A stretch of 63,969 nt of DNA, the filler included, from Sphacelaria rigidula (lineage: Eukaryota): assembly GCA_964200075.2 (NCBI GenBank). It is 11 parts of 11 records of this genome, joined end to end, with 100 filler letters (N's around TTAATTAATTAA, not from the genome) between each part and the next. Parts side by side here need not be neighbours in the genome. Positions count along the whole stretch, not along the records: positions 5,826 to 11,550 come from CAXNAA020024941.1; 10 more parts are not named here. One strand, 5' to 3'. The notes under the pieces were generated by a model. The model did no database searches and had not been told where the DNA came from. It worked only from the letters and a program-made list of their open reading frames with translations. Below are positions 1-63,969 of this stretch, in pieces. The position numbers were made by a program, and so were the translations under genes. The first letter of the stretch is position 1; each line of letters opens with the position of its first letter.

Positions 1-49
1 CAAGCGCGAAGCGCTGTGGTGGTGTTCGGCGAGTCGCATGGAGGATAAG

Positions 50-170
50 CTGCATCCGGCTAAGATTGTTCGGCCCAAAGCCTACTGATTATCTTGCATT
101 TGAATGATAGCCTCCAATGAGTTGCTTTAATCTGTGGTATCGCCATTTCCAGAGACAGTCACGGCTCACA
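50..170. repeat. Dispersed repeat shared with about 28915-29025 in reverse complement
   Basis: GCTAAGATTGTTCGGCCC...GACAGTCACGG matches the reverse complement of CCGTGACTGTCTCTGGAAG...GGGCCGAACAATCTTAGC in contig 5. Confidence 0.75.
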
Positions 171-1308
171 CATTGTCTCAGGGGTGTCGAGGTGGAAATC
201 AAACCGCCGTCATGGCTCCTCTCTCTTCTCTTCCCGCAGCGCGAAGTGGAGAGCACGCTCCTGGGGTTTCTGGGCTCCTGTGTTTTCGGTCCCCTAGACA
301 ATATACAATACTCATGGGTATCCTACCGCACCACCAACAGCTTCCTAGTTCTCGACTTTCCTCCTTGTCGATAGTACATTTCCTGCGGCGTGGGGACAGT
401 ACGGCCTGTTTCTAGCTCGATTCTTCACGGGGACACCCCCCACTAGAGAAGGAGTGGCCTTTGGAATGCGTGGTTGACTGGGGAACTTCCATGTTTTGAC
501 CGCGGATCCGAGAAGAGATCTCATACGTTGACGATAGACCCAGGGTGTAGAACTTTCTTCGATATAAGAATATACGTATTGATTGGCGCACTTTGGCTCA
601 TCCCCTAGGGATCCCGCCGTGGTCACATGATGAACGTACACGAGACAAAACTATAGTGGAACACTCGCTGAAAAAAAGTGAAGAAAAACCAGGAGAAAAG
701 AAACAGAGAGAAAAGGACAAAAGAAAAAAACAGAAAAAATGAAACAGAAAGGAAAAAACACAAGAAAAATACAGACAGAAGAGAAAAGAAAGGTGGCAAC
801 GAACATGATGTTTTTTTTTAGATACACAGGTAAACAGGACAGGATTATATTCGACATCGTCAGCACTGTCGTGTTTCCCCCACTCTTCTTGTCCTCTTGA
901 GAGCGTTTTCGTTTCGTTCACGTGCCGTCGGTACCTTGAGGATTGCCTTCATCTTATGGTGATGGCTGGGTCTCTCAACGGAACAGTGAAAGTGCGACAA
1001 CGGATCGATCAGCCCATAATACGGCAGTTGGACGGATCTATGTAGTCGAAGCAATGAGTGTGCTCAAAGATGAGACATGCTCTGCATGTGTGGGTTATTC
1101 TTGATTCCTGAGAATGCTCCTGCTCTAACGCCCCATGGGCACGAAGGCGATGTACCCTCGAGATTCTTGTCGTACTTCAGTGTACAGTAAGTCGAATACG
1201 TACTGTAGAGGGGATGATACCACAAATTAGTGTAATACTTTTTTAAGGGATACACGCCATATGGGTCTCGTATATTTCCATAGGGGTCACTTTACTTAGG
1301 CCTAGGAT

Positions 1309-1762
1309 CACTTTGTATGGCGACCAATCCGTATTTGTACAGATATGAGGATTTCAGCCCGTTTGAATCCGATTCTCTCCCGTAAATTGATTTTTTGGAC
1401 CCCAGTCCGTTGGGCAATGTTTTTCGACTAGCTCTGAGGAAACCAGATCAATTCTCCGATTCTCAGGACGCTGACTTTTGGTTAATCACCTCTCTGCTCA
1501 GATCGGGACATTCCCGCATCTCCCCCGATTTGGGTCCCAGATTCGGGGGAGATGTGGGAGTCTCCCGATCTGAGCACAGAGGTGACGAAACAAAAGTCAG
1601 CGTCCTGAGAATCGGAGAATTGATCTGGTTTCCTCAGAGCTAGTCGAAAAACATTGCCCAAGGGACTGGGGTCCAAATAATCAATCTATGAGAGAGAATC
1701 GGATTCAAACGGGCTGAAATCCTCATATTTGTACAAATACGGATTGGTTGCCATACAAAGTG
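1309..1762. repeat. About 454-bp near-perfect inverted repeat (foldback/MITE-like)
   Basis: CACTTTGTATGGCGACCAATCCG at 1309 pairs with CGGATTGGTTGCCATACAAAGTG ending at 1762. The arms pair to a centre near 1535, and the ORF track shows the same peptide start on both strands. Confidence 0.93.
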
Positions 1763-1914
1763 GTTAACAAACACATCATACTTGATATACATGTACGTAT
1801 ATACCTATGGTGGTGTGTATTTCCGCAGTTTTGTATACCGCCCACTTTCCGCGTGTCCATAACGAACGCAAGATCCATACGCCACGCCTTCTCCCAATCA
1901 TTTTCCCCACTAGC

Positions 1915-2031
1915 ACCGAAATGTTGGAAGTGTCTCTATCAGGAGTAGGAACGGTGCTCCGTCTCGAAGGGGATGCGTGGTCAATGGTCAAACGACTAAG
2001 GTAAGAAACAAAGAAGTACGCCCCCCCCTCC
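1915..2031 (+). mobile_element. 5'-truncated LINE 3' end with C-rich tail; other copies at about 15457-15505 (+), 17321-17375 (+), 25243-25320 (-), 40465-40673 (-), 53549-53622 (-)
   Basis: GTGCTCCGTCTCGAAAGGGATGCGTGGTCAATGGTCAAACGACTAAGGCAAGCAACAAATGAGTAC-C(n) matches the 3' terminus of the LINE at 32037-34768. Confidence 0.85.
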
Positions 2032-5000
2032 CGCATCGAAACAGGCTCCTAGGCGCTGCGTTGGGTGAAACGTTTTCCGATCTTCCGCGGGGCTTTGTAG
2101 AGTCCTGGGCGGATGAGCAGGGGTTGTCTCCGTCGGGGATGCGGGGCTACGGCCCCCAGGCCAATGGGGTTGGAGATGAGGCGGGGCCTCGGGAAGAGTG
2201 CTGCTGGGTGTCAGGAACGGGGGCGTTCATGCCGCTGCTCAAGATTATGGAGGAGTTGGCGTGTTGTTGTGGAGTCATCGGTGAATATGCAGAGGGTGAG
2301 GAGACTGTGAACTCGGATTGACTTGGTTTTGGACTTGGTTTTGTACGGTACAGCTGGTGTTTTCTCCTCTTCTTTTTTCCAGATGGGGTCCCTTTTTTGT
2401 GTGGAAGCGGGGAGGGGAAAGGATGAGGGGGAGGGGAAAGGGGGTGTCCAGATATGTATTTTTTTCAAGATTATTTTCCTTTGAGCGAAACCGCCCTTGA
2501 TGTTTTTTTTTGTTTTGTGTCGCGTTGTCTTATCCGGTAATGTACTGTTATTTTGTTTAAAGTTTATTTCAATGGGGTACCAGCTTTTCGCTGTCGTTGC
2601 TGTCGACATTCCCCAATGTTGTCGATTATTTTTATTTATTGTTTCCTTCATGGTATTGGAGTTGCTACCGATATGCGTGTTAGAGTATTCGTCACTCTGT
2701 ATTCGGGCTCTCTTTTTTTCTACTCATTCGTCGGAGTACCTATTTGCACGGATGCAACTCACGAGATACCCAAACAACGTGGAAGGGCTAAGACTTGACG
2801 GAACCGTCCTGTACGTTCTCCCGACGGATATCTTCTTGGATCATATTTCTATGGCCGTTGATTGTATCTATATTTTTCTCCATCTCAATTTTTTGCGGCA
2901 CTTTCCTGCAGATGTTAAGGTTACCTTGATTTTGTTGCTATTTCTTGTCCGGAGAAACAGAGTTTGGATTATTGAGCACCCCCCCTCCCCTTCGCCCTCC
3001 CGTTGAAAATATATTGTCGATTTGAATGTGTACCTCATTTGTTTAGTGCCAGAGCCTGAGTATGCATACCTCAATTGTTCTCTGTGATTTTTCCCTCAAT
3101 GTTCCGTGAGTGGTGAGCTACTTGTCACTTTTTCCCTCCCCGCGCCCCCCCTCTCATTCTTGTCCGAACGACGTTTCCTAGGGGGATATCTGAGTGCCAC
3201 GGAGGATGGAAACGTGCTGATCATGCCCGCCAAAGTTTTAGGACTTTTACTTCCGCCAACGCTTGACCATGCGGCACGGTATGATCAGGTGAACATGAAG
3301 ATTATACATCACCACGACCTTTTGTTTGTGTGTGTGAGAGTTTTTTTTTCCGTCCCAAAACCCGAGTTTGTTACCGAGATATCCATATGTTTCATTCGTT
3401 ACACCTTTACGAGGGTGTTGTTGTGCATGTCTGTATGTGTGAGTGTTTGCGAGGTGTATCAGTATTGTTCCTTTTCGATGATATGGAGGCGGCATTTTGG
3501 AAGGTTAGGCGTCGAGAAAAGGCGCACCTCGTGTGTGATCATGGTGAAACCTCGGGTCTATGTTGGATGATGGCGCAGGGGGGTGTCGAAGCGACAGGTT
3601 CGGCGTCGCAACGTCGCAGGCAGGCCCTCAGAGCGCTGCGTGGGCTGAAACGGTCGTCATCAGCGTTGCAGTTTTGTTTGTTTGTAATTTCGTACTTATT
3701 GTGAAATGACGTGATGATCATGGATGGTTCGGTGACGGTGCGGTATCAAACCGGCGAGGAGGCAGCAACGGATCGTGCCAGCTGTGTCGTGATACTTAGC
3801 CTCCTCATGGATGAACGCTCCAAGCATCATCGAACAGCCTGGATTCGTTTTTGAGGTTCAACATTTTTTTAGGTTCAACGGACCATCGAAATTTCATTCA
3901 CCTTGTTCAAAAGGCTCGGGATTCGCAAGCGGTTCCGACCATGTGCCCCTAACCCAGAAGTTTCTGCGCGGCAGCGAAAGCACGATGGTGTGCAGTCCAA
4001 CCGAAAAGCCGCCCTCATTCATTGTGCGGCATCTATCGAGCAATCCTTGCGTCTAAGCGCTACGGAACACGTAACAAAGCATGCTGGAAACATACTTCTT
4101 TGGACTATTCATCGAGTTTTCCGGCGCCTCTTGTTGTGTATCTGAGAGAGATTTCATACTGTTGCGCCGGCGACGACCGCCGTCAGCGAAACGATCCAAT
4201 GCGGCGGCATCATTCAGCAGTCTGCTGAGATATACCATCACGTCAGCACAGCATCACCACAGTACAGTGGTCACTTGGATCAAATGGGTGCCCCGCGATA
4301 AAGCTGCAGACACACACAACGGGGGTAAGGGTTAATCCGACGCCTGGGGTTGTTTCGCCAGTAGTGCCCATGCGAGGCGCTTCATCTAGTCTGAACCAGC
4401 TATCACGCCTTGTATGGCCACCTCCGCCGTGGCTGTGTTGAGAACCGGTTTCGCGGTGGAGCTGTTTTACAACACTACTGTTGTAGTGCAGCGCGCTTCA
4501 AAAATTTGAGCCGTTTCTTTTTAATTTGAAAGCCGCGGCAGCTGTAGTTTAAAAATCCCTTCTGACGGTCCCAAACGGATGCTGATGCAGCGACAGAAAG
4601 CACTGGCTCCCTTCCCTCAGATGGGATTCGAGACAACTGTAGGGGTATGGTGAACATCGCTAGTAGAACAGTACTCAGGGGTATCGTAAGTACATGTTCC
4701 CGTGTTCAAAATCGAATTTTCCTTGCTTGAACACTTTACACCTGTTACAATGAACGACTGCTTTGCAAGAAAACAACCCGTTATTTCCGGACTTCCCCTG
4801 GGGTCCATTTCTAACGCTGAGGTTGTGGACGCCATCGAAGCGCCCTCCGTCTCAATTGGTACCCCGTACTTCTCTGCAACTGTAAAGTGTAGGCCTCAGT
4901 TGTAGTCAGGTTGTATATAACGGTGTAAGCATCTCTTGTATAATATCACCCCACTGAAATCGGTAAAAACAGGAAACCTCAAATGACCTGGATAAACTGG

Positions 5001-5725
5001 CGCCCTCGTCGCCGGGTCCAGTTTAATCGACAGTACAAACTGGTCTATTTCACAGTCCTAAAAATGCACGATTCGTACGCTACAGAAATACAGGACGAAG
5101 TTGGCAGGGTGTGCTCGGAGCCGGCAGTATAGTGCTGACTGTTATGGGGGTGAATGGAGGTCATGACGGCCAAAAAACCCATGAAGGAAAGAAAAGAAAC
5201 ATGCGGAGGAATACTGAACACGTTCTCAGCTGTTGCGAATGGGACACACACGCTTAGTCCCTAAGTAACTTGGTTGTAGTATACGACCGTGCAGCACTTT
5301 CCTCGCCTTCTCGGCACAGGAATCAAGTCCGTCTGTGGCACTTTGAAACTCCCCGCACACACCAACGTCAGGGGATCATCATTTAAAATTGCTCAGATCG
5401 CCACAGCGGACCCGAAAATCCCCTTAACCCTTTTGGGCCTGGGTCTGCAGAACGACGAACGAGGCTGGTTAGGAATGATGTGTCCTGCATATGCATGAAA
5501 CTGTGGCTTCATGTTGCAAAAAATCAACGTATGTATGTAATGGCAGGGTTAGATGAAGACCGAAACTTTCATCCAATCTATTTTCAGGTACAAATTGTCT
5601 GTGCTATAATTCGGGTGTTGTGCGCGCATCAGGCATTGTACAGATGTATCAAGCAGTATCAGTCGCGGTGGAGAGCTTTCAACAGGATGTGGCAACCGCC
5701 GCCCGCCATTGTGGCATTGGATATT

Positions 5726-5825
5726 NNNNNNNNNNNNNNNNNNNNNNNNNNNNNNNNNNNNNNNNNNNNTTAATTAATTAANNNNNNNNNNNNNNNNNNN
5801 NNNNNNNNNNNNNNNNNNNNNNNNN
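5726..5825. other. Artificial contig spacer, first of ten; the others are 11551-11650, 17376-17475, 23201-23300, 29026-29125, 34850-34949, 40674-40773, 46498-46597, 52322-52421 and 58146-58245
   Basis: Identical N44-TTAATTAATTAA-N44 blocks with stops in all six frames. The intervening pieces are 5725 bp (five) and then 5724 bp (six), as expected for length-sorted contigs. Confidence 0.98.
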
Positions 5826-6489
5826 AAGAAAAAAATTGCGAAATCGCCTGCAAAGTACAAATCCGCTTGTAGGCTGGCCCAGCCTGTATCATCCGCTGTA
5901 CATATTCCGGGATTTCATAGACTTCAATGTGCACAGTCGCGTCAGGCGAGAGCGTGGAGGCGAGGTTGCCCATCTATTCGTTCACCATGAGGTGAATCTC
6001 ATACGCCGAAGGCGTGAGGTATTTTGGCTTCTCAACCCCAGTATATTAGCCATTTAACGCAGAAGCGCAGATCCTCCGTGCGTGATGCAAGTTGATGGTG
6101 TGGACGCGTCCCAAAATGCCACTCAAGTTCAACCCTTCTCTCGAATATGTCCATGCTAAAGAAATGGTACATGCTAAACTACTACTGTACAAGGAATTGT
6201 TGAGAGGGCGAACCGACCCCTGCGCCCCCCTGCCCGCCCAATAGCATGCAATATGCCGAGTAGACCGGCTCGGCTTTGCTCGCTTGCTATTCTCTCGACC
6301 GGCTCTTACCGCCCGACTGTGCCGCCCAGGTGGCCATCAACCGCAATCCCCGAGCCATGGCCATCGTACAACCAACGTAAAGTAACCCCAACCTAGACGT
6401 TCCTCCTCTCAAGCTAAAACTGATGACAGACCCTCCATCGACGAGCCCCAGCACAAACGCCGCCGTAAAACCAAGTATATTTCATCTCA

Positions 6490-7518
6490 TCACGCGTAGT
6501 AGGCAAGACTTTGCCGATGAGAGCTGACCATACCAACGGCTGTTACAGCGGGAGGGGGGGCACCATAGTTCCTCCTTGCCCCCCGCGGTCCCCATGGCTC
6601 TGTTCGCGAACGCCCCCCCCCACCCCCAAGCGCGCCCCCGTTCACTGCTGCCTCTCGCCTCTCGCCCCCCAATCCTCTACCGCCATTTGGGGCCCCCTCC
6701 TCACCCCTCCGTGGTTCCCCTCTCCCTCCTCCCGCGTCGCCGCTGCTACCGCTACTCCGGGGTTGCGGGTACCCCCCGTTCTGTCGGGGCGCAAATACCA
6801 GCTCTTTGCGGGTGTTCTTTGGATACAAACGCCTTATATTCCGCGTCGACATGACGAGAGCTGACAGGTCGCGGTGTTTTTTGCCGTCTACCGACAGCTG
6901 TCCGTCCGAATCCACGGTAACGAGGACGTTGATCACGCCTGCCTTGTGGCTCTTGTAGTGTATTGCCATCGCCCCGAGCTTGCTCGTGGAGAACCTGATC
7001 AAGAACGTCCCGGGATCCGCTCTTGCAATCACCCGGTTCGCCGTCACCTTTTTCAGGAACCCCGCAAATCCCCGCATCCCGTTCCGCTCTTCCCAGGCCC
7101 CTGTCCGCCGGAGCGTGGCTGTCGCCTGCCAAAACCACTTCCAGAAAGGCTTGAAACTGTCGAGCGTCACTACTACTGCGGACACATCACCACCATACTC
7201 TCCTCTCCGCATAGCAGGCGGCATGCTGCCAGATCCCCATAACCCCTCATCCTCCGCGAACACCGTCAGATCTTCAGAGGATAACGGCCGACTCGAGGCT
7301 CCCGGCACCCTCCTCGCGAAGCATTCTTCAAGCGCCTCGCACAACTCCCCCCACGTCAAGGTGGTCAGTGGCTGTTGAGCTCGGTAGAGACCCGGGCCCA
7401 CGCTAGCCTTGCGAATCACTCGGTCGAAATAGTCCTCCATGGTTTCGACTAGATAGATGGGTCTCCCCGGCGTAGGGGTAGACTGCTGATTCGGGTGATA
7501 GCCATAATTACTCAGGAT
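6490..7518 (-). CDS. Terminal exon of the STAND NTPase-STAT-type SH2 gene: STAT-like linker, SH2 domain, GY tail and Gly/Arg-rich C-terminus
   Basis: Acceptor CCCAATAG|ATCCTG at 7518, open to TGA at 6490. Motifs: W-x2-L-x2-AL-x3-F, RPLSSEDL, FKPFWKWF-x5-LR, GFL, DPGTFLIRFS (SH2 Arg at 6994-6996) and LYPKNTRKELVF...NGGYPQ. Confidence 0.88.
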   Translation of the reverse strand: MLSNYGYHPNQQSTPTPGRPIYLVETMEDYFDRVIRKASVGPGLYRAQQPLTTLTWGELCEALEECFARRVPGASSRPLSSEDLTVFAEDEGLWGSGSMPPAMRRGEYGGDVSAVVVTLDSFKPFWKWFWQATATLRRTGAWEERNGMRGFAGFLKKVTANRVIARADPGTFLIRFSTSKLGAMAIHYKSHKAGVINVLVTVDSDGQLSVDGKKHRDLSALVMSTRNIRRLYPKNTRKELVFAPRQNGGYPQPRSSGSSGDAGGGRGEPRRGEEGAPNGGRGLGGERREAAVNGGALGGGGGRSRTEPWGPRGARRNYGAPPPAVTAVGMVSSHRQSLAYYA

Positions 7519-7770
7519 CTATTGGGTTTTGTGTAGGCGCCATCAGTTTCATTCGGGGAGAGGGAAGGGGCAGGAAAGAACGACGGAGAGGTGGAAGGTC
7601 AAGCTCGAACGCTACAGGCCAGTGAGGTGAACACGCTTCAGGTGAGGTGGGTAAAGTATATCAGCCAGGCACAGAATATCCAGGGCTCCTGGGATCGTTT
7701 CGTAAATAGTACCTTCGAAAAAACACAACCCGGACATAGGGCAACCAAACATATGGGCGCGGCCACCCAC

Positions 7771-8011
7771 CTTAGGGATCTCAACATCAACCCAACGCTC
7801 CCGCTCGAGAAATAAACTACGCTCGGCTTCTCCTACGAGCTTCGAAAAGTCCACCACACAGCCAGGATGTCCTCTCAACGCGCGGATAATGTCGCTCCGC
7901 GAGAAAGCATCCAGGGACTCCGCAAGGTCCGTAGGAGGCATGGGCCTGTTTGGATCAATTTCGATATGATCCAACTTGCGGGGGCAGCACTTCACCAACA
8001 GCTCGGCCGTG
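7771..8011 (-). CDS. Internal exon of the STAND-SH2 gene containing the GxP motif
   Basis: Acceptor GCGCAG|C (phase 2) and donor AAG|GTGGGT (phase 0). Encodes TAELLVKCCPRK...ALRGHPGCV...EIPK; GHP at 7864-7872. Confidence 0.8.
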
Positions 8012-8558
8012 CTGCGCGGCCCGGTTGGTCGAAGCAAAGCAAGAATAAATAAAGCAACAAAAAACAACACAACACCCGATCAATGCTTTCGTTGAAAAGA
8101 AGTGGGGCATGTGATCTAGCGGAATCGACACATGTTCCGTAGCGACAACGGGAAAAAAAAACTATGAATACAATCTACATGACCTATATTGTGCCTCCAT
8201 CAACGCAAAAACAAACGGTAATGAAACGACGAAATCGCACAGGTGCGTACAACTCATCCGCCGGCAAGGGAACACCGCACAGAGAAATGAGAACCTACGG
8301 AACACTCGAACCAGTTGGAGAAATTCCAACTGATTCGGGTGTAGCGTAGGTTCCAGAGAGCTCTCAATACACCACATTCATGCCGAAAACGACGCCTGTC
8401 GGCATGTGAACAACAGCCCGATGTTCGGGCCGAGCACAGGCTCAGTCTCGCTCAAGGACTCCCCTCGAAAACTGCCACAGTAGTAAAAACAAAAACTGCT
8501 GCAACACAAGAAAAAAAGCACCACATTCGCCCCGACGACCGTTAGAAAGCGTACATAC

Positions 8559-8902
8559 CTCTTGTCATTGAGCCCCTCCACAACGACCACCTTTTCCCCC
8601 CTCACCCCAACCACACCCGCGCGTGCCGGGTCCGTGCTCCCACACCTCATCGTTATAGCCGCGGCCAGATCAGGCAGCGCGGCGAACAGCCGCTCCAAAA
8701 GCACGCCCAGCTTCATTCGCTCCTGACCGACCAAGAGATATCGTTCACAGTGGTCCAGCACGAGGAGAGAGCGGTGCGGCGCGAGGGAGCCCCGGCTTTT
8801 CTGGTGCTGTCGTTGGCGCCTTCTGACCAGGTCCGCGATGACCACCATTGCACCGTCAATATTTCGCGCGCCAAGGGACCCCTGCGGCAACGCGAATCCT
8901 TT
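8559..8902 (-). CDS. Internal exon of the STAND-SH2 gene containing Walker B
   Basis: Acceptor AAACAG|AAAGGA (phase 0) and donor AAGAG|GTATGT (phase 2). Encodes LLVLDHCE, AITMR (sensor-1-like) and EKVVVVEGL. Confidence 0.82.
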
Positions 8903-9511
8903 CTGTTTTTTTTCGTTGGAGAGGGGGGGGGGCACGGAACACTGTGAAGAGGGCGCCACACAGAAGCGGTTGTGAAATGGGGTTGGAACGTGAGCGAGGT
9001 GGCGACTTTTTGATGTATTTCTACACATGGGAGCGTGTTGAACACGATGGAGCAAGAGACGTGCTAGTGCATACGTCGAACGCAGGGAGGAACGATCTCA
9101 GGAACCGGGGGAAACGCAGCTGTGACTCGTCTTGAATGGAGGGAGCACGACGCTCCTAGCTTGCAGATAGCCAAAAACAGCATATTTATTTATTTGTCGT
9201 CATAGGCGACGTTCAAAAACATTACGACCCACGGCGTCGATTCTACGCACCGTCAGCAGCAAGGCAGGACCATGGCAGCATCTTTTCTTCTGAGCGTGGT
9301 CGCTAGGGGGCACCACAGGGAAACGTACCCACTTGGCTTGCTTGGTTGATGAGAGGATATGACACTGATGTGGAGGAGAAAACTAGAACACACATGAGTT
9401 TTTTCTATAGACACGTTTCAAGAAAACATTACCGCACGCTCAGGGACCAAAATCCGAACGAGGACGATGGTTGATACCATGTAATTTACGCCATGGGGAA
9501 TGCTTGCTCAC

Positions 9512-9613
9512 CTCCAACCAGCGACAAGCGTCGACGTCCTTGTCCACCCTGCAGAAGAAGATGTCCCCGAAGACGTGTCGCTCTTGCGTGTACGCACACG
9601 CCTTCAGTAATAC
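9512..9613 (-). CDS. Internal 102-bp exon of the STAND-SH2 gene
   Basis: Acceptor CCGCAG|GTA and donor GAG|GTGAGC, both phase 0. Encodes VLLKACAYTQERHVFGDIFFCRVDKDVDACRWLE, fitting the helix and strand that follow Walker A. Confidence 0.8.
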
Positions 9614-10162
9614 CTGCGGATATAGCGCACACGACCGATCAATCCCAACATATCTTTCTTCTTTTCCATTGTTTCTTCTTTGATATCTCATTATAGTCTA
9701 CTCTGTTGGTCCGTTTCACCTTTGGCTGTTTTCTATGCATTATTCTCCAGCGATTGTTTCAGTTTTTTTGTTTCGGGTACGTGCATCATGTGGATGATGA
9801 CCACGACTGGATCACGACTACCTAGGGGATCATCAAGAGGGCGACAATCAATCAATCGATTCATACGAGAGTTTGCAACACAGGCAAGATTCGTTCATGG
9901 GTGGCGCCGGTGAAACCGTTGCCAACATCAGCAGCCAAACACGGAATAAAACACGAGGGATCGAAAGAGCACAACAAACGACAAAACCCACCCCCGTCAT
10001 CGCAAACAGCTTCCAATAACTTCTTGTGGGCATGCTCATGAACCACCCTCCTGCTGTAGTCTCGACCTCTACCGTCACATATCCCATCAGACGGCTTTCA
10101 CATACACAACCCGCCACCATACGGACCGAACCATTCTGCCAGCATGATAAGCTACCATGTAC

Positions 10163-10388
10163 CTGAGTCTTCCCGATGCCCTGATGCCCGACAATGGTGA
10201 TGCAGCGCCTCTTGTCTACCATGTGCCGCACCACCTCCTGAACTTCCACAGCCCGCCCCCGGAAATGCTCCGTGACCTTGTCGCACGGATACAGCGGCTG
10301 AGGGGAGGTCAAGATCTCGAAGCTCCCCATGTGGACCTCCTCGATGGGGATGTCATGATTGCCGCCGTCCTCCTTCGTGGGCAAGAGG
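10163..10388 (-). CDS. First visible exon of the STAND-SH2 gene containing Walker A; the gene is 5'-incomplete
   Basis: Acceptor TGTACAG|C and donor CAG|GTACAT. Encodes LLPTKEDGGNHDIPI...HFRGRAVEV...ITIVGHQGIGKTQ, i.e. the FxGR motif and GxxGxGKT. Confidence 0.85.
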
Positions 10389-10549
10389 CTGTACAGGTTG
10401 TTTTTTCGGCACAGGAAAGTAAAAAACCATATTAAAGATTAAGCAAAAGCTGAAAACGCAGCAGCACACACCGAAAAAAAAGTGAACAGGCACAGACACT
10501 GGCGACAGAATAGAACACAAGTGTTCCATGAAAAAGTAATACGTGTATA

Positions 10550-11550
10550 CAGTGGGGTGCTCTCAATAGTGCCGGTTGAATAGTGCCAACGACCTTTATA
10601 ATGCCGGTAAAATCTCCGGAGAGAGCCAGAGCTCGCAGTAGTGCCGCCCGGCACTACTGACAGATGACCCTCACTAGTGCTGGTTTGAACGGTTTTGTAC
10701 CCTCAACAGTGCCGGTTCCGGGCACACTCACGCACGCCTTACCCCCCACCAACCAAGCACCAGTAGGGGTACAGCAGGGTACGAGTGGTGCAGACTTTGC
10801 AACATAGGGACACAACATGGCTTGTGCGGGGAAGGTAAACTGTGCCTGGTGCAGGCCATGACGCCAGAGGCCGTCATGGCCACGGTTGCCAGGGGATATG
10901 TGGCGGGAGGCTCCACGGTATTTGCGGCAGCATGTTTGGCGACAACGAAATGCACCGCATCTGCAGCAAGTGCCTTCAAAAAAAGGGCAAGCGCACAAAG
11001 GTTTCATCCGAGAGTGCTGGGTCGGGGCAGTCTACAAGCAAAGGCGCGAAAACAGAGTGGTAGAGGCCATGCGAACGGACGCGGCGGAGGAACTCACGGC
11101 CCTCTTGGATGGGACAGCCAATGGTAGGGACTCGGAGGAGGAGCAAGAGGAGCAAGAGGAGGATGACGACGAGAGCACGGGGAGCGGGAATGGTGCCCCA
11201 CCGCCCTACGGTGAACTCTCGTCTCACTTCGGCATCCTGGAGAGGGCAGCACAGGACAGTGGGAATGCAAACGCAGCCTTGCACCTGTCCAAAGCAAGGA
11301 TGGAGATGATTGCAGCGTATGCCAACAAGCGAACGCGCCAAGCAGACTTGAGAAAGTTTTTGCCGACGGAACGAGGAGGGAGATGCGGGGGCTAATGCAA
11401 GTCATGGGTGGTTTCTTTGGTGGTTGCTTCACTGATGTTGTTTTCTATCGGGTAGCCCGTAGCATCTACGCCCGAGCACAGCCACGGGAGGAGTCGTGTC
11501 TAGTTTGCTGCATCGGTGTGTTTTTTTTCGAGGTCGTTTGTTTCTCTCTC
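10550..11550 (+). mobile_element. Pogo/Tigger-like (Tc1/mariner superfamily) transposon remnant, internally deleted, probably intronic
   Basis: Starts TA|CAGTGGGGTGCTCTC with repeated subterminal (AAT)AGTGCC motifs. The ORF fragment has an acidic tract and ends KRTRQADLRKFL, a PIP-box-like motif. No DDE core is visible and the right end is cut by the contig. Confidence 0.55.
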
Positions 11551-14276
11551 NNNNNNNNNNNNNNNNNNNNNNNNNNNNNNNNNNNNNNNNNNNNTTAATT
11601 AATTAANNNNNNNNNNNNNNNNNNNNNNNNNNNNNNNNNNNNNNNNNNNNTCCCTGCAATGGAGGGATGGGACTTCAACCTCATATTATGTTTCAACCCC
11701 AAAAATTAGGATCGGCTGTTATCTGGTTGGATCCGGTTCTTTCGGAGGACCGACCCAATCGAGTGCACCCTGGTGTCCACTTCTTTTCGGAAGTGCGAAG
11801 TCTCGACACCACCAATGAGAGAAAGAGAAAAGAAATCGGCCTTCATCTGTGACCAAGCATATCGTGACGTTCGTCCTGTGTCATTCTACGTTGGACTTAC
11901 CCACATGCTGTGAGCTCACGATTGTTTCAAGAGTAACGGTGAGACAGTAAGGTGTTTGATTCCAGCAGCGAGCAGATGCTAGAAGGTTGGCATGATCGTA
12001 AAATCGAACTGTGCCAAATGGAGTGGTGAAATGTGTAACCATATATAATAGTAAAAGTAAGTCATATTTGCATGAGCTAGCAAAACCTCGTAACCTGCAT
12101 AACCGAAATACTATTGTTGTTCGCTCTAGTTCTCGACTTGTACAGTAGAGACACGCATGTGGACGACCACTATGGCCAACACTTTTTCGTTTGTATCAGT
12201 ATGTGCGAATACCGAACTTTTTTTCCATATTTTTTGTTTGTTTTTCTGCGTGATTTATTGACAATTTTGTTCCGATAAAACTGTTCTGAAGTGTTCTGTC
12301 GCCAGTAACTCACGGAGAAAAACAAAAAACACACGGGAGGAACAAAGGGGTGTTTGCACATACGTCCTGTACATCATGTCAAAACTTCATCGAGCACGAC
12401 CAGCTATTGAGCTCGGGAACTATGCTACAGCTTGTGCGGCACCACGCGGCACAAAGCTGACTGTAACCGAAAATCCAATCTCTGCCGTTTTCTTCTGGCT
12501 ATTCCGCCGCACACAGTACCCTCAACTCTATACACTTTCGCACTTGACTACATTTTGGTATTTAGTTTGATGATACCTTGTCGGATCGCAGTGCTACACG
12601 GATTTGAAGACGCGCGCTGATTTGCCGATTACCACAATGTGTCATAGGCACAACTCGCGGTACATCGCCACTTAGAACGGGTTGAAGGAAAGTGAGCTTC
12701 TTAGGCGGCCCAGCCTGTAAAATCCCGTGTTAATCGCTGAAATACTCACCAGCAAGCTCCACTCTAGTGCACTGTAAGTTGATATCGGTAGAAGGACATT
12801 ACCACAGCCACCTTGCCGGCTGCCAGGACGTAGGATCCACTAGCATTGCTGTCTGTACGGGGATGTTGCCTCCTTCTCGGGTACGTGGGGAACGGTCCGT
12901 GGCAGAACACAATGGTCGCATCAAGCAGCTGCACCAAATGTTGGGCGTTCTCACTCAACACTTCGATTTGAAGGATGATACTAGGTAGGCAGCAGCAACT
13001 GCTGTGTGTCTAGGTGCCCCTTGGAGCAAGATGCGTTTGGTTTCTGTTTGACAAAGTTTCCCCCCAGAAACCGAAATCAATAGGGGTTTTAGAGACCCAG
13101 AAAAAAAAAACTCGCAAAAATTTAGTCGCGAAAATCGAGTCGCAAAGAACCGGTGTGTCAAATTTTTACCTGGAGCAGAAACCATTTTCACTTCGTGAAA
13201 TTGGAACAAGTGGACATTTGACCTAGAGCAACACATCAATGAGCGCTGACTGGTTCAAAAGTCAGAAGTTCGCTCCTTGAACACGCTGAACCCTTACTGC
13301 GGCTCTGTTGCTGAATGCACACGGAATGTTATCTGTGCACATCAAGTGCACGAAACATGCGGTGCATTTTCAAAAACAGGCCAAAATAATCAAGACGAGG
13401 CGTCACTGTTTTCCAGAGGTTCACTCACACTCACACCATAGCGTCCCGAGACTGGGAAATACATCGGCACTGTTACCTGCATCCTGGGGGGTATGTAGAG
13501 ACTGCTTCGCTCGTCTGGATCTGCTTTGTGTATGGCGACAAACCGTTAGGTGACTAAAGTTAGGACTTATGCAGGTACTCATTTCTCATCCGTGCGGAAA
13601 GGAAGCATCACGAGCACGTCTCTTTCTAGAGCACTCTTGAGCAAACCCTGGCGTTGCTCTCTTAGTACATAAACACAAGAGATAGCCGAGAGTACTCAAC
13701 AACGCAGCACTCATTGCACATTACAACTCTTCGCAACATGTATTATTAATACGGTTAATCGTGCTCGACATCTCACACTGTACTTGTACACCCGAAAAAT
13801 TGTGCGTCCCTATCTGGGTTGTACACACCAAAGCTAAAACATACGCAGAAAAACATATAACCAGTACTTCCACGCGACATCACAAATACCTCTTGCCCCG
13901 ACGACATCGGTCGAGCGCGATTTAATCACCACTCTACCCGCAAGCAAAACTCTGTACACTACATGGGAGTACAAAACGACATAATGTGCCGTGCTGTGGG
14001 GCCCCTCCCTCGATCTTGCGCAACAGACTTAACCCTTCCGAGTGCACTCGCCGTGTGTGCCTCGAACCCCGGGCAACAGAGAACGTGCTTTTATTACACA
14101 AATGAATGCGCTCAACTGCATGTGTTTTGCGCCTTCAGCATACGGACAAAAACGTGCAGCGCGCTGTGGAGCAAAACTGCTGAAGAATGACCAAGTTTCC
14201 AATGCAACGCTTTCCGAAGAGAGCTATACCGAGAAGGCCAGCAAACTGTACAACATTACACGAAAAGCCTCTCTTG

Positions 14277-15194
14277 TCACCTGATGATTTGAAACCGGAT
14301 ATATAGGTACATTCGAGTGGCCCACGACACCATGAGCAGTTGCATGCAGCTCATGGCCGCCCAATGGAAGATATGGTCCCTGTTCTGGAGAAAGGTAACC
14401 GCAGGCCGAATCCGCTCCCCTACCCACGGCCCCAATGTGTTGCTGTCGGCGAAGCTATACACACCCAGGCCAAACGACACCAGCGCTCCTGGGAGCACGA
14501 AGTACTTGGAGTACGTCGGAATCTGTATCAGGGCAACACCGGCCGCCCCCCCGATCCCCCATCCGACGAACAAAACGCACCACCTCATTCGCTCGCGGTC
14601 CAACTCTGCGCGGAAGATTTCAGCGATGACCAGCGACACTAGGCCCACGCAAAAGCACACCAGCGCAATTACGGCCGAAGAAACCAATAACATATCGCCC
14701 CTGTAGTCGTCGCTGTCACCCTCCGCCACCACAATACCCGTCAGGGCAAACCCGAGCAAGATGCTACAGAAGTGCCACACAGCCAACGCCGCGGCAAACA
14801 CAGGTCTTCGTGCAGCCAATCTAGCGAGATGAGAAATGCCGTGTCGGGATGTTGTACCACCTCGGTCGCCACCATCACCTCCATCACTGCTGTTCATCGT
14901 TCCAAGTACAAGTGGATCACCACTACTTCTACGCTTCCATACCAAGGCATTGAGCACGAGAGCCAGTACCGTCACAGTCCCAGGGGTGAGCGCGAAGACA
15001 AAGTACGGTGGAAACAAGTACAGCAAGCCGACGCCAGCCTCGTTGTCGAGGAACGATGGCGATACCGACTCAGGGTTGCCGACGTACAGCACTCCCACTA
15101 TCGCCAGCCATAAGCTTATGCCCATAGTTTCCAGCGCCCAGAAAAGGCGCCATCTCTGCCTTGTAGTCCGCAGAAAGTGCATCATTTTCTCGTC
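14277..15194 (-). CDS. Large exon of an uncharacterised multi-pass membrane protein
   Basis: Acceptor TTGTACAG|GAC at 15194; about 305 open codons with roughly 7 hydrophobic segments. The 3' end is ambiguous: TGA at 14277 or donor AG|GTGACA at 14281. Confidence 0.72.
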   Translation of the reverse strand, partial: DEKMMHFLRTTRQRWRLFWALETMGISLWLAIVGVLYVGNPESVSPSFLDNEAGVGLLYLFPPYFVFALTPGTVTVLALVLNALVWKRRSSGDPLVLGTMNSSDGGDGGDRGGTTSRHGISHLARLAARRPVFAAALAVWHFCSILLGFALTGIVVAEGDSDDYRGDMLLVSSAVIALVCFCVGLVSLVIAEIFRAELDRERMRWCVLFVGWGIGGAAGVALIQIPTYSKYFVLPGALVSFGLGVYSFADSNTLGPWVGERIRPAVTFLQNRDHIFHWAAMSCMQLLMVSWATRMYLYIRFQIIR

Positions 15195-15864
15195 CTGTAC
15201 AACACGACACGGGTACAGGGAGCACAACACTCAACGATCAGACAACAGAAGACACAACACCATGTCGGCTGCGCGGAAACGCTACTCTCCTTCCCCGCCC
15301 CTTACAAACGGGCATCGTATCGCGTATCATTTCATCATCAAAGTGGTGATATTTCATTTTCTTGTCTCAATTCTCATCCCTCCTCTTCCTCGGGACGAGC
15401 GCGTAGACTCAATGGATCGATCAGCACACCTCTTCATGCCCCCCACTACGAAAGTGATTCGTTGTCAATGGTGAAACGACATAGGCAACCAACAAATGAG
15501 TACGCCCTTACATTTGGCATCGCGGGATGGATCATGGCTACGCATCTCCGCACCGTGCCGACTTTCGTCAAATAAATTTCGGTGGCTATACGGCATCGAT
15601 TACGCTCACCTCAACCCAAATCTCTGCTCCTTCATGGGTGCCATGATATACCCATTACAGACATCCACGACCCCTCCGAAGGTTGTTACGATTAATACGG
15701 GCTGCAGCATCAAGAGTCTGTTTGGACGTTCGATACCTTGCACTGGGTGGGGCTCTCGTGCGGCGCGCGCGGGGGGAAAGGGGTAATTCGACCATGTCCG
15801 GTGTGTTCCTGCATCAAACCGCTACCAATAAGGAAAAGCACCTGCGCAGCGGTCCGGTACTCAC

Positions 15865-16167
15865 CATTTCCGTGACAAAGAGGACCACCGCCGCATCCAC
15901 CACGAGCTCCGCATTGTTGGTGGCGTCGGCAAACATCACCTTCATCGAAGCCACTGTAAGGAGAAAAATAGAGCATAGGAGGGTCGCCCCGAAGATCCGG
16001 TGAGCTCTCGCCTTGCCCCAGAAGAGTAACATGTAGCCGGCGCGAACATCCGGTGCCGCTATGGAGACCATAAGATACATGGCCAAGGCGACGGCGAATA
16101 TAGAGTACTCAGTCTCTTCCGGTTCAGCTGCTGTCCATATGAGCGTAGCGTACACGAGCATTTGAGC
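15865..16167 (-). CDS. Upstream exon of the same membrane protein (3-4 hydrophobic segments)
   Basis: Acceptor TTCCTCAG|GCT and donor ATG|GTGAGT, both phase 0. Joins in frame to give ELVVDAAVVLFVTEM|DEKMMHFL. Confidence 0.72.
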
Positions 16168-19100
16168 CTGAGGAAGAAATTGCGTTGTTGAAACAGAAAA
16201 CCGTCGAAACTTGCCGTGTCAGTGCATAAATACGAACGGAAGGTGTCGGGTTAACCGGTGATGGAAAATGAAAGAGACGCCATCTCCGAAAAATAACTTT
16301 TTTTTTTGTTTTCCCTCATTTCAATGAAATATGTGCGGGGGCGAGAGAAAAGAAGCGGAGGGAGTTTGATCCCGTGGGGAGCCCCGTCATGTGCCTTTAT
16401 GCCTCCATCACGCTTGCAGCAAGTGCTGGCTCATGCACTGTGGGAGAGACCTTAAAAGTGCCCCTTTTCCCGACGGAAACGAGCTAGGATTCGTTGTCCG
16501 ACGTCAACTCGCCGTGGAGTTCTTTTCTTCATCACGGGGCATGCGTGAATGTTTCAGGCAGAGCGTGCGGCTCGTGGTGTGCAGCATTTCCCACGGAAGA
16601 GCGCCGTGCGCTGAGCCGGACAACAGACGAATCATATCCCTGGTTCAAGACAACCGTGTGCCCACACAACGCTAGCTTGAACAGCGTTTTCTCATACGCA
16701 GGTGCGCTTATGAATCTTGATTTCTCACCAATAGTATCAGCCACCCTGACACCACGTCTGTAGCGGTCAGGTTTTCATCCGACCCCGGAGTCTTCACACC
16801 ACACGCCCACAGGTATACCGAGTCGGGAATATAGCTCGATAGCATGTCCTCCACGACTCTCGAGTCATCACTGCGTATATTGCTCCATGCTGAGTGATCA
16901 GCACCTGATCATTTATGACGAGGACGGCGGGACGGTGGGGACGGGGGGGAAGGAGGGCCTTCCGATATGGCACCGCGGCTTGGACCATAACTATCAGCAG
17001 CCCCCCCCACAGCGTCGACACTGGCCGAACCCATTCTTCCAACTACCCACGCTCTCAGGTTTTGATCGACGGGAATCGAATACCCCTCGGGAAAAATCCC
17101 AAACGCATCTGTCGGGAATGAAACCCAACATTTTCCCGACATGATGGTGTCAGTTGTACTGTACTGGACCACTGGAGCACCAGGGCGCGGCGATACTGCA
17201 GAATGAACACATATCTGCATGCACCTCGAGACCAAAGCACAAGCGGCACACTTCTCGGCAAGTCTGGGTAGTGTTGTGCGTACCATACGTCCCGATACAC
17301 CCCCATCCATCCCCCCACACGTGCTCCGTCTCGAAAGGGATGCGTGGTCAATGGTCAAATGACTAAGGCAAGCAANNNNNNNNNNNNNNNNNNNNNNNNN
17401 NNNNNNNNNNNNNNNNNNNTTAATTAATTAANNNNNNNNNNNNNNNNNNNNNNNNNNNNNNNNNNNNNNNNNNNNTGGGGCTGGCACTAGCGCGTTTGCC
17501 TCGTTCGATGCCCACTGGTATTCCGGGAGGCGCGTGTTGTACGTGTACGTCAAGACGGATCTACAAGTAGTGGCCAGGGATAGATTGAGAGAACCTAGTG
17601 GGAACTTGCCGAGCGACGACTCCGGTCTCAGCTCCGCCTTCCTGCGCACCCTTGCGCACGTGGAAGGACGTCACTCGGACTAGAACGATATTATTATATT
17701 ATTATTATATCTATCACATTAGCTCGATCTCTCGAACCCGTGGTCAATGTCTGGAATTTGCGTGGTGCGATGCGCGAAATAATTGTCATCGTCAATCTAT
17801 GGCCCTTACTTTCTTTCCGTCCCTTGTTCTGCTTGTATGCCGTTCTTGCTTTTCTTGATTGAGGGCGTCTGTCTCTTCTGTCCCTTTTCCATTTCATTCC
17901 TATGTGAGAAAGGATGGGGACATTGGAAGTGTGATGCGAAGCACAGCGATCTATTACAAGTTTTCGTTGCAGCACAGCATCATGACGTCAGCATGGTCAT
18001 CTTGACCAAATTCCTATCAATAATAGAAGAGACCTACTGTCACGTATCCGTTCTCGTCACGTTCACGTGTGCAACAAGTACATGAGATGGATCCAGGGGG
18101 GGGGTGACGCAGCCTCTAGCAAATGCCTGGAAGCTTGCTGAAATAGCATGCCCTTTGCCATGGTCATTCAAACTCATTCGTGCTTATCGAAGCACATTCT
18201 TCTAGGATTATAAAATTGATTGCAAACTTAAAGTGTGTACCGCTTCATGTGACGTGTTCATGACGTTTCATGTAACGTGTAACGTCTAATACATGTGAAA
18301 CGGCTAATATGTTACACGTGTATTATAGACGGTACACGTTCCATGAAACGTTGTTTCATGTTACGTGTTTTGAGCGTTCGGACAGTTTAACGTTCACGTT
18401 ATACTTTTCGTGTGACACATGAAGCAAATAACGTTACGTTAACGTTACATGCAAACAATTATGGGTTACGTTACGTTACATTCATCATGTTGTAAACGAG
18501 TAAGATTTACGTTACGTTTCGACCAAAACGTAACGTGTAACGCTGTGGCAAGTGTAACGTAAAGAGGTTTGATTTTTCTTATGATGAGCCTTGGGCACAT
18601 TTTTGTATGCAGCAAGATGTTGAAAAAACAAATCACACCTTGGACAACACACTACATTGCCAAGCAGTTTACTGCGCACAGTATCGAGTGTTGTGTCTAC
18701 TGCAATAGACAATATATGCAACACTGTACACAAATGCACTCTCCGGACGTGGTGTGTGGTTTCGCTCACCCTACAAAAAAAATCCATCCACACTTTGAAA
18801 GTTCCAGTGTGAAATGGATACGTGATACATGTTATGTGATAGGGATTCCAGCTGCTGAGTTGTTTCTGGATACAGACTGGCGGGTACGATAAGTATAAAC
18901 ATCGAATTTTAATATTCGGGGTTGATCTCCAAAATGAGGTTCAAGTGGCATATCTTTTTGCAGGGAGGGCGCGAATCAGTTACACAGAGCGAAACCATAT
19001 CTCCCCCCAAATGTCTGCAGCACTTAGGCAGTTGTGGCTAAGTGCACCGAACGAATGCAGTGTACACGCGTGTCGGTGACGATATTACCAGAGAGAGAAG

Positions 19101-20532
19101 CAACGACGGAGAGACCGCTCCTCACCCGTGCCCTTTGTGTTTCCTCGCTCGGCGATTACAATCACTCGAGAGACTGGCATAATGCATGTTACTAGCATGT
19201 ACCGAATTTCTCATGTGTCGGTAGGCATATTATATTGCTGCACAGCCCCCCAAAGAACACCGAGGTGCGGAGGGATGTCGTCTCTTCTTGTCTGTGGAGC
19301 TCACCAATGCAAAGATCGATTTCTCTCTGCCTCTCTTTTTGGACAGAAAGCCCCTCTGTGCGCTGCAGAACACGTCGTTGAAAATCAGGGCAATGTTCCC
19401 GTCACCGCCACTGTTCTCCTTCCCTCAGCTCTTGAGAGTCCTTTACATTGTGTGGAATAATTAAAGAAAATCGAGCTGTTTAGTGTTCACAGCTGTTGTG
19501 AAATTATGACTATGAAACCATCCCCTCGTATCCCCACCACACACGAAGAACACAAGATTACTACGCCTGCGGCTTTCCCCCTTGAGATCCACAGGCCGCA
19601 GCGCCCCGTTTCTGGGATTAAGGGTATCATCCAGTTCTTGACCCCTCCCATACTCAGTTCAGCGAGCTGCGCTCCTGGTGTTCGGGATGATTCTACCGTG
19701 GTGTCAAGAAGCGCCTTCCGTTGAAGACCCCTGACATTCTCGCTTCAGCGCGCCGCGCTCCAGTTGTCAGGGATGGTTCCACCGCGGCTGAACTTTTCGA
19801 GGCACCCCGTTCTATGACACACTGTCAATCGAAGCGTACGCACGCTCCTCATATCGGGTCTTATCCCACAGCAGCACAATTCGTGCCTGCCTCGGCTATT
19901 TCAGCTCCTTTGACACACCGTCAGAAGCGTGACGCTGCGCGTCTTCGGTCGACCATTCCGTCTATGCCACCGGCACTTGACTCGTCTTCGGCCCCCCGGT
20001 CCTCACGCCCAACAATGTCGTCACGCCTCGACCTTCATGATGATTCCACCACCATGCCAGCCATTGGCCACGGCTCTCGAACATTTGCTTCGTTCTTCGT
20101 CGGCTGTTGTGTCTGATGATCCAGCGACAATAACTTTGTCAAACGCGCTTGCCGCCACCTTCTGGCCATGTTCACTTTGACGATCATGCGCACCACATGA
20201 TTTCTGAGTCTGCGTTTGCCGTGCCTGATGACGCTGCATCACGTTCGGACGCTCACTCCAATTTTAGATATGTCGACTGTTCATGTGAACGGGTACACTT
20301 ATTGAACATGCACATGTGCGTATTGACTTATGCTGACGCACGGGTGCTGATAGTCAAGTGTGTGTGACTGCAGTACCGTGACCAGCCCGGCTGCGACTCT
20401 ACCGTCTGAGTTCACTCCACATTTGATTCCTCTATCATAGGATCGACTCCGTCAAAGCACTCTCCAATGATACAAAATACAAACTATCTATCCTTCGCCA
20501 CGGGCCACGGAATACACTAGTGTTACAACCGA

Positions 20533-23200
20533 TTGGGGAGAATGGCAGATCAGGGTGGTAGGCCTGCTACATTTGTCGGTGAGCAGGGTGTTATTGAGCA
20601 ATTGCGGGAGGTGAATAACCAGATGAGTTCCATGGCTCAGCTACTGCGTGATTTGCAGTTAAACCGAGCTGCTTTACAGAGTAACATGGACGATATCAGG
20701 GCAGTAAGGGACGCCGGGGGCGCAGAAACCAGTGGCGTCCTCCGTAGTGATGGTTCCCATAGTCAACAGGGGGAATCCAACATGAACAGAACAGTGGAGC
20801 GACATGGTGCCGGAGTTTGAAGAGATCGACGGTATATCGGGAGTCAAGCTGTTCCAGAGGAAGGAGCGCGCGACGCAGAGGACAACGACGCCACAAATGA
20901 CGGAGCTAGGGACTTTGTCCCTGCGCGTGAGTCAATGCTAGTAAACGATGCAAGTGGAAATATGTCAGGGTTTCCTGTTTTTCGACAGAATGTCCCAAAC
21001 TTTTCAGGGAAGAACGCTGATTATGCTCGGTACAGACATGAGCTGGTTAACTTCGTGAGGGGCGAAGGAATTGCCTGGGTGTTTACCATAGCCGGCGATA
21101 GTTCGCACAACGTAGATGTCGGCGGCCCTGAATTAGCACGAGGGTATCTGGAAAGTAGACACGGGAAGGACACAGTGGCAACCCACGTGAGGGTGAGACG
21201 GATGCTTGTTGCCAGTTTAGAAGGAAAGAGGGAGCAAGATATTTTGCTCAGAGTCCACTCACTTGGTGCGGTTTGGAGAAAACTCGAGGATGTCTTTCGC
21301 CCCAAAACAAATGGGGCTTTGTTGGAAAAGTTCGATGGAGTCAAGAGTGGTGTTCGTGATGATCCAGAGCAGAAGCTGCTCAAGATGGAGGAAATTGCAC
21401 GGGACCTGAACTCATACGAGGAACATCAACTACTAAGCGAAAACCACATCCTTTTCAAATACCTCAACGCATTGCCTTTCGAGTATCACATTCAAAAGCA
21501 GTTGCTGGAGGATCGAGAGAGGCCGCTGACACGGGAGGTTGTGCTGACCTCGGTCCGAAAGCGCTTCTAATCGACCGCTTTGAGGCAGGAACTTGCCCGG
21601 GGAAAGAAGTTATCCCCGGGCGACCAGAGTCTCCTTGCCAGGGGTGGGACCGAAAAACCGAGCGGTGCACACCGCAAGGGAAAACCGGGAAAACCCCAGG
21701 GCTCTGGTCAGGAAAACGGCGGGAGCTAGAGTTCTAGTAGCTCTGGGTCGGCATCGTCGGACGGCAAACCGGCGACGGTGAAGCTGCTCCGCTGCCACGT
21801 TTGCGACGAGGACACGACGCATCCAGCCAGGATCTGCCCGAAGAGATACTGCGGGAGGTGCGGTCAGCAGAGGCACACGTTCTGGGACTGTCCGAGCTCG
21901 ACAGTGGAGAAAGAAGACGTGGCGATGGCGATGGGCGCGGCCGACGACAGCGACAGCTCTTCCGCTTGTTCGGTGGCGGACGGGGAGGCTTTCATCTCTT
22001 TCGACACCACCATCAATGGCGACACAGGCGAGTATGCATTGAGTGTTGGGCGAGGGGGTGATAGTCAGCAGGGTGAGGGCGAACCGTGGGTATTCGACAC
22101 GGGGGCTACCCAGCACTTTTCCCACGATTCCCATGGGATGACGGAGTACAGAGAGTGCAAGGGTAGGCTACCACGGTGCGCGGGTGGTGGTACTCACCCG
22201 ATCGTAGGTGGAGGAAATTTGTCTCTTGCCTTCAGATCTGACGGACAAGATGTGATGCTCAAATTAATGAATGTTGACCATGTACCTGATGTCCGTCATC
22301 ACTTCTTGCCACTCACGAGGATCCAAAACATGGGACACACCTACACTGGTTCTCGTGCGGGTTTCAGGGTAGATCTCATTTCAGGCAATACACTGAAAAC
22401 ACCCGGACAACCAAGTCAACTGAAAATGTACGCCCGCCGCCTCGACCAAAGTGGTGGTGACAAGTGTACTTCGGCATATGCTGTTTTTGCCCCCGGGGGT
22501 TCCGCCTAGCCCCCAGATCGCTGACATGGACGAATTCCACTGTGCCCACGCCCACGTCCACGAGGACCTACTGCGAAAGACGGCGAAGCTGCAGGGAAAG
22601 CAGCTGGCTGGGGAGCTGCAGCCTTGCCGCGGCTGCTCAGAGGCGAAGGGACTGCAACGGCCGATTCCAAGATCGACGCACACGAGAGCAGCTAAGTCAG
22701 CGTCTAGGGTGTTTGTAGGTCTTTCCGGCCCGAAACCAGTCAAGTCTTACGGGGGAAAGTCGTACACGATGATAGTCCGAGATGATCACTCACGGCACAC
22801 AAAGTTGTACTTCCTCCGGAAGAAGGATGCGGCAGAAAGATACTTCGCGAAATACATTGCATGGGTCTCTCCGAGAAAAATTGAGATAGTCCGTAGCGAT
22901 GACGGGGGTGAATTCTCGGAGGGTGCATTTGGTGAACTGTGCGACAGGGAAAAGATCAATCAGGAGAAGACAACTGCCGACTCACCCCAGTTCAACGGTG
23001 TTGCAGAGCGAGCGTTGGGTATCATCGAAGCAATAGGCCTTGCGGCCAAGATCTAAGCATCTGAGCTGTACCCAGATGAGCGCATCCCAAATGGTGACAA
23101 CCTGTGGGCTGAACAGGCAAACTGAGCGTGTTACGCCCTGAAGTGCACCGCTACCTCGGCTAACCCGAACCACAAATCACCGCATGAGATGTGGTATGGA
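20533..23200 (+). mobile_element. Degenerate Ty1/Copia LTR retrotransposon (gag-protease-integrase; RT lies beyond the contig end)
   Basis: Gag-like ORF 20935-21570; zinc knuckles CHVC...H...C and CGRCGQQRHTFWDC; protease WVFDTGATQH; HCAHAH...CRGC; integrase IVRSDDGGEF and SPQFNGVAER. Integrase follows protease directly (Copia order). Several stops and frameshifts; the first catalytic Asp reads Gly (VFVGLSGP). Confidence 0.92.
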
Positions 23201-24574
23201 NNNNNNNNNNNNNNNNNNNNNNNNNNNNNNNNNNNNNNNNNNNNTTAATTAATTAANNNNNNNNNNNNNNNNNNNNNNNNNNNNNNNNNNNNNNNNNNNN
23301 CTTTGTCAGGGCTTGTCATACTGAGGCGTCTGGCCCGGGGACGGAAGGGGAGGGTTCCCAAAGGGTTAAAGAAGTTACGGCATTTTCCCTGTCTTTGCTG
23401 AAACTTCAAATCGCTCTAACTTCCTGTTGTTTTTTTTCCTCTGCATCCCCCATAGTGTTGCGCAGGTTGCTAATAAAAATGTCGTGTCAAAATTTCAGCG
23501 CCCAACTCTTCGAATTATCAATGGCATCTCCACTCTTCGTTCAAAAATCACTGTCAGCTGGCCCAGCTCATGTTATCATATTACTATTATTACCACTACT
23601 GCTACTACTACTACTGCTACTGCTACTGCTACTACTACTACTATTACTATTTTCATTACTAATACTTCTGCCCATTACCTCGATCTCTCGAACCCGTGGT
23701 CACAGACGTGAGCCCACATTTTCCAATACCGTCCCTGCTATTCGTTACAAGAAATGAGCGGTAATTGTTTCTTCTGAGACGCCCCCCCCCCCCAAAAGAA
23801 AAATGAACAAATAAAGCACAGAATAAAAAACAAAGGAGAGAGAGACGCCAAGAAAACAGAAGACACAAAATCATCCCCCCGACTTGATCGGGATGAGGTA
23901 AGACATCACTACCACATATGGGCACGACCGGACGAGCCACTCTAGCGGGTCTCGGCCTGGAAGATATAATTACGAGATAATTACTACAAGGAGAGTCATC
24001 ACCTTCCAATACAGTAGCGGTCCGCTCGTAAGAAACTGGGAATCAGGCTTAGCCTTAGTTTCTTCATGTGATGCAAACGGTTGGTCATGCTCCACTGCTG
24101 TGTTCGACTCACTGTGAGTCTACAGCGGTTGTCGCTGAGGCTCAAAAATTGTTTTTTTCTCTCCTTGGAACCAGGTGTTCTCACGCTGATTTTCTTAGGG
24201 GTAATATTATTCAAGGATCAATTTCGTTTCCCCCAGATTTTCGAGTTTTTTCGGGAGAAAAAAGAAATGTTGGATATTGGAGCGCATTTCCTAACCAGGC
24301 TAATCAATGTGTCAATATAACCCTTGGATCGCGAGGGTAGGTCATCTGGGTCATGCATTCATTTTTCAATTGAAAGCTATGCCGATTCAACACATGACCT
24401 ATGCCCGCGGTCAAGGAGCCGATAATTAAGTTTGTCCACAGATTTCTCTGAAAAGCTAACGCTGGGTTTTTTTTCTCTTCTTTCAGTGAATTGTTTTGTG
24501 AGAAAGTCGGAAGGAAAGTCCAATTCTTGGGTAAAAGTAAAAAGAAAAATCTGAAAAAAAAATTGCCCCGTTAA

Positions 24575-24839
24575 GAGTCATGCTACGATAGGGAGGAGAG
24601 GTATTCTGGGCCATTTCTTCCACGAAGTTCCACTTCAAATCATCGTTGATAGCAGCAACTAACTGTTGTGCGAACGCGCTTGGTACCGATAAAAAACGCT
24701 CATTCATACTGCTTGACACCGCTTTCACCGAAAGAGTAATACATGCACACCGCGAATGTGTTAAGTCGTCTGACACCCCTATAGGCCCTTTTGTTCGCGG
24801 AATCAACCACCCCCTACCCCCCTTATTGTAGCATTTCTC
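24575..24839. mobile_element. MITE with GAG...CTC termini (subfamily A); also 25227-25561 and about 42584-42795; end fragments at 34950-34998 and 46598-46633
   Basis: TIR GAGTCATGCTACGATAGGG / CCCTTATTGTAGCATTTCTC with flanks TTAA/TCAA. Shared internal CTCATTCATAC(T/G)GCTTGACACCGCTTT. Confidence 0.8.
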
Positions 24840-24843
24840 TCAA

Positions 24844-24963
24844 CCCTTTGAGAATCCATGGACGATTTTTGTTTGTATGAATCGACATCATTTTGACTTG
24901 AAAATGAGCAGAAAATGATGCCGATTCACAAGAACAAAAAAATCAGCATGGGTTCCCAAAGGG
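24844..24963. mobile_element. 120-bp piggyBac-like MITE
   Basis: CCCTTTGAGAATCCATG ... CATGGGTTCCCAAAGGG flanked by TCAA/TTAA. The same right end GGTTCCCAAAGGGTTAA occurs near 23353-23369. Confidence 0.7.
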
Positions 24964-26179
24964 TTAATGAGACAGACCCTTTACAACCTCGGTCCTTATT
25001 ATAAGCTGGCCTTTACTGTATTGGGTTACTACAGGGGTTGGAATTATAGACACAGTTGTCGCGCCGACTGCACTGAGCTGTTATCTGGATCGCAACTGGT
25101 CCAGATTCTTAGTTGCTGAGCAAGAAAGGCGCGAGCGTGTCCCCGTTTTGTTTTTTACCTTTGGGTACATCCCACACCCTAGATGATGGAAATATATCAC
25201 GTTGTCGAGGGGTGTACTGCGTACAAGAGTCATAACACGATCGGGGGGGGGGGGCGTACTCATTTGATGCTTGCCTTAGTCGTTTGACCATTGACCACGC
25301 ATCCCTTTCGAGACGGAGCACACGATCGGGGGAGGGTGTTTGATTCCACGAAAAAATGGGCTCATAAATGCTTCAGACGATCCAACACACTCGCGGTGCG
25401 CTTTTATTTGGGTAAAAGCGGTGTCAAGCAGTATGAATGAGCGTTTTTTATCGGAAACAAGCGCATTTGAACAACCGTTGCTGCTTTTCACGACGATTTC
25501 AGGTAGAATTTCGTGGAAGAAAACGGCCCAAAATACACCCCCCCCTATCGTAGCATGACTCACAGTACAGTCTCGACCACTGCGACTAATCGCAATAGAC
25601 AACGAGTTCTGTACTGTACGCAGTAAAAATGTTTACAATGAAATCTAGTGTCATCATCCAGGATGTGTGGTACATACACGCCTATCTTCGTGACTGACCG
25701 CGGCTGGGTCGCTTTGGGGATCAGTCAATGTGCGACAATCATTAAAATCAAATCAAAACGAAAAGCGTGAAGGGTATCACCTACCAGAAAGGGCGTGTCG
25801 AATAGGGTAAACCCGATATTTTTGGTATGGTGAAACATCGCACATGACCTGCTTAAAGTCAGTCGCAATGACGTGTATTGGCTTCAGAGAGAGGAACAAC
25901 AGCACTGGGCTGGCTGCTGCTGGGAGCATGGATCAGATCTCCGCTTTTCAGGATATCACAATATCGGGTATACCCTACCTACCCGACACGCCCTTGGAAG
26001 GGTACTAAACTTTTGGGGTACATCAGTCCACTGTTTGGATTCAGGCTGGGAACAATTTTTTTTCCGTATTACTATTATACCAAACCGCACGGAATGTATA
26101 CCACAGAGTTTCGTAGCTAGCTCCCGCTGTTGAAAGAAGGAAGGAAGGTGAAATTTAAAAAAAGGAGACCCAAAACTTC

Positions 26180-26595
26180 CAGGGATGTACACGTCACACA
26201 CTTGAAAAAAAGGGGGAAAACGTAACTTTGGACCACTTAACGCTACGTAAGGTTTGATTTTTTGGACGGGACAAATGTAACGTAACGTGATGTAACTTGT
26301 GGACCTTGAAGCAGGGTCTCTTGGGATTTCCCAGATGTAAAAAAAAACTGTTTTTGTGATTTTTCAACGTGACACGTGACACGTTACAAATTCACAAATA
26401 CAAGCGGAGTTTTCGTCACATTTGGAAAGGAAAACGCTATGTTAGGGCTCATTCGAAGGACCACACGTTACATCACGTTCCGTTTACATTTTGTCCCATC
26501 CAAAAAATCAAACCCTACGTAGCGTTAAATGACCTGAATTTACGCTGTTTCGAACGTGTCGCGTTTGAACGTCACGTGTAACGTGTATACCCCTG
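26180..26595. mobile_element. hAT-like MITE with long imperfect TIRs
   Basis: CAGGGATGTACACGTCACAC pairs with GTGTAACGTGTATACCCCTG. An inner inverted block of about 70 bp (TTAACGCTACGTAAGGTTTGATTTTTTGG...) is present. No clean 8-bp TSD. Confidence 0.7.
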
Positions 26596-28505
26596 AAAAA
26601 ATCGATTTCTCGCGGTTCGCTGTTTGACAGTGGTGCGGACAAAAAGGATACTCTCTCCCTTCTTTTTTTTTTGGCGCACTTTGAAATCGTTCCAGTCCTC
26701 GGGACGAGCCCGTCTCAACCCATCTCTCCCCCGTGCACACAGTGCATTTTCAAACGGTCTCATGACTGAGTGGGTCTATGGTAGGGGTGCACATTTTATT
26801 GTTTTTTGGACCTCTGCACTTTCGGAACCTGTTGATGACAAACATCTGGGCCTTATTCTGCAGCCTCAGACAACTTTTGGACTGAAAAGAGTAATGCTAG
26901 GATAGGGATGTAGAAATATTTTCTGAGGTTGAAATTGTTTGTTGCCCTTTATCTCATCCAACACAAGACTTATGGAATACGTGAGAGTATGCCAGGATTA
27001 CTATTCCAGTGTGCTAGGGATATCCCAAATGAATTTGCAAACGGCGATGCCCTGACCCGTATTCATGTGCATCTAGTACCGTTAGGAGCCCCTGAGCCAG
27101 TCAAGATTTTGCGCGAAAAGTGCACCCCTACCGTAGAATCACTGGATTATGACATGCGAGATCATGAGTACACACACCAGCTTGCATTTTGGTCTCGCGG
27201 ATTGGGTCATCGTCCACTCCCGCACCGAGTGAACTCTCGCCAAACAAGCTCAGTCAACTTACGACAGTACTTTTGGTTACCCATGCATGCTCACGCTCTC
27301 GACGGTGGAATTCCCGATATTGTTTCGAAGAAAAACACCAACGCATCCTACGGGAGTGGAACTCACAGTGTCTCCACCCTACCGTAATGTTGACAAGCCG
27401 AACCCATTGTTTTGGAGAAAAACAAAACAAAGACAGGAACAAGAGCAGGCGGATCGTACCGGGGGTTGACATATGAAGGTATACCCGATTGTGTCCATAC
27501 TGCTGGGCTGCGGTGCTACCGTTGGCATCACCGGAGGCACATCACGCTGCTCACGGAGATATTGTTGCCCCTTCCGCCATCTTTAAGCTCTTTATCGAAC
27601 ATCGTGAAATAGATCAGGAGTCAGGTCGTTAGCATTCACACGCCGGACAGATCATGATCCGTCTGAACATGACTTCCTCTCAGAATACTGATCCGGATCA
27701 TGATCCGGATAGTTCGGCCACCCTTTTCCATGTTTGGTCCCCACAGTGCCTGGCGCCGAGCACGCCGAGTACCGCACAGGTTGCACTTTGACTTTTCTGA
27801 CTCCCCGGTCACATATCGTGTGTTTTGGAACCAACGGATTCGGGAACCTTCTTTGATCTGTTATGCGAGACAGATCATGATGTGTCCCGCTTGTGTCAAC
27901 AGTTTGACATTTTTTTACTGATGATGATATACATTGCAGCTATACGGGTGGCATGTTTCTGGAGATGTTTCTTTTCCTCCTCCGCCGAGGATGTTCACCG
28001 TGTTCTGTCATCATGCTAAGCTTTTATCTCGATAGATGAGCCATGCCATGAGTCATCTTCGTCGGTGGTGAGCTCAACGGCTAGTTAACCTAGCCTGCAC
28101 GGCGCGTGTTCGTCACTTCTTCTCCCTTTTTGCTGTTGTTGTTGTTGTTGTTGTTGTAATATCAAATGCAGTATGAAATGTTTCTAGGGTAGGGGTGCAC
28201 AAAACGTTTCTGAGTAAGGGGGTGCTGGATTCAGACATATGCCGATAATGCTAACACAGTCAGTAGTATACGAAAAATCCAAGTCGTGCTGAATGTGAGG
28301 CAATCCTCCAGCGGTTATACATTACAAATGATGGGATTCGTGATCGTTTTAGTAATACGATGAAAATATACCTCAGACAAGATTTGGCTGAAGGAGTGTA
28401 TACCCTTACCGTAGAACCACTCTTTGGATGATGGCAATAAGACAAAAGCTCCCCGATCGTGTTGCAAAATATTTTTCATCACCTTTTGACCGCACACTGT
28501 AAGCA

Positions 28506-28553
<48 letters not shown>

Positions 28554-29567
28554 ACCCCCAATCCCCCCCGCCAACCCACACCACACAACCCAAAAAAACC
28601 CNNNNNNNNNNTTTTTCATCCCCCTTTGCCCGCCCCCCGTAAGCAGTGCCCCCCCCCCCCCCCCCCCCCCCCTCCCTCTTGATGGTTAGTGTCGACTGAC
28701 AACGATGCTGTAAGACACGCCACTCATCTGTAAACTAGGCAACCAGGATACCGTTTTTTGTTTTCTCGCTTGTGTTTTTTTGCGGTAACCATGATGGTGG
28801 TCAAGCTAGATCATTTTGTACGGAGTGGGAGAACCTCAACTCCGCACAATGGGGATGATCGTACAACGTCGTGTCTTACGTGGTGTGACAGACACCCATG
28901 AGGCAGCGGGTATAACCCGTGACTGTCTCTGGAAGTGGCGATACCAGAAAATAAAGCAGCTCATTGTAGACTGCCATCCAAATGCAAGATAATCAGTGGG
29001 CTTCGGGCCGAACAATCTTAGCAGGNNNNNNNNNNNNNNNNNNNNNNNNNNNNNNNNNNNNNNNNNNNNTTAATTAATTAANNNNNNNNNNNNNNNNNNN
29101 NNNNNNNNNNNNNNNNNNNNNNNNNCAATGGCCGACCAAACTACTGTAGTTTTATTCTCCGTCCCCCCCGATGCTGGCTTATGGTGTTTTGTGCTACAGC
29201 CCCCCCCCCCCCCCATGATCATGAGTACACCCCCCCCCCCCGCGCCAACAACAACAGGTGGTGAGAAATTCAGGCTTAAATACACAAACTGCGATCATGA
29301 GGAGATCGACGCAAGATGGGGATAGTAGGCTCAAATTGTAATCCCCCACACTGCTAATAGTGGCTCATCGCTACAGCACGTACGTACATGTTGCAGACTG
29401 AAATGAAAAATAGGTTAACGTGGTCCAAAACTACGGTAAGAAGCCACGACTTGAGGGCATGAGCTTGATTCTCGGCTGGTCGGGACTGCACTACCACACA
29501 GAAAAATATGATATCACGCAAAATTTCATTGGCCGAAGCAAAAGCAATGGAAGCTCCGTCCCAGTTT

Positions 29568-29570
<3 letters not shown>

Positions 29571-29634
<64 letters not shown>
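29571..29634. repeat. (CT)n microsatellite
   Basis: Read directly from the sequence. Confidence 0.95.
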
Positions 29635-29637
<3 letters not shown>

Positions 29638-30943
29638 GCTCGGTCGCTCGTTCGCTCATTTACTACTACTGTGCCGCGTACTCGCTTATGAAGTCTGCGG
29701 GCACCGTAAGGACAGCACTTGGCTATTCTATGTAGTATTACCGTGGACAGAAGAAACACGTACCTGCAGTTTTCTGATTGTCGAAATGAAACTAACTGCC
29801 GGAAGAATCCGATCGATCAAAGAGTAGTGGTCGACGACGGGCGATGCTACGGAAGGGGTCCACAGATATTTTCTCAGGTTCGAATTATCAGGAGCCCTCT
29901 ATCTCATCCAAGAAGACCATATAAAGTAGATAAGAGCACGCCACAATCAGTAATCCAGTGGGCTAGGGGCATTCTGAGTGAGTTTGATAACAAGGGGATT
30001 ATCCTGACCCATATTCTTATGTAGCTCCTAACTTTAGGAGCTCCTGAGTGAGGAAGATTCGGACCGAAATGTTCAACCCCTATCGTAGCATGACTCGACT
30101 GGCATCATTCGTGGACAAGACGCTACTTGCTCCCCCGAGAGACTTTTGACCCTGGTTATGACGCCAGCACTCGCAAGAATTTGATTGTTCAGTGACAGGT
30201 TTTGCCGTCCTGGTACAAACGTCCCGCAAAATCTCTGATGCTCAAGACGGTCCAAAGTGTAAATATTCCCGCAGTTTTCTGGTTGGTGAAAACAAGACAT
30301 GGAGAACCCTGAGTGGTCATCCAGGCAAGATATTTTTCTCTCTCGAGGACATCTTCATGACAGTGACGATGGTCCGTACATGAATTTACATTTGATTGGT
30401 CTCTCCGCCCTCGCCCGTCTCTCGTTAAACAGACGTCTGAAAGTCCCCCCACCCATCTGTCGTCAAATAGACGTATGAAGTCGCCGGTCACAACTTGCTC
30501 GAAAACAAAACAGCATAGTAATAGAAGATAATGTAAACCAGCAACGAGCGAGAGGTAACTAACCAAAAGATAAAAGTGTTGCGCTAAGCGTGCAGTTTTT
30601 CGTTATTGCCTGCAGAACAAGATGGCACACAGGGAAACAGGATAGCCAAGAGACGCCGAAAAAACGGAACAGAAAATATATAGCGAAATACATGGCGAGC
30701 GGACAGGGAGTAGTGTCAGAACACCCAGCAATACCTCAACACTAGAGAAGACACAGAGGCTTTCCACATGAGGAAAAAAATACGCGTAGTTTTCCCATTC
30801 AACAGCTCTGTTAAACTGGAGCAATGTGATTAGTCTAGTCCAAATATCTGCTCTTGCCTGAAGAGCGATGCCAATGACAGTCCGACGGCACCTTCGGGGG
30901 GGGGGATCACTTCCGATCTCTTTGCCTATTCGTCACATTTGAA

Positions 30944-31200
30944 GAGTGATGCTACGGTAGGGGTGCACAAAATGTTTCTGAGGTTAGAATTGTTAGGAGC
31001 CCTTTATCTCATGCAAAACACGACCTATGAAAATATATGAAAGTACGCCAAGATTACTACTCCAATGTGCTAGGGATATCCTGAATGAATTTGCAAACGG
31101 CGAGGCCCTGGCCCATATTTTTGTGCATCTAGAATCGTTAGGAGCCCCTGAACTAGACATAATTTCGCGAAAAAAGTGCACCCGTACCGTAGCATTGCTC
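30944..31200. mobile_element. MITE with GAG...CTC termini and perfect 4-bp TSD (subfamily B); related copies at about 26889-27144, 29839-30096 and 28184-28414
   Basis: TGAA|GAGTGATGCTACGGTAGGGGTGCAC ... GTGCACCCGTACCGTAGCATTGCTC|TGAA. The interior is homologous to the 26889 and 29839 copies; the 28184 copy shares only the ends. Confidence 0.87.
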
Positions 31201-32036
31201 TGAAGTGCCCGCAAAATCCACAACCATCAAGAACCGACCACTAAAACCACTCTCACGCAAAAATAAGAAGTCCACAACGAGCAGAGATCTTGGCATGAAT
31301 AAGCAAGTAGCGACGTTGCGGCCTCAGCTTCGACCGCAGCAAACCCCAGAGGTCACGCAGCAAACCCCGGAGGTCACGCGGGAAGTTGCGGCGATGAGGA
31401 CGGCTCGATCAATCCAAAAAGTGCCCCGTATATACGATACTCATCATCGAAACAATCTGACAAGTGGGGAAGGAAAAACCTCGCTTGTCTGGCCAAAACC
31501 ATTTCTCAATGCTCGGTTTTGACCGATCGTTAAAGTGCAGACATCTTCGTCATTTTGGGGCAAATCGGCTATCAGAGATGCTCCGACAGGTTTCCAAGGT
31601 CTACAACAGGAACTATCTGACTGACAAGAAATAAAGCTCGTGACACCGTCCATGATCAAAAGCCCCTGCATCGAAATATGACATTGTATCCACTCGAGAC
31701 GTCACCCGTCGACGAAGGAAGTTCGATAAGTCAGATTCACCCCGGTTTAAAACCTTTTCGCCAACGGAAAAACTGCAATGTGAGTTGTCTCTCGCGTCTA
31801 CGGTGCACCGTTCTATGTGTCGCTGTGTGTGTTGTCGTGCTGATCTGCGCTTTCACTATAACTATAACTATAACCATTAGAGGCATCGCCGTATATGTGA
31901 TTGTGCTGCTCGGGGTGCTCTTCGGTGTAGTACGTCGTGTCGTAATCTTGGTTATTGTAGTATCCCGTGTCAGCGTTGTTGTCGAAGTAGGCTCCCACCC
32001 GGTATTCCTGGGCCGAAGCAAGCGAGGGAGGGAGGG

Positions 32037-34768
32037 GGTACTCGTTTGTTGCTTGCCTCAATCATTCGACCATTCACCACGCATCCCTTTCGAGACGGAG
32101 CACCGTTCCTACATCTCATGGAGACACCTTCAACACTCCGGCGTTAATCACGTTTCTTCTATACATTACACAAGAACATGTTACATATCTAATCCCCTTT
32201 CTGTTTCACCACCTGTGGCCACCCTCTATCTCCTAGTATAGCGATCGTTTTCTCGCTACTGTAATGTACCAAACGATTTCTTGCTACCTTCGTTTACTTT
32301 CCACATTTCCCCCTCATACGCGTCCCATTCCTCCTTGTATAGTTCACATTCTTCCACTATGTGAGTTCTGCTCTTTATTGCTTCGTCACAGGGGCAATTG
32401 ATTCTGTGCATCTACTTCTTCCTTCACTCGACTACTGCCATGCCTCCTGCTTCTCTCTCGCAGGTCCAGGTCCCCCATCCGAAATCGCAGTTTCAATTTT
32501 TTCGCCGCGTCCATGGGGCCATGCAGATATGTTTCCATCCCTACCCGCTCTCTCAATCGCCCGTTTATTTCCAGGTGGTCTTCCTTGCCCACTTTCCATC
32601 TTCGCGCTTCTTTTTTCCTGATATCTGCCATGTCTCTTACTCTTTTACCCCCTCCCTTCACCTATGGACATTATCTCGCCTTGGTTTCCTTCTATGTATT
32701 TCCATGCTTTCTCGACTACGCTATTCCAACCATTTCCAGCCTTTTTCGTTATATGATTTCTTACAACCATATCAGCTATGGCTACAATCTCTTTCTTGCT
32801 ATGTTCCTCACGCTATGTTACCATTCCAATTTTCTCATGTATCTGTTTGTTTCAAGTGGGCGCAATCCCAATCCTATTCTCAATACTGCATTACTCGTCG
32901 TTTTTGAGCATCCATGTAGAGCTCTATGTTCTTAGCTGCTGCCAGCGGTACTGTTTCCAGCTGCTTCACCAACTCAACGTTCCCTTCCCACACTCATGCA
33001 TATTCTAGCTTCGGTACAACCACATTCATCAGTACACATCTCTTAATCCTAGCATCGAGGTGCGAGTCTCTGAGGATCACGCCCATCGTGCCTACCTGTG
33101 TCTTGCGCCTTGCTTTTGCGTTTTCTATGTGTGCATCTCCAGAACACCTTTTTTGTATCTCTCTCCTGAGGTATGTATACTGGTCTACAATCAGCAATTC
33201 CTCTCTTTCCCACTTCCACTTGAATCGTACCGGGTTGTTCATATCTTTGTTACTTCAAGGTACCGCGCCTTTTTTTGCGTTAGCTATCACTCTTCATTTC
33301 CTAGTGCATTCTAGCGCCTTCTCTATTTGCTTCTACAATCCTTCTGGTGTTTCTGATATCCCCACGAAATCATCGGCGAATATCAATCCCGATACCGTAG
33401 CTCCCCCGACCTTGACTCCTTACTTTGCTGCTTCTATTGCTATTATCACGCCATCAATAAACACTCTGAATATATTGGGTGATGACGTACACTCTTGTGC
33501 AGCTCCTTATAATATGTCAAAATATTTCGATATTTTCCCATCTACCATCATAGCACTTGTTGCACGTTTCGCACTATTTTTAATCATTCTTCACATCTTT
33601 CCTCTATCCCAGTTTCCCACATCCTTTTGCCACGGTCCATTTCGCCATGCTGTGTCTTAGGCCTTCCGTTCGCCTAGAAAAAAAGGGTACGTTGTCAGCC
33701 CCGCGCCTTTCCTACCTTGATAATCTTACCTAATGTGTACACATGGTCTGCGCAGCTACAGTTTTGTCTAAAATCTGCTTCCCCCTCATTCATTTTTCTC
33801 CCTTCTCCAGCATCGTTCTCACTCTATCGTTCGGAATCTTACAGAATGCTTCCCTACGGTGCTCCGTAGCGTTATCTCTCTATAGTTCCCTGGTTCAACC
33901 TTGTCTCCTCGCTTAAAAATGTTTACTACTACTCCCTCTCTCCACCTCTTGGGTGTGTACTCGTCGTCCCAAATCCGCTTATACAGCATAATCATCGAGG
34001 TAACCATTCCCTCCCCCTCGTACTTGAGAAATCCATTCACTATTTCGTCTGCCCCTGCTGCCTTTCTGTTTTCAAGTTTAGCTACACTCTTCTTTACTTC
34101 CTCTCTTGTGAACTCTCCCTGCAATTCTTCTGAGCCACTATGTTTCTCCCTTTTCTTAGAACGCATTTCAGTTTCGTTTTTGTTGGGTACAGTACGTCTA
34201 TCATGACACCACGGCTGGACCCCGGGGGGGTCAGTTGAAGTGCGACAATCAATCAATCAAAAATATCCTCCCGCTTTGATGCTTATTTATTTGCCTCTGC
34301 CCACGCGTATTTTTTCTCGAGTTCGGCGTCGAATCTCTTGTTAGTCGTTGATGTTCCTAGTTTTCGGTAGTTCTCTACTCGTACTTCTCTCTTCCCCTTC
34401 GAACTACTCACCATTTTACCGTTCTGTGCTCGTAGTGTGGCTATCCCCTCGTCTGCCTCTCCTGCCTGTTTATCTAGTATTCTTTTAATCCCTACCCACA
34501 TTTTCTTCATCCCGTCATCGGAATCTCCATTTGTTTCACTAACTGCATTTCCGTCGTCTCTTCCTTTTTCTCTGCCATCTATTTTACCTATTTCCTGTCT
34601 TTAGCATACTCTTCCTACCCTACCATAGTTTTAGTCGATGTATATCCTGCGTCTACCTCTCTCCTTTCTTATGTCTTATTTTACTCCCTCGCCCCACCAT
34701 TTTACCGCTCTGTTGCATACGACCACTTTCTTCATTATGACCTTACTCGCTGTGTTCTTGGAAAGGGG
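32037..34768 (-). mobile_element. 5'-truncated, decayed LINE with reverse transcriptase pseudogene
   Basis: RT motifs KAAGADEI, WREGVVVNIFKRGD...NYREITL...GK, FADD (33369-33380) and YTYL; C-terminus ILGDRGWPQ...NGAPSRKGCVVNG; many stops. Flanked by AAGCGAGGGAGG at 32020-32031 and 34769-34780. Confidence 0.9.
34140..34261 (+). mobile_element. Short retroposon 3' end with (CAAT)n tail, nested in the LINE; copies at about 600-700 (-), 9755-9858, 35200-35298, 40130-40190 (-), 63080-63185
   Basis: Conserved GTACGTCTATCATG...CCACGGCTGGA...TCAGT...GTGCGA(CAAT)n, preceded by a T-rich tract. Confidence 0.75.
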
Positions 34769-34807
34769 AAGCGAGGGAGGAGGGGATACATAGAAGGTAC
34801 ACACGTT

Positions 34808-34838
<31 letters not shown>

Positions 34839-35714
34839 CTATAGTCCAANNNNNNNNNNNNNNNNNNNNNNNNNNNNNNNNNNNNNNNNNNNNTTAATTA
34901 ATTAANNNNNNNNNNNNNNNNNNNNNNNNNNNNNNNNNNNNNNNNNNNNTTTTTCGTGCACCCAAATACCCCCCCCCCTCCCCTATCGTAGGATGACTCT
35001 GCCCTAAAATCCGTTTTTTTTCTTCCCCCCCTTTTCTGTTTCTTTCCCTTCTTCTCTTTTACTTTCTTTTCTTGTTTTACAACGACCATTTCTTTCTGCG
35101 CTTCTCTTTTATTGACTTTTTATTCATTTTTTTTTTACGTCTTAGTCTACTATTATATGTTGTTCTGTTCGACTTTTTTATTTTCCTCCTTTTCTTGAGC
35201 GAGTGTTTCAGTTTTGTTTTTTCTTGGGTACGTCTATCATGTGACCACGGCTGGATCATGACTCCTGGGGGGTCAGTTAAAGTACGATAATCAATCAATT
35301 TAAAATCAATTGAAGTCAGCAGTACAGTACTTGTGTGCCTAGAGTGGCGCCCGCAGCTCTAACAACACAGTAAGTACCAAAAAAAGTCATGCAGTCCGAC
35401 TAGGGGACGCGTTTCGAGTAGCAACCGCTTGCGATATGTGCCACGGGATTCCTGCTGCGCCGTGCATATTCCTCCCCACGGGATCCATGCCTGTGGCGGC
35501 AGTTGTCCGTCCTCATTGTGATGACTCCTCTTGCCAAGGTGGTTTCCTGTCTGGGCTCGATACAAATGGCACGGTAAGGCATGACTGCGTAAATTGGAGC
35601 ACCACAGTTGGTGTTAAATAAAAGGAATCTAAATTTTTTCGTGCAGATGTTTTGTTTCTTGCCTTCTTCTGCGGGCTGTTTGGGTTATGAGTATGGGTGG
35701 TATGCTTCTTGCAC

Positions 35715-35834
35715 TCTGTGACCACGGGTTCGAGAGATCGAGCTAATGTGACAGATATAATAACAATAATAACAATAATAATAATAATCATAATAATCAT
35801 AATAATAATAATCATAATAATAATAATAATAATA

Positions 35835-35870
<36 letters not shown>
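35715..35870 (+). repeat. Short retroposon-like end with long (TAA)n tail; copies at about 17690-17745 (-) and 23580-23705 (-)
   Basis: TGACCACGGGTTCGAGAGATCGAG(C/G)TAATG followed by a TAA/TAG trinucleotide run in three different contigs. Confidence 0.72.
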
Positions 35871-35873
<3 letters not shown>

Positions 35874-38167
35874 AAGACGAGCCTACATATAAATCGGGAA
35901 AAAACAAGACTGCAATTGACCAACCAAGCACGAGCAATATAGCAAAAAAAACACCAAATCATTGGAGAGTTGCTATAACCCTTTTGGAGCTGTTGATGGA
36001 CAAGTGACGATTTACGAACTCCAGTATGCCAGCCTTCGTCACCGGCGCACGAATCTGTCACATTAGTATTATCGAACTGAGAGTGGTGCACCGTTTCGGT
36101 GGGCTGCATCATCAACACTTGCAGGGAAAAAAAAACATATTTTGCCCAACAAAACGTCAATTGTAAACCGTCACTTTTCCATCAACGATTCCAAACGGGT
36201 TAACCTGCCTCCAACAAACACACACATTGAAATACTCACCTCCCATATTTGCTCATCTTGACCTATTTCCTTTATCGCCCTACACTCGGCAGGCCCATTT
36301 CCGCCAGCCCAGATGTTCTTCTCCAGCTCAGGAAGTATGCAAGGATGGCGCTCAGCGGCACCGTAAGAAAGCCACGTCGACTGGAAACCACAATGAAACG
36401 AGAGGTGGGGATAATTCTTGTTTTCGTGAAACCCTCGTTTATTTATTTTTATAACGGAGAAAAAACTCCAAGTAATGTACGTACTGTGGTTTGGCTCTGA
36501 GGGCGGGGGAGAACTAGTTTGTGAAATCCTCTCTTGTTTTTTGTATTTCCGAAAAAGCAAAGCTACGTGCTGTAGCTGTTGTCTCCTTTCATCGCTGTCG
36601 TTGAAGGAAGTCAATAATAGCACAGCCGAGCTTTGGTTGATCGGCATTTTCATCTATTCATGTATTGGTCGTCTGGTTGACTGTCGCAAATTAAGTGATT
36701 CGAGGCAAAGAACGAGCAGACACTACTAATATAATACAGAATTATATGTCGGTCGGCGTGTTCATCTTACATTTTGCGGTACCGAGAGCAGTCTGTATCT
36801 TGTTCCTCTACATTATTTCCCAAGAATCATAACTTTCCACAAATGAACCGTTGCGTTTTCCATTTTTCAAAGTTCTTTGGTCAATACAACAAACGTATGC
36901 TTTGAGCAGTAACCACGTGCGTCTTGCGCACAAGCTCTGCTGTGATTTCTCATGAACCAATCCTCCTCCCATACGACACTGTGATCCTAACTAAACCTGG
37001 CATCGTTTGAGGACTCTCGCGCCTACCACTGATCTGATGAAAGGAGGATTGACATTAAAAAAAAAACCCAGAAACACGCTGTCAAAATACCCATGATAAT
37101 CTTCCTACGCAGCATCGTCGGCCAGAAGGATCGCCCAGCGGCCAATGAAAACTCACCATCTCCTCCTTGAATGATACCCGTCTCCCCAGAAAACATCCCC
37201 AATTTCAGTAACGCCCGCTCCAGAAATAAAACCACCTACTCAACAAAGGCCCCCCTACTTGAATCTCACCTCTTCGTTAAACAATAACCCATCCTTCAGT
37301 AGTACCCTTCACCTGTACCAAACCTCTCCGAAAATAACACCTCCTCTGTAGATGTCACTCTGTTCAATAACAACCTCTCCTTGGATAACACCCCCCTCGT
37401 TGAGTAACACCCCTCTCCTCGAGTAGCGTTCCTTTTACTTGGGTACCACTCCCTCGTTGAAAAAAAACTTTCTCTAAGTGATACCCTCTCCTTCAATACC
37501 ACCTCGCCGTTGACCTCCCCCCCCCCCCCCCTCCTTCAAGAAGATTCTCCTCTTTCGACAACCACCCCCCTCCTTGAAAATAACACCACCCCCCCCGTGA
37601 TGAGGCTGTGGCTACTTATCGCGGCCTACCGGTCCCTGGGGTACTTTACCCTCATAAAATGTCCGTCAACCCCCGCGGATATCACCCCATAATGATGACG
37701 TTCCATTCTCCAAGAACTCGTCGGCTCGCAGGTGGTATACTCACGCAAGGCTGTTTACGATGCGCCGTCGGTACCAATGTCACCCTGGTGGGCGTGGTGC
37801 AGTCTCACTGGACAGTAAGCACCTCGTTGGACGATTGAAAGCAAAACCGCAATGCCTTCCTCGTGAACACTTCCATGCTTCCAACGCTGTGTTCTGTACG
37901 GTATACCTCCGGAGCGGGGGATTTTGGTTGGCATACTAGATCAGTGTACTGAACATCCCGGTATGGTTCAGCAGGGTGTTGAGCTCTGTTCCGAAAACTC
38001 CAGTACGGTCCGGGAAACGGTTATACCGAGAAAATTCCTCCTTTATGATTCTGTAAGTACCCAAATTTCAGTCGGTATACTCTACAGCACCAGAACTTGC
38101 CCGCATGCATCGACGTTTCAACGCCAAAAAATCTCGGCGAAAAAAAAAATACATCGCAGATAAAGTT

Positions 38168-52421: not shown

Positions 52422-53261
52422 TGGGTACGTGGAGCAGCCCTCCTCGCTCCACGGCTTTTTTTTCATATCGACCATGCTCCCTCGGGCGTGTGCGGCGCAG
52501 AACTCCGCCTTCCTGCTACCGGCCGCACCGTACGATGGGTACGTGGAGCAGCCCTCCTCGCTGCACCGCTTGCTCCTCACATCGACCATGCCCGCTGGAG
52601 CATGTGCGGCGCAAAACTCCGCCTTCCCGCTACCAGCTGCACCGAACAAGGGGGACGTGGAGCAGCCCTCCTCGCTGCACCGCTTTTTCTTCACATCGAC
52701 CATGCCCGTTCGGGCGTGTGAGGCGCAGAACACCGCCTCCCTGCTACCGGCTGCACCGTACGATGGTCTTGTGCAGCAGCCCTCCTCGCTGCACCGCTTT
52801 TTCTTCACATCGACCATGCCCGTTCGGGCGTGTGCGGCGCAGAACTTCACCTTCCTGCTACCGGCTGCACCGAACGATGGGTATGCGGAGCAGCCCTCCT
52901 CGCTGCACAGCTTCTTCTTCACATGGACCATGCTCGCTGGGGCGTGCGCGGCGCAGAACTCCGCCTTCCTGCTACCGGCTGCACCAAACGATGGGTTTGT
53001 GGAGCAGCCCTTCACGCTGCATCGCTTGCTCGCCACATCGACCATGCCCGCTCGGGCATGTGCGGCACAGAACTCCATCTTCCTGCTACCGGCTGCACCG
53101 AAATATGCTCTTGCAAAGCAGCGCTCCTTGCTGCACCGCTTGTTCATCACATCGACCATGCCCCCTCGGGCGTGTGCGGCGCAGAACTCCGCCTTCCTGC
53201 TACCCGATATGCCATATGATGCTCTCGTGGTGCAACTGGTTTGGGTGCACAAGCGAGGCAT
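52422..53261 (-). CDS. EsV-1-7 cysteine-rich repeat protein, 3'-truncated by the contig end
   Basis: Seven full 38-aa (114-bp) repeats plus a partial one, consensus C-x4-C-x3-PS(F/Y)G-x2-GSRKAEFCAAHA-x2-GMVDV-x2-KR, the brown algal/phaeovirus EsV-1-7 pattern. Confidence 0.9.
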
Positions 53262-55624
53262 CCCCTTCGCGACTGCACTGGAGAAGGTACAAAGCCGCGG
53301 TCATACCGCTGGTGCTTCTGCCGCTGCGATCCGCACCGTCACAAACCCCTCACGAACACCAGTTGACCAGTCCAGCAGCACCCTGCATCAATCAACCAGC
53401 AAAGGAAAGCTTAGGCCGTGCCCATGTGAAAGGTAAACCTAGTCATGGTATCTCGGCCGCATATGGGCACGTGGGCCAGAGTGAAGTGACATATCAGCCG
53501 TGGAGGTAGCAGGCGGCAGAGAGAAGCTGCTGCAGCAGGGTCATTACAGGGGGGGGCTACTCATTTGTTGCTTGCCTTAGTCGTTTGACCATTGACCACG
53601 CATCCCTTTCGAGACGGAGCACTGCACGTGTTTTCGCAGCGTGGCGGCACCGCTGATGCAAAGGAGGGGTGTAGAAGTCCGAAGGTGCACCAAAATCTAC
53701 AGTGTCGAGGTCGCCAACATGGTTTCTCCACCCACCCGATTTGCGTGAAACACGACGGGCATGCAATCATTCTCCTTTGTGCACCTCGAATCGGAGGTGA
53801 CACAGGCTGGATGAACCCTCACTTCATGTGAGTGATATTCCTCAGCAATTAAACGGTTGATGCCGAAAGCCTGCACCAGGCGAATGGCGATGTGGAGGAG
53901 GGCAGCACACGCCGATCCATCACGTTTTCAGCGTACTGTCATGTGCTATTGGAAGACACCGCCTCATCCTGTGTGGGTACGCAGAGGATGCTCTACGCTA
54001 GGTGTGGCGGCGGTGGTCAGTGGCAGGGCGACTGTGCATACTAATGCACACGCCGTACGGCACTAGCCGGGGGGCATGATAGCCAGCTGTGCCTACATCA
54101 GTCGCCCCTGTCACCGCCTGCTGAAGCAAGACGCACCTTGGAACTACGGGCTGGGCCAGCCTCGAGGCGGATGTGAAGTTTGCAGGCGAATGCGCCCGCC
54201 AATATTTGGAGTTGGAGCGTAAAATTTGGTATGGAGAATGCAAAGGGCATAAACAAAATACCAGAGAAGCACCAGATCTTTGTTTATAAAAGGCGCAAAA
54301 ATTTGCGACATATTTTCACGCACCTCCTGCAGCCAGCTGCCCGCAAGCGTTTCATGAGGCGTGACTCGTCACCAGACAGGCCGACTGGCTTCAGGCTTCA
54401 GTACTCCTAACTTCTAGTGTCGTCTTTTGTACTTCTACTTTGTTGCGGGTCTGATCAGCAAATCGTTCCATTTGATATTCTCCATACATGATACTCTGTT
54501 GTTTTCAAAAATGAGAGTAGTACATTTGTACAGCGAACAACCGTTACCGATAGTTCGACAAGATTTTCAATGCCGACTGACCGTAGATGATGGGGGGGGG
54601 GGAGGAAGCTTGTAGCTTGTAGCTTGCCGGGTGAGAGGCCAAAGCCTGCAGTGCCTTATGTCCAGAAGCTACGATACCCTACTCCTGTATCATGAGTGAA
54701 GTGGCAAATGCTGTCTTCGTACGTGGGTCGGGGTGCAGATGTTCAGGTTATGGCCTTCGAACTCAGTGACTGATGGAAAGCTTCATTTTTCAATTGAAAA
54801 TGAACATAAAAACTTTGAATGCCCAACTTGTCGTCTTGTCCCCATGCTAGAAGGCACGCCTCGCGAAGGGATGCTGCCACAACGCCACAACAAGGACGGG
54901 ATTAAGGTGCATAAAGCGCGCCTAATTTCCGCTGAACGGGCTTCTATATATATATATATATATATATTGGAAGCCGAATTTCAAGAAAGAAACGCGCATA
55001 CGGAAATAAAGCCCAATGGCAATAATGTTTTACGCATCGCTTCGACTCAACTTATACTGACACTTCAATGCATACAAGGCCGTCATGATCAATATACACA
55101 TATTAAATAGCTGGTACAAGGAGAAAATGCATGTCCAGTATATATCGTCATGCGGTTCATCACGATCATGAAACGAGAAATACTCATTGTTGCTTCAATG
55201 TCCCGGGATATCTCAACACAAAATACATCGAAGGAAAAGTATTCGCGTTGTCGCCAATATACAGTATTGGTATCATACGAGAAAAAAAATTACAGTCCAG
55301 GGTATAAGCAACACAGCACCGGTGACCAGAGGGGTATCAAAAGGTGCATATCGACCCGTATTTTCTGCCGTCGTATTGTCTCGCCAAGATATGTTACACA
55401 CTGTGAAGTAGATGGGTGGCACTGCACCGGTGACCAGATATATATCAGAACGCATGTATATCCGGGTCGCCTCTTTTGTCACCTTACGTTCCGGCCAATA
55501 TATACATCAAACTCATTTGAAAACTCTCCGTCGCCATGCACGCGAGCCTCCCTTTTCCCAATCTGCACGGGCCCCTGCATACATCGCGTCCGGATCTTTC
55601 TCAAAGCGTACACCATACTTATCC

Positions 55625-55975
55625 GCCGGTCGCCCCGGTGGCTCATTCGGTGACCTCGAAACCTTGTGACGGTTGGGTCGCGGGTTCGAGTCTCGGAGCG
55701 ATCTGGGATTTTTTCTCACACCATGCCCAACAGTGGAGAGCGACTATGTCGTGGGTACACAAAATTCGGCTCAACGGTTTACGAGGGAAAGGGGCTGCTG
55801 AACCCCTCTCGCGATAAAAAATAAAGGCCGGCAGCGCAGAAGAAAAGTGGAGAACTAAAACAAACGACTAAGAAAAGCTCTTGTGGTGGCCTTCCCCCTG
55901 TGTGACCCCGACTGGTGCGCCCACAAACACCGAAAGGTTTAGACCGACGTCAAGAATAAATGAGATGATAACACT
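55625..55975 (+). mobile_element. tRNA-derived SINE, second copy
   Basis: GCCGGTCGCCCCGGTGGCTCA...GGTTCGAGTCT...; collinear with 38168-38540. Confidence 0.85.
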
Positions 55976-58900
55976 ATTAATGTCGTATGGTCTTCGAGGT
56001 TGGCAGGACCTTGCGGACCCCGTGTCTCTGCAGGACCGCGATATTGGCAATTGCCGTCTCTGCAGCCTTCGGTACACGGGTTGCCGCAAGCGGTTGGCGC
56101 GGCAAGGCGGCAGAGTCATTGTCTCTCGACCCCTGCGAGATCCCATAATCGCCCCCATCATCTGACCTTGTCGAACCACCACCACACTCGCCACCAACGG
56201 TCGGCCGACCAGCTTGACCCAAATATGCGTCCATTTTCTACAGTTTTTGACTGTCCTATTTCGAAACAAACGGTTGCCCCATTTTTTGTCATGCGGTGAA
56301 GGGAGGGGGGTTGGTGGGTGGTCTGTAGGGGGCAGGGAGCCACAGATACACGTTTCTCCTGACAGCTGAGAGCCACTGGTGTATATATTTTTTTGAGGCA
56401 GCTGGCAGCCATTCACTATTTTTGCAGCTGACAGCCGAAAATAGCACACATCCTGAGAGACGACTAGCTTGTACACAACAGGGGTATCTGAAACTCGAGG
56501 CTCCAGGTATATTTCACAGTAATCTATATTATAAAGTCCCGGAACTTCAAGTTTGAAATACCTCCAAGGTTCGTGGTTTGTTTGCTGGCTCTGGGTCACG
56601 GCATATTTTCGGTAAAAGTGAAGCCGATTCATCAGCAAACGTAACCTCACGGCCGAAGGGTCAGGTAAGTTATGAATCGGACATCAACCTGGAGAGGAAC
56701 CTCATTGACATGGGCTGTGAGATGTTGAAGCATACTATTCGAGGAAAGAAAAAACGGAGTCTGCAGCTGTCACGAGCGAAGCGAGTATGTACATACAAAG
56801 CCTGGGGAGAACAACGGAAGAAATGGATATAGAAGAGATATCCGTGCTCGAGAACCGGCAACGTGGTATGTCAGCTGGCAGGGACCGAAAGGGATGCCCG
56901 TTGGCGTTGTCAATATTTATTGGCATCTACCTGCGGGGGTGGTCGGCATTTATAAAACGTGCTTCCCGCCCCCCCATACCTGCCCTTTGTGCAGAGCCTC
57001 ATCAATGCACCCCCTCGAAAGCCGAGTAGAAATCGAAATATTGACGATCAAGGGAATGCGTGCTTCATGCGAGGGACGACTTCCCCTACCACGATTGAAC
57101 TAGATTGAATTCACATGAGTAATCATTTGTTCGAGATGATGAATGCGTAACAAGACCTGAAAGAGTCAGTGCTTAGTATGCCTCTGCCTGTGATACCGAA
57201 CATCGGAGCGACTATCAGCCAATGCGCTGAGAGCAGACGCATTAGTATACGTTCGGAACGCCGGCTTGAATAGCCAGTCAGTTTCTGCTGTGAGCGCAGG
57301 GAGTACTATTTGGAAACCGTCGCACGTCTGGAGTACTGTTCCGTAGTGCCGTGAGGATCAGCGTCGTTTTACACCTTTTGAAATGGTCATGGAGTAAGGT
57401 GGAGCGATCCGACATTGAGCGAGTAGCATTGTGACACTACGAATTGATGTGAACGGAATACACTACGAATCTGAAATTCGGACATCAAAATACTGTTGCG
57501 TGTCCTTACAAAAACGGATGCCTCTAAGATAACTGTGAAGTGGCGACCTAAGGGACAGGTCGTGACAGCAACAGCTGAGGAAAGGTATTAAATGCTTACG
57601 AAACGAATTTGTATTACATGGGAATAGGGGTCAAATGCCTTAGGACGCCGATGATGCGGAGGGTGTCGGTGTTCCCTTGATTAGGTAGAAAGCGATGCAG
57701 CACGACAGCAGCAGTCTCTCGCAACACCACGAAGTTGGTCACTGCACGGGCGAGTAGGTGGAGGGGAGGTGCACCAGAGGAGCGACAAACTTCGCCGTCT
57801 CTCGTTCTAGGCCGTTTCATTTGGCTTCGAAGTGTCCACTATGATTGTTTTATCCTAGCTTCCACCTCCTCTCCTTCCTCGGGACGAGTCCGTGTTCCCG
57901 AAGGATCAACCCGTCCCTCTCTCCCTCGGTACTTACCTCACATTTCCGTATCTCGGATTGGGTTATGACCAAACACGCCCGCACCGCATTGACGTAGTTA
58001 AGCAAACTCAGCTATTAACTATCCACAACAACCGTGGGTAAGGGCCTGTCTTAACGAAGGGGATAATCCCCTTTTTCAGTATCCCCTTATTCAAAAACGA
58101 CCGCTGATTGGTCGCTGCGATAACAAACAAAAAAAAACAAACCCCNNNNNNNNNNNNNNNNNNNNNNNNNNNNNNNNNNNNNNNNNNNNTTAATTAATTA
58201 ANNNNNNNNNNNNNNNNNNNNNNNNNNNNNNNNNNNNNNNNNNNNGTGACACTTTTCGCTGGTTTTGGGGGGGGGGTTATCGTAGAAAGTGTCCTAAATC
58301 TCAACCTCTGTGATCTATTTGTTACATCGACCCTTCCACAATCCCCCTCACATTAGCCTAGATTATTCACAATCGTACCCGTCCCACAAACCGCAGATCC
58401 CGCTACGCTCCGATCTATCACTTAGGACCATCCCCACCTGCCCCAAACCCTAGTTTTCCTCATAACTTTCTTCACCCTCTCAAGTGGTAGACGAACCTCA
58501 TCTGAATACCGGTTATTATTCTGATATTCGCAATAAACAATTGTTTCCGGTCGTTTCGTAATACCTGTTGGATACGAGTATACATTCGGAAACGCAACCA
58601 GTGGGTGTCAAAGACTACGCAGCTAGACCTGGACGTGTAGTGAGGTGATGACGGAGTACACGTCGATCCAATGAACAACGCACAACGGTATGTTTTTACA
58701 TAAACAATGGTACTTTTGATTGGAAAGGCGCCGGAACGAAAGTTATACAAACATACGACTGGAGCGCAAAATATACCCACCTCCTCAACAAGGAAGGGAT
58801 CGGTTTCGCGCACCGACATATGAACTCCTGAACAAGTGAAATGTCGCATGTATGTGCCAATACGTCGTACCGCAGGAGCCACAACTCGAGTTATATCTTA

Positions 58901-59564
58901 ATGCCACAACTGATCATACCCTGCACAAATATTACACTTCGTAAAATCGCCGGAGACATGGCGATTTTTGGCACACGAAATGAATGAGGATGGCCGGTTT
59001 GCTGAACCGACGACAGACGATGGAAAAAATATTGCCGCACGTTTCACACACTCACGTCAAGGGCCCTACAACATCACCCGTGGACAGATAGCACCCTGTG
59101 GGGCGCACTGTGCAGGGTCCGTACAGGGTCCTCCACAGTCTTTGTGAAAAAACCCTGACAGTGAAATGCAAAATCTGTACCCATCGCAGCGCTTTGATAG
59201 GGTTTTCGCCGGGGTTGGATTTGCAGCCCTGTGTAGGCACGTCGGCAAAGCCCTGCACAGTCATGTGGTAGTTTTTTGGTGAGAAAAACTCAATTTTTTT
59301 TCCGAAAATTCAAAATATTATGGAACAAAATCTGTAAATTTATATATCTTCAATACCTTGTCCTCCTGTCCGAGGTAAATTCCTCTCCACCCGATTTGAA
59401 TCGAGCGAAAAGGAATTTATTTCGGACAGCAGGACAAGCTAGATGCGAAACAGATCCATGAAAGGAAATAAGCAAATGTGTAATTTAGACCTATAATATT
59501 GGCCTATATCATATGGTATATAATATATGAGATATAGTATATAATATATATAATATATGTAATA

Positions 59565-59735
59565 CAAGGTTCCCCTCCGGGAGGTTGGTACGGGCCTCCC
59601 GGGGGTGACGCAAGTCGAAAGCATATAATATACTTCGTACGAGTATGCCTTTTCAGTGCGCTGCAAAAGAAAGCGTGGGGAAAAATGCATTGCTGGCAGA
59701 AAAAACTCGGCAAAAGTAGTGAACGTGTGAAATGA
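59565..59735 (-). mobile_element. Short non-autonomous Helitron-like element
   Basis: The minus strand reads A|TC ... hairpin CCGGGAGG-N10-CCTCCCGG ... CTTG|T, with AT-rich flanks and no TSD. Confidence 0.62.
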
Positions 59736-61082
59736 TACATGTACGTAATACACATGGGTTGAATGAAGGGAGAAAAAGCGCGCGAGTCATCGCTTTGTCA
59801 CCTTCGATCGAGCAAGTATATATTGCCCTCCGCGAAAAATAATCAGACGTGGACACACAAACACAACAACTGATGAAGGAGCCTCCAATTACATAGAACG
59901 AGGTTTTCGTGAGATTGAGAGTAGAGGATACGGTTGAGAAGGAAAAGCAGTCAATTATTGATTTAATCGTTTCAGTTCGGAAATATCCCTCCGTGAGGCC
60001 CTTACCGAAGCAGCGGGCTAAGTCACAGTTATTAACCTGCGAAGCACCGGCACACACAGAGATGATCCTGTGAAGTCAGTGTTGCGCCAAAAGCAAAAAA
60101 TGCTTTTCTCGGAACAAAATCTTACCGTTTTGCCCTCTAGTGCGCACTGCTGCAGCGCACAGCACCAGATTTAGCGACTTGGAACTGTTGACTGTGGTTT
60201 GCACAGCCTATGGGCGATGTTTCAGCGCCTCGCAGCGGCTGCAGCGCGCTTAGGGCCGTGCGCCATGAAGTGCGCAGCTCAACAGACTGTATACCGGACA
60301 CTTTCTACGATAGCCCCCCCCCAAAAGTGCATGGTTTTGGGAGGCAAAATCTTCACGTAAATCGAAATGGGAGAAGCCGAGCACAATGAGAAGCTGGGAA
60401 TTCCCACGCTCATTGGGTTCATTCTAGCCACTGTCGCCAATATGAGGCGCTTCATTCAGCCTGAACCCGAGCATCAGGCGCTGCATGGCCATTTTTTTCG
60501 TGACACTTTTAGCTGGTTTTAGGGGGGGGGGGGTATCGTAGAAAGTGTCGCCGATCGGTGCACTACAGATGGTCATGATCCAGAAAGGACCGCAGTACAG
60601 ACCGGTGCCAGTTTGCTACCGCGTCGGCCGTCCAGTCGCTCAACATGTCTAAGTTTATGCATCTGCGCATGCATGCATGCATTCGCCTGTAGTGCGACAC
60701 TAGTAGACCTAAAGAAATGCACATAAACAACGATTGGTACTCGATTTGACCTGGTTTCAGACTCAAGAAAGTTCTGAGAAAAATCATGATTTGGGGCAGG
60801 TGAGCAGTAGTGAGCAGTAGAACCAGGTCGTCCAGAACGTGTTTTGGTCCAAAATCAGCTCAAAGGCGTTGATTTGAGCTCTCGAAAGGCGTCCATTCGA
60901 GTTCTCGTCACGCACGCTTTAGCTACGAGACTGCACCTCCCTTGCCCGAGAGTTCTCGGTATGCCTTGGTCGATGTTAGTGCTAGGGTTAGCGTTTGGGT
61001 TGGTGGCATCTCCATAGCACCAACCACTGTTTACGTATATTTCTTCAAGCCCCCTCGGTGAAGGACTTGTGCAGGGATGCAT

Positions 61083-62300
61083 CCTTGTCAAAAGGACATT
61101 CTTACGCCGGTACTTCACACAGGTGCATCCTTTGAGGGAACTCTCTGTTACGGGTTGCATGACCACAGGGATTTAGTCACCCCCCTGCGCTTGTCGAGCA
61201 CAGCTGACCGACAGTGAGGACGTTTGCCCACGTGTGTGCCTTGTTCAACTCGCCAACAGCTCATTGCACGGTGTTGGTTTTGCTGGTGACTAGGGCGAAG
61301 GCAATGCTCAGTTGTTTTCAACTGCTTTTCTTTCATGTTCTTGTGACATTCGCTTCACAACCGCTGTCTTCGTACTCCCAAATCAACGAGAACGCAAAGA
61401 AATACCCCGCCATGAACAGGCTTTTGTGGTTCGGGTTCTTGTTTGAAGTTTTCCATGATGAGGCTTTCGTGGTCCGGGATCGACACCCCGCAAAAAAGAG
61501 CCAGTGTGGGCGACTTTCGATGGCCAGAACACGCGCCACAGGTATCGGATGACACCCGAACCTGAAAGTTAATGTACCGCTGCACCTCCTCCGTGCACTG
61601 CAAAAGAAAGCGCGTGATAAGATGCCTTGCCGCCTGAGGAAACTCGGCAAAAGTGGTGAAAAAAGTGAAATGATACATGTACATGTATATATTATATACA
61701 ATATATTTATATGTACATGTATCATTCCAATTTTTCACCTCTTGTCGAGTTTTCTCTGGCGACAAGGCATCTCATCACGCGCTTTCTTTTGCAGCGCACG
61801 AAGGAGGCGCCGCGGTACATCGCCGTTCAGGTTCGGGTGTCATCTGATAACTGTGGCGCGTGTTCCGGCCATCGAAAGTCGCCCGCACTGGCTCTTTTTC
61901 GCGGGGTGTCGATCCCGGACCACAAAAGCCTTCCCACGTTCATGAAACACTTCAGGCAGCAGGATGATGGTTGGCGGGGTATTTTCCCCCCGCGTTTCTC
62001 TTCGTTGTGTTCTTGTTCATTTGGGAGCACGAGTACACCGCTTCTGCCGCCAACGTCACGAGAACATGAGAACAATGCAGTTGAAAACAATTGAACATTA
62101 CCTTGGCCTTAGTCAGCAGCAAACACCAGACCGTGCGGTGAGCCTTTGACGAGTTGAAACAAGGCACACGTGGGCAAACGTCCCCACCGTGGGTCAACTG
62201 TGTCGGACCAGCAAAGCGCGGTGCCGGAATCCCTGTGATCATGCAACCCGTAGGATGCACCTGTTGTGAAGTACTGGCGCAGGGGTATCCTTGTGACAGG
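61083..62300. repeat. About 1.2-kb imperfect inverted repeat made of two head-to-head copies of the Helitron-like family
   Basis: Arms at about 61083-61690 and 61707-62300 are reverse complements (e.g. GACGTTTGCCCACGTGTG / CACACGTGGGCAAACGTC) around a TA-rich centre. Confidence 0.85.
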
Positions 62301-62842
62301 GTTGACAGGTTTGCCCTTGTGACAGGGATGACAGGGAGAATCATACGAGTACGCACCTCATGTATCTTTCGACGGCTTAGTACTGTATTTTCAGTACAAG
62401 TCAAGCGTTACTTTGCTTGTGGATTTCTCCGCCGTGTTTTACCGAACCAGTCTGAAACTCGGCACAGAGGTAGACCACAACACAGACAGCTTATTCCCGG
62501 ATCGACGGCACGTTCTACGTGGTGCGCCAGACGCACGAAGTGAATGCGGGTTCTGGGCAATGCCATCGATATGCCCTCAGAACGGAGCCCCCTCGGCCCA
62601 AACTGTGTGAGACGTCAGTGGATGCATATATGGACCCGCAGATCCGCTCACTTCCACATCATGACCTGCTGTGGCTCCCGCCCCGGCAAACGAGCATCGA
62701 TCCGTATTGGGTACACTCTGGATGATGTCATATTCCGAGGTATCTATCTTGGTATCGCCTGTAGAGGTACTCACTTCAGGAGGCACGGTCGTGCAAGCGC
62801 TGTCAGTACTTTTACGCGCAATGTGCATATCATGTACATGTA

Positions 62843-63281
62843 TCATTTCACATTTTCATCGCTTTTGCCGAGTTTCCTCTGGCGGCAAGGCATTTTTTTC
62901 CCACACGTCCTATTGCAGCGCACCGAGAAGGCTCAGCGGTACATTACCGTTCGGGTTTGGGCGCCATCTGATACCTGTGGCGCGTGTTCTGCCCACCGAA
63001 AGCCGCTCAAACTGCTCTTTTTCGCGCGGTATCGATCTCGAACCACAAAGCCCCTTCAACATTTTTGTTTCGTCAAAGCGTGTTTCAGTTTCGCTTTTCT
63101 GGGGTACGTCTATCATGAGACCACGGCTGGACCCCTGGAGGATCAGTACAAGTGCGACAATCAATCAATCAACCAATCAATCAACCGATCGAATCTGATC
63201 GCGGGACACTTGACAAAATATATATTTTCGACTTGCGTCCCCCCCGGGAGGCCCGTACCAGCGTCCCGAAGGGGAACCTTG
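62843..63281 (+). mobile_element. Helitron-like element carrying a nested (CAAT)n retroposon
   Basis: A|TCATTTCAC...CCCCGGGAGGCCCGTACCAGCGTCCCGAAGGGGAACCTTG|T; same two ends as 59565-59735. Confidence 0.62.
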
Positions 63282-63969
63282 TACTATATATTATATATTA
63301 TTAATATATAAATAAATGTGTGAAGGAGCAGAAGCAAACATATACCCCGCAAAGCCTACCAAACTCTTCGGATTTTGTCAATGTTCATTGATTGATTTCT
63401 TGCAACAAAGTTAACGGAAAATATTGAAAAAAACAGCACAATTTAATCGTCGGGAAACTGCCCTCCGGCATCTGAGGTCATCGGGACAAAACGGGCAAGG
63501 AGCAGAAGCAGATACACGAACACCACAAAGCCCACCAGACTTTTCTGTTTTTATCAGCCTTTATTGATCAATTTCTTGGAACAAAATTAACAGACATGAT
63601 CAAAATAGTGTTTATTGATCAATTCCTTGCGATAAGCTCGAAAACAGAATCGAAAAAACCATGACGATTTTCGAAAAAATGTCCTCCGGGAGGGGAGGGG
63701 GGGTAGCCTACGTGTCCGAAAGATTTCGCTCGACAGACCCTTGCTGTGTCTTCTACGTTTCGTGATTTAGGCACCCTTCTCTCGTTCCAATGATTCCTTC
63801 AGCATGGGCTATGTGTCGACAACTTGGTATGCGCAACCAATGCCCGACGTGTGCGTGCTGTTGCAGGTGATGAGGGAAAATGCCCTCGGTGCGACTACGA
63901 GCTGGGCCAGCCTAAAAACGGATTTAAGCTCTGTAAGCAATATCTCATCGACACAGACGAGTTGGGCCG

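Follow-up and report, generated by a model that had tools for sequence, protein, structure and literature searches.

The last coding exon of a spliced gene from Sphacelaria rigidula encodes a STAT-type linker joined to an SH2 domain, and contigs of three runs, probably RNA, connect this exon to four upstream exons that carry the motifs of a P-loop NTPase. We favour, at a probability of roughly 0.55, a reading in which the SH2 domain would take the place of the sensor in a switch of the NLR/Apaf-1 kind, with a phospho-ligand bound in trans. All positions are those of the window, that is, the whole 63,969-nucleotide stretch of DNA that was analysed, filler included.

The last exon encodes a STAT-type linker and SH2 domain

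The exon contains a short spacer, the linker and the SH2 domain, after which come the motif LYP..K..F and a tail rich in Gly and Arg. Its first ATG lies at 7440, and translation of 7440-6490 on the minus strand gives 316 aa, in which every string quoted in the original prediction was recovered (TWGELCEALEECF, RPLSSEDL, FKPFWKWFWQATATLR, GFL, DPGTFLIRFS and LYPKNTRKELVFAPRQNGGYPQ). The Pfam SH2 model (PF00017) matches residues 125-197 of this ORF above its gathering cutoff (E 5.8e-6, 26.7 bits against 21), and the match to Pfam STAT_linker is weak (E 0.17, 12.7 bits against a cutoff of 27). When the PDB was searched with phmmer, the best eight matches were STAT5A/5B, Dictyostelium STATa and STAT6, each aligned over linker and SH2 together, with the linker corresponding to STAT5A residues 365-460. 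A family profile built from 12 sequences returned STATs as its best 21 PDB matches, with E values from 4.6e-12 (STAT5A) to 2e-6; profile positions 38-239 match STAT5A 365-549, the post-SH2 'hP..PK..vF' motif included. SHP2 and ABL came next in this search, at E 1e-5 or worse and over the SH2 core only.

An AF2 model of the module (pLDDT 85.2, pTM 0.81) gave the same picture. Foldseek returned only STATs down to rank 40, with Src-type SH2 proteins from rank 41. In VIA-align, ranks 1-30 were all STATs, with Z of 13.7-17.9 over 183-214 residues (model residues 24-247), and Src-type SH2s appeared from rank 31 with Z of at most 13.2 over a core of about 88 residues. Model helices 27-139 superpose on STAT linkers. 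In STAT5 and STAT6 (PDB 7tva, 4y5u) and Dictyostelium STATa (1uur), linker and SH2 likewise form one unit, which the model matches with Z of 17-18 over 189-214 residues at 20-24% identity; the motifs in common are W..LCEAL, R.L...[DN]L, FW.WF, GTFL.RFS and the post-SH2 hP..PK..vF. By definition a STAT-type SH2 is without strands beta-E and beta-F and has a split alpha-B helix (PMC12470777). After beta-D, DSSP of the predicted model assigns two 3-residue strands (208-210 and 213-215) and two short helices (218-224 and 237-241), a pattern compatible with a split alpha-B.

The resemblance of the linker-SH2 to STATs is far above chance, and the presence of a STAT-type linker-SH2 module on the minus strand at 6490-7518 is confirmed. 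The STAT-like signature that had been proposed for this exon is thus upheld by the Pfam SH2 match and by STATs leading the sequence, profile and fold searches, and the SH2 is nearer to the STAT type than to the Src type. The STAT consensus strings given in the original prediction are broadly borne out by the sequences of STAT5A, P0043, P0049 and P0053.

The FLVR Arg of SH2 domains binds phosphate, according to the accessible part of PMC7530234. This Arg is intact in the window gene, as had been claimed; it does not vary in the close family (alignments A1 and A3), its conservation in alignment A2 is 90% or more, and P0057 has Lys in its place. Two further residues, the RFS Ser and the GF..K Lys, are likewise retained as in STATs.

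The predicted absence of a STAT DNA-binding domain holds as well, since neither STAT_bind nor STAT_alpha matched any of 70 ORFs of the window and the spliced upstream exons encode an NTPase. Unlike STATs, the window gene is without coiled-coil, DNA-binding and N-terminal STAT domains and has the P-loop NTPase upstream instead; by architecture its product is not a transcription factor. The module has been met outside STAT transcription factors before, in plant and yeast STAT-type linker-SH2 proteins, and linker-SH2 has been proposed as the ancestral SH2 form (Gao et al. 2004, as cited in PMC3670131). These proteins are likened to ours by description, and the accessible text of PMC3670131 describes no NTPase fusion among them.

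The module is spliced to NTPase exons

Transcript evidence was taken from contigs of runs X1, X2 and X3; that X1-X4 are RNA is our guess. The contigs of X1-X3 join five exons via four GT..AG introns (Table 1), and the DNA-like run X5 is colinear with genomic DNA and has none of the four splice joints. At the small exon the joint was given as 9610/10160, with the cut at +3, and the GT..AG bounds at 9614-10162 were checked. The joined exons make a single open frame of 646 codons. Spliced contigs thus make the SH2 module physically part of the NTPase gene, in agreement with the original prediction. A pseudogene or a transposon-captured fragment was considered and rejected, given the intact frame, the canonical splicing and the conservation of the sequence, tail included, in the closest relative, P0108 (85% identical).

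Table 1 Features of the gene in the window
Feature	Position	Strand	Details
Probable 3' UTR	5861..6489	-	X1-X3 contigs colinear over 5861-6621/6645
Last coding exon	6490..7518	-	342 codons + stop (6490-6492); open frame
C-terminal HRQSLAYYA + stop	6490..6519	-	This gene's version of the R-R-x-S motif
Candidate Tyr (GGY)	6769..6771	-	Codon TAC; Tyr 224 of the 316-aa ORF, Tyr 250 of the model
SH2 domain	6850..7068	-	Pfam PF00017 envelope
FLVR (beta-B5) Arg in GTFLIRFS	6994..6996	-	Codon AGG
STAT-type linker, helical, EF-hand-like	7069..7359	-	WGELCEAL, RPLSSEDL, FWKWFWQA..TLR
Intron	7519..7770	-	252 nt, GT..AG; joint 7518/7771 in X1, X2 and X3 contigs
Exon, helical 'GxP' part of NTPase	7771..8011	-	..AFSRSDIIRALRGHPGCV..; HMM positions 427-505
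Intron	8012..8558	-	547 nt, GT..AG
Exon, Walker B, sensor-1-like ..ITMR.., GEKVVVVEGL strand	8559..8902	-	HMM positions 342-438
Intron	8903..9511	-	609 nt, GT..AG
Small exon, helix after P-loop	9512..9613	-	..LLKACAYTQERHVFGDIFF..; HMM positions 273-304
Intron	9614..10162	-	549 nt, GT..AG; cut shifted by 3
Exon, F.GR.. and Walker A	10163..10388	-	HMM positions 196-287; 5' end is a splice acceptor

The transcript continues beyond the window: record 12 of X3 is 2787 nt long and has 1168 nt 5' of 10388, so at least 1168 nt more of 5' transcript lies outside. A 30-nt loose end 5' of 10388 has no match in the window with up to 3 mismatches allowed, which places the upstream exons outside it. This loose end translates to ..ENRKF, and joined to LLP.. 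it gives the KF.LLP motif with which the CHAT region ends in relatives. Contigs of the RNA-like runs leave about 6645-6803 uncovered, a stretch of the G-rich tail that includes the Tyr codon.

The gene belongs to a CHAT-STAND-SH2 family

Of 1735 ORFs, an HMM of 10 CHAT-STAND-SH2 proteins matches the five exon ORFs alone, and does so in their order; the last exon corresponds to HMM positions 612-801. The order in this uncharacterised family is CHAT protease, STAND NTPase and linker-SH2, and the window gene is colinear with it from the NTPase through the linker-SH2. A word-index search for longer homologues with the SH2 part returned none at E of 1e-3 or below, and HMMER later found the long relatives; with phmmer, residues 12-509 of the spliced product align to residues 230-725 of P0019. 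In the relatives, Pfam recognises CHAT, AAA_16/NACHT/nSTAND1, STAT_linker and SH2 domains. The named family members are all oomycete proteins, namely SH2/CHAT hypotheticals from Saprolegnia diclina (P0027, SDRG_08366), Phytophthora, Aphanomyces, Achlya and Peronospora. They are colinear with the window gene over NTPase, GxP part and linker-SH2 and share with it the motifs F.GR, Walker A, Walker B, GHP, RPLS, FW.WF, GTFL.RFS and YP..PK, yet they are only 22-27% identical to it in the SH2 part. They are also without the long Gly/Arg-rich tail and R-R-x-S motif of the window clade (P0108, P0001-P0011 and P0109-P0113).

In the NTPase part, Walker A (GHQGIGKT, 10166-10189) fits GxxxxGK[ST] and Walker B (LLVLD, 8753-8767) fits hhhhD, each at the family's own column for that motif. 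A GHPG motif, assigned to the helical GxP (ARC1-like) module, lies at 7861-7872, its RGHPG aligned with GGHP in all 13 relatives of one alignment. Curated profiles stay below cutoff on the window exon ORF (nSTAND3 16 bits against 27.2, E 0.01; AAA_16 13.9 bits against 32.6, E 0.079). Some relatives pass, among them P0033 (nSTAND1 45.3 against 27.1) and P0027 (AAA_16 35.8 against 32.6, NACHT 28.2 against 26.7). Motifs, family colinearity and the predicted fold of a relative are what points to the broad STAND class for the upstream exons. The residues after Walker B are His-Cys-Glu where the family has Gly-Cys, so it is uncertain whether the predicted NTPase is competent.

The AF2 model of P0027 matched SAVED-CHAT 8tl0 (6e-9) and then plant NLR resistosomes, with NRC and ZAR1 chains, and Apaf-1 (3sfz; 2.8e-6). 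The family thus has P-loop, Walker B and GxP helical module in common with Apaf-1 and plant NLRs, in a layout of effector, NTPase and sensor. In contrast to those proteins, its sensor is an SH2 domain rather than WD40 or LRR repeats, the effector of the relatives is a CHAT protease rather than CARD, CC or TIR, and the NTPase region of the window gene is short, at about 280 residues from P-loop to linker. The N-terminal CHAT fold of the relatives is that of bacterial CHAT-STAND and SAVED-CHAT conflict-system proteases. In the ESM Atlas, P0027 led to bacterial clusters combining CHAT with AAA_16/NB-ARC, and SH2 occurs in none of the clusters listed; among the relatives examined here, fusion of SH2 to CHAT-STAND was met only in eukaryotic proteins. 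The best Atlas score for the window's SH2 part was 0.86, in a plant-dominated SH2 cluster, which we treat as a lead only. The family HMM found no CHAT-like ORF among the 1735 ORFs of the window; the unseen 5' exons probably encode a CHAT domain.

A proposed sensor role for the SH2 domain and its alternatives

The C-terminal position of STAND proteins is normally taken by a ligand-sensing domain such as WD40, LRR or TPR. In the reading we favour, the STAT-type linker-SH2 would occupy this sensor position in a multi-exon STAND (NB-ARC/Apaf-1-like) P-loop NTPase. In the order of events that we infer, by analogy with Apaf-1 and NLRs, the SH2 would bind a phosphorylated ligand in trans, most simply a pTyr motif on another protein, and binding would recruit the NTPase or lift its autoinhibition. 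Nucleotide-dependent oligomerisation might next gather the N-terminal effector domains, as in apoptosome or resistosome activation. A ligand in the protein's own tail cannot be general, because most long family members end 4-15 residues past the post-SH2 motif and have no tail.

The best of the alternatives, in our view still unlikely, is that the linker-SH2 works as a structural or adaptor domain without regard to phosphorylation; it might, for example, dock on a fixed partner or on the NTPase, and its pocket would be historical. Tyrosine kinases are rare outside animals, which favours this reading, and the accessible part of PMC3019232 puts the putative TKs of Phytophthora infestans at two and its SH2 proteins at only four. 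The Lys that P0057 has for the FLVR Arg also speaks for it. Against it stands the conservation of the FLVR Arg, the RFS Ser and the GF..K Lys in proteins at only 22-27% identity to the window, which argues for selection on the phosphate pocket. A point against the reading we favour is that peptides with pSer/pThr, or with no phosphate, can also be ligands of SH2 domains (accessible text of PMC7530234).

Next, and also improbable, is that the SH2 reads its own C-terminal tail after Ser/Thr phosphorylation, in cis for autoinhibition or in trans for assembly. Its candidate sites would be R-R-x-S near the C-terminus, presumably a kinase consensus, or, immediately following the SH2, R-x-[ST]-aromatic. 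The basic motif recurs in the window (HRQS) and in eight relatives (P0108, P0002, P0003, P0005, P0007, P0110, P0111 and the long form P0033), in versions that include RRQSMPPM, RRRSMP, RRQSFP and RRQSLV. An [ST]-aromatic pair after R-R/H-x is found in at least eight close relatives, but the window gene and P0108 are without it (QNGGY and QHGGH). A precedent exists in Spt6, whose N-SH2 engages a pThr next to a Tyr through the FLVR Arg, as the accessible part of PMC7530234 has it. However, the oomycete long forms are tail-less, and the basic Ser motif could just as well bind 14-3-3 or have a purely regulatory use.

The original prediction had instead seen an activation tyrosine in the tail: once phosphorylated, Tyr 224 would be recognised by another molecule's SH2, in the manner of a STAT dimer, and reciprocal pairing would assemble the NTPase. 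The Tyr is indeed present, preceded by Gly-Gly, in a disordered tail (model pLDDT below 50 from residue 247 on) right after an SH2 domain with intact pocket residues. In the VIA alignments the last aligned residue of the model (about 246-248) corresponds to STAT5a residue 687, so that model Tyr 250 falls, by our reckoning, a few residues before the STAT5a phosphosite. The Tyr lies 8 residues after the Phe of LYP..K..VF, which we take to be a shorter spacing than in most solved STATs, judged from phosphosite numbers. The GY is not conserved. The column holds His in P0108, despite an otherwise well-conserved tail, Phe in P0001, Trp in five others and Met in three, with P0005 alone sharing the Tyr. 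A Tyr anywhere within 30 residues after the LYP..K motif is present in 4 of 18 close-family sequences and, among 32 long CHAT-STAND-SH2 proteins, in 2 of the 28 in which the motif was located by pattern. The window's family thus has no conserved tail Tyr of the STAT kind. With the Tyr lost in relatives and most long forms tail-less, pairing through it is not a conserved family mechanism; as such, reciprocal tail-pY/SH2 pairing is unlikely on the sequences compared, and we consider it very improbable for the window gene. The GGY Tyr, in its disordered tail, is specific to the lineage and lies outside the conserved mechanism.

Finally, a free-standing linker-SH2 protein with coincidentally adjoining NTPase exons would fit the start codon at 7440, the 316-aa product of automatic gene calls (P0107) and close relatives of 205-351 aa, but we give it next to no credence: the splice from 7518 to 7771, and onward in frame to the Walker A exon, is present in contigs from three runs, the frame upstream of the ATG is open to exactly the acceptor at 7518, P0011 has the GxP exon (its N-terminal part being matched by 7771..8011) and the SH2 in one chain, and single-exon ORF calling on intron-containing DNA would yield such short entries.

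Discussion

The known sensors of STAND/NLR-type switches are LRR, WD40, TPR and the like, and SH2 domains are known as readers of kinase pathways, the STAT-type form as a dimerisation device of transcription factors. The present family joins these two signalling logics, seldom found in one chain, as a STAT-type linker-SH2 in the putative sensor position of a predicted STAND NTPase, with CHAT in the relatives. We found no description of the CHAT-STAND-linker-SH2 architecture in the open literature, although an earlier mention may stand in Liu et al. 2011 or in Liu and Nash 2012, and no literature with both 'CHAT domain' and 'SH2 domain'. In the accessible text of Kaur et al. 2021, the only mention of SH2 concerns metazoan TRADD-N proteins, where it is a C-terminal domain. 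The family is already public under unnamed 'SH2 domain-containing' and 'CHAT domain' entries, and the novelty is its recognition and mechanism, not the discovery of sequences.

The lineages concerned are poor in tyrosine kinases and SH2 proteins, as the P. infestans figures in the accessible part of PMC3019232 illustrate. The family is a handle on what SH2 domains read outside animals, and on whether the linker-SH2 module predates STATs. It is possible, if doubtful, that the complete protein is a phospho-gated, apoptosome-like protease, in which the STAT-type SH2 would read a kinase mark and switch on the STAND NTPase and a caspase-like CHAT effector. Either phosphotyrosine or, as with Spt6, a pSer/pThr-aromatic surrogate might serve as the mark. 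If true, such a protease would form a direct link, in stramenopile-like protists, between phospho-signalling and signalling that is proteolytic or leads to cell death, and the STAT linker-SH2 would be an old, portable module that has served NTPases of signalling in organisms other than animals and amoebae, with no dependence on DNA binding.

Gene structure of the linker-SH2 locus

The window DNA is eukaryotic and strings together 11 pieces of equal length (about 5725 b), separated by N44-TTAATTAATTAA-N44 spacers, with two extra 10-N runs at 28602 and 39535; adjacent pieces are not necessarily contiguous in the genome. The linker-SH2 gene lies in piece 2 (5826-11550), on which contigs from three probable RNA sequencing runs (X1-X3, one study) show four joints. 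None of these occurs in the DNA-like run X5, which is colinear with the window over 5861-9813 and 9785-10588. All four skipped stretches have the plus-strand ends CT..AC, that is GT..AG on the minus strand; the cut of the stretch 9611-10159 can be placed equally well 3 bases rightward, where 9614-10162 gives GT..AG and an identical joined sequence. The five exons joined form a single open frame of 646 codons. The last contains the 316-codon ORF at 7440-6490 on the minus strand, whose frame remains open upstream as far as 7518. As this exon is spliced to upstream exons, the 316-aa protein-collection entry P0107 is an ORF called from a single exon; the gene does not start at the ATG at 7440, which is internal.

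The transcript runs on 5′ of 10388, since record 12 of X3 measures 2787 nt, 1168 nt of them upstream. A search of the whole window found neither the 30-nt loose end upstream of 10388 nor the exon preceding 10388. The loose end translates to ..ENRKF, which with the adjoining LLP.. gives the KF.LLP motif that closes the CHAT region in relatives, and the unseen 1168 nt would be about the right length for a putative CHAT part.

A high-copy repeat occupies 10400-11550, immediately upstream of the Walker A exon. Its word depth in X5 lies between the hundreds and about 17,000, compared with about 70 across the gene, and it shows numerous variant letters and several odd joints; one X1 contig carries 1481 extra letters at 11055/11057. 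In other pieces, a 492-aa ORF without a Pfam match (46626-48101, +), possibly gag, lies ahead of the gypsy-like ORFs, and a 317-aa open frame at 14280-15230 (-) has many hydrophobic stretches, resembles a membrane protein and matches no Pfam family.

Features of the window, with positions along the whole stretch
Feature	Position	Strand	Details
Spacers	5726-5825, 11551-11650, 17376-17475 and onward		every ~5825 b
Exons	10388-10163, 9613-9512, 8902-8559, 8011-7771, 7518-6490	-	contig joints
Skipped stretches (introns)	7519-7770, 8012-8558, 8903-9511, 9611-10159	-	contig joints
F.GR.. and Walker A	exon 10163-10388	-	GHQGIGKT
Walker B, sensor-1-like	exon 8559-8902	-	LLVLD; ..ITMR..; GEKVVVVEGL
GxP helical module of STAND NTPases	exon 7771-8011	-	..AFSRSDIIRALRGHPGCV..
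SH2 'FLVR' Arg codon	6996-6994	-	AGG
Tail Tyr codon	6771-6769	-	TAC
R-R-x-S motif near C-terminus	6490-6519	-	HRQSLAYYA
Copia-like retroelement ORFs	21730-23053	+	Pol_BBD E 3.3e-10, then integrase core rve E 2.8e-6 (under Pfam cutoff)
Gypsy-like retroelement	46626-50711	+	RVT_1, RT_RNaseH, Integrase_H2C2 in ORFs 48658-49311 and 49065-50711

The gene belongs to a CHAT-STAND-linker-SH2 family

The linker-SH2 part, run as an exhaustive HMMER query, matched 106 representatives with E no higher than 1e-3, 11 of them close (E 1e-23 or better). Identity to the window within its clade is 85% for P0108, 53-59% for P0001 and 34-49% for the others. Among the next tier are proteins of 660-1009 aa in which Pfam places CHAT, AAA_16/NACHT/nSTAND1, sometimes STAT_linker, and SH2. 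An HMM built from ten long proteins matched exactly the window's five exon ORFs and none other among 1735 ORFs, at HMM positions in colinear order (196-287, 273-304, 342-438, 427-505 and 612-801). Residues 12-509 of the spliced product align continuously with residues 230-725 of one relative, P0019 (phmmer).

In the AF2 model of another, P0027 (Saprolegnia diclina SDRG_08366; pLDDT 71.7), the N-terminus matches the SAVED-CHAT protease 8tl0 and the middle part matches plant NLR resistosomes, Apaf-1 and the NRC NB-ARC. Searching with the P0027 linker-SH2 retrieved 25 long proteins (486-994 aa), and all 24 that carry source names are oomycete, from Saprolegnia, Achlya, Thraustotheca, Aphanomyces, Lagenidium, Phytophthora, Globisporangium and Peronospora; their annotations go no further than hypothetical, 'SH2 domain-containing' or 'CHAT domain' protein. 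Curated Pfam NTPase models match the window's exon below threshold only. The window protein is assigned to the STAND class by its motifs, family colinearity and the predicted fold of a relative, curated profile scores on its own exons being insufficient. Sequence comparison places it in an uncharacterised CHAT-STAND-linker-SH2 family, as a divergent member, with the gene's own CHAT putative.

Five distant matches of 339-560 aa (P0013, P0016, P0017, P0022 and P0023) unite Cbl_N2, a Cbl-type domain resembling an EF-hand, with a pair of SH2 domains; here too an EF-hand-like-plus-SH2 unit serves outside STATs. Two bacterial-looking repeat proteins among the SH2-query matches at E<1e-5, P0012 (SprB repeats, Por secretion tail) and P0036 (FliK-like/Calx-beta), match through short repeated stretches alone and are most likely low-complexity false positives.

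The SH2 domain is of the STAT type

Every signature string cited in the original prediction of a STAT-like module is present in the minus-strand translation of 7440-6490. Pfam recognises the SH2 domain at 26.7 bits against a curated cutoff of 21 (E 5.8e-6); its STAT_linker match is weak (E 0.17). Searched with the plain sequence, the PDB returned STAT5A/5B, Dictyostelium STATa and STAT6 at the top, with alignments spanning linker and SH2, and the best 21 sequences against a 12-sequence family profile were STATs without exception. STAT5A matched this profile at 4.6e-12 over positions 38-239, a span that takes in the post-SH2 'hP..PK..vF' motif, whereas SHP2 and ABL matched from 1e-5 over the SH2 core alone. 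The product of 6751-7518 was modelled with AF2 from a 28-row alignment (pLDDT 85.2, pTM 0.81). Foldseek returned STATs only through rank 40 and Src-type SH2 proteins from rank 41; STATs alone filled VIA-align ranks 1-30 (Z 13.7-17.9, 183-214 residues, model residues 24-247), with Src-type SH2 domains from rank 31 (Z 13.2 or less, about 88 residues). These rankings identify the SH2 as STAT-type rather than Src-type, as predicted.

All close family members have the FLVR Arg, and across 28 sequences reaching as low as 22% identity its conservation is at least 90%; P0057 has Lys in its place. As in STATs, RFS keeps its Ser and GF..K its Lys. The aligned sequences indicate selection on the residues of the SH2 pocket. 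In fold and predicted working the module resembles the STAT linker-SH2, but the protein does not qualify as a STAT: searches for the DNA-binding domain, whose absence had been anticipated, for the coiled-coil domain and for a conserved tail Tyr all came back negative.

Possible roles of the SH2 domain

The domain order in the relatives is effector (CHAT), NTPase, SH2, the same effector-NTPase-C-terminal order as in Apaf-1, NLRs and bacterial STAND defence proteins. In the STAND class the C-terminal domain senses a ligand, and the NTPase oligomerises and activates the N-terminal effector. Given the conserved pocket and this STAND-like order, we read the SH2 as a sensor or recruitment domain that would bind a phosphorylated ligand in trans; each step beyond pocket conservation we infer by analogy.

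A basic R-R/H-x-[ST]-aromatic motif directly follows the SH2 in most close relatives, the window and P0108 being without it. The R-R-x-S near the C-terminus is conserved in the window's clade (P0002, P0003, P0005, P0007, P0110 and P0111) and P0033, a long CHAT-STAND form, has it near its C-terminus too. Both motifs we take to resemble Ser/Thr-kinase or 14-3-3 type sites. A penultimate Tyr (..YA) is common to the window, P0108 and P0001. The SH2 might instead bind the protein's own phosphorylated tail; in Spt6, an SH2 reads pThr beside an aromatic residue (PMC7530234). A phosphorylation-independent role is also plausible where few tyrosine kinases exist (PMC3019232).

Reciprocal pairing of a phosphorylated tail Tyr with the SH2, as originally proposed, fares worse. 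The aligned position is Tyr in the window and P0005, His in P0108, though the rest of the tail is conserved between P0108 and the window, Phe in P0001, Trp in P0002, P0003, P0007, P0110 and P0111, and Met in P0006, P0112 and P0113. Counting any Tyr up to 30 residues after the LYP..K motif, 4 of 18 close family members have one (window, P0005, P0007 and P0010), as do two (P0030, P0039) of the 28 long CHAT-STAND forms, out of 32, in which a pattern located the motif. In three of the other four the sequence visibly stops 3-6 residues past a variant of the motif, and the fourth is truncated. Most oomycete proteins end 4-15 residues beyond LYP..K, and the window's Tyr lies just 8 residues past the Phe of the motif, in a region with pLDDT below 50. 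The STAT-style activation tyrosine is not supported: with so varied a column, and tails lacking in most oomycete proteins, a STAT-like dimer cannot be the mechanism that the family has conserved, and as a private feature of the window gene it is barely possible. A free-standing SH2 protein is very unlikely given the splicing to NTPase exons and the internal ATG.

Members of the CHAT-STAND-linker-SH2 family are already in public databases, unnamed. Our literature search, outside which the two likeliest surveys lay, found no paper with both 'CHAT domain' and 'SH2 domain' and none describing a CHAT-STAND-SH2 fusion. Gao et al. 2004 (as cited in PMC3670131) already raised the possibility that the linker-SH2 unit is the ancestral form of SH2. 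The CHAT-STAND-linker-SH2 architecture merits specialist attention.
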